The notes under the pieces were generated by a model that was not told the DNA's origin, searched no databases, and worked only from the letters and a program-made list of their open reading frames with translations. Below, in pieces: positions 1-64,000 of a stretch of DNA of 64,000 nt. The first letter of the stretch is position 1, and the number at the start of each line of letters is the position of its first letter. The position numbers were made by a program, and so were the translations under genes. The DNA comes from an uncultured delta proteobacterium. Its GTDB lineage: Bacteria > Desulfobacterota > Binatia > Binatales > Binataceae. The stretch covers positions 2,176,001 through 2,240,000 of the forward strand of contig CAWJET010000001.1 in the NCBI GenBank assembly GCA_963842085.1, given 5' to 3'.

Positions 1-412
1 CCACCTGATGCAGCGGTTGTTCGACGCCGGCGCGCGCGACGTGACGCTCACGCCCACGATGATGAAGAAAAGCCGCCCGGCGGTGACGCTGGGCGTGATC
101 GCCGGGGCCGCGCATCGCGACGCGCTCGCGGAGATTATTTTTGCGGAGACTTCGACGATCGGTCTGAGGTTTCACCGAGTCGAGCGGCTGAAATTGCGTC
201 GCGAGATTCACCAGGTCGAGACGCGATGGGGCAAAGTCCGCGTCAAGATAGCGGGCGCACACGGCCGAGAGCCGACGACGATTTCGCCGGAATACGATGA
301 CTGCCGGCGAATCGCCGCGCAGCACAACGTGGCGCTGCGCGTCGTGATGGAGGAAGCGCGGGCCGCCGCACGAGCGCTCGCGTCTGCGCCTTCCCACGAA
401 AGCAAAAAATGA
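1..412 (+). CDS. larC: Nickel pincer cofactor biosynthesis protein LarC, C-terminal part (5' end outside window)
   Basis: Motifs MKKSRP, ETSTIGLR, T-WG-VRVK and PEYDDC are typical of the LarC C-terminus; overlaps the queE start (ATGA). Confidence 0.9.
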   Translation, partial: HLMQRLFDAGARDVTLTPTMMKKSRPAVTLGVIAGAAHRDALAEIIFAETSTIGLRFHRVERLKLRREIHQVETRWGKVRVKIAGAHGREPTTISPEYDDCRRIAAQHNVALRVVMEEARAAARALASAPSHESKK

Positions 413-1062
413 TTTCCGAACGCCTGCACATCAACGAAATCTTTTACAGCATCCAGGGCGAATCCACGCACGCGGGCCGTCCATGCGTGTTCGTGCGACT
501 CACCGGATGCAACCTGCGATGCAAATGGTGCGACACCGAGTACGCATTCTACGAAGGCCGGCGGATGCCGATAGCCGAGGTCGCCGAAATAATCCGCGGC
601 TACCGCTGCGACCTGGTCGAAGTGACCGGCGGCGAACCGCTGCTGCAGGAAGGCGTGTATCCGCTGGCGGACGCGATGCTCGAATCGGGTAAGACCGTGA
701 TGATCGAAACGTCAGGATCGATTGACCTAAGCAAGCTCGACCCGCGCGTCATCAAGATCATGGACCTCAAATGTCCGGGCAGCGGCGAATGCGAACGAAA
801 TCTCTGGAGCAACCTCGAGCATCTGACGAAGCGCGACGAGATCAAATTCGTAATCGCCGATCGTGCGGACTACGAATGGGCCCGCGACGCGATCGTTGCG
901 CGCGCACTCGCCCGGCGCGCGGGTGCGTTACTGCTGAGTCCCGTGTTCGGACAGCTGGAGCCGGCGACGCTGGCGGCGTGGATGCTCGAGGATCGATTGC
1001 CGGCGCGGCTGCAACTGCAGATGCATAAGCAGATCTGGCCGGGTATTTCGCGCGGCGTGTGA
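409..1062 (+). CDS. queE: 7-carboxy-7-deazaguanine synthase, radical SAM
   Basis: EIFYSIQGE, GCNLRCKWCDT (CxxxCxxC), TGGEPLLQ, LQMHK. Confidence 0.93.
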   Translation: MISERLHINEIFYSIQGESTHAGRPCVFVRLTGCNLRCKWCDTEYAFYEGRRMPIAEVAEIIRGYRCDLVEVTGGEPLLQEGVYPLADAMLESGKTVMIETSGSIDLSKLDPRVIKIMDLKCPGSGECERNLWSNLEHLTKRDEIKFVIADRADYEWARDAIVARALARRAGALLLSPVFGQLEPATLAAWMLEDRLPARLQLQMHKQIWPGISRGV

Positions 1063-1105
1063 TTGCGCGCTGGCAGAGGCAGAATCCTGAATCGCGCGCG
1101 AAACA

Positions 1106-1234
1106 CCCTCACCCGCGCCTGCGGCGCGACCTCTCCCGCAACTAAGCGGGCGAGGCGGGTAATCAGTGGCGCTGAACGCGACACCCTAACTTGACCCTCA
1201 CCTGTCTCCTCTCCCTGGCGGGGAGAGGAGACAG
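1106..1234. repeat. Two REP-like hairpins (CCCTCACC...CCTCTCCC-loop-GGGAGAGG family) between convergent genes; possible terminator
   Basis: Perfect 14-bp stem CTGTCTCCTCTCCC/GGGAGAGGAGACAG at 1202-1234; related hairpin at 1106-1158; similar copies at 49114-49258. Confidence 0.7.
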
Positions 1235-1243
1235 ACCTTCCGG

Positions 1244-2245
1244 TTAACGCGCCGGGGCCGCGGAATGCTGGCGCACGGGATCGCCCGACAGCAACTGCTG
1301 CGCTTTTCGCAGCGCCGCCTCCGTCTCGCGCAGCAAGTCGGCGAACACTTCCGCGGCCGGCTTGATCTCGTGGATCAGTCCCGCGCCCTGTCCGGTCGGC
1401 ATGAAGGTGCGATTGGGATCGACGTCGTGGCCGCCGCGTCCGGTGTAGTTCATCACCCCGTTGCGCTGCGAAGTCTGCGCCTGCAGCGGGAACGGCTGAA
1501 TTTTCGACGGGTCCTTCTCCCACTCGAGCGCATAATCGGTACGGATGACGCGACAGGTCTTGCCGGTGTACGCGCGCGTGCGCATGGTTGAATCCTCGTG
1601 CGCCTTCAAGATCGCCTGGCGATAGCCATCCGCCGCCTGGGCCTCGGGCGTCGCGATAAAGCGCGTGCCGATCACAACGCCCTGCGCGCCGACCGTCAGC
1701 GCCGCCGCGATCTGCCGTCCGTCCGCGATTCCGCCCGCGGCCAGCACCGGCAGCTTCACCGCGTCGATCATCTGCGGCACCAGCGAGAGCATCCCGATCT
1801 CGCCGGTATGCCCGCCCGCCTCGGTGCCCTGGGCGACGACCACGTCGGCGCCGGCATCCTGCGACTTGACGCCGTGATGCACCTTGCCGCACATAACTAC
1901 GATCTTCATTCCGTTGTCGTGCATCACCTTGACGAATTCCTGCGGTACCGAGAGTCCGGCGACGAACACTTTGACCTTTTCCGCGATCATCACGGGCACG
2001 TGCGGGCGCATCATGTCGGGAATCGGCGCGAGCATATCGACGGCGAACGGCTGGTCGGTCAGCTCGCGGGTCTTGCGGATTTCGGCGCGCAGATCGTCGG
2101 GGCTGAGCGACGCGGCGCCGATGACACCGAGGCCGCCCGCGTTGGACACCGCGGCGACGAGCTTGTGCATCGCGACCCCACCCATCCCGGCGAGCAGAAT
2201 CGGATACTTGATTCCAAAGTAATCGCAAATCGGCGTATGCAGCAT
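1244..2245 (-). CDS. Nitronate monooxygenase / FabK-like FMN-dependent oxidoreductase
   Basis: PILLAGMG, AVSNAGGLG, QGTEAGGH, AAGGIADGR, GTRF motifs. Confidence 0.88.
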   Translation of the reverse strand: MLHTPICDYFGIKYPILLAGMGGVAMHKLVAAVSNAGGLGVIGAASLSPDDLRAEIRKTRELTDQPFAVDMLAPIPDMMRPHVPVMIAEKVKVFVAGLSVPQEFVKVMHDNGMKIVVMCGKVHHGVKSQDAGADVVVAQGTEAGGHTGEIGMLSLVPQMIDAVKLPVLAAGGIADGRQIAAALTVGAQGVVIGTRFIATPEAQAADGYRQAILKAHEDSTMRTRAYTGKTCRVIRTDYALEWEKDPSKIQPFPLQAQTSQRNGVMNYTGRGGHDVDPNRTFMPTGQGAGLIHEIKPAAEVFADLLRETEAALRKAQQLLSGDPVRQHSAAPAR

Positions 2246-2377
2246 CGAAAGGTTCTCCAGTGGTGAGCCGCCTGTGCGACTGGCTCCTCAGGACTTCTTT
2301 AGTCCGGCTGGTGCGGCGCGATCAAGCGCGTCGTCTGTGGCTCCGCATTCCCACGTGATGCATAATCGCGTTCGCGC

Positions 2378-2469
2378 GGAGAGGTGGCCGAGCCCGGTTT
2401 AAGGCGCACGCCTGGAACGCGTGTAGACTCGAAAGGGTCTCGGGGGTTCGAATCCCCCCCTCTCCGCCA
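2378..2469 (+). tRNA. tRNA-Ser(GGA)
   Basis: GGAGAGG acceptor stem pairs with CCTCTCC-G-CCA; anticodon arm CACGC-CTGGAAC-GCGTG; long variable arm; GGTTCGAATCC T-loop. Confidence 0.97.
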
Positions 2470-2701
2470 CACAGTCTGGCATGTTTCCCTACAATCTAGA
2501 GATGACGGCAAATCCGCGCGTGTCGTGGTGCTTTTTGTGTCCGATGCGAACTGGAGAAGGCAATCTCCCGGCAGATTGGCCGAATTCCTCGGTGATTGTC
2601 TCCAGGCGCAGAAAAGTCGGTTCGCTTCACGGTTCCCGAGCTTGGGCGGCCCGGCGTGAATCACGGGCATGGCCTCCATCAACCTTGGCAGAACGCGTAC
2701 G

Positions 2702-2905
2702 TCAAGGAGTGAGCGAAGCCAGGTCGTTGAGCGAGCCCAGCACTCGGCGGTTCGCGGTCGCGCCGATCGTAAACGACTCCATCTCTCGCACTTCCCGACC
2801 CACCATATCCGGCCCTGCTCCGATGCCTTGCAGCACCGACCGAGCGGCATCTCGAAAACGCGGACTGAGGGAAGACGCGCCTCTGGCTTCAACAATCATG
2901 GACAA
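2702..2905 (-). pseudogene. Fragment resembling a DUF6933-type protein
   Basis: Short ORF with TANRRVLGSLND motif; appears truncated. Confidence 0.35.
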
Positions 2906-2938
2906 CGGGATAATCGGCTCACCAAGCGGCCTGCCCTA

Positions 2939-3277
2939 TCAAAGATGGAAGAAGAGATTCAGACCCTCACTAGGTTCCGGGTAGTAGTAGCCCGGCTCCG
3001 GCGGATAGTAGGCGTAGGGCTCAGGCGCTACGTAGTAGTCGGGTCCGGGTGTGTAATAGTAGTTCGGCCCCCACCCCCAGTAATGGCCTCTCCAACCTCC
3101 GTGATATCCGCCGCCGTGATAAGCGCGGTGCCCACCGCCGCCGTGATGGCGGGCGGCCCACGCCGACCCAACAGGGAAAGTGCAAAGCAGGCCGCCGAAC
3201 GCGAGCGCCGTCGCGATCTTGCCGAATCTCGTGAACAGGGAGCGCGAGTCGTTACTATGTGTAGTCGAGGTTCTCAT
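2939..3277 (-). CDS. Small secreted Gly/Tyr/Pro-rich protein
   Basis: Signal-like hydrophobic N-region ending AWA, low-complexity GGYHGG and PxYYYP repeats, GGAG RBS. Confidence 0.7.
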   Translation of the reverse strand: MRTSTTHSNDSRSLFTRFGKIATALAFGGLLCTFPVGSAWAARHHGGGGHRAYHGGGYHGGWRGHYWGWGPNYYYTPGPDYYVAPEPYAYYPPEPGYYYPEPSEGLNLFFHL

Positions 3278-3312
3278 GGTGACTCTCCATCGCCAGTGCG
3301 ACTCTAGGTTAA

Positions 3313-3840
3313 TTAGCTCTCTTTGCTAGCTACTTTTTTTGCCTCGGTGCGCGCGCGGCTGCGGAACATTGAGTCGGCAGTCTTTTTCTGGGCGTCCGAC
3401 ATGCTGTTGTAGAGATCCTCGAACGCCGGAATGAATTTCTTCACTCCATCTTCATGGGCCTGGATCACTTCCGAGTAGGACTTGACGACGGCAACTGCGT
3501 TCATCGACTTCGTGTCAGCGGCCCGTTGTTTTTGCAGGTCCACCATCGCCCGCGCATTATCGCGCATCACCTGGGCAAGGTTGTCCCATTGAGTCTTCTG
3601 GGCATCGGTGATGTGGAGCCTTCGGTGCAGTTCCTTGATACGTGCCTCGACCGGAGAGTTTGCGGGTGATTCGGGCGCGGTCGCCGCCATCGCTTGTTGC
3701 GAAGAGGCCGCAGGTGACTTGGCCACGGCCGTCTGATCGCTGGAGGCTGCGAACAAAGGAGTAGCAAAAACGATAGCAGCTAGAAGAGTCGCCACTGCTG
3801 CGCTAGTTGCGCGCGCAGTTGGACGCGTGATCTGGATCAT
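3313..3840 (-). CDS. Spy/CpxP family (LTXXQ motif) periplasmic chaperone
   Basis: Signal peptide; two LTxxQ-like motifs (ITDAQ, MSDAQ); GGAGG RBS. Confidence 0.82.
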   Translation of the reverse strand: MIQITRPTARATSAAVATLLAAIVFATPLFAASSDQTAVAKSPAASSQQAMAATAPESPANSPVEARIKELHRRLHITDAQKTQWDNLAQVMRDNARAMVDLQKQRAADTKSMNAVAVVKSYSEVIQAHEDGVKKFIPAFEDLYNSMSDAQKKTADSMFRSRARTEAKKVASKES

Positions 3841-3870
3841 GATCGGTACCTCCATAAAATTCTAATGAAA

Positions 3871-3886
3871 TGCAATTTCGAGACCT
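3871..3886 (-). promoter_or_regulatory. Putative sigma-54 -24/-12 promoter for the Spy-like gene
   Basis: Minus strand AGGTCTCGAAATTGCA = GG-N10-GC, 30 bp upstream of ATG. Confidence 0.55.
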
Positions 3887-4091
3887 AAGCCGGGTTTCCC
3901 TGATACTGACAAGAATTCCGACAGAATTCGCGCACATAAACGCCCTGGAGCACGCCCCTGAGTGTGAGAGATCCAGAATCCCAGCGAAAAAAACATTTTG
4001 GCCATGGCCGTCTTTCCTCTGCAGGGATTTTTAAGAGCATTTTTTTATGCCTGAACGAACCACACGGATTTCGGGATGACCTGCGCCGCAG

Positions 4092-4112
4092 GACCTGTAA
4101 AATTTACAGCTT
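4092..4112. promoter_or_regulatory. Palindromic motif CTGTAAAATTTACAG (candidate activator site)
   Basis: 20/21 identical copy at 10575-10595; degenerate copy at 12558-12572. Confidence 0.5.
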
Positions 4113-4134
4113 GCCGAAAAGTCCGCGATCTTTC

Positions 4135-4261
4135 CTAGCAGGTTGCGGAAAAAGGGTTTTTGACTCCTGATGACATTGATCCAAGACGCATTCTCGTGAT
4201 CGTAGTAATGCTTACTCTTCGCCGAAATCGTCTTTCATTGAGTTTTTCCGCAGCCTGCTAG
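4135..4261. mobile_element. MITE-like element (119 bp) with terminal inverted repeats and CTAG flanks
   Basis: CTAG-CAGGTTGCGGAAAAA ... TTTTTCCGCAGCCTG-CTAG; 14/15 TIR match; no ORF. Confidence 0.75.
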
Positions 4262-4413
4262 AGCTGGGTTGAAAAGCCGGTGCCCGGCCCAGTCGTCGAC
4301 CAGAGTTAGACCGCGGCATCCGTCGAAAACTAACTTGAGGCAAAAACTTGCTCGATCCGGGTTGACGAGTAAACATGGTCACTTTGCCTCCTCAGCGCAA
4401 TATCCCGGAGCTG

Positions 4414-4845
4414 CTATCGCCAGGTCAGCTTATTCTTGACACCGATCACACCTTGAGTGTTGTATGCGATCAATGCAGCCCGTCTGGCGGCATCTGCTGA
4501 CGCCACCACTCCACTCAACTCGACAGTGCCGTGGTCGCAATCAACCACGACCGGGTATCCATCTGAAATACCGTTCTTTGCCAGCGAATTCTTTACCTCG
4601 GTAATCAGCAAGACGTCGTTCGCGCGCTCGGCCGGAGAATTGTAGATGTGCTCGGCTGACGTTTGCACCTCGTCATGCTCAACCGTGAGCGAACGATCGG
4701 TTGTTGCCGCGTGACCGTTGGTCGGCACGCCGCGCGGAGGAGCGGAAATCTCCTGTTGCGCGTGTGCGTTCGCGACAAACAGCGAAACGCTAGCAACACC
4801 ACAAACGAAGATCGCACTGACCAATCTGATTCTGATGACGTTCAT
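4414..4845 (-). CDS. BON domain protein
   Basis: Signal peptide; D-LITEVKNSL...GTVELSG...GVIGVKNKL BON pattern. Confidence 0.8.
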   Translation of the reverse strand: MNVIRIRLVSAIFVCGVASVSLFVANAHAQQEISAPPRGVPTNGHAATTDRSLTVEHDEVQTSAEHIYNSPAERANDVLLITEVKNSLAKNGISDGYPVVVDCDHGTVELSGVVASADAARRAALIAYNTQGVIGVKNKLTWR

Positions 4846-4909
4846 CGACTTATCGCCTGAGGCACGGAGAGACAGTAAAGATCTCTCCGTGCCCATGCTC
4901 AAATAGCAG

Positions 4910-5308
4910 TTAGTTGCTGTCCTGGTAAGTCTTCTTCTCATAGGTCGTGGTAGTCTGTTCCTGTGCAGGCGGCACGGGAACCATCGTCATCGGAGTCACA
5001 GTCGAAGACTGGCTGTGATACGCACTCGAGCTTTCCTCGGTTGTGTCGTTTCCCGTGTCGGTTGAGTTGGAGTTGCTCTTTTCCTCAGTGGTCGTGACCG
5101 TCGTCGGCGGCAACGCTACCATTGGAGCCGGCTGCTGTATGATAACCGGCGGCGACGAATGTACGATAATCGGCGGCGGCGAAGTCGGTACGTAGGTTGT
5201 CGTCGAAGAGATCTCTTTGACGGGTTGAGTCGACGAACCGCATCCACTGACAAAAGGCATTACCGCCAGAGTCAGCAGCGAAATTGCCATCATTGTTGCA
5301 TTCTTCAT
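4910..5308 (-). CDS. Ser/Thr/Pro-rich lipoprotein
   Basis: Lipobox VSGC after a hydrophobic stretch; GGAGG RBS. Confidence 0.7.
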   Translation of the reverse strand: MKNATMMAISLLTLAVMPFVSGCGSSTQPVKEISSTTTYVPTSPPPIIVHSSPPVIIQQPAPMVALPPTTVTTTEEKSNSNSTDTGNDTTEESSSAYHSQSSTVTPMTMVPVPPAQEQTTTTYEKKTYQDSN

Positions 5309-5544
5309 TACGCGAAACCTCCTTGATTTGGGCGTTCAGAACCCGGCTTATACTCATCGGAAGATCCAGCTAGTTTCACTTCCACTCGGCCAGTTTCGGA
5401 TCTTCCCTTGAGCCACATTGCTACCGATACCATGTCAGCGTCGTCGCTCCATGGTGTATCTATCCAGCCTGCGCGTGTCATAATCGCCCAGCGATGGTGT
5501 AGCTGGTCCCGCCGGACGATTGCAGTTGTCGTTGAGAGTTCCAT
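5308..5544 (-). CDS. Hypothetical protein
   Basis: AAGGA RBS; stop overlaps the next start (TAATG). Confidence 0.45.
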   Translation of the reverse strand: MELSTTTAIVRRDQLHHRWAIMTRAGWIDTPWSDDADMVSVAMWLKGRSETGRVEVKLAGSSDEYKPGSERPNQGGFA

Positions 5545-5579
5545 TATACGTGGCGTCCTTTCATGTCTCCTTTTAGTAG

Positions 5580-5873
5580 TTACTCAATCGAAATCCTCCA
5601 GGGTATTTCGTTGTTAGCAAATTGGAAGTCAGCGATGCTATCGGCGAGAAAGACTGCGTGTTCCGCTTCGGTCCATGAATCCGCGGTCCCGGGTATGGTT
5701 ATGACTCCGTGATAGGTATGCACTTTGATAACGCTTCGCCTGACCATCTGGGAGCTAGGCGCGGCAACTGGAGATTGACTGGATGCGGAATGATTCAGGC
5801 AAAACGCCGAACCGGCGATGAGCAAGCCGGCGAAAGCCATAGCCGATAAGGTCATCTTTATGCTGCGTTTCAT
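5580..5873 (-). CDS. Degenerate BON-like secreted protein
   Basis: Signal peptide; IKVHTYHGVITIPG...NNEI resembles the BON C-half; GAGGAG RBS. Confidence 0.55.
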   Translation of the reverse strand: MKRSIKMTLSAMAFAGLLIAGSAFCLNHSASSQSPVAAPSSQMVRRSVIKVHTYHGVITIPGTADSWTEAEHAVFLADSIADFQFANNEIPWRISIE

Positions 5874-6170
5874 ACAGGAACTCCTCGATATACGTGGAGA
5901 AGCAGGAAGCGCGCCAATCCATCCAAGCGGCTTAGTCACGACTAAATCTCTATCATTGCAAGAAAAGTCCACCCGACAGTCTGCATTTCTTACCGAGTTC
6001 GAGAGGCCCGCAGGGTTTCAACGCGCGAAATAAGCGTCCGTGGATCGCAAACTGGCTATTGGAAAAGGAGGTTTTACAAATAGCCAGTTGCATCGCCGAA
6101 GCGCAGACGCCTGAATAGCATCTTCCTCATTCGCCTGGATCGAAAGTACGAAGGAGGTAATGTCTGCTTC

Positions 6171-6800
6171 TTACTCGCGATGTTCTGGCGGGCGCTCAGG
6201 CAAGCGCTGCCGTTGTAGTACATAAACGCGCGAGGCGCGAGCAGCGTGCGACAACTCAGCGGCGAACCACTCGCCGGTCTCGGCGAGCAGCGACGAATCA
6301 CATACGATGTGATCAAAATTGTCGTTGGATTCAAGGAGCTTCAATCCGTCGGCGGAGGATTCGGCCACGACTACCGCGCATCCGCTATGCTCGAGACATT
6401 CCTTGATCGCGCTGTTTTCGACCGACGAGTCGGTAATCAATAGTGCGGTCGGCGGCCCTGGCTCGGAACCCATCGCGGGATTATCCGTCCCCGGAGCATT
6501 AGACTTCCTTTTAGTGCGACCTGGCCGCATCGACGCGACCAATTCCTCCGCGCGCGCATATTCCTCCAAACGCTGAACGCGCTGAGACGCCTTCTCGACG
6601 AGTCCGGCCAAGCGAACCATTTCGGCCTCGTATGCCGACGCCGCGAGCTGATGGTGCAAGAGTGAGACGCGCAGGCCGATCGCGTTGAGCAAGTCGTTGA
6701 GCTCGCTGGCGGCGTTTTGTGCTACCTGGACAATGGGATGGGGTTTCCGCGATTGCGTCTTGCCAGAAACCGATACCGCGATTGCCGAGCGATCAACCAT
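6171..6800 (-). CDS. Degenerate HisKA-like plus receiver-like protein
   Basis: AASELNDLL resembles an H-box lacking His; REC-like segment with IVCD. Confidence 0.5.
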   Translation of the reverse strand: MVDRSAIAVSVSGKTQSRKPHPIVQVAQNAASELNDLLNAIGLRVSLLHHQLAASAYEAEMVRLAGLVEKASQRVQRLEEYARAEELVASMRPGRTKRKSNAPGTDNPAMGSEPGPPTALLITDSSVENSAIKECLEHSGCAVVVAESSADGLKLLESNDNFDHIVCDSSLLAETGEWFAAELSHAARASRVYVLQRQRLPERPPEHRE

Positions 6801-6914
6801 TCAACCGGACCGCATCCTCTACTTTGCAACGCGGGCGAGCAAGGAGCCGCCGCCAGACTCGCGGCCTCGTCACGAGAAATGGCGACGACTCTGATATGCA
6901 AGCCCGTGTTTCAG

Positions 6915-7337
6915 TTAGTCGGTGCTCACTGAGCTAACCACCAGAATCTGGTTGTTCACACTCTTGACGCCGTTGGTTTGTTCCGCCAGCTGCGCGGCGT
7001 GTTCCGCCATCTGGGGTGAAGGCACATTGCCCTTCAGAGTGACGATCCCGGCCGTGGTGGTGACGTGTATTCCGGAGGAACCGACATTTTTGTCACGCGC
7101 CAGCGCGGTCTTCACCTCAGCGGTGATGGTCGTGTCTTTAACCGCACGCTCGGTTCCGTGATACGCGTCCTTCGCGGCCGCTGCCGTCTCGGAACCGGCC
7201 TGCTCGACCTCCTCACCAGCCTGATGCATCTGCTGGCTGGCGGGCGCATTGTTGTCCTGAGCGAAACAGGGAACCGACAAGACCATGCTGAATAGAATTG
7301 CCGGTACGATTAGTTTGAATGAGTATTCGGTTTTCAT
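6915..7337 (-). CDS. OsmY-like BON domain protein
   Basis: Signal peptide; DTTITAEVKTAL...GIVTLKG...GVKSVNNQI. Confidence 0.88.
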   Translation of the reverse strand: MKTEYSFKLIVPAILFSMVLSVPCFAQDNNAPASQQMHQAGEEVEQAGSETAAAAKDAYHGTERAVKDTTITAEVKTALARDKNVGSSGIHVTTTAGIVTLKGNVPSPQMAEHAAQLAEQTNGVKSVNNQILVVSSVSTD

Positions 7338-7400
7338 AATCCTCTCCGTGTGCGGGATGCGAGTGCGTCAGCAGTTTGCCGCGCCTCTCGGCCGAGAAAT

Positions 7401-7592
7401 TTAGATGCCCTCTGACCTAAGCCACCCCTTGATCGCCTCGCGTTGATCGCCCGAACGTTCCTGAATCCTTCCGACCAGCATTTCCATGTTGCCGTGAGCC
7501 TGCATCAGATCGTCGTCGGTGATCTGTCCCCATTTTCGCTTGATTTTGCCGGCCAACTGTTTGAGCTTGCCCGTCATCTGATCGCGATTCAT
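7401..7592 (-). CDS. csbD: CsbD family stress protein
   Basis: MNxDQxxGK...KWGQITDDDL...LVGRIQER. Confidence 0.88.
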   Translation of the reverse strand: MNRDQMTGKLKQLAGKIKRKWGQITDDDLMQAHGNMEMLVGRIQERSGDQREAIKGWLRSEGI

Positions 7593-7824
7593 GCGGATTG
7601 CTCCTCTTTGGTTGATCTGGTCTCACGAACCGACGCCGTGACTCCCAATCAAGCGGAGCAAGTATAGGGCCACGTCCCTGAACCTTTGTCCTGCAAGGCT
7701 TTTCCATGAATCGCCGGGGGAAATTTCTTCACGATTCCGAACACTCGTGTAACTTCCTTGATCGCCGGAAAATTGGAGAACAAAGGCGAGGTTGAGACGG
7801 GAACGGCCGTCGTCCGCGGGCGCG

Positions 7825-8580
7825 CTAAGGTGTGGACGGAATAGCGGAGTCGGCGAGTTTGGGGAGCGGTTCGAGCAGGGTTGAGGCTTTGGTGGCGAGA
7901 CTCATCGCGGCGACGCTGTCGCGCTCGGTGAGAGCCTCCTTGGCTTCCTGCAACAGCCGCTGGGCGAGAATATCGCGTTGAGAATAGTCGCTGCTCAAAT
8001 TATTGCGGTCGACTCGTTTTTCGATTCTGTCGATGTCCTCGATCATTTTCGCCGCCTTGGCGGGATTGGCGTCGCCCGGCGCCCCGGATGCTTCCGACGC
8101 CGGCGGACTCAGCGTCGGTGTTCCCGCTTCAGGCGCGATGCTCGCGGCTGACGCCGCCGCTGCCGGAGTTGCGCGAGCGCCGGCTGGCGTTGCGCCCGGA
8201 TTGTTCTCCAGACTCACGTCGGGGTTCGCGCCGGAGGTCTTGACCTGGTTGGACGTATTGGGCGGCTGCTTCGACGTAGTCGCGGCTCGCCTGCCAGTTT
8301 TCCTGCTCTCGTGTTCCTTGTTGATTTCTTCCGCCTCCGGAGTTGCCGAAGGAGGCGCAACTGTCGGCGGAGTCGGAGTAGCGGTCGGCGTCGGAGATTG
8401 GGCAGGCGATGATCTGGTAAAGAAATTCGTGATTTGCGCCATGCTCGGCGTGCCGCCAGAGCATCCGGCCAGAAACATCAATAGGAACGAAAGTGCGACG
8501 AGGATCGGCAGAATGAGCGGCCGATTGATTCGCTCAGGCAGCGCTGGGAACCGCTGATTTGGCAGGCGCATTGGCTGCAA
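7825..8580 (-). CDS. Pro/Ala-rich lipoprotein with helical C-terminus
   Basis: Lipobox LAGC; long low-complexity linker; amphipathic helical C-terminus. Confidence 0.65.
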   Translation of the reverse strand: MQPMRLPNQRFPALPERINRPLILPILVALSFLLMFLAGCSGGTPSMAQITNFFTRSSPAQSPTPTATPTPPTVAPPSATPEAEEINKEHESRKTGRRAATTSKQPPNTSNQVKTSGANPDVSLENNPGATPAGARATPAAAASAASIAPEAGTPTLSPPASEASGAPGDANPAKAAKMIEDIDRIEKRVDRNNLSSDYSQRDILAQRLLQEAKEALTERDSVAAMSLATKASTLLEPLPKLADSAIPSTP

Positions 8581-8800
8581 TCGGAATCGTAACCTTGCAC
8601 ACCGTACCTTGACCCAATTCCGACTCGATCGCTATCTTCCCGCCGTTTAGTTCGATCGCCCGCATCGCGAACGGCAGGCCGAGCCCACTCCCGCCGGCTT
8701 TGGTGGTGAAATACAAGTCGAAGATCCGGTCCAGCTGCTCCTTGCTCATGCCCGGACCGCGGTCGGCGATTGTGACTTCGACTTCTCGGCCAGCGTGCTC
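8534..8800 (-). pseudogene. Histidine kinase HATPase_c C-terminal remnant
   Basis: VEVTIADRGPGM (G1), IFDLYFTTK (F), GSGLGL (G2) boxes; no upstream HisKA or N-box in frame. Confidence 0.8.
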
Positions 8801-8843
8801 AACTCACCGGTCCCCGGCTCACAGGAGGGCGCTTCCTTGTACA

Positions 8844-10229
8844 CTAGAGCATCGGCCCCATGCATCCGGTGATCGCTTCTTCCAGTCGCTCGATCACCGA
8901 TCGCTCTTGCCATACTGATGAATCGATCTGTTGGGAATTTTCGAGATCGTTCATGAATTGCGCGTTCATTTCCTGGCCGAACGGCACGCTCAGGACCACC
9001 GTGTTGATCTCGTCGTTGCGCGCGATGCTCCACCAATCGAGATTCGAGGAACCAACCGTGGACCAGACTCCGTCGATCGTCGCGGTCTTGGCATGCAGCA
9101 TTTTGCCTTGCCAGAGATAAATCTTGACGCCGGCGTCGAGCAGCGGGGAAAAAGTCGAACGCGCGGCCGGGCCGATCAACGGCTCGTTGCTGCGCCCCGG
9201 AAGGAGCAGGCGCACATCCACGCCACGGCGCGCCGCGCCTTCGAGCGCCTCGAGCATCTGCGGGCCCGGCGAAAAGTAGGCGTCGGTGATGTAGATGTTA
9301 GTGTCGGCATTGCGGATAGCGGACATGAGAGTCACATAGATCGTGCTGAATTCCTTGGGCACACTTCCGAGTACGCGAACGATCGTATGGCCATGCCTCT
9401 CGAGCGGCGGATAGTAATCCGAAAACTTCAGCGACGCGCCACCTTGCTGGAGCCAGTGGACGCTGAACGATTCCTGGAATTCGGACACTACGGGACCCTC
9501 GACTTGGACGTCGGTGTCGCGCCACGATTTCATGATTTCGTCAGGCGAACTTTTTGGCCTGAAGTAGCCGTCGCTGAAATATACACCCGAGATGTTGATG
9601 CCGCCGGTGATTGCGAGCGCACCGTCCACCACCATCAGCTTACGATGATCGCGATGCAGGAAGGACCATCGAAAGCCGGGAGCGAACGGATTGAGCGGGT
9701 CGAACTCGACCAGCTGGATTCCGCTAGACCGCATACGCTCGAAGAGGCTGGCGGGCGTAAGCACGGAGCCGAAGCCGTCGTAAATTATATTGACCTGCAC
9801 GCCCTGTTGCTGCTTTGCGATTAGCGCGTTCGCCAACTGATTTCCGATCCGATCGTCGTCGAAGATGTAGGTTTCGAGGTTGATATTATGCGTCGCCCCC
9901 TCGATCGCAGCGAACATCGCACGATACGTGGCCGGACCGTTCTCGAGCAAAGTGACTTTGTTTCCCAGTACCAATGGGCTTGCGCTGATTGCCTGTTCGA
10001 ACGCGAGATGGCGCTCCAGGTTGTCAGTCGTACCGCTTCGCGCTTCCAGCTTTTCTATGATTCTCTCGCTATGGCCGGCTGAAAGGGGGCCCTGGGCGCC
10101 GACGACCTTGGGCGCTTGCTCATACATGCTCGGGCGGCGAATCAGTGCGAACGCATTGGGCATGGTTCCGCACCCGCTCAGGCAATTCACGCCCGCGATC
10201 AGAATCAACGCTCGCCAAAGCGTCGCCAT
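8844..10229 (-). CDS. cls: Cardiolipin synthase (PLD family) with N-terminal lipobox
   Basis: Two HKD motifs (HRKLMVVD, HAKTATID); GSSNLD; LSGC lipobox; start uncertain (ORF open to 10484). Confidence 0.88.
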   Translation of the reverse strand: MATLWRALILIAGVNCLSGCGTMPNAFALIRRPSMYEQAPKVVGAQGPLSAGHSERIIEKLEARSGTTDNLERHLAFEQAISASPLVLGNKVTLLENGPATYRAMFAAIEGATHNINLETYIFDDDRIGNQLANALIAKQQQGVQVNIIYDGFGSVLTPASLFERMRSSGIQLVEFDPLNPFAPGFRWSFLHRDHRKLMVVDGALAITGGINISGVYFSDGYFRPKSSPDEIMKSWRDTDVQVEGPVVSEFQESFSVHWLQQGGASLKFSDYYPPLERHGHTIVRVLGSVPKEFSTIYVTLMSAIRNADTNIYITDAYFSPGPQMLEALEGAARRGVDVRLLLPGRSNEPLIGPAARSTFSPLLDAGVKIYLWQGKMLHAKTATIDGVWSTVGSSNLDWWSIARNDEINTVVLSVPFGQEMNAQFMNDLENSQQIDSSVWQERSVIERLEEAITGCMGPML

Positions 10230-10519
10230 CAAGCCGCTTTGGCTTTCATCAACCGGTTTATCGCCGGGGCGAGTGGTGGTTCGGATTCGCAGTAGTCCTG
10301 CCATGTTGTAGGCGGGGCGATGAGGCTGGCGCGTCGCGTCAAGCGGGTCTCGGCGAAATCCAGGCGCGGATAAAACGCGTAAACCGAATCCAGCGATCCG
10401 CTTCGAAGACCGCCACCACCCGTGGCGTAGATGATCAACGGGATGGAAAAGAGCACCCTGTGGTTCCCAGGATTCCACAATCATTACATGTCAGCCGAGA
10501 CTATTTGTATGACGCTAAA

Positions 10520-10535
10520 AGCATCTCTTGTGCCC
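10520..10535 (-). promoter_or_regulatory. Putative sigma-54 promoter upstream of cls
   Basis: Minus strand GGGCACAAGAGATGCT = GGCAC...GC with GG-N10-GC spacing. Confidence 0.55.
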
Positions 10536-10780
10536 GAATGAACTATAGGGATTTCGGTACGACCGGCGCGGGGAGACCTGTAGAATTTACAGCTTCCCTG
10601 GAGCTACCGAATAGCCGTTTTTTCGAAGGCGGGAACTATGTAATGGCTGTTGTCATTCGTGGCAAGGGTCACCTGCTCGGACTTGCCCCGGTGGTGAAAT
10701 ACGTAAATCCGAGAGGCGCGGGAGCCCTCTGCGACAGTAGCTCATCGAACAAGATGTCGTCCATCCGCCCTGCGCGGCAT

Positions 10781-11656
10781 CTACTCCGCGGCCGTCACCG
10801 GTATAAAGCCGGCTGTTCCATTCTTCAGACTGATCTGCAGGTAGTTGCCGGTGATCCCGGTTACGTGGACGTACTTCCTGCGCCGCACTTGCGCGACGGT
10901 GGGACTGGTGTCGTCGGGATTTTGATACACCGGCCTATTTTTCGTCAACAGGAACAGCTTGTTGAGCGGCTTGATCTTCGGCGCGACGGCTTCGGGCGCG
11001 GACGCCGTCACCGTCGCGGCTCCCGCCGGCGCCGCGGCCGCCGGGGGCATCAGCTTGGCGTCGAGCGCCCGTACCTCGTCGAACTCCGCGTTGGCCTCGG
11101 CCGCGCGCGCCGGCTCGGTCGCGACCAGATTCGCCAGCGCCAGGTGGGCCTTCGCATCCTTGGGGCTGAGTCCGATTGCGGTGCGGATTTGATCTTCAGC
11201 CTCGGCGGTTTTGCCTTCCTGTCTGAGCACCTCGGCCAGATCGAGATGGTAGTTGGAGCGGTCCGGCTCGAGCGCTACCGCGGCGCGGTACTGATTCTCG
11301 GCCAATCCGCGCTGGTTCTGATCGCCATAGAGGTTGCCCAGCGCGACGTGAGTCGCCGCATTTTTCGGATCGATCTCGAGGACTTTCATGAATTCAACTT
11401 GCGCGTCGCCCGGCTTGTGCTCGAATACGTAGAGATTTCCAAGTGCGATATGGACGCGCGGATCGTTGGGCGCGAGCTTGGCCGCCTCCTGATAAGCCGT
11501 TTCCGCGTCGGCCAGCTTCGTCGCCTGCATGGCAGCGTCGCCTTCGGCGAGAAAATCCTCCGCGGTCTGATGATGGCATCCGACCCCCGCCAGGGTCATC
11601 GCGCCGGTCACGATCATCGCTGCGGTCCAGGTCAATAGGCTTCGCTTCCTGTTCAT
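10781..11656 (-). CDS. TPR-repeat lipoprotein with C-terminal SH3b-like domain
   Basis: Lipobox GVGC; TPR repeats (xxALGNLY...P); C-terminal VHVTG...LKNGTAGFIP. Confidence 0.8.
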   Translation of the reverse strand: MNRKRSLLTWTAAMIVTGAMTLAGVGCHHQTAEDFLAEGDAAMQATKLADAETAYQEAAKLAPNDPRVHIALGNLYVFEHKPGDAQVEFMKVLEIDPKNAATHVALGNLYGDQNQRGLAENQYRAAVALEPDRSNYHLDLAEVLRQEGKTAEAEDQIRTAIGLSPKDAKAHLALANLVATEPARAAEANAEFDEVRALDAKLMPPAAAAPAGAATVTASAPEAVAPKIKPLNKLFLLTKNRPVYQNPDDTSPTVAQVRRRKYVHVTGITGNYLQISLKNGTAGFIPVTAAE

Positions 11657-11919
11657 CGGTGAGGTTCCTCCAAGCAGGAATTTTCATTTTCAATATTGAA
11701 TCGGATCAGCACTGACAACCGGGCGTTCTGCAAATGCGAATTTAACTCCGGCTTTGAATCCAAAAGTGTTTCGAGCGCGCCGCAACCGAGCACTTCTGCC
11801 TCGTCGCTCGCATAACCCTAAAGCAACCATGGGGCCACGACCGGGATCCGTTATTTGCAGGGGTTTTTTCAGAGACGAGCGGTAATTTTCTTCACGCTTC
11901 AAAAAAGCCGGGAAGCGAG

Positions 11920-12495
11920 TTGTCTGAGATTTGGCGTGGGAAAGAGAAACGCTACGGTGTGGGTGTGTTGGCTGAATCAGCGAGTTTCGGCAGCGGCGCG
12001 AGCACCGCTTGGCCAGCAGAGCGGCCGGCGCGCTGCAACACACGTCGGCCTCCGATCCAAAACGAGAGAGTTTTTCAGCCGCCCTCAAATGGTGAAGGGT
12101 GGCGGAAAAACTATAGTCAACCCACCGGGATTGTTGCTGGCGGCGACGGCAATCTGTGGATCGTGGAATCTCACGCGAACCGGATTGCAAGGATGACACC
12201 CCGAGGCGCCGTGATCAGCGAGTTCGCGTTATCTTCCGATGCCGAGCCCTTCGATATCACCGCTCATCCTGACGGGAGCATCTGGAAAACCTCGCGCGAA
12301 GACTCCGCGATTTGGCGAATCTCTCCAAATGGAGTCGGAGTTCAAGCATTCCACTTGGGCGAGAAGAGCTTGCCAGCGCTCATCGCTGTGGGGCCTGACG
12401 GCAACATTTGGTTCGCTGATATGAGCGGAAAGCTCGGGCGGGTCACCGGCTACGGTTTCGTGAGCGAATTTCCAGTCACCGCCGAATCGCGCTAG
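11920..12495 (+). pseudogene. Virginiamycin B lyase (Vgb)-like beta-propeller fragment
   Basis: Only about 3 P-GI-xGPDG-WF-type blades, from ~12110; the N-terminal part is unrelated. Confidence 0.6.
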
Positions 12496-12741
12496 TCGAA
12501 TCTATCTTCTTTAGGACGTTCTCGCTCCCAAACACTCACGAAGTGGAGGCGATTACTCTGTAAATCTTACCGCAACAGCATTCAAATAGAATCAGTTAGG
12601 CCTGCTCGAAACAAAATACCAACTCATACAAGAGTACGTTCGCCAGATTGCCAGTAATCTCGAGGGATGGCTTCCGGCCTTCCATAAAAATTTTTCACTC
12701 GCTCTAGCAAGTAAAGGCCAAGTACTCCAACGAAATCATGC

Positions 12742-12757
12742 AGGCATGGATTGTGCT
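12742..12757 (+). promoter_or_regulatory. Putative sigma-54 promoter
   Basis: AGGCATGGATTGTGCT = GG-N10-GC, ~100 bp upstream of the glycine-zipper gene. Confidence 0.5.
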
Positions 12758-12856
12758 CTGACCTGCAACTCAGAAATGGCGCATCCTGTAGGCTAGCTAA
12801 CCCTCGATGCCACCGGGCACAAGGCTATCCTACGAGAGATGAAGGAGGATCGGCCT

Positions 12857-13270
12857 ATGAGTATTTGCGCACACATCTTCCCGCGCACTGATTGGAGATT
12901 GATGGCCTGTTCGCTGGCTATCGCGACAATGCTGTGGATCGTTGCAATGACCCTGACGGGATGCTCGGGAACTCCTCTGAGCACCCGCGAGAAAGGAACT
13001 CTGGCCGGCGGCGCTATCGGCGCCGGCAGTGGCGCGATAATCGGCTCAGCGGTCGGAGCACCCGGGGCGGGCGCCGCGATCGGCGGTGCTCTGGGCGCCG
13101 GCACCGGGTTCATTGTCGGCAACGAATTACAAAACGGTGAAATCCGCAACGCACGGACTCAGGCACAGGTCTCCGCGCAACAGCGCGAGATCAACTCGCA
13201 GCATAGTGAGATCGAACACCTGGAGCAGGAGCAGGAAACCGAATGGGTCGCGGTAACTGCGGCCAGCTAA
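12857..13270 (+). CDS. Glycine-zipper lipoprotein
   Basis: Lipobox LTGC; GGAIGAGSGAIIG...GAAIGGALGAG zipper; coiled-coil tail. Confidence 0.85.
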   Translation: MSICAHIFPRTDWRLMACSLAIATMLWIVAMTLTGCSGTPLSTREKGTLAGGAIGAGSGAIIGSAVGAPGAGAAIGGALGAGTGFIVGNELQNGEIRNARTQAQVSAQQREINSQHSEIEHLEQEQETEWVAVTAAS

Positions 13271-13448
13271 CGGGACCTAGGGTTGCGGGTTGGAAATGGG
13301 ATGATGAGTACGGCCGTCAGCCGAAGATGAACTCGCGTTGTCGATGCCGTCCGTAATGAACTTGACGCTGGGCTCTCTGCCAGACTAAAGAGATCAACTG
13401 ATCGTAAAATCAAAACGGAAATTCCGGTTGACGTAGGGAGGATTCACC

Positions 13449-14021
13449 GTGCGAATCGCGCATTTATCAGACGCTGTACGCATCGCGGTCGGAGTCTTCG
13501 CCGGGGCGGGTTTACTTTTCACCGCTGGTGGATGCCTTGCCACCCGCGCTTGGGTCGGAGATCAGCTGCGCCCGATCACGGGCCAGCAAGAGAAGCTGGA
13601 AACCCAGCTGAACAATCTCCACCTTGAGCGGAAGCTGGTCCTGGATTCGACCACGGGGCCGACCTTCGCAGTCGGATCCGCTGCCTTGACCCCGAACGCC
13701 AAGCGCGAGATCGATCAATTCTTCGGAGATATGGAGGGATCGACCGGCTCCGGGTCCGCGCCGTCGGAGCGCGTCTTCGTGGTCGCCGGGTATACCGACA
13801 GCGTCGGCCATGAGGACTACAACTACGAGCTCGGACAGCGGCGCGCTACGAGCGTCGCTGGATATCTGGTCGGCAACAAGGGCCTCGACCCGACGCAGGT
13901 TCGCGTGGTTTCCTACGGCGCGAACAAGCCGGTTGCCGACAACAGCACACCGAGCGGTCGGCGTAAGAATCGGCGGGTCGAGATTCTCGTCTTCCAGGAA
14001 AGGATCGCGACCGGGAGCTGA
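13449..14021 (+). CDS. OmpA-family peptidoglycan-binding lipoprotein
   Basis: AGGC lipobox; GYTDSVG, LGQRRA, SYG, NRRVEI. Confidence 0.9.
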   Translation: MRIAHLSDAVRIAVGVFAGAGLLFTAGGCLATRAWVGDQLRPITGQQEKLETQLNNLHLERKLVLDSTTGPTFAVGSAALTPNAKREIDQFFGDMEGSTGSGSAPSERVFVVAGYTDSVGHEDYNYELGQRRATSVAGYLVGNKGLDPTQVRVVSYGANKPVADNSTPSGRRKNRRVEILVFQERIATGS

Positions 14022-14166
14022 TTCGTTCAGGCAACTTCTAACTGTCTTCGGCCGCCGCGCGAGTGCCGGCCTTCATCGGGCCCGTTCGCAGTGCTCCGGG
14101 CAGTGGGGGAAGGGATTCACGGAAGAACGATGGGCAGACGCTGATTGCCGAAACTCGAAACCCACC

Positions 14167-14928
14167 ATGCGACTGAAGGAAAAAGTTGCGATCGTGACCG
14201 GCGCCGCGAGCGGCATCGGCCGTTCGACAGCCATCCTCTTCGCTCGTGAAGGTGCGCGCCTCGTACTGAACGACATCGACGCGCAAGGGCTGAACGAACT
14301 CGTGCGGACGCTCCCGAACGATCGAGTGCGCTGCGCCATCGGCAGCGTGGCGAACGAGGACGTTGCGCGAAGGCTCGCACATGAGGCGATCGCGGCATTT
14401 GGCTGTGTCGATGTTTTGGTAAACAACGCCGGTGTTCACTTCGTCAAGGACATCACCGATATGACCGTGGAAGAGTGGGACCGGCTGATGGACGTTAATC
14501 TGAAAAGCATGTTCGTGTGCTGCAAGCATGTTATCCCGCACATGCTCAAGCGCCGGAAGGGAGCGATCGTCAATCTGGCGTCGATCTCGTCGTTCATCGG
14601 ACAGGAGATGAACGGCGCGAGCACCTTTGCCTACAACATCACGAAGGCGGGCGCGCTGCAGCTCACGAAGTCACTCGCGACGCGCTACGCGTCCGACGGT
14701 ATTCGCGTCAACTGCGTATGTCCCGGCAACGTCGAGACAAACATCCTCAAGCGGCCCACGCCGGCTGAGGTCGCGGAGTTCTGGCGCGACGCGTCTCGCG
14801 CGGAGCCCGTCGGACGGAACGCGCAGCCCGAGGAAATCGCTAACGCAATTCTGTTCCTTGCGTCGGACGAGTCCTCGTTTGTTACCGGAGCCCCGTTGAT
14901 CGTAGATGGCGGATACCTGGCGCGCTAG
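14167..14928 (+). CDS. SDR family oxidoreductase
   Basis: TGAASGIG, NNAG, YNITK, VDGG. Confidence 0.92.
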   Translation: MRLKEKVAIVTGAASGIGRSTAILFAREGARLVLNDIDAQGLNELVRTLPNDRVRCAIGSVANEDVARRLAHEAIAAFGCVDVLVNNAGVHFVKDITDMTVEEWDRLMDVNLKSMFVCCKHVIPHMLKRRKGAIVNLASISSFIGQEMNGASTFAYNITKAGALQLTKSLATRYASDGIRVNCVCPGNVETNILKRPTPAEVAEFWRDASRAEPVGRNAQPEEIANAILFLASDESSFVTGAPLIVDGGYLAR

Positions 14929-14946
14929 AAAATCCGACACCAATCT

Positions 14947-15936
14947 CTAGCGTCCCAGCTTCGCATACAGATCAGCCTCGGCCTTCGCCACCGGCGATTC
15001 GAGCACCTCGCCCAGCAATTGATGAAAGTTCGGCGACCCGGCTGCCTGCTCCGCCGCCCAGCGCTTCGCGAATGTTCCGTTACGGATTTCGGCGATCGCT
15101 TTACGCATCAACGCTTCCACATCCTCACCGATGAACTGTGCGCCGTGTGTAAGTTGCCCGAACTGGCTGGTGTGCGAATGCAACTTGAGCTGGTTCCAAA
15201 TCCCCATCGAGGCCATCGCGCGACCGATCTCGCCCAATTCGCCCGATGCGTACAGTTCCAATAGCGCGACCTCAGAACTCACTCCGGCCTCCGTCAGAAG
15301 TTTGTAAGCGCGTTCAAGCAGGAAAAGCATCGCGCCGGCCCACGTATGCTCGGAGAACAGATCGACCAGCGTCTCCTCCTCGAAGCTCGATTCCACCACC
15401 GCGCCATGTGGCAGAAAGGCGCCGATTCCGTGCGCAATCGCCAACGTCGTTGCCAGCGCGCGACCGGAGGGATCCTGCCTGACGCCGACCAGGACAGGAA
15501 ATCCCTCGCCGCGTGCAGGTAGTTCGAGCACGCCCTGGCCAATCATCCGCGGCGCGACGAGCGCGACGTCGACCTCTGCGGGCGGCACAATGAATTTGTA
15601 AGTGATGTTGTAACCGCTGGCGAAGACCAGCGTTTTGCCGTAGCTCAGCTGCGGTTCGATCATGCGCCGGTAGATGTCGGGTGCGATCTCGTCGGGCAGC
15701 AGCAGCAGGATGACGTTCGCGCGAGCGGCAGCCGCGCCCATCGTGAGCGTCTCAAAACCGTCGGCCTTCGCCTTGCGCCAACTGTCGTCCTCCTGGTTGC
15801 CGACGACTACCTGATGACCTGCTCGGCGCAGATTGATAGCCTGCGATCGTCCCTGATTGCCATAGCCGATTATCGCGATGGTCCTGCCGCTGAGGACCGC
15901 GGGATCTGCTTCGTTCGCGGCGAAAAACCTGGCCAT
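14947..15936 (-). CDS. ilvC: Ketol-acid reductoisomerase-like protein (divergent IlvC)
   Basis: IIGYGNQG, LLLPDE, EETLVDLFSEH, SHTSQFG, IRNGTFAK. Confidence 0.75.
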   Translation of the reverse strand: MARFFAANEADPAVLSGRTIAIIGYGNQGRSQAINLRRAGHQVVVGNQEDDSWRKAKADGFETLTMGAAAARANVILLLLPDEIAPDIYRRMIEPQLSYGKTLVFASGYNITYKFIVPPAEVDVALVAPRMIGQGVLELPARGEGFPVLVGVRQDPSGRALATTLAIAHGIGAFLPHGAVVESSFEEETLVDLFSEHTWAGAMLFLLERAYKLLTEAGVSSEVALLELYASGELGEIGRAMASMGIWNQLKLHSHTSQFGQLTHGAQFIGEDVEALMRKAIAEIRNGTFAKRWAAEQAAGSPNFHQLLGEVLESPVAKAEADLYAKLGR

Positions 15937-16206
15937 TTCTCGTCCTCTCTGCGGTGGAAGTTTACACCAGGCGCGTCAAATTGCGAGTTGCTCAGAGGCC
16001 GGCTCGATCGATTCCAGTTCGACCGGAACGGAGAACGAAGCTTCAGGAGCGGAAGCGAAAGGAGAAGCAGGTTATGTTCACGTGCGATTGGCCGGGAGCG
16101 CTGGAGCGCCGCCCTCGACGCCGAATTTGCGCGATTTGCGCACGCACACTGAAATGTGGAGGAAAGTAAATTTGAACTGACGGTACCGATTCGAGAACTT
16201 CGGCGG

Positions 16207-16614
16207 CTATCTTCGGTTGCCGCCCGTCCGCTCTGGCTGGAGATCGAGCAGCATGTACCCTGGGAGGTTCGCGGCGCGAAGCGTCGCGCGCACCGCGCCA
16301 GGCAGGTGTGCCTCGGCGGTCTTGAAGTCCGCCACGCGGGGGTTCAACACGGTGAAGCGCCGGCCCATTTGCTCAATCTGGCAGCCGTGCGCCTTGACGA
16401 TATTGCGCGCCCAATCGACGTCGCGGCCGTAGGTCATGGGGACCACGAACGTCTCGTCGTGGCGGAAAGCGACCACCGGCGTATGATAGCCATGTCCGCT
16501 CCTTCGGCCGACATGGTGCACCACGGCCAACGGCGGCATCACCCGCGCAAGCGGGCCCAGGATGCGGTTGGTGCACACTCGGTTTATGCGTCGCATGAAG
16601 CGCGGGATGTGCAT
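16207..16614 (-). CDS. Deazaflavin (F420)-dependent nitroreductase family protein
   Basis: HVGRRSG-xY-TPV and YGRDVDWARN motifs. Confidence 0.85.
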   Translation of the reverse strand: MHIPRFMRRINRVCTNRILGPLARVMPPLAVVHHVGRRSGHGYHTPVVAFRHDETFVVPMTYGRDVDWARNIVKAHGCQIEQMGRRFTVLNPRVADFKTAEAHLPGAVRATLRAANLPGYMLLDLQPERTGGNRR

Positions 16615-17071
16615 CGGCGAGAGGGTATCCGTCGGCGATTCGAACCGCAATCGCTCCGCGATTCACCAATCAACGCCGTCGTTTTCAAGAACGTGTCGCT
16701 AAACGGGAATCACGCCTTTGAAGACGGTCCAAGAAAGAAAGAGTCTCCTCACGGTAAAATCTGTTGGGTCCTCCGTCAAACTGGCTCTCAGTCGCGAGTC
16801 CGGCCTCTAACCAGCTCATTGATTTGGCGGCAGATCAGAATTGGACTGCCACCGATGCACGTGCCCGTCTAGCCTCAACACACAAGACTATGTGACGGTT
16901 CGTGGCTGGCGACGCCTCCAAGCTGCATGGTATAGCGGCTGAGTGTGAAGCCGGGCGGCTGAGGTGCGGGTCGAGGCGGAGCCACCCGGTTTGGGATGCA
17001 GCGACGCCCGGCGGCGCCGGTATCGCGTTCGACGGGCCGGGCCGCAGGGCGATTTGAGCGCGGAGGCAATA

Positions 17072-17482
17072 ATGGCAGCGCAAATAACTCACATTGGCAT
17101 CGTGGTTCGCGATCTCGATGCGGCCGTGAAGCTCTGGTCGGAGAATTTTGGCATGAAAGAGTTTCGGCGGATGGATATCGCGGCCGAGGGAATTCGGAGC
17201 GCCTTTCTTTCGCCGCAGGGAACGCCCGACGAGATGCACATCGAGCTGATGGAGCCCACCGACAAGGCGGACCTGAGCAACGCGGTGGCGCGCAGACTGG
17301 CTCAGGCAGGCGAGGGCTTCTACCATCTCGCGCTGCGGGTCGACGATGTCGAGGGAACCGGAAAGACGCTCGCCGGCAAGGGCCTTACGGTGATCGAGCG
17401 TGCGCCGGTCGCGGAAGGAGCTAAGCTTCGCTGGGTGGTGCACCCGAAGTCGTCGAGCGGCGTGCTGGTAGAGCTGATCTGA
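17072..17482 (+). CDS. VOC family protein (methylmalonyl-CoA epimerase-like)
   Basis: THIGIVVRDLD, IELMEP, GFYHLAL, HPKSSSGVLVEL; GGAGG RBS. Confidence 0.85.
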   Translation: MAAQITHIGIVVRDLDAAVKLWSENFGMKEFRRMDIAAEGIRSAFLSPQGTPDEMHIELMEPTDKADLSNAVARRLAQAGEGFYHLALRVDDVEGTGKTLAGKGLTVIERAPVAEGAKLRWVVHPKSSSGVLVELI

Positions 17483-17632
17483 TGGTTGGGACAAACGTAA
17501 AACCGCTTCGCTCTGCGCGCCGATGCGCGATCTATCAGAGCCCGCTTAACTCGTCCTTGTAGTTACCGGTATCCGAGTCGGCCGCGTTTGGTTCGCCTCA
17601 CTCGGCAATGATTGGCTGGTATAGGGGGTAAC

Positions 17633-18688
17633 ATGAAAGTCAGCATCGGGATCGGCGGCGCCGCGTCGGGCCGCAAGCGCGACTTCGACGAACAAGTCGA
17701 CTATGTCGTCGAAGCGGAAAAGCTCGGGGTGCATGCGGTCTGGACCGCCGAGGCATGGGGTCAGGACGCGATTTCGCCGCTCGCCTATATCGCCGCGCGC
17801 ACAAGCCGGATCCGGCTCGGCACCGGCATCATGCAGATCAGCGCGCGTGTGCCGGTGATGACCGCGATGACAGCGCTGACGATGGCCGCAATCAGCAACG
17901 ATCGCTTCATCCTCGGCCTCGGTACGAGCGGTCCGCAGGTCGTCGAAGGGCTGCACGGCCGGCCGTTCAAGGTGCCTCTCACGCGGATGAAAGAAACGGT
18001 AGAGATCATCAAACTGGCGTTTGCCGGCGAAAAGATCGAATACCACGGTAAGTATCACGAACTGCCGCTGCCGGGCGGACAGGGCAAGGCGCTACGGTTG
18101 TCACAACCCGCTAATCCGAACATTCCGATTTATCTCGCGACGCTCGGACCTCATGCGTTGGAATACACCGGTGCTGCGGCTGATGGTTGGCTCGGCACGT
18201 CGTTTACGCCGGAACACGCCGCTGCGCACCTCGACTATCTGCGCCGCGGCGCTGAATCGGCCGGGCGCAGCCTGGCCGACATCGACATTCAGGTCGGCGG
18301 CACGGTCGCGTTCGGCGACGATCTGGACGCGCTGGTGGAACCTTTGAAGCCCGCGATGGCGTTTACGCTCGGTGCGATGGGTTCAGCGACAACGAATTTC
18401 TACAACGATGCATTCAAACGGGGTGGATGGGAGGCGGCCGCGCGCGAAGTGCAGAGTCTCTGGGTCGCCGGAAAGCGTCCCGAAGCGATCGCCAAGGTAC
18501 CGCCCGAGATGGTGATCCAGGCGAATCTGCTGGGTGACACCGAGATGGTGCGCAATCGCATCCGGGCCTACAAGGCCGCCGGTGTCACGACGCTGCGCGT
18601 CGCTCCCGAAGGGCGCGATCTCGCGCAAAAACTCACCACGCTTGGGCGCGTCATGGAGCTGGTGCGCGCGGTCAACTCGGAAGGTTAA
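17633..18688 (+). CDS. LLM class (F420-dependent) oxidoreductase
   Basis: WTAEAWGQD, GLGTSGPQVVEGLHG. Confidence 0.88.
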   Translation: MKVSIGIGGAASGRKRDFDEQVDYVVEAEKLGVHAVWTAEAWGQDAISPLAYIAARTSRIRLGTGIMQISARVPVMTAMTALTMAAISNDRFILGLGTSGPQVVEGLHGRPFKVPLTRMKETVEIIKLAFAGEKIEYHGKYHELPLPGGQGKALRLSQPANPNIPIYLATLGPHALEYTGAAADGWLGTSFTPEHAAAHLDYLRRGAESAGRSLADIDIQVGGTVAFGDDLDALVEPLKPAMAFTLGAMGSATTNFYNDAFKRGGWEAAAREVQSLWVAGKRPEAIAKVPPEMVIQANLLGDTEMVRNRIRAYKAAGVTTLRVAPEGRDLAQKLTTLGRVMELVRAVNSEG

Positions 18689-18720
18689 GCTGAGTTCGTA
18701 TCGGATCGTGAATGATTTTG

Positions 18721-18896
18721 CCCTGGATTGTTCCCATCCCCGGCACCCGAAGGCCGGAGCGTCTGGAAGAGAACATCGGAGCAGTCGCAGTTGAACTTCG
18801 CCGGACGATCTCCGTGAGATCGAAAGCGCAGCGTCAAAGATTACGGTGCAAGGCGCTCGGTACCCGGAACACCTCGAGCGAATGACCAATCTCTGA
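18721..18896 (+). pseudogene. Aldo/keto reductase C-terminal remnant (frameshifted)
   Basis: Manual translation PWIVPIPGTRRPERLEENIGAVAVEL, then in another frame DDLREIESAASKITVQGARYPEHLERMTNL*. Confidence 0.75.
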
Positions 18897-19036
18897 GCGG
18901 ACGTGATGGCGGTCAGCAGGTTGATTGCTCCGGAATATGGCCCATCCATCTGGATCATTCCAAAAATGTCAAAACGCGGGATCGGCAATCCAATCGAACG
19001 GAAGACTTCAATGGCGCGAGCGGTCTCCAGAGTGTT

Positions 19037-19240
19037 GCGGACCAGCAGGTCCTTTCTCTGACCACGATCGGGCGTACGACGGGTTTGCCGCGCGAGATCG
19101 AGATTTGGTTCGTAGTCTGCCACGAGCGTTTCTACTTGTTCGCCGAACCGGGTGAAGCCGCGGGATGGGTCAAGAACATCAGGCCCAATCCCAAAGTAAC
19201 GGTCCGGATCGGGGAACGGAACGACGACGGCGTACACTAG
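19037..19240 (+). pseudogene. F420-dependent nitroreductase-family fragment
   Basis: Manual translation LTTIGRTTGLPREIEIWF...WVKNIRPNPKVTVRIG; no start codon; premature TAG. Confidence 0.7.
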
Positions 19241-19329
19241 TTCACCGAGCCCGATGGGCCGCGGAGAGCTGCGGCGAAGATGATCGATTGCCATGGAGCC
19301 TGTAGAAGTGCTGACAGAGCCAACGAACG

Positions 19330-19560
19330 AGGTCTGGCTCTACCGAGCTTGGCCGCACTGCCTGAAGGTGATGGTGCTGGTCAAACCGGCAACCGTGGTC
19401 CACTGGCACCGGCAAGGATTCCGCAGATACTCCATCTGTCGCTCAACAAAGACTGCCCGGATGCTCGCCCCATCCAACCGCCGAACCGCGGCAAGGTGAT
19501 CGCGATTGCGCAAGTCGGCGGGCTTCACCATCGCTAGGGAAGCTTCTCGCCGCCTGATCC
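19330..19560 (+). mobile_element. Internally deleted integrase-core (rve-type) IS transposase remnant
   Basis: N-terminal piece WLYRAWP...VKPATVVHWHRQGFR joined directly to C-terminal piece HLSLNKD...VGGLHHR. Confidence 0.7.
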
Positions 19561-19810
19561 TCTTTTGAAGGCAGCGCAATCTCGAATAGTCGCCTCTGTG
19601 TGGCGGGCTATGCCATCGCGTGCCGAATCCCGATGGCGAACGCCTACGGTACTCGCCGGAGCCCACGAATCTCACACGAGGTGGAGTTTTGCGCAGCCAC
19701 AAGAGAAATCCCCTCGGAGATGTTATCCAGCGCCTCCCCGGGGCGGCGGATCAAGTCCCGCCGGACTCTACTTATGATCTGATGGGCGTCGAGGAGCAGA
19801 CCAGCATTGG

Positions 19811-20416
19811 CTACTTTGGGGCCTGCTCTAGTGTCCAGACGACATGCCCCGCAGTGGCAATGTCGATATCGACGTGCTTAGCGACGGTGAAGAAGAGAAC
19901 GCTGGGATCTTCCAAACCCCATTCGACGTAAGGCACTGAGAAATGTGATTTCGCCACCAGGCTGTCTCCTTCGAGCCGCCCCTGAACCTCCATAACGATT
20001 TGGTGTCCCGCCCCGTGAAGCGTCAGGACTCCTTGCAGCCTTGCTTGAAACTGACCGTCTTTCTCCAACTGACCGGTAATGCGCTCGGGCGTGAGAGTGA
20101 TTTCGGGATACTTTTGAACTTCGAGAACGCTGTCCTTCATCCGGCGATCACGCGCGCCGATGCCGCTGTCACCGCTCCTCGCATCGACGATGATCGAGCC
20201 GCTGGCTGCTCCGGTACGTGGATCGGCTTTGATCATTCCATGCTCAAGCTTGAATGTCCCGTGTGTAGTATGGAGCGCGCCCGGCAAGCGAAACTCAATC
20301 AGTGTTTTTGACGGGTCTAGTTCCAGCGTTCCGGACCGCAATTCCGCTGCTGCAGCCTGATACGCAAAGGCGGCCGTGGCGAGCACGAATGCGAAAGCGC
20401 GAATGCTAGATGACAT
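19811..20416 (-). CDS. YceI family lipid/isoprenoid-binding periplasmic protein
   Basis: Signal peptide; HGTF, SGDSGIGARD, YPEI, GVLTLHG. Confidence 0.88.
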   Translation of the reverse strand: MSSSIRAFAFVLATAAFAYQAAAAELRSGTLELDPSKTLIEFRLPGALHTTHGTFKLEHGMIKADPRTGAASGSIIVDARSGDSGIGARDRRMKDSVLEVQKYPEITLTPERITGQLEKDGQFQARLQGVLTLHGAGHQIVMEVQGRLEGDSLVAKSHFSVPYVEWGLEDPSVLFFTVAKHVDIDIATAGHVVWTLEQAPK

Positions 20417-21779
20417 TTATGACGCGGCGCGCCATGCCCAGAGCTTCGGTCCAGAAGCCGGTTGAGGCATGCATCAACTCGACGGTCGATTCCATCGCGT
20501 CAACGAACTGGTCCAACTGCAATTCGCTTATCACCAGCGCAGGCGCGACCTTCAGTACCATAAAGTTGTTCCCGCAGATTTGACTGTAAATCGCCTTGTC
20601 GCGGAAAAGCCGCATCACCAGCACCTGTCCGAACATCGCAGGATGAATTCTCGAGAATGCTTCGAACAGAATTCTGAGGCGAATTTTTTTTGGCGGACGG
20701 AACTCGATGCCGGACATCATTCCGAGTCCCCGGATCTCCTTGATCATGTCGTAGTGCGAGAGGCGCGACGTCAACTTCTCGCGCAGTTGTCGTCCTAGTC
20801 GCTCGCCGCGTTCGCCCAGGTTGCCATCCGCGAGCACGTCCATCGTGGCAAGTCCGGCACGCATCGATAGGCTGTTCTCGCTATAGGTCGATGTGTGAAT
20901 GATCGAGCGCTTGAACGAAGTGTAGACGGAATTATAGACCGCATCAGACATCAGCACGGCCCCTGAAGGAACGAGTCCGCCGCTGATTGCCTTGGCCAGG
21001 ATCACCATGTCCGGTTCGACCCCGAAGTGATGCGCCGCGAGAAACGGCCCGGTGCGATACATGCCGGTTTGTACTTCATCGAGGACGAACAGCGTGCCGT
21101 AGCGCCGACATAGCGACTGTGCTTGTTCCAGATAGTTTGGTGGTGGAATCAACACTCCAGCTTCAGCCTGAATCGGTTCTACGACATACGCCGCGAACTT
21201 TCTCGACGACAGCGGCTTCTCGAGCCGCACCAGATCGCCAAATGGAACCGCTTTAGTCTCGGGAAGCAGCGGGCCGAATTCCGCCGTCCAGAAAGGATTG
21301 TCCATCAGCGACAGCGCACCGCAGGTAAGTCCGTGAAAGCCACCGCCGGCATACAAGATGCCGGCGCGACTGGTGTGCGCGCGAGCAAACTTGATAGCGG
21401 CTTCGACGCCTTCGCTTCCGGAACAGCAAAAAAACGCTTTCGACAGTCTTCCGCCACCCTGTGTGCATAGCCGCTCAGCCAGCTCACCGGCCAACTCCGG
21501 CACGTGACCTTGCAGCATCGCCGGTCCGTTGCGATCGAGTTCCGCCTTGATCGCGCGCACTACCCCAGGATGATTGTGGCCTACGTTATGAACGCAGTAG
21601 CCGGAGTTGAAATCGAGAATGCGCCGTCCATCTTCAGTGAAAAGTTCAGAGCCGAGGCAGCTCGTGTAATGCACATTCATCCCGAGTACATCGAGTAGCC
21701 GCACCCACTGCGGATTGACGTATTTCTCATACAGCGGCTGCTGTGCGGATGAGTCTTTTGCCTCTGACATCAGGTTCAT
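20406..21779 (-). CDS. Class III PLP aminotransferase (HpnO-like)
   Basis: YVNPQWVRLL N-terminus, SGSEGVEAAIKFA, FHGLT, EPIQAEAG, DEVQTG, LAKAISGG (PLP Lys). Confidence 0.88.
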   Translation of the reverse strand: MNLMSEAKDSSAQQPLYEKYVNPQWVRLLDVLGMNVHYTSCLGSELFTEDGRRILDFNSGYCVHNVGHNHPGVVRAIKAELDRNGPAMLQGHVPELAGELAERLCTQGGGRLSKAFFCCSGSEGVEAAIKFARAHTSRAGILYAGGGFHGLTCGALSLMDNPFWTAEFGPLLPETKAVPFGDLVRLEKPLSSRKFAAYVVEPIQAEAGVLIPPPNYLEQAQSLCRRYGTLFVLDEVQTGMYRTGPFLAAHHFGVEPDMVILAKAISGGLVPSGAVLMSDAVYNSVYTSFKRSIIHTSTYSENSLSMRAGLATMDVLADGNLGERGERLGRQLREKLTSRLSHYDMIKEIRGLGMMSGIEFRPPKKIRLRILFEAFSRIHPAMFGQVLVMRLFRDKAIYSQICGNNFMVLKVAPALVISELQLDQFVDAMESTVELMHASTGFWTEALGMARRVINVI

Positions 21780-21817
21780 TGTCTTCTCACCTGGAACCTT
21801 TTATTTCGTGTCGCGAG

Positions 21818-22270
21818 TCAATGCGCAGGCGCTGCCGGCGCCGAAGCCCACTGCAGGAGCGCCTGCTTCTGGTCGTCGGTTAAGCGCGCCGAATGATCGA
21901 GCGCCGTGTAATCTCCCGGAGGCATCGAGCCGGCGCTGACCGACTGTTCGATCTTCTTCAGCGCGTCCGTTTTTTTCTGCGCATCGTAAGCTTGCCAATC
22001 GGAAAAATTCAGCACCCCTCGCGCGGAGTTAGAGGCTAGATAGGTCGGCGAGACAGCCGCATACCATGGGGCGCTTCCGCCGGTCGAGTGGCACTGGTAA
22101 CACGAGCTTTCAAGGATCGCGTTCACTTGCGGGTCGGTACTAACTTCTTTCGTGGAACTCGGAGCTGTGGTCCCGGGCGTGGACGTCTGCTGAGAGCTTG
22201 AACAGCCCGCGATCAAGAGACCTAGACCTAGAAACCATGCCGTCGGAAGTAGAATTTTCAACATTAACAC
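21818..22270 (-). CDS. Haem-binding (mono-haem c) lipoprotein
   Basis: Lipobox IAGC; CYQCH; PWY, LNFSDW and MPP-xY motifs of the Haem_bd domain. Confidence 0.8.
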   Translation of the reverse strand: MLMLKILLPTAWFLGLGLLIAGCSSSQQTSTPGTTAPSSTKEVSTDPQVNAILESSCYQCHSTGGSAPWYAAVSPTYLASNSARGVLNFSDWQAYDAQKKTDALKKIEQSVSAGSMPPGDYTALDHSARLTDDQKQALLQWASAPAAPAH

Positions 22271-22275
22271 GCCTT

Positions 22276-23442
22276 CTAGTCATCGAGACTCACGAAACGG
22301 ATAAGTCCTGCGCCGAGGAAGATGATCCCAATACCCATCGTTGCCGCCAATGGCCGCAAGCTCGCGGACGGCGGCTGGTTGCGAATCATCAGATCGTTGA
22401 AAGCCTGCATGGTCCAGGTCGTCGGCATCCATCGAGCGAGGTCGCGCATCCATCCGGGCTCGAAGTCCAACGGCCACCAGCATCCGCCGATGGCCGCCAT
22501 CGCCATGCTGATGGTTACGCCCAGTGGCATGACCGAATCATGAGCGCTCGCGATAGACGCGACCACGAGTCCCAACGCCGCGGCCGCGAACGAAATCCCT
22601 ATCGTCGGTATGATCAACGCGACGGGGTTGCGTCCCAGCGTGATTCCGAACAACGCCCATCCGACGGCGAACAGCAACACCATTTGCACGATCCCCACTA
22701 TGAAACGCGCGAATAACTTCCCTAACAGCAAACCTGTAAGCGGCGCGCCACTGACCTGAAGGCGCTTTAAGGTCCCCCAATCGCGCTCGTCGAAGAGCGT
22801 CAGTGCGATTCCGAGCATCATGCCAATCAGCAGAAACGTAACGCCGAATCCCGGGACGTATTGGTCGAACGCATTTACAGTTACGGCCTCGCCCTCGATC
22901 GCGGGATACTCGACAAATCCGAGATCGCCCGGGAGCGTGAGCGGTTGCGGCGCTCCGAAAGACTCGATCTGCGTTTGCGCCGACATCCGTGCTTGTTCGG
23001 TAACTCTTCGGCACAGCTCGTCGAGACGAAGCTCGAGCGCGTTGACCTCTACGCGCCTGACGGGATCCACGAAAAGAACAATCCGAGGCTCGCTGCCCGC
23101 GGTGACCGCCGTACTGGTTCCCGCCGGAATCACCATCGCAATGGGTGTCCGATCGCGTCGATTTACGAGGCGTCGCGCTTCGTCGGGGTCATCAAGCATT
23201 TCCAAATTGACGGCGCGCTCGTTGCGCAAAGCCTCAATTATTCCATCGGCGACTTTTCCGTGATCCAGGTTAACCACGGGCAGCCGAAACGAATTCGCGG
23301 CGCCGCCGTACAGACTGCCGAGCGAGTATCCCGCGACGGTGATGATCACAACCGGCGCGAACAGCAGCATGAACAGCACGATCGGGTCCTTGACCAGGAG
23401 CCGCGCCTCGTTCTGCGTGGTGAACCAGATTGCTCGAAACAT
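22276..23442 (-). CDS. ABC-2 type exporter permease
   Basis: N-terminal TM, large extracytoplasmic loop, ERDWGTLKRL, GGCWWP. Confidence 0.88.
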   Translation of the reverse strand: MFRAIWFTTQNEARLLVKDPIVLFMLLFAPVVIITVAGYSLGSLYGGAANSFRLPVVNLDHGKVADGIIEALRNERAVNLEMLDDPDEARRLVNRRDRTPIAMVIPAGTSTAVTAGSEPRIVLFVDPVRRVEVNALELRLDELCRRVTEQARMSAQTQIESFGAPQPLTLPGDLGFVEYPAIEGEAVTVNAFDQYVPGFGVTFLLIGMMLGIALTLFDERDWGTLKRLQVSGAPLTGLLLGKLFARFIVGIVQMVLLFAVGWALFGITLGRNPVALIIPTIGISFAAAALGLVVASIASAHDSVMPLGVTISMAMAAIGGCWWPLDFEPGWMRDLARWMPTTWTMQAFNDLMIRNQPPSASLRPLAATMGIGIIFLGAGLIRFVSLDD

Positions 23443-23452
23443 CGCGATGCGC

Positions 23453-24409
23453 TCAGAGCACTTGATCGCGCAGCGTGTGGCCCGTCAGCGCGATGAACGC
23501 GTCCGACAGATTGGGGCTGTGCAGGTTGAAATCGACGACATTTACATCCAGGGTCTGAAGCCCATGGAGCACCTCGGCGACCTGCGCGAAACTGTTCATC
23601 TCGAGGATCGCTTTGCCATCACTGACGGTGGATCCTATTTCACGCACCCCGGCAAGACTGCCGAAGCGCCCGTCCGGCAACTGCCCCCGATAGGTCAGCT
23701 CAATGCGGGGGCGGCTGCCTCCGAGCGATATCACCTTCTCGAGGTCGCCTTCGGCGATTAGTTTGCCGCGATCGATCAGCAGCACGCGATCGCAAATGCG
23801 TTCCGCCTCCTCCATATAATGGGTGCTGTAAATCACCGCCGCGCCCGCATCGGCATAGCGCCGAATCCGCGCCAGCAACTGTTCGCGCGATTGGAGATCG
23901 ACACCGACCGTAGGTTCGTCCAACAGCAGCACAGGAGGACGATGAACAATTCCACAGGCGAGGTTGAGAAGGCGCTGCGTTCCGCCGGAGAACGCATGCA
24001 TAGGATCGTCAGCGCGATCGCTGAGGCCGACCTCCTCGAGCGCGCGCCTGCAGTATTCCACGGCTTGGTCGCGCGAGAGCCCCTGCATACGGGCGAAATG
24101 CCATACGTTTTGCGCGGCGCTTAGCGTCGGGTAGAGCGCGAGCGATTGCGGCACCAGCCCGAGCATGCGTCCCAGCCCGCGCGGGTCGGATTTTGGCGGC
24201 TGGCCATTGATGAGAACACGACCGCTATCGGGTCTAAGTAGAGTCGCAAGAATCGACAGCGTTGTGGTCTTGCCCGCGCCGTTGGGTCCCAGCAAGCCCG
24301 CGATTTCACCGGGCCTCACTGCAATGCTGACGCCGTCGAGCGCGCGGCGCGCGCCGTAGGTCTTTGAAATCTCGATCGCTTCGAGGATTGGCGCCCCAGC
24401 TGGATTCAT
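23453..24409 (-). CDS. ABC exporter ATP-binding subunit
   Basis: GPNGAGKT, FSGG, LLLDEPTVGVD, THYMEEAE. Confidence 0.92.
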   Translation of the reverse strand: MNPAGAPILEAIEISKTYGARRALDGVSIAVRPGEIAGLLGPNGAGKTTTLSILATLLRPDSGRVLINGQPPKSDPRGLGRMLGLVPQSLALYPTLSAAQNVWHFARMQGLSRDQAVEYCRRALEEVGLSDRADDPMHAFSGGTQRLLNLACGIVHRPPVLLLDEPTVGVDLQSREQLLARIRRYADAGAAVIYSTHYMEEAERICDRVLLIDRGKLIAEGDLEKVISLGGSRPRIELTYRGQLPDGRFGSLAGVREIGSTVSDGKAILEMNSFAQVAEVLHGLQTLDVNVVDFNLHSPNLSDAFIALTGHTLRDQVL

Positions 24410-24416
24410 TTTGGTA

Positions 24417-25568
24417 TTACGCAGCGGATACCATCATCCGCATGGCGCCGCTCATCAGCGCGCTGAATGCCCCGGGGTATCGCATCAGTGAGTTGATTAT
24501 TGTTCGCCGGGCGCGAGGATGACGCGCGACCATCAGCAGGCCGCTGGTGACGAACCAGTAACCGCGATAGACGCGGCGCGCCTCGCGTTCGTAGGCTTGC
24601 ATACTCTCCCGCGAGGCCCCGCGCTTCAGAATCTCAGGCAGATGTTTGCCGAGTATCAACGCCGAGTTGAACGCGATCGACAGCCCGTCGCCGGAAATCG
24701 AATCGACGAATCCCGCCGCGTCGCCGACCAGCACCACGCGATGGCCGTTGCGACGCTTCGCGGCGCGCGCCATCGGCCCGGCGCCCCGCACCGTTGAAAT
24801 CGTCGGCGCGTTCCCGAGCCGCGCCAATAGAGCCGGGAAGCGGCTCGAGAGGACTGGTATCTTCGGCTGCTCGATCTCTCCGTCTTCCCAGACAAAATTG
24901 ATTCCGACGCTTTCGTCGGAAACCGGAGTCACCACCGCTTCGCCCTTGTCGTCGACATAGACCTCGACGAAGTCGGTCCACGGGCGAATTCTGTAATGCT
25001 GACGAAGCGCGAACCGGCGCCGCGAGCTCGGAGCCGCCTCGAGACCGGACGCCTTTCGGAGCGACGAGTGGAGCCCGTCGGCCGCGACGATTAACCGGCC
25101 GAATACTTCCCCTTCGGTCGTGTACACCACCGCCTCGGTCGGGTTCGCCTTGAAGCCAATGACTGAACATCGATTACGCAACACCGCGCCGAGTTCCTCT
25201 GCGCGCCGAGCCAGCGCCTCGACCAGCACGGTGCGTCTGATGCCAATCCCCTGCGACGGCATCAACGCTGACGCAGCAGAACCGTCTTCCTGGACGAAGC
25301 GAATTCCGGCGAACGGATAGGAGGTCGAGCGATCGAAACGGTCAGCGATTCCAAGGCGCTCGAGAGCTTTCACACCCGGCGGCAGCACGCCTTCGCCGCA
25401 TGCCTTATCCGGCGGAAATTCGTGGCGCTCGACGACTACCACGGAGAGACCCTGCTCCGCCGCGACTATCGCGACAGCGAGTCCCGCCGGTCCGCCGCCG
25501 ACCACGACGAGATCCCATATCTCGCGCGCGGGAGCCGATGCGTAGCCGGTGGCGAGAGTGCTAGCCAC
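24417..25568 (-). CDS. FAD-dependent oxidoreductase/monooxygenase (SrsC-like)
   Basis: VVGGGPAG, DKACGEG, ADGLHS, LVGDAAG. Confidence 0.85.
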   Translation of the reverse strand: MASTLATGYASAPAREIWDLVVVGGGPAGLAVAIVAAEQGLSVVVVERHEFPPDKACGEGVLPPGVKALERLGIADRFDRSTSYPFAGIRFVQEDGSAASALMPSQGIGIRRTVLVEALARRAEELGAVLRNRCSVIGFKANPTEAVVYTTEGEVFGRLIVAADGLHSSLRKASGLEAAPSSRRRFALRQHYRIRPWTDFVEVYVDDKGEAVVTPVSDESVGINFVWEDGEIEQPKIPVLSSRFPALLARLGNAPTISTVRGAGPMARAAKRRNGHRVVLVGDAAGFVDSISGDGLSIAFNSALILGKHLPEILKRGASRESMQAYEREARRVYRGYWFVTSGLLMVARHPRARRTIINSLMRYPGAFSALMSGAMRMMVSAA

Positions 25569-25574
25569 TCAGCG

Positions 25575-26672
25575 TCACCATTGCAGCAGCACCAACTCGC
25601 CGCAGAAGCCCGGTCCCATCGACAGCAGCATTCCGTAATCACCCGGACGAGCGACGTTCGACTCCAGAAAGTCGGCGGCCACGAACAGCACCGACGCCGA
25701 GGACAGATTTCCGATCGATGCAAGCGATTTCCACGATCGTTCGAGGCTGCACCGTGGTATTTCGAGCGCCTCCTGCATCGCTTGCAGCACTTTCGGACCG
25801 CCCGTGTGAGCGATCCAGTGCTTGATATCGCGTCGCGATAGGCCGCGCTCGTCGAGAAACGAATCCGCGCCCTGCCGCAGTTTATTTCGCACGAGGTCCG
25901 GCACGCCTGCTGAGAGCACGATCTCGAAACCGGTCTCGCCGACGTGCCAGCCCATCATCCGCTCGGTGTCGTGAAAGAACATCGATTTTGACGCGACGAC
26001 CTTGGGCCGGCGAGGTCCGCCGTCTATCGCGCCGCCGCTTACAACAACCGCCGCAGCCCCATCTGCAAACAATCCAGACGCGATGATGTTCGCAATCGAC
26101 TGATCCTTCAGCTGCAGCGTCAGCGAACAGAGTTCGACTGAAACAAGCAGCGCCGTATGGCTCGGGAAACCACGCAGGTAGTCCGCAGCTCGCGCCAGTC
26201 CGGCAGCCCCGCCGACGCAACCGAGACCGAAGATGGGAGTTCGCTTTATGTCGCCGCGCATCGACAGTCGATTCACGAGTTTGGCGTCGATGCTCGGCGA
26301 TGCGATGCCCGTTACGGTAGTGAAAAAAATGTGGTCAACGTCTGCCGGCGACAGGCCTGCGCGCGCGAGCGCCGATAACGCCGCCTCTTCGCCGAGCTCG
26401 GCCGCGCGCTCCACCCACTTGTCGTTCATCTTCGAGAACGAATCGAGTGCGCGGTAGTCCTCGATCGGCAGCGCAAGGTGGCGCCCGCGCACACCGACCG
26501 ATCGATGCAGGCGTTCGAACCGGTTGCGGTCTTCTATTTTACCGCTCCACTCGTTCCAAAGGGCGGTCGAGAGAATTTCCTGAGGGTAATAGTTGGCTGG
26601 AAGCGCGAGACCGATCGATCGCAATACCGGGTGCCTCGTGCCCGGGAACTGATGCGTCACGGTGTTTTCCAT
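25575..26672 (-). CDS. Type III polyketide synthase (alkylresorcinol/alkylpyrone synthase type)
   Basis: Cys-His-Asn triad: GLGCVGG, HTGGPK, GNLSS; SVELCSL; GPGF. Confidence 0.93.
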   Translation of the reverse strand: MENTVTHQFPGTRHPVLRSIGLALPANYYPQEILSTALWNEWSGKIEDRNRFERLHRSVGVRGRHLALPIEDYRALDSFSKMNDKWVERAAELGEEAALSALARAGLSPADVDHIFFTTVTGIASPSIDAKLVNRLSMRGDIKRTPIFGLGCVGGAAGLARAADYLRGFPSHTALLVSVELCSLTLQLKDQSIANIIASGLFADGAAAVVVSGGAIDGGPRRPKVVASKSMFFHDTERMMGWHVGETGFEIVLSAGVPDLVRNKLRQGADSFLDERGLSRRDIKHWIAHTGGPKVLQAMQEALEIPRCSLERSWKSLASIGNLSSASVLFVAADFLESNVARPGDYGMLLSMGPGFCGELVLLQW

Positions 26673-27472
26673 CTCAATCGGGATTTGCGATGACGCGCTT
26701 TTTCAGCACTCCCTTTCATCTCTTCGCGGCTGATTGCCAGCGTGGTCAACAGCGGCCAGACCACGCGCGTGAGAAATACCCGGGGGCTTATTCCGGCCCC
26801 CGAACTCACCAGCCTCTGCCTATAATTCGGAATCAGACCGTCGCCGGGCATCTTGAAGTTGCAAAGGACGTAGGTCAGGTCAGCCAGGGTTTCTTCGCGG
26901 TTTTGGATTAGTTCCAACTGGAGCATGTCGCGATAGAAGCCCGCATGCGCAGCCTCGTCGCGGCCAACGTAAAGGAAGATCGCCTCCAGCACCTCGTCGC
27001 CAGCCTCGCGAGCTTTATTTCTCTGCAGGTTGTAGGCGGTAAAGGTCGCGCTCTCTTGAAGCGCGCCGTAGCAGGCCATTTGGCGAACCGTCCGAAAAGG
27101 CAATTCCCAGTGCTTTAGAAACGTCCCTGTCTCCAAAACCTCGAACTGTGCCGGCGACCGAAGACCGGAGCGGGTCAAGTATTCGCGAAAGACCAATCCA
27201 TGCCGTGATTCCTCAAAAGCCCAACAAGTTTGAAACCACGCCATCCCGAACATCGAGCGCGACAAATCGAGTCCTTGGGCACTGTAGTCCGGTACGTAGA
27301 GTTCTTCAGTGCAGAAGATCTCCACGCGGTCACCGACTTCGTCGGTTGCTTTGCTGGCGTCCAGTTTCTCCCAGGGTACGTCGTTGAAAATATTCCAGCG
27401 CCGTTTGTTCTCAGCCGTTTCGAGGAATTCGAGATAAATCCGATATGCCTGCTCGCGCATCGTTGAGGGCAT
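26657..27472 (-). CDS. Ferritin-like di-iron protein (acyl-ACP desaturase-like)
   Basis: Two ExxH motifs (EESRH, DEAAH), QESAT, FKMPG. Confidence 0.82.
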   Translation of the reverse strand: MPSTMREQAYRIYLEFLETAENKRRWNIFNDVPWEKLDASKATDEVGDRVEIFCTEELYVPDYSAQGLDLSRSMFGMAWFQTCWAFEESRHGLVFREYLTRSGLRSPAQFEVLETGTFLKHWELPFRTVRQMACYGALQESATFTAYNLQRNKAREAGDEVLEAIFLYVGRDEAAHAGFYRDMLQLELIQNREETLADLTYVLCNFKMPGDGLIPNYRQRLVSSGAGISPRVFLTRVVWPLLTTLAISREEMKGSAEKARHRKSRLRWKTP

Positions 27473-27633
27473 TGTCTCACTCGTCTTTCGGTCGAACGCG
27501 GTCGGCTCAATGAACTCGCCGGCATTCTGAACCGGAGGTCCCGACGGACCTTCAAGGCACGATTCACGTCGTCCGCGCTTGGAAGCGATGTTATCTGTAT
27601 GAAGCAAGGCGACAGCGACAGGTGCTCGTAGTT

Positions 27634-27649
27634 AGCAAACAGCCTGCCA
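27634..27649 (-). promoter_or_regulatory. Sigma-54 promoter for the desaturase-PKS operon
   Basis: Minus strand TGGCAGGCTGTTTGCT, close to consensus TGGCAC-N5-TTGCW. Confidence 0.75.
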
Positions 27650-27721
27650 TTGCTTTACGCTAGTATCGTTGGGGCAATCGCGCGGCTTCTCATCTCGGCA
27701 CCTCGACAACGACCTCGATTA

Positions 27722-27769
27722 GTTCAAAACTTTGAACATGGGAAAAATCGAACGTACAAACTTTTGAAC
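27722..27769. promoter_or_regulatory. Tandem palindromic enhancer-like sites
   Basis: GTTCAAAACTTTGAAC (27722-27737) and GTACAAACTTTTGAAC (27754-27769), 32-bp period, between two sigma-54 promoters. Confidence 0.65.
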
Positions 27770-27831
27770 GAGGAGAGTCGAGACCAGCTTCAGAACTTCA
27801 GCGATTGTTAACGAATTTTAATGTTCGATGG

Positions 27832-27847
27832 CGGCATCGCGTTTGCT
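27832..27847 (+). promoter_or_regulatory. Sigma-54 promoter for the HK-bEBP-mlaA operon
   Basis: CGGCATCGCGTTTGCT = GG-N10-GC, 38 bp upstream of the HK ATG. Confidence 0.65.
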
Positions 27848-27885
27848 CGTTAGACCACGCGGCGATTCGAAAACCCTGAACAAAG

Positions 27886-29220
27886 ATGACCGAGAACAAG
27901 CCGAGCAAGAATCTGTGGGCGCTGAACTCCCTGGCAAGCACGATCGGTGCAGGCGACTTCGCCGCAGAAGATCACGACTCATTTCGCCGTCAGGAATTCG
28001 TCTTTGCTGCTCTCAACCTCCTGCTTATCGGCGCGCTGCTCGCGCTGCAGGTAGTCTCGAGGTTCGTCCGCGGCCGGCCTGCCGCGTCCGTAATCATCGT
28101 GCTGGCCGCCGGTTTTATGATCCAGGCAGTTTACCTGACCTGGCTTCGCACGAGGAACGCGACAATTTCTCAGGGCATACGCCGGTTGCTCACTTATTGG
28201 TCTCTCGGATTCAACTCGATACTCGCGCTGGTCCTCACCTCGTTGACCATCAGGGGAGACACTGCGTACTACGCCCTGATGCTTCTTCCCATACTCGAAG
28301 CGGCTTTCAGGCTCGGCCTTGGCGTTACGATCGCAGTGATCGCGCTTGCCGACTTCATCACCTTCATGGGCGCCTACGGCATGAAATTCGGCGAGTACAT
28401 CGAAGCGGGCGCGCTCGCAGTAATTTACAGCGTGATGGGACTGCTGGTGTGGCTGCTGGTCAACAATTTGCGCACGCGCGAGGCAAAGTTCGTGCGCAAT
28501 CTCGAGGAACTCGAGCGCACCCGTCAGCAATTGCTCTCTGAGGAGAAGCTTGCCGCTGTAGGCAGATTGTCCAGGGCAATCGCGCACGAGATCCGAAATC
28601 CTGTCGCGATGATTTCCAGCTCGTTGGCTACCGCTGCCCGGCCGGGCCACGACCAAACGGAACGTGAAGAAATGTTTTCGATCGCGGCGAAAGAAGCCGA
28701 ACGTCTCGAGCGGCTCACCACCGACTTCCTGGTCTATGCGCGTCCGCGCCCCGTGCAGATCGCGCGCGTTAACCTCGCCGATACGCTGAACTACGTCGCT
28801 ACGGTTGCCAGAGCGCATGCCGCCAATGAAGGCGTAACGATCGATGTCGCGGTCGACAGCAATCTTGAGGGGGAATTCGACGCAAACCAGATGTATCAGG
28901 CGCTGCTGAACCTGGTGCTCAATGCAATCGATGCCTGCGATCGCGGCGACCTGGTGAAACTCAACGCTCAGATGAACGGAAATGGCACGATCCGAATCGA
29001 CGTGGTCGATCCGGCCGGACCGATTCCCGCGGAAATGGTAGCGCGCATTTTTGAACCGCTGTTTACTACCAAGCAGGGCGGCAACGGTCTTGGTCTCGCG
29101 ATCGCGCGCAATATCGCACGTGCTCACGGCAGCGATATCCTGTTGAGAATCAACGAACCGCAGCGGGTATGCTTTTCCCTTGAGATACCAGCGCACTCCG
29201 GGAGCCAACCTCTCGGATAG
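27886..29220 (+). CDS. Membrane-integral sensor histidine kinase
   Basis: Several N-terminal TM helices; AHEIRNP H-box; NLVLNA; FTTK; GLGL. Confidence 0.92.
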   Translation: MTENKPSKNLWALNSLASTIGAGDFAAEDHDSFRRQEFVFAALNLLLIGALLALQVVSRFVRGRPAASVIIVLAAGFMIQAVYLTWLRTRNATISQGIRRLLTYWSLGFNSILALVLTSLTIRGDTAYYALMLLPILEAAFRLGLGVTIAVIALADFITFMGAYGMKFGEYIEAGALAVIYSVMGLLVWLLVNNLRTREAKFVRNLEELERTRQQLLSEEKLAAVGRLSRAIAHEIRNPVAMISSSLATAARPGHDQTEREEMFSIAAKEAERLERLTTDFLVYARPRPVQIARVNLADTLNYVATVARAHAANEGVTIDVAVDSNLEGEFDANQMYQALLNLVLNAIDACDRGDLVKLNAQMNGNGTIRIDVVDPAGPIPAEMVARIFEPLFTTKQGGNGLGLAIARNIARAHGSDILLRINEPQRVCFSLEIPAHSGSQPLG

Positions 29221-29230
29221 GGGACAGACT

Positions 29231-30637
29231 ATGGGCAAGATACTGGTTGCAGATGACGAGCCGCACCTGCGACGCATCCTCATCTCCAATCTCAAGCAGG
29301 AGCATCACGAAGTAGTCGAGGCTGCCGGCGTCAACCACGCGCGGGCAGCGCTTTCCGAGCACACGTTCGACGCTGTAATAACCGACCAGAAAATGGGCGA
29401 CGGCGAAGGATTGGACGTCCTCGCGGCGGCGCGGGAGAGCGATCCGACCCTGTCCGTTGTTTTTCTTACGGCGTTTGCGACCATTGAACTCGCCGTCGAG
29501 AGCATGCGCCGCGGCGCGTTTGATTTCATTACCAAGCCCTTCGTTCCTGAGGTTCTGATCGCATCCGCGACGCGCGCGATGGAGCACACGCGGCTCGTGC
29601 GTGAGAACAGCAGGCTTCGTGAAACCGTGGTGCGCCTTGAAGGTTCATCGGAGATCACAGGGCGCAGCGGGGCGATTCGCCAGCTTCGCGAAAAAATTGC
29701 GCGCGTTGCACCTACCAACGCTACCGTCCTCATCACTGGAGAAACCGGGACCGGCAAGGAGCTGGTCGCACGCGCAATCCATCGCAACAGCCTGCGTGCC
29801 GAGAAGCCCCTGGTCGCCGTCAATTGTGCGGCGTTCACCGAAACGCTTCTGGAAAGCGAGCTGTTCGGACATGAGCGGGGAGCGTTCACCGGCGCCGACC
29901 GCGCGCGCGAGGGAGTTTTCGAGGCGGCACACGAAGGCACGCTCTTTCTCGACGAGGCGGCAGAAATGTCGCTGCCGGCACAGGCCAAACTACTGCGAGT
30001 ATTGACCGACGGGCTGGTCACGCGACTCGGATCGACCAAGCCCCGCCACACCGACGTGCGACTGCTGGTTGCAACCAACCGGGATTTGAAGAGGCGCGTG
30101 CAGGAGGGCCGTTTTCGCGAGGACCTATACTACCGGCTCGCGGTAGTTCCGCTCACGGTTCCTGCCTTGCGCGATCATCGTGAAGACATACCCGAGCTTT
30201 GCGCTTACTTCCTGGCGCAAGCTGTGCGCGATCTTAAGACGCCGCCGCGCAGAATCAGCGCCGGGGCAATTCAGACACTGCTCAGCTACGATTTTCCCGG
30301 GAATATCCGTGAACTTCGTAACCTTATCGAGCGCGCGTGCATTCTCTCCGCCCAGGAGGAAATCGTTCCGGAGAACTTTCCGGTACCAACTCCTCGCAGC
30401 ACAAATGGCGTCGCGACCCGCAGCTCCGCCGAGCTCACTGCCGACCAACTCGCCGAGATGATACCTGAGACGCACAACCTTCGAGACTTTCTGGCGTCGT
30501 TGGAGAAAGCGGTGATTCAGCGTGCGTTGAAGATTACCGATGGCGCCCAGGCGGAAGTCGCGCGCCGGCTTGGAATGTCGCGAAGCGACCTTTCATACAA
30601 GCTCGGCAAACATCGCATCAAAGATGCGACCGGTTGA
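29231..30637 (+). CDS. Sigma-54-dependent NtrC-family response regulator
   Basis: REC (ADDE, TD, KP); GETGTGKE; ESELFGHERGAFTGA; C-terminal Fis-type HTH. Confidence 0.95.
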   Translation: MGKILVADDEPHLRRILISNLKQEHHEVVEAAGVNHARAALSEHTFDAVITDQKMGDGEGLDVLAAARESDPTLSVVFLTAFATIELAVESMRRGAFDFITKPFVPEVLIASATRAMEHTRLVRENSRLRETVVRLEGSSEITGRSGAIRQLREKIARVAPTNATVLITGETGTGKELVARAIHRNSLRAEKPLVAVNCAAFTETLLESELFGHERGAFTGADRAREGVFEAAHEGTLFLDEAAEMSLPAQAKLLRVLTDGLVTRLGSTKPRHTDVRLLVATNRDLKRRVQEGRFREDLYYRLAVVPLTVPALRDHREDIPELCAYFLAQAVRDLKTPPRRISAGAIQTLLSYDFPGNIRELRNLIERACILSAQEEIVPENFPVPTPRSTNGVATRSSAELTADQLAEMIPETHNLRDFLASLEKAVIQRALKITDGAQAEVARRLGMSRSDLSYKLGKHRIKDATG

Positions 30638-30669
30638 AGGCTTTGTTTGTAAGTATGCAGGAGAGTCAA

Positions 30670-31488
30670 ATGAAAACTGGATTGAAACAAATCGAAGAAA
30701 CACGCATGGTCCGGACGCTGCTCGCATCGTCCGTGCTTGCAGTCATTTTCTTTGCAACCCCGGCGCAGAGCGCGGACGTCGCCCCGTTGTCGATGAACCC
30801 GGCCGCCCAATCGGCGGCTAGCGCGCAGACTCCACCGGGCGAGGACAACCAAGGCGGCTCTTCCGATCCTTTGTCCGGTTTCAACGAGCCCATGTTCACC
30901 TTCAACCTCAAGCTCGACGATTGGGTCCTGCGCCCGGTCGCCAGCGGATACGCCGACATCGCGCCGACGCCGGTGCGCCAGAGCGTCGGCAGATTCTTCG
31001 ATAACGTCCGAGTCATCCCACGTTTTGCCAACAACCTGTTTCAGCTCAAGCTGGCCGAGGCCGGCGGCGAAGTTGCACGTTTCGGAGTCAACACGACGCT
31101 AGGAGTAGCCGGCCTGTTCGATCCCGCCGACAGTTGGTTTGGACTCAAAGAACATCCCAACGATTTCGGCCTGACTATCCGCTACTACAAGATTCCGACC
31201 GGCCCGTACGTGATGCTGCCGTTCTTTGGACCTTCGACGGTCGGCGACACGGTTGGCCTGGTAGCGGACGGCGCGATGGATCCGATCAGCTACTTCGTTC
31301 CGCTGTGGGTATCGGTCACGGTAGCCGGTGGGCGCGGCGCGGTCGAAGCGGTGAACTACCGTTCGCTGAATCTCAACCAGTTCGAGGAAGCTGATCGTTA
31401 CGCGATCGACCTATACGGCGCCGTTCAGGACGCATACCTGCAGACGCGCGACCACGACGTCAAGAAGCTCCACGAGGAACAGTGGTAG
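30670..31488 (+). CDS. mlaA: MlaA/VacJ family protein
   Basis: DPLSGFNEPMFTFN, RFGVNTTLGVAGLFD, DFGLT, GPYVMLPFFGPST. Confidence 0.85.
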   Translation: MKTGLKQIEETRMVRTLLASSVLAVIFFATPAQSADVAPLSMNPAAQSAASAQTPPGEDNQGGSSDPLSGFNEPMFTFNLKLDDWVLRPVASGYADIAPTPVRQSVGRFFDNVRVIPRFANNLFQLKLAEAGGEVARFGVNTTLGVAGLFDPADSWFGLKEHPNDFGLTIRYYKIPTGPYVMLPFFGPSTVGDTVGLVADGAMDPISYFVPLWVSVTVAGGRGAVEAVNYRSLNLNQFEEADRYAIDLYGAVQDAYLQTRDHDVKKLHEEQW

Positions 31489-31535
31489 CGCAGTTTACGC
31501 GCTTTCCCGGAGAATCCCTCAAACCTGAGCGTCGG

Positions 31536-31560
31536 TGGCGGAGCGAGGGGGATTAGAAAC
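31536..31560 (-). repeat. Degenerate tRNA-Ser 3'-end fragment (att-like), inverted relative to the tRNA at 2378
   Basis: 21/25 nt match to the reverse complement of 2445-2469. Confidence 0.6.
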
Positions 31561-31746
31561 GTCGGTGTCGCGAGCATTCGAGGTTCTGCGCCGTGAGTTG
31601 GAATTCGACACAGACAGGAGAGATTCCAGCTCTAGCGTACCCTGCGTTCGAGCTTTAGGGCCTCACCGTGCATTACAAGTGGGATTTCCGCCCTCGGCAC
31701 GAGATGAGTATGACTTGCGGCCGTATCGTGAAATACGCCCCCCGAC

Positions 31747-33465
31747 CTACTCCGGTAGACCAGCTTTGCGCAGGGCTTCGAGGTGGTGGGCGAGATCTGT
31801 CTCGCGTCGGTAGTGCAGCGCCGGCAGGCAATGCTCGCGGATGGTGAACCCGGGGCTGCGCTTGATTACCTCCGCAGCGTGCACGGTCGCGCGCTCGGCA
31901 TCGCCCATCTGTGCGTAGGAGGCCGCGAGCAGCGCGTGGTGCAACTCGCCTGGCGCGGTGATGTGTCTGAGGGACTCGACCGCCTCGGCGTAACGCTTTG
32001 CGGCGAACTGGGCGCGTGCTAGGTGGAACCAGAAACGCTCGGGGTGGTAGGGATTGAGGCGCATCGCCTTGCGGATCCATTCGATGCCGTCCTCTCCCTG
32101 GCCGAGCCAGGTCATGATCTCGCCCTGCTGGACCACGATCAGATCGTCGTTCGGATTCAGGGCCAGCGCGCGCTGCTGGTGGTAGACGGCTTTATCGAAA
32201 TCGTTGCGCATCACCGCCACAGCCGCGAGGATACGGTGCACGTCGCTGTCGTTCTCGTCCAGCCCGAGTGCGACTTGCAGCTCCCGTTCGATCTCTGATG
32301 CGAGCGCCGCGACGTCGGCGCACCAGCCACTGCCCCACTGCTGGCCAAGAATGCACGCGTGCCACGCATGCGCGTGAGCGTACCGCGGGTCCAGTTCGAT
32401 TGCGCGCCGGATGAGACTCAGCGCCCGCAGGTTGTCGTCGCGGTTCGAGCGGTGATGCAGGGTCTTGGCTTCTAGCACGCATTCATAGGAGACCATGTTC
32501 GCCGGGGGCTTGCGCTCGGTGCGGCTGCGCGCGGCGGCCTCCATGCGCCCGGGAAGCGTGGCGACGATTGCCGAAGTCACCTCGTCCTGGATCGCGAAGA
32601 TGTCCTCCAGATCCCGGTCGTAGCGCTCGGCCCAGATGTGGTGGTCGGATTCCGCGTCGATTAGCTGCACCGTGACACGCACCCGGTTGCCGGCCTTGCG
32701 CACGCTCCCCTCGACGAGGTATTGAACGCCGACTTCGCGTGCGACCTTTTTCACATCCACCGCCTGTCCCTTGAACTTGAACGAGGTGTTGCGCGAAATC
32801 ACGAACAGCTCTCGGAAGCGCGACAGGTCGGTCAGGATGTCCTCGGTCAAGCCGTCGGCGAAGTACTCCTGCTCCGGCGCGCCGCTCATGTTGGCAAAGG
32901 GCAGCACAAGGATGGAGGGTTTCGCCGAGCCCGGTGCCGGGCCGGCGGCCACGCCGGTGCGAACCGTACGGACGCGGTACACCTTGACGCGCGCCGCGAT
33001 GTTCTTCAGCGGGGGTTCGCCGAGATCGTCGACCTCCAGCGTTATCTTGCCCGACGCGTCCTCCTTCACGCGGGACGAGATCACGATGCCGCCGTCTTCG
33101 GCCAGCGGTTCCAGCCGAGCCGCGACGATGACGCCGTCGCCGAACAAGTCGTCGCCCTCCGCCACCACCTCCCCCTGATGCACGCCGATTCGCAGGCGGA
33201 GGCCTTCAGCCTGGGCGTTCAAGACAGTTTGGATAGCGATGGCACAGCGCAATGCCTGCACCGCGCTGGGGAACTCCACCAGAAACCCATCGCCCATGGT
33301 TTTGAACAGGCGCCCACCGTGGGTGGCCGCCAAGGGCTCGATCACATCGGTGCGCAGCCGCCGAACGCGGGCCAGCGTGTCGGCTTCGTCGGCACCCATC
33401 TTGGCTGAGTAGCCGACAATGTCGGCCGCCAGGATGCCGGCGAGACGGCGATTGGCTTCGTCCAT
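31747..33465 (-). CDS. Class III adenylate/guanylate cyclase + TolB-N-like + TPR protein
   Basis: ILAADIVGYS, KTMGDG, VLPFANMS...EYFADGLTED, TPR repeats. Confidence 0.9.
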   Translation of the reverse strand: MDEANRRLAGILAADIVGYSAKMGADEADTLARVRRLRTDVIEPLAATHGGRLFKTMGDGFLVEFPSAVQALRCAIAIQTVLNAQAEGLRLRIGVHQGEVVAEGDDLFGDGVIVAARLEPLAEDGGIVISSRVKEDASGKITLEVDDLGEPPLKNIAARVKVYRVRTVRTGVAAGPAPGSAKPSILVLPFANMSGAPEQEYFADGLTEDILTDLSRFRELFVISRNTSFKFKGQAVDVKKVAREVGVQYLVEGSVRKAGNRVRVTVQLIDAESDHHIWAERYDRDLEDIFAIQDEVTSAIVATLPGRMEAAARSRTERKPPANMVSYECVLEAKTLHHRSNRDDNLRALSLIRRAIELDPRYAHAHAWHACILGQQWGSGWCADVAALASEIERELQVALGLDENDSDVHRILAAVAVMRNDFDKAVYHQQRALALNPNDDLIVVQQGEIMTWLGQGEDGIEWIRKAMRLNPYHPERFWFHLARAQFAAKRYAEAVESLRHITAPGELHHALLAASYAQMGDAERATVHAAEVIKRSPGFTIREHCLPALHYRRETDLAHHLEALRKAGLPE

Positions 33466-33587
33466 GCGTCAAACTCCGATGCGACGAGCTTAGATCAGCG
33501 GGCGCCTCGGGACAATCAACGCACATCAATGGGAGCGGCTCGGCGCCCGCGGAACGGGTCGACTGAGCTTCCCTTGTTATCTCCAGG

Positions 33588-33738
33588 AAATTCCCTGATC
33601 CCGCAAAATAATTCTCTGATAACATTTTGAAATTCCCTGATCCGTTGAGTAGGGAATTTCGACAAAAGCCACAGAGAACGCGCGGCTTTCTGAGCTGCCA
33701 AGTCGGTCTCGGGGGCCCGAAATCGCGAAAATTCCCTG
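33588..33738. repeat. AAATTCCCTG repeat cluster
   Basis: Direct copies at 33588, 33609 (degenerate), 33630 and 33729; inverted copy at 33650-33659. Confidence 0.75.
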
Positions 33739-33744
33739 TACCTT

Positions 33745-33960
33745 CGCTTTGGTTCCAAAATAGGGTCCGATCGAGATACTCGCGCCGCACTGTCCCGATC
33801 GGTCACTCAACGAAAGCGTGGGAACGAGGAGTACAGGGTTTCATCGCAGGCTTGCGAATCTGCGGGTACGCGAAGTCGATGAGATCAAAGTCATTCAGCG
33901 AAACAGTGGATCGTGATCTGATGAGAGGTACCGCGGCGCTCTTTGCTTGGCGAACGTTCT
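33745..33960 (-). mobile_element. Integrase-core IS transposase remnant, central/C-terminal part
   Basis: Minus strand YLSSDHDPLFR and PCTPRSHAFVE*PIGTVRREYLDRTLFWNQ; the intervening segment is inverted. Confidence 0.78.
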
Positions 33961-34027
33961 GCTGATCGCGATCTATGTGATTTATCCCGGTCGGCCGCAC
34001 CTATGGCATTCTGCGTCCTGAGTCGAA

Positions 34028-34705
34028 CTATCCTCGCGCGCTTGCAGTTCTGGAACGTTCGATACGGGATTGTAGTTGCTCGGCCATCGCGATCAGGCCG
34101 GTAGTGACGAGATCGAATGCCTCTTCGAAGTCGAGCCTGTCCGGCTCTATTTCCCGTGCGATGAACAGACCGTCCGCCACCGCCATTGATATCGTGGCTA
34201 GCGCCCGGATGCCTGCCCGATCGAGTCCTTTGAAGAACTGCCCGTATGACTCGAGCATTCGGCGATAAGCCTCCGCGCGAACCTGGAGAAAGAGCGTGCG
34301 CGCTGAAGCCTCCTTTGGGCGCCGCTCCAGCGCGAGCATCAGGCCGAGCCGCAGGAAATCCGGCGACTCGAGGAGCGCCCGCCCCGTGCGGCGCATGGCC
34401 AATCTAAAGCGTTCTTTACTCGCAACTCCTTCTTTCGGCAGCACCCAAGCGCTCATTCCTTCGAGCCATCGATTGAAGCTGCGCTCGATTACTCGGGCCA
34501 GCAGGTGATCCTTGTCCTCGAAGTGCCAGTAGATGGAACTCGCGGGAAGGCCCGAGCGCGCGCTGACAAGTGCGATGCTGGTGCCTTCGTAGCCGCGCTC
34601 GCTGGCGATCTCGGCGGCAGCGTCGAGGATCCGCTGGCGCGAGGCCTCGCCGTTTGCGCGCTTTTGGCGGGCGACGGCATGAATTCGCTTCTGTGGCCTT
34701 GACAT
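34028..34705 (-). CDS. TetR family transcriptional regulator
   Basis: ILDAAAEIASERGYEGTSI...SSIYWHF HTH. Confidence 0.92.
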   Translation of the reverse strand: MSRPQKRIHAVARQKRANGEASRQRILDAAAEIASERGYEGTSIALVSARSGLPASSIYWHFEDKDHLLARVIERSFNRWLEGMSAWVLPKEGVASKERFRLAMRRTGRALLESPDFLRLGLMLALERRPKEASARTLFLQVRAEAYRRMLESYGQFFKGLDRAGIRALATISMAVADGLFIAREIEPDRLDFEEAFDLVTTGLIAMAEQLQSRIERSRTASARG

Positions 34706-34725
34706 GTTCGCGTGTTGAGCTTACC

Positions 34726-34739
34726 GTAGCGGTCGCTAC
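34726..34739. promoter_or_regulatory. Palindromic operator candidate GTAGCGGTCGCTAC
   Basis: 6-bp inverted repeat in the divergent tetR/dioxygenase intergenic region. Confidence 0.55.
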
Positions 34740-34824
34740 AATTCAAATGCAGAGCGGATATTTCAATAGCATGCCGGTGTGGTAGCGTGGCCTCGGCGCA
34801 TACCACACCCAAGGAAGATTCCGA

Positions 34825-36195
34825 ATGACCCCGCAGAACGCAGAATTCGACGAGCTGGTTTCGCTCGAACGGGGCGAAATCGATCGGCGCATCTACAGCG
34901 ACCCCGCGCTTTTCGAGCTCGAGATGGAGCGAATCTTTGCGCGCTGCTGGCTTTTCCTCTGTCACGAGTCGCAGATTCCCCAGCCCGGCGATTTCTTCCA
35001 GTCGGTGATGGGCCGCGACAATGTGCTCGTCGTCCGCCAGAAAGACGGCTCGATCAAGGCGATGCTCAACACCTGTGCGCATCGCGGCAACGCCGTCTGC
35101 CGCGCCGAAGAAGGCAACGCGAAGAGCTTCCTCTGCACCTATCACGGATGGTCCTACGGCATCGACGGCCGCCTGAACGGTGTACCCGGGCTGAAAACCT
35201 TTTACAGAGGCGAGTTGGATAAATCGCGCCACGGGCTGGCTCAGGTGGCGCAGGTGGCCAATTACAAGGGATTCATATTCGGCACTGAGGATGCCTCCGC
35301 GCCGCCATTGAAAGAATACCTTGGCGCGACTGGCCGACTCGGCCTTGACCTGATTGCTTTGCGGGGCGACATGGAAGTCGTCCCCGGTATTCAGAAGTTT
35401 GTAATCGAGTGTAACTGGAAGATCGCCGTCGATAATCTCTTCGACTGGTATCATCCGCAGATATCCCACGCCTCCGCATTTCAGCCTGGTGTTCTTCCGG
35501 CAGGGCCGGAGCCCACGGGCGGCTTTGAACGAATCGACATGGGCGGGGTCAACATGCAGAGCGGTGCTGGTCTCGATCTTCCCGGAAACGGCATCGCCGG
35601 CACGAAGTTCGAGACACTCGTGGTGCTCGGCGAGTACGGGCACGCGATCGCCGGTCCGAGTACATCTTCGTCAGGCTATTTCGAATTCGACCCAAGTTGG
35701 CGAGGCAACCCGCAGGCGCAGGCTGGACTCGGCCCGGTCGGCAGCCGGGTAGCAGGCCATCCGAATATCTTTCCGACGAGTTGGGTATCTACCACTCTCC
35801 CTCAAATTTCGTTGCGAATCCCGCGCGATCCGACTCATACCGAGATTTGGTGGTTCACGTTCGTCGATCGCAACGCGCCGCGCGAGACTCGCGATTTCAT
35901 TGTGACCATGGCCAATCGGGTTTTTGGTCCGGCAGGCGTTCTCGAACAGGACGATGGGGAGAATTGGGCGCAGGCGACAGCCCAGAGCCGCGGAACTGCG
36001 AGCAAGCGGGTGAAACACTTGCTCAACATGGGCCTGGGCCACGGGAAAATCATCAAGGAAGGGGGCCTCTCGCGAATTCAGGGGCTTACGAACGAGTACG
36101 GACAACTGTGGACCTATCATTCGTGGGCACAATGGATGAAGTCCCTGAAATGGGACGAACTTAGAAAGGCGACCACGCCGGGCGATTGCATATGA
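34825..36195 (+). CDS. Rieske aromatic ring-hydroxylating dioxygenase alpha subunit
   Basis: CAHRG...CTYHGW Rieske motif; NWK, DWYH-xxx-SH and EQDD mononuclear Fe ligands. Confidence 0.93.
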   Translation: MTPQNAEFDELVSLERGEIDRRIYSDPALFELEMERIFARCWLFLCHESQIPQPGDFFQSVMGRDNVLVVRQKDGSIKAMLNTCAHRGNAVCRAEEGNAKSFLCTYHGWSYGIDGRLNGVPGLKTFYRGELDKSRHGLAQVAQVANYKGFIFGTEDASAPPLKEYLGATGRLGLDLIALRGDMEVVPGIQKFVIECNWKIAVDNLFDWYHPQISHASAFQPGVLPAGPEPTGGFERIDMGGVNMQSGAGLDLPGNGIAGTKFETLVVLGEYGHAIAGPSTSSSGYFEFDPSWRGNPQAQAGLGPVGSRVAGHPNIFPTSWVSTTLPQISLRIPRDPTHTEIWWFTFVDRNAPRETRDFIVTMANRVFGPAGVLEQDDGENWAQATAQSRGTASKRVKHLLNMGLGHGKIIKEGGLSRIQGLTNEYGQLWTYHSWAQWMKSLKWDELRKATTPGDCI

Positions 36196-36743
36196 GTGAG
36201 CACGCGGGTACGGAATCGGCGCAGCGCGAGGATCGGATTGCGGCGATGCTGCTGCAATACGACGTCGAGCGCTTCTACTACGATGAAGCCGCTTTGCTCG
36301 ACGCACATCGCTACGAAGAATGGCTCGCGCTGTTCAGCGAGGACGCGCGGTACTTCATGCCGATTCGGCGCACGCGTACGCAGCGCGAGATGGACAAGGA
36401 ATTTACCCGGCCCGGCGAAATGGCATTCTTCGACGACACCAAGGAGTTGCTCGCTGGCCGGATTACCAAGCTGAAGACGGGCCGTTCCTGGGCCGAGGAT
36501 CCGCCGTCGCGCACGCGCCATCTGATTACCAATGTTCGCATCGTGCGCGACAACGGCCGCGAGCTCGAGGTCGAATCGAACTTCCACGTGTATCGCACGC
36601 GGCTCAACTCCGAAGAGACGTCGTGGATCGGATCGCGCAAAGATGTGCTGAGAAGGGCAGGGGAATCGTTCCAGATCGCCGATCGGCGGATCTACCTCGA
36701 ACAGACGGTGTTGCTCTCGCGCAATCTGAGTAACTTTTTCTGA
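36192..36743 (+). CDS. Aromatic ring-hydroxylating dioxygenase beta subunit
   Basis: EAALLD, WAEDPPSRTRHLITNV, NLSNFF. Confidence 0.93.
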   Translation: MSEHAGTESAQREDRIAAMLLQYDVERFYYDEAALLDAHRYEEWLALFSEDARYFMPIRRTRTQREMDKEFTRPGEMAFFDDTKELLAGRITKLKTGRSWAEDPPSRTRHLITNVRIVRDNGRELEVESNFHVYRTRLNSEETSWIGSRKDVLRRAGESFQIADRRIYLEQTVLLSRNLSNFF

Positions 36744-36744
36744 T

Positions 36745-37557
36745 ATGGGCTGGCTCGAAAACAAGGTCGCGCTCGTCACCGGGGGCGCTTCGGGGCTCGG
36801 GCGCGCAATCGTCGAGCGCTTCGTGCAGGAGGGTGCGCGCGTAGGGATTCTCGATCGCGCGCGCGATCGCAGCGAGGATTTGGCGAAACGGCTCGGCGAC
36901 GAAGTGCTGGCAATTGTTGGCGAGGTCACGGTGCTCGCCGATAACCATCGCGCGGTCGCGGAAACAGTTGCCAGGTTCGGCCGGCTCGATTGTTTCGTCG
37001 GCAACGCTGGCATCTGGGATTTCGGGATGTCGCTCGCTGCGTTGCCCGAAGATCGAATCGACAAGGCATTCGACGAGCTATTCGGTGTGAACGTGAAAGG
37101 CTACATGCTGGGCGCGAAGGCGGCGTATCGCGAGCTCGCGAAGACGCGCGGCTCGATCATTTTTACCGTCTCCAACGCCGGCTTCTATCCGTGCGGCGGC
37201 GGGCCTCTGTACACGGCGTCGAAGCATGCAGTCGTCGGGCTGATCCGGCAGCTTGCGTACGAGCTCGCGCCGAAGATTCGGGTCAACGGTGTCGCGCCCG
37301 GCGCGATTCCGACCGATCTGCGCGGGCCGCGCTCGCTCGACATGGGCGAGCAATCGATCGCTGCGGTGCCGCTCAAAGAGATGGCGGAGCGCGGGATTCC
37401 GCTCGGCAAACTGCCCGAACCGCGCGACTATACCGGCTCGTACGTGCTGCTCGCGTCAGGAGAAAATTCGTCCACCGCAACCGGCGGTGTGATCATCTGC
37501 GAAGGTGGCATCGGCATCAGAGGTTTCGTCGACGCGGCGGGCGGCCGCGACCTATAG
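36745..37557 (+). CDS. cis-Dihydrodiol dehydrogenase (BphB/HcaB family)
   Basis: TGGASGLG, NAGIWD, SNAGFYP-GGGPLYTASKH, TDLRGP. Confidence 0.9.
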   Translation: MGWLENKVALVTGGASGLGRAIVERFVQEGARVGILDRARDRSEDLAKRLGDEVLAIVGEVTVLADNHRAVAETVARFGRLDCFVGNAGIWDFGMSLAALPEDRIDKAFDELFGVNVKGYMLGAKAAYRELAKTRGSIIFTVSNAGFYPCGGGPLYTASKHAVVGLIRQLAYELAPKIRVNGVAPGAIPTDLRGPRSLDMGEQSIAAVPLKEMAERGIPLGKLPEPRDYTGSYVLLASGENSSTATGGVIICEGGIGIRGFVDAAGGRDL

Positions 37558-37575
37558 CAAGGAGAGAATCGAACG

Positions 37576-38448
37576 ATGAGCGCAATCGAAAGCCTGGGCT
37601 ATGTAGGGCTCGGCGTGAAAGATCCCGCAGAATGGGAAAAGTTCGCGACGGATATCCTTGGGCTGCAGAGCAGCGCGTCCAACGGCCGCCGGGTGCTGCG
37701 GATGGACGACTACGCGTTTCGCTTCGCACTGGAGCAGGATGCCTCCGACGATATCGCGTACGCCGGATGGGAGGTCGCCGACGCGAGCGGCCTGCGCGAG
37801 GTGGCCGAGCGGCTGCGCGCTCTCGGCGTGGAAGTTCAAGCCGCGAGTGCCGACGATGCCGCCCGGCGGTGCGTCACTGAGATGATTCGCTTTGAAGACC
37901 CATTCGGCCTCAAGTGCGAGGCGTTCTACGGACCTTCGATCGAAGCGACGCCGTTTCGATCGCCGCGCCCGATCGACGGATTCGTCACCGGCCAGCAGGG
38001 CCTCGGGCACATTGTCGTCGGCGCTCCGGATATGCAGAAGAGCCTGCGCTTCTACACCGAGGGGCTCGGCTTTCGCCTGAGCGACACCATCGACATGAAG
38101 TTCGGCGACATGAAATTCACGATGGCTTTCATGCATTGCAACGCGCGCCATCACACCGTCGCGCTGATTCCGTTCCCCACGCCGAAGAAGCTGCATCACT
38201 TCATGATGCAACTGCGCTCGATCGACGACGTCGGCTCGACGATGTATCTGGTGCAGGATCGCAAGATCGAAATCACCGCGACACTCGGCCGTCACTCCAA
38301 CGATCACATGCTGTCGTTCTACCTGCGCACGCCGTCGGGCTTCGAGATCGAGTACGGATGGGGCGGGCGCGAGGTCGACGACGCGACCTGGCACGTGCAG
38401 AAGCATCACGCGCCCAGCATCTGGGGCCATCGCCGCGGCGGGATGTAA
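37576..38448 (+). CDS. Extradiol dioxygenase (BphC/HsaC family)
   Basis: GLGH, CNARHH, LHHFM, LGRHSND, FYLRTPSGFEIEYGWG. Confidence 0.92.
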   Translation: MSAIESLGYVGLGVKDPAEWEKFATDILGLQSSASNGRRVLRMDDYAFRFALEQDASDDIAYAGWEVADASGLREVAERLRALGVEVQAASADDAARRCVTEMIRFEDPFGLKCEAFYGPSIEATPFRSPRPIDGFVTGQQGLGHIVVGAPDMQKSLRFYTEGLGFRLSDTIDMKFGDMKFTMAFMHCNARHHTVALIPFPTPKKLHHFMMQLRSIDDVGSTMYLVQDRKIEITATLGRHSNDHMLSFYLRTPSGFEIEYGWGGREVDDATWHVQKHHAPSIWGHRRGGM

Positions 38449-38479
38449 CGGGCGATGGAACAGGCACAGCTCAAGGAAA

Positions 38480-39030
38480 TCGCCCTGGTACCGGTCTGTA
38501 ACACCGGATGAGTATTGTGCCGGCCGGCATCCTTGTTGATCTCGATGCCGAATGCACTCGACAATTGCTCGGCAACTTTCCGGCAGCCGAAGCGTGGATT
38601 TCGCCGCTTCATCTCGACGACCGCGTCAATCGCTTCTTTTGAGGGACCTTTGGGTCCAGGGCGATGACGCTTTCTCGAGTTGTAGAGAAGATAATACTTG
38701 CGCTTCACCAGGGCGTGGTAAAATCTCAGAAGAGTGGAAGGCTTCAGTATCACGGCCATCTTGCTCAAGCGTTCGCGTGACACTCTCAGCGTCAGCCGAT
38801 CCGTTCAAGTCAGATTCGGAGCACGTTGCCGCGAGCGCTTCATGATGAGTAACTGGTGTTTGACCGCGAGTGATTCTGCCGCCACTGCCCGAAGACCGCC
38901 CCTCCTGGCAAGCCTCGCCAGCGTGACCAGCAGATGGGCGGTCAAGATGAACATTTCTCGCCCGGAAGCGAACTTTAGCGGTAAGTGAAGGACCCACAAG
39001 AGTGCGTTTCGGAAGTGGTTTCTGCCAGAA
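38480..39030 (-). mobile_element. Integrase-core IS transposase remnant, N-terminal part (frameshifted)
   Basis: AESLAVKHQLLIMKRSRQRAPNL / KPSTLLRF...PGPKGPS...MKRRNPRFG...FGIEINKD. Confidence 0.8.
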
Positions 39031-39053
39031 CTAGCAATTCGCCACAGACGGGT

Positions 39054-39746
39054 TCAGCTTTGTGAGTGCTGACGTTTAAGGAATTCGATCTCTTCCTTCG
39101 TCGATTGCCGTCCGAGCGCCTGGTTTCGGCCGGGAAACCTGCCGAATCGCCGAATTGTATCAAGATGCAAGTCGGCTGACTTCCGGATTGCCGTACTTTC
39201 CGGGGATTCGCCGTATTCGTCCGCGAGAGCGACGGCCAGGCGCACCGATTCCATTTGATCCTTTAGATGTTCACTGTGTTCGAAGGGCAGATACAAAAAC
39301 ATCCGCATGACTTGCGGCAATTCGCGATCGAATCCGGATGCAATTGCGTGACGGCTGACCTCGCGTGCTTTAGCGTCCGTCGCAAACGCTCGCGCGGTGT
39401 CGCGGAACATGTTGCGTGGAAATTGATCCAGCAATAATACCAGCGCGAGACAACTTCTGGGGGCTTTCTTCCAGCTGTCCAGGCGGCCAAACGCAGCGTC
39501 CAGGTAACTGTTGAGGAAAAGAGACTTACAAAGCCGGTCGAACTCGGGATCGGGCACGAACCATCGTGACCAAAGATGGACGGCATCCTCGGCGGCATGA
39601 CCGGGCGTCATCCAGAAATTGAGGATGCGCTCCGCTTGCGAAGCTGTGCGTCTGCTGTCCGGAGGGTCTTTAGAAGATACGCTTCGTCCGGCCTTTGATC
39701 CTGGTTTTTTCGCATCTTGGGCGATCTTTTGCTTGCGCCGCTCCAT
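39054..39746 (-). CDS. DUF924 family protein
   Basis: ILNFW, LLDQFPRNMFR, FLYLPFEHSE, RFGRFPGRN-ALGR-ST-EE. Confidence 0.9.
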   Translation of the reverse strand: MERRKQKIAQDAKKPGSKAGRSVSSKDPPDSRRTASQAERILNFWMTPGHAAEDAVHLWSRWFVPDPEFDRLCKSLFLNSYLDAAFGRLDSWKKAPRSCLALVLLLDQFPRNMFRDTARAFATDAKAREVSRHAIASGFDRELPQVMRMFLYLPFEHSEHLKDQMESVRLAVALADEYGESPESTAIRKSADLHLDTIRRFGRFPGRNQALGRQSTKEEIEFLKRQHSQS

Positions 39747-39750
39747 CGCC

Positions 39751-42700
39751 CTATGCGTTTAGTTCCTGAAGGAGCGCCCTGGCATCTCTCAAGTCCGCGG
39801 TGTCGAAACCTTCAGTGAACGATCCGTAGACTTCGGCGAGCAGCGGGCGCGCCTCTTCGCGGCGATTCAAGTCTTGCAGCAGCCGCGCAAGGCTGGTGCT
39901 GGCGCGCAACTCCCACGATTTGGCTCGTTGCTTGCGTGAGATATCGAGCGCCGAGTGAAAGGACTGCTCGGCCGCGGCCGCATTCGCCTTGTCGTGGCCC
40001 AATAGCAGTTCACCCTTCAGGCGATGCAACTCCGCCTGATAGTACTGTTGGCCGGTCCTCTCGGTGAAAAGGAATGCCTCCTCTAGCGCGGCGAGCCCCT
40101 CTTCATACCGCCCTGCGCGGCCCAGGGCCGTGGCGACAAATGTAAGACACCGATCGGTTATATACTCGGAGCCGCCGGCCTTAAGCTGTGACATGTGGGC
40201 TTTCATCTTCGCGATGCCACCCTCCAGGTCGCCGTCGAGCACATCGGCCCATCCCAGATAGATTTCGCTGAGCGCCCTGCCCGTGAACAGACCGGAAGCG
40301 GTCGCTATTGCGAGTCTGGCCTCCGCTCTGGCTCGCATTTGCCGGGTTTCGCGCCGAAGCTCGCAAATGTAGGCCGCGAATCCATTCAAGTCGCCGATCA
40401 AGCTCTTTGACCTACGATTATCCGTTGCGGTCGCGCTATTCATTCGTTCCACCGCTCGATCGGGGTAACCGAGAAACCACAGGTTCCAACCTGAAATGAT
40501 GCGATTGTTTTCCAATGTGTAGAAAAGCTGGACCGCTGCCTGCGCCTGGGAAATCTGTGTTGCGCGTCCGTCCGTGAAACCTGATGCCGGTTTGGCGATC
40601 GATTCCAGAACTGTCCATGTTCGATCGAAAGCATCGGCGGCGGCTTCGAAATCCCCCGCGACCATTTTGGTGTAGGCCAGCCAATTGCCGGCTTCCGCGA
40701 GGAGTCCGTCGGCGCCGTGTTCTTCGGCGCGCGCGACCAATTCGGAAGCGATCGCTCCCGCTCTCCGCACGTCGGGACGCATCTGCTGCACGAAGTAAAT
40801 GCCGAAGAGCGCCCACCAGCTTTTTTCCCAGTTGACGCCGGGACGTTGACAAAGGGCTATTGCGCGCTCGGTCGAGCCTTCGACTTCTGGCGAAGCGAGT
40901 CCCTTTATATCTCCGAGGGCGCTATAGGCCGCGTTGCGCAGGTCCAACTCCCGGTCGGCGCGCGACTCGTCGTCGGGAAGCTTCTGTAGGAGATCGAGTC
41001 CGGTTTCGAAAAGCGCGACTGCCTCGGCGAGCGAGCCGCGCGCTTGGCTTTGCTCGATCGCAAGGAGGCAATATCCGACTGCTTTTTCGTGATTACCGCT
41101 GCGGGCGTAGTGGTACGTCAGCGCCGCAAGGTGATCGCCCAGGTTATCGCGATAGACCGATTCCAGGCCGTAGCCGATCCGTTCGTGCAGCAACCGCCGG
41201 CGTTCATTGAGAACCGAGTTATACGCAACGTCATGGGTGAGAGCATGCTTGAACGTGTACTCAAGGTCTCCTACCGCCGGCTGTTCGTAGATGAACTCAC
41301 CCAGCTGAAGCTCGGATAGCATCGACTCCAGGTCAGATGCTGCCGGGTCCGCATCTTTGCGCGACAGAGTCAGCGCCATCGTTGCCGCTTCGGGATTCGT
41401 GCTCGCAATCGCCGAGATGGTTGGCGGCTGCCATACCTGACGAACCAGACCGAGCTTGAACTCCATTCCGATGACGGCGAGCGTTTGCAGCAAATCTTTC
41501 TGGTCCGGCGGCAAGCGGTCGATGCGCGCGGCCAGGATTGCCTGAACCGTGGGTGGAATCTTCAGCTCGCGCAGCGGTTTGGTGAGCCTCGTAGTGCCGT
41601 TGCGCACCAGTGCCCCTTCGTCCAGGAGAACCTGTACAGTCTCTTCCATAAAGAAGGGGTTGCCCTCGGTCTTCTCTATGATGATCCGCTTGAGTGGTGC
41701 TAAATCCGGCTCGCTCCCAAGCAGAGCGGTCAGCATCTCATCCGCGCTTTCCTTACCAAGCGGGTCGAGCCGCAACTGCGTATAGTAGGTTTTGTTCCCC
41801 CATTCGTGGCGGTACTCCGGCCGATAGTTGACCAGGAGCAGGATCCGCGCGGTGCCGATAGAGTCCGCGAGCAAGTTCAGAAACGCCTGCGACTCACTAT
41901 CGATCCAGTGCAGGTCTTCGAATACGACGATGAGCGGCTGGTTCAGGCTTTCGCGCAGAAGTATCCGCTTGACCGCGTCGAGCGCGCGATGCTTTCGAGT
42001 TTGTGCCTTGATTTCCGCAATCTGATTGTCTTCATCGGCGATGCCGAGCAGGCCGTACAGGTACTGAAGCGTATCTTCCAGCGAACGATCGAGCGTCAGT
42101 ACCTTGCCGTTGATCTTCTCGCGCCGCTTGCGCGCATCATCTTCGGACGAAATCTCGAAGTACGAGTACAGCAGGTCGATCAGCGGAAAGAATGCTGAAG
42201 CCTGTCCGTGTGAGACCGAGAATGCTTCGAGCACCATCCAGCCCGATCGCGACGCAGCCTTGAACTCGAACAGGAGGCGTGACTTGCCGACCCCCGCCTC
42301 AGCCATCGCCGCGACGATCTGGCCGCGCCCCGCTTTCGCCTGCTCGGCGGCGCGTTTGATGGCTTGTATTTCATTCTGCCGCCCGACGAACTTGGTGTAG
42401 CCGCGCCCCGCCGATCGCTGCAGACGAGTGCGCAGAGGTCCCAGCCCTGTTACTTCGTACAGCTCAACCGGTTCGCTGACCCCCTTGATACGCGCGAGCC
42501 CCAGCCCGTTGAGCGTGAAGTAGCCCTCGACCAACCTGCTCACAGCGCGAGTGATCGCGATCGATCCCGGTGGCGCCAGCGCCTGCAATCGCGAGGCGAG
42601 GCTTATCGAGTGACCTATCGGCGAATACTCGGTGTCTGTCTCACCCTTTTTTATTGTTCGGACCACCACTTCGCCGACATTGACCCCAATTCGGATCGTG

Positions 42701-43230
42701 ACGGGTGGCTCTCCGCGCTCTCGCAGCCGATCCGAGTAACGCCTGAGGTCCTCCTGCATGCGCAACGCGGCATAAAGCGCGTGCTGCGGATGATCCTCGA
42801 GCGCAATTGGCGCGCCGAACACCGCGAAGATTCCGTCGCCCGTCGATTGGGCGACATAGCCGCCGTAACGGCGGACTGCCTCGATCATCAGCTGAAGGGC
42901 CGGATCAACGATCGCGCGCGCCTCTTCGGGATCGAGGTTCTCGATCATCTCCATCGACCCCTTGATATCGGCGAAGAGCGCGGTGACAGTCTTCCGCTCG
43001 CCTTCACTGGCGGCGGGATCATGCTGCTCCGGCACGGGCGCGGGCTCGCTCGCAGCCGGCTTCGTAGCACGCGCTTTCGCATCGAGTGGGGCGCCGCAAT
43101 CGCGGCAGAACTTCGCGGGAGGCGAATACTCCGCGCCGCACTTCGGACACTTGGCGGCAAAAGGATTCCCACACTCAGCGCAGAATCTGGTGCCGGGCGG
43201 ATTTTCGGAGCTGCAGTTTGAGCAGCGCAT
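39751..43230 (-). CDS. STAND NTPase: double zinc ribbon + class III cyclase + AAA ATPase + TPR
   Basis: Four CxxC; LFADIKGS, GDG; AEAGVGKS; EDLHW; TEGNPFF; C-terminal ELHRLKGELLL, WELRA, FTEGFDT. Confidence 0.92.
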   Translation of the reverse strand: MRCSNCSSENPPGTRFCAECGNPFAAKCPKCGAEYSPPAKFCRDCGAPLDAKARATKPAASEPAPVPEQHDPAASEGERKTVTALFADIKGSMEMIENLDPEEARAIVDPALQLMIEAVRRYGGYVAQSTGDGIFAVFGAPIALEDHPQHALYAALRMQEDLRRYSDRLRERGEPPVTIRIGVNVGEVVVRTIKKGETDTEYSPIGHSISLASRLQALAPPGSIAITRAVSRLVEGYFTLNGLGLARIKGVSEPVELYEVTGLGPLRTRLQRSAGRGYTKFVGRQNEIQAIKRAAEQAKAGRGQIVAAMAEAGVGKSRLLFEFKAASRSGWMVLEAFSVSHGQASAFFPLIDLLYSYFEISSEDDARKRREKINGKVLTLDRSLEDTLQYLYGLLGIADEDNQIAEIKAQTRKHRALDAVKRILLRESLNQPLIVVFEDLHWIDSESQAFLNLLADSIGTARILLLVNYRPEYRHEWGNKTYYTQLRLDPLGKESADEMLTALLGSEPDLAPLKRIIIEKTEGNPFFMEETVQVLLDEGALVRNGTTRLTKPLRELKIPPTVQAILAARIDRLPPDQKDLLQTLAVIGMEFKLGLVRQVWQPPTISAIASTNPEAATMALTLSRKDADPAASDLESMLSELQLGEFIYEQPAVGDLEYTFKHALTHDVAYNSVLNERRRLLHERIGYGLESVYRDNLGDHLAALTYHYARSGNHEKAVGYCLLAIEQSQARGSLAEAVALFETGLDLLQKLPDDESRADRELDLRNAAYSALGDIKGLASPEVEGSTERAIALCQRPGVNWEKSWWALFGIYFVQQMRPDVRRAGAIASELVARAEEHGADGLLAEAGNWLAYTKMVAGDFEAAADAFDRTWTVLESIAKPASGFTDGRATQISQAQAAVQLFYTLENNRIISGWNLWFLGYPDRAVERMNSATATDNRRSKSLIGDLNGFAAYICELRRETRQMRARAEARLAIATASGLFTGRALSEIYLGWADVLDGDLEGGIAKMKAHMSQLKAGGSEYITDRCLTFVATALGRAGRYEEGLAALEEAFLFTERTGQQYYQAELHRLKGELLLGHDKANAAAAEQSFHSALDISRKQRAKSWELRASTSLARLLQDLNRREEARPLLAEVYGSFTEGFDTADLRDARALLQELNA

Positions 43231-43248
43231 CTGCCGATTCCGGGCCCG

Positions 43249-43950
43249 CTACGGCTTGACGACCTCGCCGCGATGATCCTTGTACATCCGGTCGCGCCAG
43301 GCGAATACTTCAGAGAACGCCGGATCGTCGCCGAGCTGGTCGCGGTAGACGAACCGCAGTTCCGGCGTAAAGACGAAAAACTTTTGGGGCGCCGCTTTCA
43401 ACACCATCAGCATCGCTGCGACGGTCACGTCGGCGCGAGTGAACGTATCGCCGACCAGATATTGACGCCCGCTCAGCGTGTCCCTGAGACTCGTCAAGAT
43501 CCTTGTGGCAGTGAGCCTGCTCTGCTCTTCCGCAAATTCTGAGTAGCCGTACTTTTCCGCGAAGTACTTTCCGCTCTTTTGCGCTTCGGGATCGTCGATG
43601 CGGAGCAGGCGCCCGGTGATCAATGTGCGACCATGGGGTCCCAGCGCGTTAAGCGCGATCTCCTCCCATAGCGTCACCATCGCGCGCTCTTTCGCCGACT
43701 TGGGTAACAGCGCCGGCTCCGGTCTCGTTTCCTCGAGCCAATCCAAAATTGCGCTGGAATCGGGAATCACCTTATCGCCAGTGATCAACACCGGCACCAT
43801 CGCCTGGCCGGTCAACTTCTTCACCGCGGCCTCGCCGACGCCGGGCTCGTAATTCTGCTTCTCGTAGGGCAATCGTTTGAATGCGAAGGCCCATCGGACC
43901 CGCTCCGACCAGGGCGATCCGTACATTGTGATCAGCTTGGTTGTGCCCAT
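43249..43950 (-). CDS. Glutathione S-transferase family protein
   Basis: SPWSERVRWA, VPVL, DSSAI, YLVGDTFTRAD; GGAGG RBS. Confidence 0.88.
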   Translation of the reverse strand: MGTTKLITMYGSPWSERVRWAFAFKRLPYEKQNYEPGVGEAAVKKLTGQAMVPVLITGDKVIPDSSAILDWLEETRPEPALLPKSAKERAMVTLWEEIALNALGPHGRTLITGRLLRIDDPEAQKSGKYFAEKYGYSEFAEEQSRLTATRILTSLRDTLSGRQYLVGDTFTRADVTVAAMLMVLKAAPQKFFVFTPELRFVYRDQLGDDPAFSEVFAWRDRMYKDHRGEVVKP

Positions 43951-44035
43951 GATCAAACCTCCCCGAGGAATCCTTTCGATGTTTCACCCCCCGAGAATCG
44001 TAAGGCGGTCGAAGCTGGCCGCCAATGCTTTTTGG

Positions 44036-44064
44036 CTGAACTTTGTCTGAACTCGATCTGAACT
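44036..44064. promoter_or_regulatory. Triple CTGAACT direct repeat with 11-bp period (OmpR/PhoB/SARP-type site candidate)
   Basis: Exact copies at 44036, 44047 and 44058 in a divergent intergenic region. Confidence 0.7.
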
Positions 44065-44136
44065 TTCGCGGAAAAAAGAATGCGTCGAGCCTATACGCTC
44101 GCCAGACGCGGAAGTAGAATCGGCGAAAGCCGCAAA

Positions 44137-47079
44137 ATGCCCAATGATCTCGTCCAGTTCGACGATTTTGTGTTGAATCGCTCCGCTTGCGAGCTCCGCC
44201 GTGGCGATGCGTTAGTGCCGCTACAGCGGGTTCCGCTCGAGCTTCTATCTTTCTTGCTCGAACGCCGCGGGAAGTTGGTTACGCGCAAGGAGATTCTGGA
44301 ACGCGTGTGGGGCAAAGGGGTTTTCGTCGATGGCGAGACCAGTATCAACACCGCGGTGCGAAAGCTCCGACGGGCGTTGTCAGACGATCCTCACGCGCCG
44401 CGATTCGTCGCGACGGTGCCGGCGAGAGGTTATCGATTCGTCGCGGAAATCCGCTCGCCGAAGCCGGGTATTATGGCGCGTCCCGCAGGCCCGCGATCGT
44501 CGGTAATGGTAGGGCGCGAGCACGAGCTGGCCTCATTGATTGGCGGACTCGACGATGCGGCGGCGCGGCGCGGGCGGTTGTTTCTGATTTGCGGCGAACC
44601 GGGCGTGGGCAAGACGCGGCTGGCAGACGAGGTGGCGACCGTTGCCGAGGCGAAGCGAATGGCGCTGATGGTCGGGCACTGCTCGGAACACGATGAAGCC
44701 ATCGCCTATCTGCCTTTCGTTGAAATCCTGGAAAACTTCGTGGAACGCTCCGAGCGTCCGGAGCGTTTGCGTGCCGCATTGGGAACCGACGGTCCGGAAC
44801 TCGCCCGCTTACTTCCCAAGCTGAAAAAAGTTGTACCGGAACTTCTTCCCCCGATAGCTTTGCCGCCTGCTCAGGCCCGACGCCACCTGCTCAACTGCTT
44901 CTTCGACTTCGCCGCTCGCGCTGCTTCCACTCGGCCGGTACTTATGATTCTCGAAGATCTTCATTGGGCCGACGATTCGACCTTGGCCCTGCTGGATCAC
45001 ATCGCGCAGCGGCTTTCGGATCAGCCGTTGATGGTTATCTGCACCTATCGCGATGCGGAGACGAACATCACACCGGTCCTGGCACGGACGCTCGAGGATC
45101 TCGTCCGCGGCCGACTCGCGACCGAAGTAAGGCTAAAGCGCCTGCCCCGCGGCGAAGTCGCCGCCATGCTGAGCAGCCTGAGCGGAAAGCCGCCGCCTCA
45201 GGGCATCGTTGCGGAAATATTCGCGGAGACCGAAGGTAATCCATTCTTCGTCGAAGAACTCTTTCATCATCTCGAAGATGAAGGTCGACTCTACGATGCG
45301 GAGGGACAATTCCGTTCAAAACTCCAGATCGGCGAGTTGGATGCGCCGCGCAGCGTTCGGCTTGTGGTCGCGAGACGACTGGCGCGGCTCGGCCGACTCA
45401 CCCGGGAGATACTGGCGGCCGCATCGGTGATTGGAAGATTTTTCAGCTTCGAAGTTCTTCAGGCTCTCTACGACGACGATGCCGATTCGATTCTGGAATG
45501 CCTCGAAGAAGCGGAGAAGGCAGGTCTACTGGTGTCGGTCGCGACCGGCTCACAGGCGCGGTTTGCCTTCTCACACGAGCTGATTCGTCAGGCGGTGCTC
45601 GGCGGTTTGTCGGCGATGCGGCGTCAGCGACTTCATTTGAAAATAGCTGACGCAATCGAGCAAATGGCTTCCACCATGTCCGAACAGACATCTGCCACGA
45701 GCCGCGACGAACTGGCCGCCCAGCTCGCGCATCACCACGCCCGGGGCGGAAATCCGGACAAGGCCGTCGAGTACTACCTAAGCGCCGTTCGGCAGCTTGC
45801 GGACCTCGGCTCCAACGTCGAGGCGATTGCGATGTTCAACGCAGGCCTTGAACTATTGGGGGAACTACCTGATGACGACCGGCGGACAAAGCTGGAGATC
45901 GACCTTCGATTCGCCGCCAACGAACCATTGGGAGACAGCAAGGGGCTGGCATCGGCGGAAATAGAGCAGTCGATCGACCGCGCGCTCGCGCTATGCAAAA
46001 GGCCGGGGATCAACTGGGAAAGAACCTGGTGGGCTTTGTACAACGCGTTTTGGGTTCACCATCTCCGTCCCGATACCCGCAGGGCGCGCGATATCGCTGC
46101 TGAGCTTGTCGCGGGAGCCGAGGGGAAGGGTACCGCCGCGCATATTGCGGAGGCCGAGACTTCGTTTGCTTGGGCGAGGATGTACTCGGGTGAGTTCGAG
46201 CTCGCTGATCAAGGCTTCGAGCGTGCGTGGGTGCATCTGGAATCGATTCAGAACCGCGCATCGACTTTACCGCCGCCCGATGGATCCGATCGCGAAGTGC
46301 GTACTATCTCGCAACTAGGCACTCCTCAGAACAACCGTGCGGTATCCGGGTGGAACCTGTGGTTCATGGGCTATCCGGATCGCGCGGTGGAGCGAATGAA
46401 TGTCGCCACGGCAATCGCGAATGCGGGGGTTAAGACGATGCTCGCTGACATCCACGGCTTCGCCAGTTACATTCACGAGCTTCGCCGCGAACCCGAGCTG
46501 ATGAAAGCGCGGGCCGAGGCAAGGCTGCAGCTTTCAATCGAATGGGGCTATCCCACCGGCAAGGCATTGAGCGAAATCTACCTCGGCTGGGCCGATGCGA
46601 TAGCAGGCGATTTGGAGCGCGGCATGGCGCGCATACGACAGTATCTGTCCGAAGTGAAGGCCAGCGGCTGCGAGTACGTGTATGACCGGTGCCTCTCGTT
46701 CATAGCAATCGCGCTCAGCCGAATGGGACGGTTCGATGAAGCGCTCAAAGCCATCGACGAGTCATTTTCCTTCACCGACAGAACCGGCCAGCACTACTAC
46801 GAGGCCGAACTGCATCGACTAAAGGGCGAGCTACTGCTAGCCCGCAATCCATCAGACGGCGCGCGCGCTGAGCGATGCTTTCGCTCCGCGATCGATATTG
46901 CGCGCGAGCAGCAAGCGCGTTCCTGGGAATTGCGCGCCGCGACAAGCCTCGCACGACTTGCGAGAGGCACGAAACGTGAGAGTGGGGCGCGAACTATTCT
47001 GTCGGCAGCCTACGGATGGTTCACGGAGGGTTTCGATACCCGGGATCTGAAAGATGCTAGGGTGCTACTCAACGACTAG
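44137..47079 (+). CDS. STAND NTPase: OmpR/PhoB-type wHTH + AAA ATPase + TPR
   Basis: LRRAL-D...TVPARGYRF wHTH; GEPGVGKT; EDLHW; TEGNPFF; WELRA, FTEGFDT. Confidence 0.92.
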   Translation: MPNDLVQFDDFVLNRSACELRRGDALVPLQRVPLELLSFLLERRGKLVTRKEILERVWGKGVFVDGETSINTAVRKLRRALSDDPHAPRFVATVPARGYRFVAEIRSPKPGIMARPAGPRSSVMVGREHELASLIGGLDDAAARRGRLFLICGEPGVGKTRLADEVATVAEAKRMALMVGHCSEHDEAIAYLPFVEILENFVERSERPERLRAALGTDGPELARLLPKLKKVVPELLPPIALPPAQARRHLLNCFFDFAARAASTRPVLMILEDLHWADDSTLALLDHIAQRLSDQPLMVICTYRDAETNITPVLARTLEDLVRGRLATEVRLKRLPRGEVAAMLSSLSGKPPPQGIVAEIFAETEGNPFFVEELFHHLEDEGRLYDAEGQFRSKLQIGELDAPRSVRLVVARRLARLGRLTREILAAASVIGRFFSFEVLQALYDDDADSILECLEEAEKAGLLVSVATGSQARFAFSHELIRQAVLGGLSAMRRQRLHLKIADAIEQMASTMSEQTSATSRDELAAQLAHHHARGGNPDKAVEYYLSAVRQLADLGSNVEAIAMFNAGLELLGELPDDDRRTKLEIDLRFAANEPLGDSKGLASAEIEQSIDRALALCKRPGINWERTWWALYNAFWVHHLRPDTRRARDIAAELVAGAEGKGTAAHIAEAETSFAWARMYSGEFELADQGFERAWVHLESIQNRASTLPPPDGSDREVRTISQLGTPQNNRAVSGWNLWFMGYPDRAVERMNVATAIANAGVKTMLADIHGFASYIHELRREPELMKARAEARLQLSIEWGYPTGKALSEIYLGWADAIAGDLERGMARIRQYLSEVKASGCEYVYDRCLSFIAIALSRMGRFDEALKAIDESFSFTDRTGQHYYEAELHRLKGELLLARNPSDGARAERCFRSAIDIAREQQARSWELRAATSLARLARGTKRESGARTILSAAYGWFTEGFDTRDLKDARVLLND

Positions 47080-47118
47080 CGCGATAACCAATTCGATCGC
47101 AGAACGTTAGAGTGCGCC

Positions 47119-47173
47119 GCTGTCCGAGATCCTTCACATGCGCTCTCGTCGCTCGCTTCGTTCAGGATGACAA
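47119..47173 (-). repeat. REP-like element (TGTCATCCTGA-CGAAGCGA...GAAGGATCTC family)
   Basis: Related copies at 57261-57358 and 59484-59525; all lie between convergent genes. Confidence 0.65.
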
Positions 47174-47219
47174 AATTCCTTGCGTTGCAGACGACGTGCG
47201 CGGCAGATTGGCCTAAGAA

Positions 47220-47642
47220 TCAGCGTGTCGCGGATTTCAGGGTGGCGGCTTCTACTCGGGCGCGGGCTAGTTGCAGGGCTTCCTGAGCTGGCTGGTAGGC
47301 TGGGTCGTAGAAGCTCAGAGTTGAGAATTGTTCGTCGGCTTGTTGTACTTCGGCGGTCGCGGCGCTTGCGTCGATGGTCTCGGGGGATTCGGCGCTGCTG
47401 GCTAACACTGTCATTACGCTGTCTTTCACTTCGGCCAGGCCGCCGGAGACTACCCAATGCATCCTGGTGCCATCGGGGAGGCGCGCTTCCAGGACGCCGG
47501 GGACTAGCGACGTTATGAAGTTGATGTGTTCGGGCAGGACACCGAATTCGCCTAGCGGTCCTATGGCTGAGACTTCTTCGGCGTCGCCTTCGAAGACTAT
47601 GCCGGTGGGCGTGACCAGTCTGAATGGGAACGTTGCGGCCAT
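47220..47642 (-). CDS. atpC: ATP synthase F1 epsilon subunit
   Basis: LVTP, GEFGVLPEH, VSGGLAEV; operon position. Confidence 0.93.
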   Translation of the reverse strand: MAATFPFRLVTPTGIVFEGDAEEVSAIGPLGEFGVLPEHINFITSLVPGVLEARLPDGTRMHWVVSGGLAEVKDSVMTVLASSAESPETIDASAATAEVQQADEQFSTLSFYDPAYQPAQEALQLARARVEAATLKSATR

Positions 47643-47654
47643 CGTGGGATTCCG

Positions 47655-49258
<1,604 letters not shown>

Positions 49259-49294
49259 AAGAGCAGAGGGAAGAGAACCGGATAAGAAAAGAGT

Positions 49295-50200
49295 TCATCC
49301 GCGCAACGCCTCGGCACCGCCGACTATGTCCATCAACTCGCGCGTGATTTGCGCCTGGCGGGCGCGGTTCATCTCAAGCGTGAGCGACGAGATCATGTCG
49401 TTGGCATTGTTGGTCGCACTATCCATCGCGGTCATGCGCGCGCCCTGCTCGCTGGCTTCGGCCTCGAGCAGAGCGTGAAAGACGGCGGCTTCGAGATATC
49501 CGCGCAGCACGACCGGCACCAGTTCCTCGCGCGAGGGCTCGATCAGGTAGTCGATTTTGGGCGCGTCGGACTTCGAGACAGACGCGTCAACTTCGGCGCC
49601 TGGCTTGATGCCCGCGTCGCCCGGCGGCTTGATCGGCAGCAGGCGCTCGTAAAGCGGCTTCTGCACGAGGGCGGACTGGAAATGAGTATAGACGATGCCG
49701 GCTTCGTCGATGGCGCCGGAGCTGTAGTCGGCAAGCATTTTGGCGGCGATATCGCGGGCGAGCGCGATGGTGGCGAGGCGCGGAAGATTGTCGACTCGCG
49801 AGAGCGCGACCGGCACGCCGGCGCGGCGGAAATGATCGACGGCCTTTTTACCGACCGCAAACAGTTCGATGTCGAGTCCGGCGCCGCGGATTTCGCGCTG
49901 CGTCGCTTCGGCCGCGCGGAACAGGTACGAGTTGTAGCCGCCGGCCAAGCCGCGATCCGACGCGACCACCACCAGCAGTGAGCGCTTTTGCGCGCCCTCG
50001 ACCGGGCCGACCGAGATTCCCTCCGAGGTGAGCAGGGTATCAGCTACGCGCACCAGCGCCTCGCTGTAAGGCAATGCGTTGACGAGTGCTTCCTGCGCTC
50101 GACGCAGGCGCGCGGCCGAGACCAGCTTGAGCGCGCGCGTTATCTGCTGCGTTGATTTGGCCGACGCGATCCGGCGCCGGATTGCCTTGAGCGATGCCAT
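49295..50200 (-). CDS. atpG: ATP synthase F1 gamma subunit
   Basis: TQQITRALKLV, SDRGLAGGYN, ARMTAM, NRARQAQITRE. Confidence 0.97.
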   Translation of the reverse strand: MASLKAIRRRIASAKSTQQITRALKLVSAARLRRAQEALVNALPYSEALVRVADTLLTSEGISVGPVEGAQKRSLLVVVASDRGLAGGYNSYLFRAAEATQREIRGAGLDIELFAVGKKAVDHFRRAGVPVALSRVDNLPRLATIALARDIAAKMLADYSSGAIDEAGIVYTHFQSALVQKPLYERLLPIKPPGDAGIKPGAEVDASVSKSDAPKIDYLIEPSREELVPVVLRGYLEAAVFHALLEAEASEQGARMTAMDSATNNANDMISSLTLEMNRARQAQITRELMDIVGGAEALRG

Positions 50201-50218
50201 CGTCGAGCGCTATCGCGA

Positions 50219-51772
<1,554 letters not shown>

Positions 51773-51792
51773 AGTGATTCGTCTGTTCCCGC

Positions 51793-52326
51793 CTAGCCCG
51801 CGAGCCGGCGCTTTGCCTCCGCGAGGCGGGTTGCAAGGCTGCCGTCGTAGATTTTTCCGCCCAGCTCCGCCATCACGCCGCCGAGCAGCGCGGCGTCGAT
51901 TTTCACGGTCGGAATGATTTTCAATTGGGCGATCGCCTCGAGTCCGCCGACCACGCGCGCGACTTCGGCGTCGGACGGCTGAATCGCAAAGGTGAGCGTG
52001 GCTCGCTCACGGCCCATCGCCTGATCGAGCAGGTCGCGATACGACTCAGCGATGGCGCCGAGCTCGCGAATGCGCCCGTGGCGCGCGATGACAACTGCAA
52101 ACGAACGCAGCGGGAAGCTGAGATTGAGACGCTCGGCAATCTTCGCCATCGCTTCCTGCCGCGATTGCTCGGACAGCTCGGGCGACGCCAGGCGCTCGAG
52201 GAGCTCAGGCGACTCGACCATCGCGGCGAGCCGCTCGAGCTCGGCGCCCCACTTTTCCTCGGTGCCCTTGTCCGCCAGATCGAGCAGGGCGCGCGCGTAG
52301 CGCCTGGCGACTCGCGAACCTTTCAT
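51793..52326 (-). CDS. atpH: ATP synthase F1 delta subunit
   Basis: [12 protein letters not shown]...DGSL. Confidence 0.93.
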
Positions 52327-52898
52327 TGGCGGCCACCCGGGGCGAGCTTGTCCATAAAGCCGTCGATAAGCCGGCCCTGGTCGGTCGGCTGAAAGTTGCG
52401 GCCGATCAGATCGCGCGCGAGGGTCGCGGCGGATTCGGCCAACTGCGCGCGCACGCGCCGTCGCGCCGCTTCCGACAGTGCAGAACTGCTCAGTGCGGTA
52501 TCGCGATGGATTCGATCGGCGGTCGATTTCGCCAGCTCGGCGACCTTGGCGACCTGGAAAGCAGTTTCATGCTCGAGCTCGTCCGCCAGTTTCTTCAACT
52601 CCGCCGCGAGTGCAGCCATCCGCGCCGCCGCCTTATTGGCGAGCTCCTCAGCCTCGGCGAATGCTTTTTCCGCGCGGGACAGGCCGGTGCGAATCGTTGC
52701 GGCGCGATCGGCAAAAAATTTCCGCGCAACCGGACCCGCGAAATGGACCAGCAGCCAGATGAACAGGATGAAATTGATCGTAAAGAACGTCAGCAGCAGC
52801 CATGAGCCATGCTCGGCGCCGGCGCCTTCGGCGGCATGGGCGGCACGCGGAAAAAGAGCGGCAGCGAAAATCGCCGCCGATGTGATCCACTTCTTCAT
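52323..52898 (-). CDS. atpF: ATP synthase F0 subunit b
   Basis: INFILF TM followed by coiled coil; operon position. Confidence 0.88.
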   Translation of the reverse strand: MKKWITSAAIFAAALFPRAAHAAEGAGAEHGSWLLLTFFTINFILFIWLLVHFAGPVARKFFADRAATIRTGLSRAEKAFAEAEELANKAAARMAALAAELKKLADELEHETAFQVAKVAELAKSTADRIHRDTALSSSALSEAARRRVRAQLAESAATLARDLIGRNFQPTDQGRLIDGFMDKLAPGGRQ

Positions 52899-52919
52899 CT
52901 GAGGTCGAGTCAGCCGCGC

Positions 52920-53381
52920 CTAGTTGTTTTTGCCCGTCGCCGCGCCGCCGTTCAGCGGCCGGCCCAGCACGCGCTCGGCCAGCTCGGACGCAAGGCTGTG
53001 TCCCATCTGCTCGAGTTCGCGCTCAGCCGCCTTCAGTTCCGTTTCTATTTTCACCCGCGCATCCTCGAGCGCCTGCCGCGCCTCGGCCTTGGCCGCTTCC
53101 ATCATCCGAGCGGCTTCCGCTTCGGCCTTGCGGCGCTCCGTCTCGCGCCGCGCGATTGCGTCCCGCCGAACCGCGGCGAGCCGCGCCTCGCGTTCCTCGT
53201 CGACGGCGCGCGCCTGCTTGATCAATTCCTCGGTGCGATCATTCAACTCCTTGAATCTGCGCTCGCGCTCGGACAACAGGTTCAAGAAGGGGCGAAAAAA
53301 TAATCGGCTGAATATAAACCAGAAAACCAGGAACGAAACAATCAGCGCAAAGAACGTCCCCCAGTTCGGCGGGATATGCAT
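52920..53381 (-). CDS. atpF: ATP synthase F0 subunit b'
   Basis: TM plus LFFRPFLNLLSERE coiled coil, LAERVLGR. Confidence 0.88.
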   Translation of the reverse strand: MHIPPNWGTFFALIVSFLVFWFIFSRLFFRPFLNLLSERERRFKELNDRTEELIKQARAVDEEREARLAAVRRDAIARRETERRKAEAEAARMMEAAKAEARQALEDARVKIETELKAAERELEQMGHSLASELAERVLGRPLNGGAATGKNN

Positions 53382-53469
53382 TTTACGGCGTCTCCCCTGC
53401 GGGGACTTTCGGGATTCTCTCCATTATAGGAAGCCGGGAACGCGGACTTTCTGGACCGGCCAAGCCAAC

Positions 53470-54018
53470 TCAGGCCTGCTTCTGCCCTCCGGCGGCCTGC
53501 GCCACGCGCTCCTCCTTGGGGAATACGGTAACTTTGCGGTCGTCGCGGATGCCCTCGGGCTGCATCGAGCAATGTCCCTCGAACAGCGCGCCTTCCTGGA
53601 CCGCAAGCACGGGCGCCGTGATGTTGCCGCTGACCTTCGCCGACGGGCGGATTTCGATTCGCTGGGTCGCGACGATATCGCCGCTGACCTTGCCGGCGAC
53701 CGATACCGAGGCGGCGCGGATGTGCGCGGTGATCACGGCGGACTCGCCAATCGTCAGGCTGTCCTTCGCGTTGATCTCGCCATCGACCTCGCCGTCGATT
53801 CGCGCGGGGCCCTCGAACGAGATCTTGCCGGAGATTTTCGAGCCGCGATCGAGGTAGGCGCGCCCCTCGGATGCAGCGGGCTCGTTGGCTCTCGGAGCCG
53901 TCGCGGGCATCGGGGAAGAAGCCGATGCGGCGGCTGCGGGCGAGGTGGACGAGGCATGCGGCGACGTCACGGGTTGCAGTTTCGGATTCTTTTCGGGCTC
54001 TTTCGTAAACAGCGCCAT
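53470..54018 (-). CDS. Bactofilin (polymer-forming cytoskeletal protein)
   Basis: ISGKISFEG, IDGEVDGEI, GALFEGHCSM beta-helix pattern. Confidence 0.9.
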   Translation of the reverse strand: MALFTKEPEKNPKLQPVTSPHASSTSPAAAASASSPMPATAPRANEPAASEGRAYLDRGSKISGKISFEGPARIDGEVDGEINAKDSLTIGESAVITAHIRAASVSVAGKVSGDIVATQRIEIRPSAKVSGNITAPVLAVQEGALFEGHCSMQPEGIRDDRKVTVFPKEERVAQAAGGQKQA

Positions 54019-54233
54019 CGCAAAAACTCCTGGGCGCAATCGGGCAATCCCCCGCGCCGCATTCCAAGGTTCGAGCTTAGGCTTGGCTATTAACCGATGC
54101 AAACTTAGGTGTCAAATTTATCCGGCATCTCGGGGCGCGATCGGTTCTGCCGAGATCTCATCGCGACGGTTGCCTCAAGCGAGCGATCGTCTAATCTGAA
54201 ACGATACCGACACTAATCTAAGGAGCATCTCCG

Positions 54234-54638
54234 ATGGCATCGAACACGATCCCCGAGAAATTTCTCGACCTCCTGACTACCAAGAAGCCGCTCGCCAACA
54301 TCGCCACCATAATGCCCGACGGATCGCCGCAAGTGACCCCGGTCTGGTTCGACTACACCGACGGGAAAATCCGCATCAACACGGCGCGCGGACGGGTGAA
54401 GGCGAACAACATGAAGATCGGCTCGAAGGTTGCGCTGGCGATCGTCGATCCTGACAACGCTTACCGCTACATCGGAATCCGCGGACCCGTCATCAGCGAG
54501 AGCGAGACCGGCGCCGATGCGCATATCGACAGCCTCGCCAAGAAGTACCTGAACCAGGACAAGTATCCGTTCCGCACGCCGGGCGAGAAGCGCGTGACGT
54601 ACGTGATCGAGCCCGCATCCGTGCACGTTATGGGCTGA
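54234..54638 (+). CDS. PPOX class F420-dependent oxidoreductase
   Basis: ATIMPDGSPQVTPVW, RGRVKA-N, HIDSLAKKY. Confidence 0.88.
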   Translation: MASNTIPEKFLDLLTTKKPLANIATIMPDGSPQVTPVWFDYTDGKIRINTARGRVKANNMKIGSKVALAIVDPDNAYRYIGIRGPVISESETGADAHIDSLAKKYLNQDKYPFRTPGEKRVTYVIEPASVHVMG

Positions 54639-54659
54639 CAGACCGCCCTCGGCGGCGTC

Positions 54660-56480
54660 TCATATGCTCGCCTGAGTGTTGTAGAGTCGCGCATACGCAC
54701 CGCCCGACGAGACCAGCTCGGAATGCGTGCCTTCTTCAGCGATCCCATCCTCGGTAAGCACCACGATTCTGCCCGCGTGCCGCACGGTCGACAGCCGATG
54801 CGCGATCACCAGCGTCGTGCGGTTGCTCGCGAGCCGGTGCAGAGACTCCTGCACCGCCCGTTCGCTTTCATTGTCGAGCGCGCTGGTCGCTTCATCGAAT
54901 ATCAGGATGGGCGGATTTTTCAGAAAGACGCGGGCGATGCTCAGCCGCTGCTTCTGTCCGCCGGACAGCTTGACGCCGCGTTCGCCGATCTCCGTGTCGT
55001 AGCCGCTCGGCAGCGCCATGATGAAATCGTGCGCATGGGCCAGTTTCGCCGACGCGATTATTTCGTCGATGCCGGCACCACGCTTGCCGTAGCGGAGATT
55101 CTCAGCGACCGTGCCCGCGAACAGATAAACGTCCTGCTGCACGATGCCAACATTTTGACGCAACGACTGCGGCCGGATGTCCCTGACATTCCTGCCATCT
55201 ATCAGGACGTCGCCCGCGGTCGCGTCGTAGAAACGCGGGATTAGCGAACAGAGCGTAGTCTTGCCCACGCCGGAAGCTCCTACCAGTGCGACGAACTCGC
55301 CCGCGCTTATCTCCAGCGATACGTGCTTCAGCACGAAAGGCGAGTCGTCGCCGTATCGGAAGCTCACGTCGCGAAACGCGATGTCTCCCCGCACATGGGC
55401 CAGCTCCGCCGCGCCGGCCTGGTCCGGCAATTCCGGCTCCATCTGCAGCATCTCGAAGAACCGATCGAAACCGGTGCTCCCTTCCTGGTATAGCCGTGCG
55501 AAATTCACCAGCCGGCGGATCGGATCGACGAGCACGGCGACGCACATCAAAAAGGTAAGCAGGTCAGCTAGATCGAGCGCCGACCGCGCGATGCCCGCCG
55601 CGCCGAACACGATCACGGCAATCGTGATGAGCTGTGTGAATGCGGCCATCCCGCCGGAGAACCATGCCTCGCTGCGATAGCCTTCGCTCCGGCTCGCGAG
55701 AAAGCGATCGTTCTCATGGTTGAAGCGCGCGCTCTCGAACGCCTCGTTGGTGAAGGACTTAACCACCCGTATCCCCGCTAACGAATCCTCGACGCGCGCG
55801 TTGATATCTCCGATGCGGTCTTTGCTCAACCTGAGCGCGGCAATCATGCGCCGGCTGAAATGCAGCGCGAAGACGAGCATCGCGGGGATGAAGCACAGCA
55901 CGATCAGCGTGAGGCTTGGGTCGATATGCGCAAGGATGACCATCACTCCGATGAGCTCCAGCGTCGAGATCGCGAGATCTTCCGGCCCGTGATGGTAGAG
56001 CTCAGCGAGCGAAAAGAGATCGTTGGTGATCCGCGCCATGAGCTGGCCGGTGCGCTGCCGGTCGTAAAAGCTGAACGAGAGTTTCTGGTAATACTCGAAC
56101 AGCTCCCGCCGCATGTCGCGCTCCATCTTCGCGCCCATCAAGTGTCCCTGGTAATCGACGAACAACGTGCACAGGGTCTGCACGGCGACCAGCGCGAGCA
56201 TCGCGCCGCCCAACGAATAAATCCTGTGGAGCGCGCGGGGCGCGCCCTCGGTCGCGAGCAGGTTCTTGGCGACGAAATTCGCGCAGACCGGCAGCAGCAG
56301 CGCCGCCGCCGATATGACGATCGCGCAAAGAAGGTCGGCGAGGAGCAACCTTCGATACGGTTTATAGTATGAGAGGAATTTTGTTACTCGAGGGCTCGCG
56401 AATCGAGTCGCGGCCCACTCGAGCAACCTTCTTTTACCGGCGCTTGCGCGCCCTTGACAAACGGAATGTAGCGTTCGCAT
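54660..56480 (-). CDS. ABC exporter, fused permease/ATPase
   Basis: FLSYYKPY, ELYHHGPED, GASGVGKT, LSGGQKQR, DEATSALD; start uncertain. Confidence 0.92.
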   Translation of the reverse strand: MRTLHSVCQGRASAGKRRLLEWAATRFASPRVTKFLSYYKPYRRLLLADLLCAIVISAAALLLPVCANFVAKNLLATEGAPRALHRIYSLGGAMLALVAVQTLCTLFVDYQGHLMGAKMERDMRRELFEYYQKLSFSFYDRQRTGQLMARITNDLFSLAELYHHGPEDLAISTLELIGVMVILAHIDPSLTLIVLCFIPAMLVFALHFSRRMIAALRLSKDRIGDINARVEDSLAGIRVVKSFTNEAFESARFNHENDRFLASRSEGYRSEAWFSGGMAAFTQLITIAVIVFGAAGIARSALDLADLLTFLMCVAVLVDPIRRLVNFARLYQEGSTGFDRFFEMLQMEPELPDQAGAAELAHVRGDIAFRDVSFRYGDDSPFVLKHVSLEISAGEFVALVGASGVGKTTLCSLIPRFYDATAGDVLIDGRNVRDIRPQSLRQNVGIVQQDVYLFAGTVAENLRYGKRGAGIDEIIASAKLAHAHDFIMALPSGYDTEIGERGVKLSGGQKQRLSIARVFLKNPPILIFDEATSALDNESERAVQESLHRLASNRTTLVIAHRLSTVRHAGRIVVLTEDGIAEEGTHSELVSSGGAYARLYNTQASI

Positions 56481-56541
56481 AAAACTCCATGTCCTTCTGA
56501 TGGGTGAATACCGCTCTCCGGATGGACATGGACGTTGTCAT
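56434..56541 (-). other. Putative 35-aa leader peptide upstream of and overlapping the ABC gene
   Basis: Manual translation MTTSMSIRRAVFTHQKDMEFYANATFRLSRARKRR*; GGGAGA RBS. Confidence 0.45.
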
Positions 56542-56633
56542 TTCGCTTCTCCCGTGGTTGGGTTGCTCAGTCGGCAGGAACAATAACACACCAATAGCCG
56601 CGCAGCACGAGGTTCCTTTGTAAGCTGACCGAA

Positions 56634-56662
56634 TTGACTGGAGGTATATCGTACGATATAAC
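56634..56662 (+). promoter_or_regulatory. Sigma-70 promoter overlapped by a perfect 16-bp palindrome (PadR operator candidate)
   Basis: TTGACT-N17-TATAAC; TATATCGTACGATATA at 56645-56660. Confidence 0.75.
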
Positions 56663-56698
56663 TTCCAGCATGTATTACGCTGTTACGGAGGACCACTC

Positions 56699-57244
56699 AT
56701 GATGGTTTGCGGAACTCGACGCTTTCAAAGACGCGGCCATTGGGGCGAATTCGGCATGATGGGCATGCGAGCGCGATTCTTCGGCCCGGGCGAAGTTCGG
56801 CTCGCGCTCCTGTCGTTAATCGCAGACGGACCCAAACACGGCTACGAGCTGATGCGCCAACTCGAGGAACGCTCGGGCGGAATCTACAGCGCCAGCGCCG
56901 GTACGGTTTATCCCACGCTGCAGCAACTCGAAGACGAGGGCCTGATTTCCTCGGACTCGAAGGAAGGCAAACGCGTTTACGCCATCACCGACGCGGGCGC
57001 CGCCGAACTCAAGCGCGAGGACGAGACCGTGCGCCGCATCTGGTGGCGGGCGCGGCGATGGGCCGGATGGCGTCACGCGAACGATCCGGACGCGGCCGAG
57101 ATTCGCGGTCCGGCTGAGCGCCTGGTCAAGGCAGCATTCCGCGCCGTGGCGGGCGAGACGGCGTCGCAGGAGCGAATCGACAAGGTGCGCGAAATTCTCG
57201 AGCGTGCGATGCGCGACCTCGACGGCATGCGCGACAAGCCGTAG
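56699..57244 (+). CDS. PadR family transcriptional regulator
   Basis: HGYELM, SAGTVYPTLQQLEDEGLI, KRVYAITDAG. Confidence 0.92.
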   Translation: MMVCGTRRFQRRGHWGEFGMMGMRARFFGPGEVRLALLSLIADGPKHGYELMRQLEERSGGIYSASAGTVYPTLQQLEDEGLISSDSKEGKRVYAITDAGAAELKREDETVRRIWWRARRWAGWRHANDPDAAEIRGPAERLVKAAFRAVAGETASQERIDKVREILERAMRDLDGMRDKP

Positions 57245-57260
57245 CGCGAACTTCAAATGA

Positions 57261-57358
57261 TTGTCATTCAGAGCGAAGCGAAGAATCCCGGAAGCAGTGC
57301 GCAGATGAGCACCAAAACCGGGACTCTTCGCTGCGGCAGCCTTCGCTCTGAGTGACAA
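57261..57358. repeat. REP-like inverted-repeat element
   Basis: TTGTCATTCAGAGCGAAG ... CTTCGCTCTGAGTGACAA (17/18 inverted match). Confidence 0.75.
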
Positions 57359-57365
57359 TAGGTGA

Positions 57366-57563
57366 TCATCGCGCCACGGGCGGCGGCGTCTCGATCGTCT
57401 CGCCGCAGGTTGGGCCGCAATCGGGGCATACGTAGAGATATTTGTCGCCCTGCGGCAGGACGAGCAGCAGGTGCTTGCGCACCTTCACCGCGCGCTTGCA
57501 CTGCGGACACGCCAGCAGTGTGGCTTCCATCCGCTCGAACGATGGCCTGCGATTCTCTCGCAT
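57366..57563 (-). CDS. Small zinc-ribbon protein
   Basis: CPQC ... CPDC. Confidence 0.7.
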   Translation of the reverse strand: MRENRRPSFERMEATLLACPQCKRAVKVRKHLLLVLPQGDKYLYVCPDCGPTCGETIETPPPVAR

Positions 57564-57659
57564 GAGGGTCGTAGCAGAAACTTAAGTCTGGCGAGCATTT
57601 CCGGCAAGGCTTCACGTTGTGTCGATGTTGCGAGGTAGCCTAAGATTTCTTTTCGTCCG

Positions 57660-58985
57660 ATGAATGAGCGCGCTGCAATTCCGGCGCATCCGCGGGTTTA
57701 TCTCGAGACTTACGGATGCCAGATGAACGTCGCCGATTCGCAGACGGTCAGCGCCGTCTTGCGCCGCGCCGGTTACGTCAGCGCCGATCGTGTCGAGGAT
57801 GCCGACGTCGTCCTGCTCAACACTTGCGCCATTCGCGAGCATGCCGAAGAGAAGGTGCTGCACCGGCTCCGCGAGCTTGCGCGGCTCAAGCAATCGCGGC
57901 CGGAGGTGAAGCTCGGGCTGCTCGGATGCATGGCGCAACACAACCGCGTCGCGATCATGGAGAAGGCCGCGTTCCTCGACGTGGTCGCGGGGCCGGACAG
58001 TTACCGCCGCCTGCCCGAGATGATTGGCCGCGCCGGCTACGACGCCGCAATCGACGTGCGCCTCGATCGCGCCGAGACTTACGCCGACATCACTCCCGAC
58101 TATGGCGGCGGCGTGCGCGCCTACGTCACCGCGATGCGGGGATGCGACAAGTTCTGCGCGTTCTGCGTGGTGCCGTACGTGCGCGGCCGCGAGCGCTCGA
58201 TTCCTCCCGCCGACCTGATGCGCGAAATCGGCGAACTCGCCGCGCGCGGCGTGAAAGAGGTCGTGCTGCTCGGACAGACCGTCAACGCCTATCGCTCCGG
58301 CGACATCGGCTTCGGCGCGCTGCTCAGGATGATCGCGTCAATCGATGGGATCGAGCGGATTCGCTTCACGTCGCCGCATCCGAGCGACATGAGCGAGTCG
58401 GTAATCGAGGCGATGGCGACCGAGCCGAAAGTCCAGCCCTATCTGCATCTGCCGATCCAGTCGGGCGCGGACAGGATTCTGGCCGCGATGGAGCGCGGCT
58501 ACACGGTTGCGGAGTATCTCGACCTGGTCGCGCGCGTGCGCGCGGCAATTCCCGCGATTGCGCTCTCGACGGACATCATCGTCGGCTTTCACGGCGAGGA
58601 GGAGTCGGACTTCGAGGCGACAAGGGCGATCATGCGTGCAGTCGGCTACGACTCCGCCTTCATGTTCAAGTATTCGGTGCGCGAGCATACGCGCGCCTTC
58701 GGGCTGGGCGATTCCGTCGGCGAGGAAGAAAAGGGCCGCCGGCTTACGGCGCTGATCGCACTTCAGGAAGAGATGTCGCTGGCGCGCAATCGGGCGACGA
58801 TCGGCCACGAGTTCCCGGTGCTGGTCGAAGGACCGGCGCGCCGCGGCGGCGGCATGATGGCGGGCAAGACGCCGCAGTTCAAGACCGCAATTTTTGCCGG
58901 CGTAGAGGGAGTCCGCGCCGGCGATACCGTCAACCTGCGCGTCGATTCCGCTACCGGCCACTCGCTGATGTGTTCGATAGCGTGA
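57660..58985 (+). CDS. miaB: tRNA-2-methylthio-N6-dimethylallyladenosine synthase
   Basis: TYGCQMNVADS, NTCAIRE, GCDKFCAFCVVPY, RFTSPHP, TRAM-like C-terminus. Confidence 0.95.
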   Translation: MNERAAIPAHPRVYLETYGCQMNVADSQTVSAVLRRAGYVSADRVEDADVVLLNTCAIREHAEEKVLHRLRELARLKQSRPEVKLGLLGCMAQHNRVAIMEKAAFLDVVAGPDSYRRLPEMIGRAGYDAAIDVRLDRAETYADITPDYGGGVRAYVTAMRGCDKFCAFCVVPYVRGRERSIPPADLMREIGELAARGVKEVVLLGQTVNAYRSGDIGFGALLRMIASIDGIERIRFTSPHPSDMSESVIEAMATEPKVQPYLHLPIQSGADRILAAMERGYTVAEYLDLVARVRAAIPAIALSTDIIVGFHGEEESDFEATRAIMRAVGYDSAFMFKYSVREHTRAFGLGDSVGEEEKGRRLTALIALQEEMSLARNRATIGHEFPVLVEGPARRGGGMMAGKTPQFKTAIFAGVEGVRAGDTVNLRVDSATGHSLMCSIA

Positions 58986-59029
58986 CGGTCAAACGTTAAA
59001 TAGAAATTAACCTCGGAGGCAGACTCGTC

Positions 59030-59458
59030 ATGATCAAAGCCCGCGGTGTGAACCATGTTGCGCTCAGAATCAGCGATGTCGCGCGAGCATCCGAGTTTTA
59101 CGGCAAGTTGCTCGGTCTCGAGGTCGTGCCGTTTCCCAGGATGGACCGCGAGCAGGCCGCCAAATTCCGCGACGAGGTAGTATCAAGCAAGGGAGTACCC
59201 GGGCCTACCGGTGGGATTTGGTTCGCGGCGGGCCACACGCAGCTTCATCTGATTGCGAGTCCCGGACATACGGAACGCACCGGAAGCCCATTCGGACCGC
59301 ATTTCGCACTCGAGGTCGAAGATTTCGACGAGACGAAGCGAACGCTTCAGGAAGCCGGCGTCGAGTTCCTGGAGGCGCCGCCGCGGCAGGGTGCGGGGCG
59401 GCAAATCTGGATATCGGATCCTGACGGCAACACGGTGGAACTGAGAGCGGAAAAGTAA
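59030..59458 (+). CDS. VOC/glyoxalase family protein
   Basis: NHVAL, HFALEV, DPDGNTVEL. Confidence 0.88.
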   Translation: MIKARGVNHVALRISDVARASEFYGKLLGLEVVPFPRMDREQAAKFRDEVVSSKGVPGPTGGIWFAAGHTQLHLIASPGHTERTGSPFGPHFALEVEDFDETKRTLQEAGVEFLEAPPRQGAGRQIWISDPDGNTVELRAEK

Positions 59459-59624
59459 GGGCGCACCAGATTCCCGGCCCGACCGTAGCGAGCAACGCGA
59501 GCGGATGGAAGGAATCTCGGACAGCTTCGCGAAGTCCCGCATCCTTAGGTGCTGGGTGCAGGCGTGACCTCGGGGTCACCCTTGCCCACGGAAGCGTGAA
59601 ACCCAGGGCGGGTTTCAGATTCGA

Positions 59625-60071
59625 TTAAGTCTCCGGCGCGTCTGTGACCGGCGCGAGGCGTTTTACATAGATGAGTTCCGGGTCGCCCTCGTCGAGATTC
59701 TCGATGTAGCCGCTTTTAACGAAGCCTAGTCGATCGCACAGCCGCTGCATCGGCAGATTCGACTGGTTGGTCGAGGTGAAGAGCTTGCCGGTCTGACAAT
59801 CGAGCTCGGCCGCGCGCATCAGGGCGGTCGCGAGCCCGCGGCGGCGGAAGTCGGGATGCACGAGCAGCAGGCGCACGAAAAACTGATCGAAGAAACTCTC
59901 GTCGAAGATGACGAAGCCGCGGACGACGTCGTCGACGCGCGCCACTGCGATGCGGCCGTTGGCACAGGCCTCGCCTATAAGTCTGCGCCGCGACGCGCCG
60001 GCGTGGACAGTTTTGTCCAGCGCACAAATATGCTCAAAATCCCCACTGAAAGCCCGCTCGATTATCGTCAT
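59625..60071 (-). CDS. GNAT family N-acetyltransferase
   Basis: VHPDFRRRGLA, STNQSN-PMQ, LDEGDPE. Confidence 0.85.
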   Translation of the reverse strand: MTIIERAFSGDFEHICALDKTVHAGASRRRLIGEACANGRIAVARVDDVVRGFVIFDESFFDQFFVRLLLVHPDFRRRGLATALMRAAELDCQTGKLFTSTNQSNLPMQRLCDRLGFVKSGYIENLDEGDPELIYVKRLAPVTDAPET

Positions 60072-60096
60072 AAAACTCGCCAGAGGCACGAAATCC

Positions 60097-60897
60097 GTGA
60101 AGGATGAAACTTCAGTCGACCCGTTGATAGTCAGCCGCGAGGCGCCGATTGGATGGCTGGTGCTCAACCGGCCGCAAGTTCGCAACGCGCTCAATCTTAG
60201 GACCTGGCAGCGGATTGCGGAAGGCGTCGCGGACCTGGCAAGCGACGACGCGGTTCGCGTGATCGTCATGCGCGGCGGCACGCCGCAGGCGTTTATCGCG
60301 GGCGCGGATATCTCGGAGTTCCCTGCGATGCGCGCCGACGCCGCGCAGGCGCGTGCGTATCGCGACGCGCCCAACCGAGCAATCGCGGCGATGGTCGAAT
60401 GCAGCAAGCCGGTCGTCGCGATGATAGCCGGCGTATGCATCGGCGGCGGCGTGCAGGTCGCGCTCGCCTGCGACATCCGGATAGCGGCGCGGGGCACGCG
60501 CTTCGGGGTTCCTGCCGCGCGGCTGGGACTGGCGTATCCGCTGGAAGGCGTCAACATGCTGGCGCATACAGTCGGTCCGGCCAACGCGCGCGATATCCTG
60601 CTGTCGGCGCGGCTGTTCGATGCGGAAGAGGCGCTGGAGATGGGGCTCGTCAACCGCATCGTCGATCCGGAAAAGCTCGAGGAGAACGTGCGCGACTACG
60701 TGCTCAAGATGGCGAGCAATGCACCGATGACAATGGCGGCCGCCAAGCTCGCGATTCGCGAGAGCCTGAAGGATCGCGAGGAGCGCGACGCCAAGGCGGT
60801 ATCCGCGATGGTCGCGCGTTGCTTCGACAGCGAGGACTATCGCGAGGGCGTGCGCGCGTTTCTGGAAAAACGCCGACCGGAGTTCAAGGGCCGCTGA
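60097..60897 (+). CDS. Enoyl-CoA hydratase/isomerase family protein
   Basis: LNRP...NAL, AGADISEF, IGGG, EGVRAFLEKRRP; GTG start inferred. Confidence 0.88.
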   Translation: MKDETSVDPLIVSREAPIGWLVLNRPQVRNALNLRTWQRIAEGVADLASDDAVRVIVMRGGTPQAFIAGADISEFPAMRADAAQARAYRDAPNRAIAAMVECSKPVVAMIAGVCIGGGVQVALACDIRIAARGTRFGVPAARLGLAYPLEGVNMLAHTVGPANARDILLSARLFDAEEALEMGLVNRIVDPEKLEENVRDYVLKMASNAPMTMAAAKLAIRESLKDREERDAKAVSAMVARCFDSEDYREGVRAFLEKRRPEFKGR

Positions 60898-60998
60898 GGC
60901 AAGATCAGCGAATTTCCAAATGAAAAAGTCTTCTCCGAGCGAGAAACAGTCGTGCTTGCTTGTAACAATCATGCCTGTATGTTTACCTGATAAAAATA

Positions 60999-61649
60999 AT
61001 GTCGTCTCTACGAGAAGAGCGGAGCGCCGAGACTCGGCGGCGGTTGCTTGATGCTACCGTGGCCTGCCTTTTCGAGCGTGGATACGCGGGCACGACAACG
61101 ACCGAGATAGCTATCCGCGCGGGAGTGTCGCGCGGCGCGCAGTTGCACCATTTTCCGAAGAAAGACGAGCTGGTGGTGAGCGCGCTCGAGCATGTGTTCG
61201 AGCTGCGGCTGAACGAGATGAGCGCCGCGATCGCGGAGCCGCCGCCGGGCAGCCGGGAGCATCGGCTGGCCGTTCTGATCGACGCGATGTGGCCGATGTT
61301 CAAAGGGCCGACATTCTATGCGTGGCTGGAACTGGTGGTCGCCAGCCGCACCGATCCTGCGTTGAACGACGCGGTGCGCGCGGCCAGCATGCGATTCGGC
61401 GAGGGATTTCGCGCCGGCCTCGGTGCACTGCTCGATTGGCCCGCCGATCGCGAAGACCAGCTTCACGACCTGGTCGGCATCGTCGCCGGACAACTCGAGG
61501 CGCTGGCACTCGAGCGGGTGTTGTTTGCGCCCGGCGAGATCGATCCGCCGGAGTTCGTGCGCGGCCTGGAGACGGTCAAACGGGTCGGGGCCGCGATAGT
61601 GCGCGAGCTGGATTCATCGGAACCAATCGAGAAACGAGAGGTGATCTGA
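60999..61649 (+). CDS. TetR family transcriptional regulator
   Basis: RGYAGTTTTEIA-RAGVSRGAQLHHF. Confidence 0.92.
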   Translation: MSSLREERSAETRRRLLDATVACLFERGYAGTTTTEIAIRAGVSRGAQLHHFPKKDELVVSALEHVFELRLNEMSAAIAEPPPGSREHRLAVLIDAMWPMFKGPTFYAWLELVVASRTDPALNDAVRAASMRFGEGFRAGLGALLDWPADREDQLHDLVGIVAGQLEALALERVLFAPGEIDPPEFVRGLETVKRVGAAIVRELDSSEPIEKREVI

Positions 61650-61651
61650 CA

Positions 61652-62872
61652 ATGAGCGAGGCAATCGAGACTCAGGCGTCGCAGGATTTCTACTTCAATC
61701 CGTGGGACGAGAATTTCCGCGCCAATCCCTATCCGCATTATCGCCCGCTGCTGGCGGGACCGCCGCGAATTCTCGACATGGGCTACAAATTCGCACTCGC
61801 CGCGCGCTACGCCGATGTGCGGGCCGTCCTGATGGACCATGGAACATTTTCGAGCGTGCAACCCGCCGGTATGGGATTCGACGAGCAAGCGAAAGCGTTC
61901 GGCGATGCGCCGACGATGCTCGGTTCCGATCCGCCGACGCAAACCCGGCTGCGGCGGCTGGTCTCGCGCGATTTCACGCCGCGGCGAATCCGCGAGCTCG
62001 AACCGCGCATCCGCGAGATCGCGAAAAATCTCATCGACGCTGCAGAGCGCAAGGGCGAGTTCGACGTGATGGCGGACCTCGCCAATCCCCTGCCGGTGAT
62101 GGTGATCAGTGATTTGCTCGGCGTGCCGCCAACGGAATACCGCCAATTCAAGCAATGGTCGGACAAGATTGTAGAGGCGGACAACACGCTACCCGGGATG
62201 CCGATACCCGACGACATCAAAAGCGCGTTCACTGAATTGAAGGCATACTTTGCCGAAGAGATTGTCCGCCGCCGCAAGAATCCCGGCACTGACCTGGTGA
62301 GCGCTCTCGTCGCGGCGCACGACGAGGCCGAAGCGCTGAGCGCCGACGAGCTGCTGCAGTTCGTCGTGCTGTTGCTGCTCGCCGGCAACGAGACGACGAC
62401 AAACCTGATCGGCAACGGGATGCTCGCGCTGGGACGCAATCCCGGCGCGATGGCGACGCTGCGCTCGAAGCCCGAGCTGATGCGCGGTGCGATTGAGGAG
62501 ATGCTGCGGTACGACGGACCGGTGCAAGCTACGTTCCGCACGGCGACCAAGGACACGACGGTCGGCGGGACGCCGATAGGGTCGGGGACCGGCGTGTTCG
62601 TGATCATCGCGGCGGCCAATCGGGATCCGGCGCAGTTCAGGGAACCCGAGAAGTTCGACATCACGCGCGAACCGAACGAGCATCTGGCGTTCGGCGAGGG
62701 AATCCACTTTTGTATCGGTGCGCCGCTGGCGCGGCTGGAAGGATCGATCGCGATTGGCGCTGCGCTCGAACGATTCCCGCATCTTCGCCTGAAAAATCCC
62801 GACGCCGCACTGACCTACAAGGGCTCCTACTTCCTGCGCGGGCTCAGCCGTCTCGAGATGGCGCTCACGTGA
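61652..62872 (+). CDS. Cytochrome P450
   Basis: AGNETT, EMLR (ExxR), FGEGIHFCIG haem motif. Confidence 0.96.
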   Translation: MSEAIETQASQDFYFNPWDENFRANPYPHYRPLLAGPPRILDMGYKFALAARYADVRAVLMDHGTFSSVQPAGMGFDEQAKAFGDAPTMLGSDPPTQTRLRRLVSRDFTPRRIRELEPRIREIAKNLIDAAERKGEFDVMADLANPLPVMVISDLLGVPPTEYRQFKQWSDKIVEADNTLPGMPIPDDIKSAFTELKAYFAEEIVRRRKNPGTDLVSALVAAHDEAEALSADELLQFVVLLLLAGNETTTNLIGNGMLALGRNPGAMATLRSKPELMRGAIEEMLRYDGPVQATFRTATKDTTVGGTPIGSGTGVFVIIAAANRDPAQFREPEKFDITREPNEHLAFGEGIHFCIGAPLARLEGSIAIGAALERFPHLRLKNPDAALTYKGSYFLRGLSRLEMALT

Positions 62873-62949
62873 CATCGCTTGACTGCGTGCAGTCGCATCG
62901 ATGCATGTCCGCGGGGTGAAAACACGCGCGGTGGCATAGGCCCGTGCGG

Positions 62950-62965
62950 TGGCATTGCGATTGCA
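62950..62965 (+). promoter_or_regulatory. Putative sigma-54 promoter for the second P450
   Basis: TGGCATTGCGATTGCA = near-consensus GG-N10-GC. Confidence 0.6.
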
Positions 62966-63032
62966 TCGTAGTGCGCGCAGCGCGGGCGATGCGGCTTGGC
63001 AAACTAAAATCTACGAAAGAGGAGCTCTCACA

Positions 63033-64000
63033 ATGAACCAGGCCGCAGAAAATATCTACTTCAACCCGTGGGATCCCGCGTTTCGCGCCAATCCGTATCC
63101 GCATTACAAGCCACTGCTGGCCGGCCCGCCCCGTATCCTCGATTTGTTCGGGCCGACCGCGATGGTCACTCGCTATGCTGACGTCACGACGGTGCTGCGC
63201 GACCATGCGCACTTTTCAAGCGTGCGGCCGCGCGATCCTTCCGAGCCGCCGAACGAGGGACCGTTTGCCGGCGCGCGCACGGTACTGTTTTCCGATCCGC
63301 CAATGCATACGCGGCTGCGCCGCCTGATCTCGCGTGATTTCACGCCGCGGCGAATCCGCGACCTCGAGCCGCGCATCCGCGAGATCGCGAAAAATCTTAT
63401 CGACGCCGCGGAGCGCAAGGGCGAGCTGGAAGTGATGAGCGGGGTTGCCAACGCGCTGCCGGTGATGGTTATCGCGGAAATGCTTGGCGTGCCGCCGGAC
63501 CATTACGAACAGTTCAAGCACTGGTCCGATACGGTGGTCGCGGGCGACAACACTTTGCCCGGGACTCCGCTGCCGGATGAATTTCATGCGGCGACCAAAG
63601 CGCTGCGCAGCTATTTCGCCGGCGAGATCGAGCGGCGCCGGATGAATCCCGGCGGTGACCTGATAAGCGCGCTGGTCGCGGCGCACGACGACGCGGAAGC
63701 GATGAACGCCGACGAATTGCTCGCGTTCGTGCTGCTCCTGCTGCTGGCCGGCAACGAGACCACCACCAATCTGATCGGCAACGGGATGCTTGCGCTCGGG
63801 CGCAATCCAGCGCAGATGAATCTGCTCCGGCAGAGCCCCGAACTGATGCCGCGGGCGATCGAAGAGATCCTGCGTTACGACGGACCGGTGCAGTCCACCA
63901 TCCGCTTCACCAAGGAAGATATAAATCTCAGCGGGACCGAGCTGCCGGCCAATCTCGGATGCTTCATAATCCTCGCCGCGGCCAATCGCGACCCGGCGCA
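63033..64000 (+). CDS. Cytochrome P450, paralog of the upstream gene (runs off window)
   Basis: Manual translation MNQAAENIYFNPWD...SDPP...AGNETT...EILRYDGPVQ; GAGGAG RBS; absent from the ORF track because no stop lies in the window. Confidence 0.93.
   Translation, partial: MNQAAENIYFNPWDPAFRANPYPHYKPLLAGPPRILDLFGPTAMVTRYADVTTVLRDHAHFSSVRPRDPSEPPNEGPFAGARTVLFSDPPMHTRLRRLISRDFTPRRIRDLEPRIREIAKNLIDAAERKGELEVMSGVANALPVMVIAEMLGVPPDHYEQFKHWSDTVVAGDNTLPGTPLPDEFHAATKALRSYFAGEIERRRMNPGGDLISALVAAHDDAEAMNADELLAFVLLLLLAGNETTTNLIGNGMLALGRNPAQMNLLRQSPELMPRAIEEILRYDGPVQSTIRFTKEDINLSGTELPANLGCFIILAAANRDPA

Follow-up and report, generated by a model that had tools for sequence, protein, structure and literature searches.

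A divergent pair of STAND genes with sensors of one clade and a predicted operator in an uncultured Binataceae bacterium

In the window, i.e., the whole stretch of 64,000 nucleotides that was analysed, genes for a GST, a cyclase-STAND and a DUF924 protein form one minus-strand operon with gaps of 18 bp (43231-43248) and 4 bp (39747-39750), divergent from a plus-strand gene encoding a wHTH/AAA_16/TPR protein. This layout, gaps included, had been described in the original prediction and is borne out by the open reading frames. The source organism of the module is an uncultured soil bacterium, and close protein homologues carry the source names Candidatus Binatus or Binataceae. The features of the locus are as follows.

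39054-39746, minus strand: DUF924 gene (P0004, 230 aa), last in the operon (Pfam PF06041, 3.3e-59, 200 bits)
39751-43230, minus strand: cyclase-STAND gene (P0001, 1159 aa) with two zinc ribbons, class III cyclase, AAA_16 NTPase and TPR sensor (Pfam)
42457-42996, minus strand: class III cyclase domain of P0001, residues 79-258 (PF00211, Guanylate_cyc, 66 bits)
41842-42393, minus strand: AAA_16 NTPase core of P0001, clade A, Pfam residues 280-463 (PF13191, 69.8 bits; NTPase tree)
39754-41163, minus strand: TPR sensor cassette of P0001, residues ~690-1159 (identity rise versus P0002; sensor trees)
43249-43956, minus strand: GST gene (P0003), first in the operon (Pfam GST_N_3 and GST_C)
43997-44025, minus strand: putative operon promoter, -35 TTGGCG (44020-44025), 17-nt spacer, -10 TACGAT (43997-44002), read by eye
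44036-44063, plus strand: predicted operator, CTGAAC repeated directly three times at 11-bp intervals (scan of genome and relatives)
44080-47079, plus strand: wHTH-STAND gene (P0002, 999 aa from the first ATG; Pfam)
44218-44439, plus strand: OmpR/PhoB-type winged helix of P0002, residues 47-120 (PF00486, Trans_reg_C, 63.8 bits)
44509-45039, plus strand: AAA_16 NTPase core of P0002, clade B, Pfam residues 144-320 (PF13191, 93.9 bits)
45682-47076, plus strand: TPR sensor cassette of P0002, residues ~535-999 (BLASTP, regional and sliding-window identity, sensor tree)

The GST likely starts at the ATG at 43950, 6 nt downstream of a GGAGGT Shine-Dalgarno motif read from the sequence at 43957-43962; its orthologues are 233 aa long. 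For the wHTH-STAND, the ATG at 44137 (M20), resulting in 980 aa, is the likely start, because the orthologues begin there.

STAND (NLR-like) proteins have mostly been studied singly, and mostly in immunity. From the Pfam domains of P0001 and P0002, the three-part layout of this class with N-terminal effector, NOD and C-terminal repeat sensor can be deduced, and both proteins carry the Walker A and Walker B motifs of the STAND P-loop NTPases. G172, G177, K178, T179 and D293 are invariant among P0002 orthologues, as are A310-S317, including Walker A K316/S317, and Walker B D439 among those of P0001, the cyclase-type Walker A showing Ala instead of Gly at its first position. The AF2 model of P0002 (mean pLDDT 77) has its best Foldseek matches in the STAND-TPR protein 6mfv (9.8e-12), Avs3 and Apaf-1, with TM-scores that are low (0.15-0.3) because the model is multi-domain.

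The closest solved structure to the P0001 cyclase is 2w01 (5.6e-26). Its six catalytic positions read D-Q-D-S-S-R versus the family consensus D-Q-D-T-N-R. While all 50 aligned family members possess the metal-binding Asp residues D88 and D132 and the transition-state Arg R214, the transition-state Asn is absent from P0001, which has Ser at 210 (Asn in 31, Ser in 18 and Gly in one of the 50 members), as have all 12 closest operon orthologues. At the substrate-specifying positions, alignment to CyaB and Cya2 revealed neither canonical pair in P0001 (Lys/Asp for ATP, Glu/Cys-type for GTP) but Gln128, found in 48 of the 50 family members, and Ser at position 203, where 43 of the 50 have Thr. Because of the Ser replacing Asn and the Gln/Ser at the substrate-specifying positions, cyclase activity and product are uncertain. 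With the profile of TOMM kinase/cyclase fusions (TIGR03903), scores of 351 and 261 bits stayed below the curated cut-off (705.75), and Pfam detected no kinase domain.

The order of a class III cyclase, a STAND-type ATPase and TPR is also known from mycobacterial Rv0386, Rv1358 and Rv2488c, described in a preprint that refers as well to a Gln-Asn pair showing both adenylyl and guanylyl activity (bioRxiv 10.1101/2024.03.06.583649). A replacement of the substrate-specifying Lys by Gln is likewise present in P0001. Reportedly, the Gln-Asn pair with both activities was assigned to Rv0386 by Castro et al. in 2005. In contrast to the present locus with its two proteins, whose ATPases are unrelated and whose sensors are of one type, however, the mycobacterial proteins combine cyclase and HTH (LuxR) in one chain, whereas P0001 bears N-terminal zinc ribbons and lacks an HTH. 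P0002, on the other hand, resembles AfsR, the large SARP from Streptomyces (OmpR-type, BTAD, NOD, TPR), in placing a winged helix of this type (PF00486, 63.8 bits) before STAND NTPase and TPR. Unlike in AfsR, a BTAD is missing, with no Pfam match in P0002 at E values up to 0.01 and AAA_16 beginning 24 residues past the wHTH, and the NTPase is of the AAA_16 type. MalT and other LAL-type activators also join a signal-dependent STAND NTPase and a helical-repeat sensor to transcription control, and paralogues of the present proteins give weak TPR_MalT profile matches; the DNA-binding domain of these activators, however, is C-terminal and of the LuxR type, whereas that of P0002 is N-terminal and OmpR-type.

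BLASTP aligns P0001 and P0002 with 40% identity across 915 colinear residues. The ATPase parts share only 23% identity (392 aligned positions) versus 55% for the sensor parts (451 aligned positions), and in a sliding window identity climbs from less than 30% to 45-65% near P0001 residue ~690. No alignment was obtained between the N-terminal effectors. These values agree with the less alike NTPases and unrelated effectors of the original prediction, whose shared C-terminal motif pairs, such as LGDIKGLAS/LGDSKGLAS and EYITDRCL/EYVYDRCL, were all recovered in the alignment, and its proposed check by per-domain phylogenies turned out accordingly. In the NTPase tree, 43 cyclase-type rows (clade A) and 23 wHTH-type rows (clade B) are separated with an SH-aLRT of 100 on each side and clade branch lengths of 2.5 and 2.9 (in changes per column). 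In the sensor tree, by contrast, 20 operon cyclase and 17 wHTH sensors group in one 37-row clade versus 11 other paralogues (support 100/100), inside which the wHTH sensors interleave with the cyclase sensors. Eight signature residues are common to both sensor sets and absent from the other paralogues, a count not independent of the sensor tree, while zero positions support either alternative grouping and fixed differences between cyclase-type and wHTH-type sensors also amount to zero.

Such similarity might reflect shared ancestry only, with the regulator controlling the operon while the two sensors read different cues, resulting in an AND gate on two inputs. In this genome, the paired sensors are 54% identical (about 67% at the DNA level), ranking 19th of the 20 cyclase partners compared and no closer than three unlinked cyclase-STAND paralogues with sensors 50-58% identical to that of P0001; par5, one unlinked paralogue, is at 56-58% as close as the neighbour P0002 (54-55%). 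On account of the 54% identity and the equally close par5, the specificities of the two sensors may have diverged. Moreover, sensor identity is 61.7% for within-genome versus 61.2% for between-genome pairs, with no apparent sign of ongoing homogenisation, and separate cues are in line with such a lack of concerted evolution. However, the zero fixed differences, the eight signature residues setting both sensor types against other paralogues and the interleaving in the tree argue for a common cue, and the two-input alternative is considered possible, albeit rather unlikely. The original prediction had itself named as contrary evidence that unlinked paralogues share the sensor motifs equally and that the pairing is not conserved elsewhere. 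Equally close unlinked sensors (50-58%) do exist, but the tree separates these paralogues and the pairing is found elsewhere.

Its check of neighbourhood conservation had a positive outcome, as a wHTH-STAND with this sensor adjoins the GST-cyclase-DUF924 operon in 13 of 19 related genomes (11 divergent, one likewise divergent but with 2.6 kb inserted, one co-directional), while regulators with this sensor are unlinked from the operon in the other 6 of 19. Of the seven flanking proteins examined from the window, none was conserved across 24 related loci, and the module occurs in differing genomic contexts among relatives. At three loci (L111, L127 and L137), an in-frame fusion joins DUF924 to the cyclase-STAND; the sole solved DUF924 relative is 2i6h, a hypothetical protein. 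With at least 12 related STAND genes in the genome and a family prone to domain shuffling, the two genes might also be nothing more than adjacent members of an expanded paralogue family, devoid of functional coupling. This is quite improbable, however, considering a linkage conserved where flanks are not, an exclusive sensor clade and an operator kept at both transcription units when these are split.

The predicted operator consists of CTGAAC-N5 in three direct 11-bp repeats and is the sole site in the 4.93-Mb genome at up to one mismatch. Genus-wide, 21 of 41 genomes carry one or two sites (range 0-2 per genome), while the reversed pattern, used as control, had zero sites in the 41 genomes. 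The operator lies upstream of 23 of 25 wHTH-STAND genes and was likewise found ahead of 19 of the 23 GST operons; six of these operons (L112, L120, L121, L125, L127 and L148) have a site of their own, with no wHTH gene sharing it. Among the four operons devoid of it (L122, L131, L133 and L137), no wHTH-STAND orthologue was found in the genomes of the first three, and L137 represents a second copy of the operon in a genome (G154) possessing a wHTH-STAND (L117). The helix SINTA[VI]R of the winged helix is kept in 18 of 19 operator-bearing orthologues, the exception being L138 with L for R, and is altered in L035, an orthologue without operator. Given the operator conserved at both transcription units, the wHTH-STAND probably regulates its own gene and the cyclase operon. 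The repeats, three here and four in many relatives, are located upstream of the putative -35. Since a consensus promoter scan of the intergenic region found no promoter and the elements were read by eye, the operon promoter stays putative; a CCAA and a -10-like element are conserved in aligned intergenic regions. AfsR, an OmpR-type wHTH/NOD/TPR activator, binds 11-bp direct repeats by the promoter with one protomer per repeat (PMC10936776), the kind of target predicted for P0002, but its afs box is placed between -19 and -40. Furthermore, the predicted target of P0002 is a cyclase operon and not antibiotic genes.

The original prediction had also offered a hetero-oligomer. In this reading, the two STANDs would co-assemble like paired plant NLRs, one activating the other. 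Plant head-to-head NLR pairs, which act as sensor-helper hetero-complexes, are indeed likewise two divergent STAND genes kept together, and the conserved linkage as well as the similarity of sensors and last ~70 residues would be compatible with co-assembly. However, STANDs oligomerise via their NTPase modules, which are 23% identical here and belong to two deep clades, and in 6 of 19 cases the genes are unlinked. As these unlinked genes each keep an operator, regulation in trans fits better than obligate co-assembly, rendering the hetero-oligomer highly improbable; in contrast to the plant pairs, the link would be transcriptional control, as predicted, and a common sensor type.

Equally improbable is an anti-phage system, based either on a cyclase akin to Pycsar or on an Avs-like STAND that senses a phage protein. 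PycC profiles match the cyclase domain weakly (best 3.7e-16), TPR-STANDs include Avs proteins, with the P0002 model matching the Avs3 fold, and the module resides in different genomic contexts. Precedent comes from Avs7 and Dsr1, two different defence proteins in which a homologous sensor on unrelated output machinery recognises one trigger (PMC13581612). These, however, act in anti-phage defence and are not known as a regulated gene pair, whereas here both carriers are STANDs and neighbours, one being predicted to regulate the other. A Pfam cNMP-binding domain, as in an activated Pycsar effector, was detected neither in the four cluster proteins nor in nine flanking ORFs (four of these matching no family), and PADLOC assigned no STAND defence family to the P0001 NTPase or sensor and only mad8 (1.3e-4) to P0002. 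The checked flanks encode catabolic (aromatic-catabolism) enzymes and ATP synthase subunits, and one of the two outputs is a predicted autoregulated transcription factor. In addition, 14 cyclase and 10 cNMP-binding domains above cut-off in the genome point to ordinary signalling. The phage sensing proposed in the original prediction hence finds no support, PADLOC giving only generic PycC matches for the cyclase and the neighbours not being defence genes. The electrophile cue suggested there has likewise gained no support.

Evidence for mobility of the sensor comes from comparing the wHTH-STANDs L135 and L119, which are 68-95% identical up to about residue 510, only 21-35% over residues 520-880 and again 75% in the last 70 residues. 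These mosaic breakpoints identify the TPR sensor as a cassette exchangeable between conserved flanks. The L135 regulator adjoins the operon and has kept the operator despite its different sensor, indicating that adjacency does not require a shared sensor, an observation in favour of different cues.

Taken together, we consider it somewhat more probable than its alternatives combined that the locus is a self-contained four-gene module, in which the wHTH-STAND controls itself and the operon and same-clade sensors establish a coherent feed-forward. Accordingly worded as a model, the regulator (OmpR-type wHTH, clade-B AAA_16, TPR sensor) would bind the triple repeat in the divergent intergenic region and, from there, control its own gene as well as the GST/cyclase-STAND/DUF924 operon, presumably by activation rather than repression. 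The sensor would have passed as a cassette from one STAND lineage to the other, most simply from cyclase to regulator, and the same or a closely related cue would relieve autoinhibition in both STANDs. While the regulator would raise the amount of cyclase, the cue would switch it on for cyclic nucleotide formation. The feed-forward loop of the original prediction is thus strengthened by the conserved operator, the circuit itself staying conditional, and one identical ligand for both proteins is plausible in view of the shared signature residues and absent fixed differences.

A more far-reaching version of this feed-forward model is only tentatively put forward. Conserved recombination handles, one at the NTPase-arm junction and the other a C-terminal cap ~70 residues long that is also present as orphan fragments around the genome, might make the sensor portable between unrelated STAND scaffolds, so that the same cue would be read by a transcription factor as well as by a second-messenger synthase in a hard-wired coherent feed-forward loop. 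DUF924, which some lineages have fused to the sensor, might, perhaps together with the GST, make, process or present the ligand, which, if true, would be the first function for this family.

The locus is best described as a variant of known STAND signalling, to which the predicted operator adds a new element beyond the original prediction. It represents a natural, conserved case of one sensor type on two unrelated STAND engines, with transcription and cyclic nucleotide as predicted outputs. Mapped breakpoints and the predicted operator make sensor interchangeability directly testable by swap chimeras with junctions validated by nature; although the organism is uncultured, the parts are soluble proteins and short DNA amenable to heterologous testing. 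Moreover, the uncharacterised class of OmpR-wHTH STAND regulators would obtain a small, defined predicted regulon with one or two sites in each genome, and operon conservation together with gene fusion provides a first functional handle on DUF924.

The cluster is composed of a three-gene operon, with gaps of 18 and 4 bp between the genes, and a divergent fourth gene:

43249-43956, minus strand: GST, operon gene 1
39751-43230, minus strand: cyclase-STAND (P0001), 1159 aa, with two zinc ribbons, a class III cyclase domain, an AAA_16 NTPase and TPR repeats
39054-39746, minus strand: DUF924 protein, last operon gene
44080-47079, divergent from the operon: wHTH-STAND (P0002), 999 aa, with an OmpR-type winged helix, an AAA_16 NTPase and TPR repeats

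The operon and the divergent STAND pair of the original prediction are both present, and all motif pairs quoted there were recovered in a BLASTP alignment of the two STAND proteins, which are colinear with 40% identity over 915 residues. By part, the identity is 23% in the ATPase and 55% in the C-terminal TPR cassette (the sensor), the rise starting near residue 690 of P0001; in P0002, the natural junction is at about residue 535. Walker motifs are conserved among orthologues in both NTPases, and the AF2 model of the wHTH-STAND (pLDDT 77) finds its best fold matches in a STAND-TPR crystal structure, Avs3 and Apaf-1.

Within the genome (4.93 Mb, two contigs), the P0001 sensor retrieves 20 matches (E <= 1e-5), and domain scans together with gene maps reveal at least eight genes of the zinc-ribbon/cyclase/AAA_16/TPR type as well as other wHTH-type or effector-less relatives. 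Sensors 51-58% identical to that of P0001 reside in four other genes, namely the neighbour (54%) and three unlinked ones (51, 52 and 58%). By raw identity alone, therefore, the situation that was to speak against the idea, unlinked paralogues having the sensor motifs too, is partly seen in this genome. Three of its cyclase-STAND paralogues are split by a frameshift into two overlapping ORFs each, one for the cyclase part and one for the NTPase-sensor part (L022, G000:C1:2877181-2891862; L023, G000:C1:1789127-1803748; L024, G000:C2:1269343-1283151); these are either frameshifted pseudogenes or assembly indel errors.

A further 57 loci were gathered, both from this genome and from related ones within the family. 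In the identity matrix, ATPases are 59-89% identical within the cyclase type, 46-66% within the wHTH type and only 22-29% between types, whereas the sensor of P0002 falls with the cyclase-type sensors. The ATPase tree of 66 rows is divided into two deep clades, 43 cyclase-type versus 23 wHTH-type (SH-aLRT 100 on each side), while a single sensor clade unites the sensors of 20 operon cyclase-STANDs and 17 wHTH-STANDs and leaves all other cyclase-STAND paralogues outside. Support for this clade is SH-aLRT 100 in the 66-row tree and 100/100 in a 48-row tree for which 11 other paralogues served as root, bearing out the predicted phylogeny with sensors together and NTPases apart. Within the shared clade, the wHTH sensors form three to four groups in the ML tree, and not one of 200 bootstrap trees unites them in a single clade; the AU test does not reject such a single clade (p = 0.167). 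Repeated sensor exchange between the pair is therefore not claimed, and one exchange is enough for the data. As wHTH scaffolds bear several sensor types and the other sensors of this broad type are all carried by cyclase-type scaffolds, a transfer out of the cyclase-STAND into the regulator would be the simpler direction. Both sensor sets have eight signature residues in common versus the other paralogues, with no fixed difference between the sets. To a limited extent, these residues and the interleaving in the tree, neither being independent of phylogeny, suggest a common ligand for both STANDs.

That the sensor is a cassette is clearest in a comparison of two closely related wHTH-STANDs, L135 and L119, with 68-95% identity up to about residue 510, 21-35% over residues 520-880 and again 75% in the last 70 residues. 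At L135 (G150:C4:1450000-1467000), a wHTH-STAND divergent to a GST/cyclase-STAND/DUF924 operon and retaining the CTGAAC operator bears a different sensor at the same position, with just 33% identity to the type seen in the window, a case of natural sensor replacement without change of locus. Family-wide, the C-terminal cap is conserved, and it is also present in the genome as short orphan fragments of about 30-40 residues, 63-69% identical (74-81% at the DNA level) and matching only the last part of the sensor (G000 C1:1095183-1095287, C1:482843-482947, C2:1277839-1277952, C2:1548383-1548484 and C2:1683915-1684004, for example), which may be left over from cassette exchange or from genes that have decayed. 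Concerted evolution between the two sensors is ruled out by a within-genome identity of sensor pairs of 61.7% versus 61.2% between genomes and by a DNA identity of the window's two sensors of about 67%; at 54.2% protein identity, the window's own pair ranks 19th of 20.

A sensor of this type was found in 40 of 151 sampled family genomes and in 10 of 30 genera (E <= 1e-90), a tally taking in two unpublished genomes which were left out of all later analysis. The predicted conservation of the pairing was confirmed in 13 of the 19 genomes with a readable wHTH-STAND bearing this sensor; in these 13, which belong to three genera, it lies beside the GST/cyclase-STAND/DUF924 operon. Eleven pairs have the plain divergent arrangement, L121 has it with a 2.6-kb insert and L120 is co-directional, while the regulator is unlinked in the remaining six genomes (L032, L124, L128, L138, L139 and L147). 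At another locus, L132, a contig end truncates the regulator. None of seven proteins flanking the cluster in the window recurs in 24 related loci, except for 30% matches to a dehydrogenase, indicating that the four genes travel as a unit. Among the best 120 holders of the sensor in a global protein collection (down to 54% identity), 69 have a cyclase domain, 37 a wHTH and 14 neither, the latter being mostly short gene calls; another effector on this sensor was not encountered among them. The closest holders (87-92% identical) come from sources named Candidatus Binatus or Binataceae. In genome G104, where the pair is split, the regulator has a GST beside it (L032, 79% identical), a second GST is the first gene of the cyclase operon (L112, 93%), and the cyclase-STAND is read in three frames.

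When the short intergenic regions were aligned for seven pairs, three direct repeats became apparent, CTGAAC-N5-CTGAAC-N5-CTGAAC, located at 44036-44063 in the window. With one mismatch allowed, the genome has no second site of this kind. In a genus scan, 21 of 41 genomes contain one or two of these operator sites and none of the 41 the reversed control pattern. Among the fetched loci, the repeat or a CTGAAG variant of it (L036 and L115) precedes 23 of 25 wHTH-STAND genes, including unlinked ones and ones bearing other sensors, at a distance to the start of about 60-75 nt in 21 genes and of about 180-240 nt in L120 and L121; of the 25 genes checked, L034 and L035 are devoid of it. Of 23 GST operons, 19 are likewise preceded by the operator. 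If the transcription units lie apart, each has its own operator copy in the orientation of the window; the GST-side copies at these split units (L112, L120, L121, L125, L127 and L148) show a window-like distance to the GST start in five of the six operons and about 680 bp in L127. The four operons without operator are L122, L131 and L133, in whose genomes (75-89% complete) no regulator orthologue was found with a 526-residue query, and L137, a second operon copy in a genome (G154) which has the regulator (L117). The recognition helix SINTA[VI]R is intact in 18 of 19 aligned operator-bearing orthologues, L138 having L for R, and is changed in the operator-less L035. Covariation of the CTGAAG variant with the recognition helix was ruled out, as the helix is unchanged in L036 and L115, which have other substitutions in common. 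In many relatives, the three CTGAAC repeats are preceded, at a distance of exactly 11 bp, by a fourth, weaker repeat, ATGGAC (L032 9908-9946, L111 10937-10975 and L135 10868-10906, for example), which is absent in the window.

The OmpR-type domain of AfsR binds 11-bp direct repeats, one protomer each, as described in PMC10936776. From the conserved operator we infer that the wHTH-STAND binds these repeats and controls its own gene and the cyclase operon. A candidate promoter just inside the repeats would place the operator at roughly -45 to -75, a position that would suit activation:

44025-43997, minus strand: putative operon promoter, TTGGCG - 17 nt - TACGAT, read by eye

A consensus promoter scan of 43800-44300 returned no promoter-like site. 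A terminator-like element, a GC-rich hairpin with a T run behind it (44004-44023, plus strand), is located between the divergent genes, where it overlaps the putative -35 element. At least 20 DNA sequencing runs, from soil and peat metagenomes, contain the locus, with no RNA run among the matches listed.

Regarding the outputs, all 50 family members retain both metal-binding Asp residues and the Arg of the putative cyclase. Gln replaces Lys at the substrate position in 48 of the 50, Thr or Ser occupies the Asp position, and the transition-state Asn is replaced by Ser in the window's putative cyclase (Ser210) and its 11 closest orthologues. DUF924 (PF06041) has one solved relative with unassigned function. 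It is fused in frame to the cyclase-STAND C-terminus at three related loci (L111 and L127 with a 3-residue linker, L137 with a longer one), and among the 120 best database holders of the sensor 10 bear PF06041, which argues that DUF924 may work together with this STAND. Complex prediction for the sensor (P0001 residues 690-1159) and DUF924 gave a score of 0.00 (mark 0.32), speaking neither for nor against binding. The GST belongs to the generic cytosolic kind and has an SPWS motif where the catalytic site is usually found.

Sensing of a phage product, as had been proposed, was not borne out, and a defence role of the module is unlikely. In PADLOC, the cyclase domain gives generic PycC matches only, and a cNMP-activated effector is not present at the cluster. 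The neighbours are not of a defence type either, with a Rieske ring-hydroxylating dioxygenase, a short-chain dehydrogenase and a BphC-like extradiol dioxygenase on one side (34825-38448, plus strand) and ATP synthase beta and gamma subunits on the other (47655-50200, minus strand). Two ORFs directly adjoining the cluster (47134-47742, minus strand, 202 aa; 38626-38997, minus strand, 123 aa) have no Pfam match, and a further class III cyclase domain is encoded about 6 kb away at 33001-33438 (minus strand) in a 573-aa open frame. Genome-wide, 14 cyclase domains and 10 cNMP-binding domains exceed the cut-off, none of the latter 10 being located in the window.

Among known systems, the regulator described here would work like AfsR, but it is without a BTAD domain and is hence not a SARP. 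Mycobacterial cyclase/ATPase/TPR/LuxR proteins resemble the cyclase-STAND, with the difference that both outputs are there in one chain. In defence, Avs7 and Dsr1 exemplify one sensor common to different output proteins, according to PMC13581612. A description of a conserved regulatory STAND pair with a common sensor, one member regulating the other, was not found in the literature searched; the STAND-clade and sensor-cluster tables of PMC13581612 may list the sensor cluster. Literature searches on DUF924 and on Binatota and adenylate cyclase returned nothing on this system, and neither did a search on AAA_16 and Trans_reg_C, which by title yielded Streptomyces and gene-neighbourhood methods. 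Of 57 papers on STAND sensor-domain swapping, the 12 listed do not treat such a pair, judging by title or abstract.

In the proposed mechanism, a cue would bind the TPR sensor of both STANDs, with the GST and DUF924 possibly having a role in this cue. The regulator would then oligomerise on the repeats and alter how its own gene and the operon are transcribed. The cyclase-STAND, its amount having risen, would be activated by the same cue and form a cyclic nucleotide, which may act through receptors encoded elsewhere in the genome.
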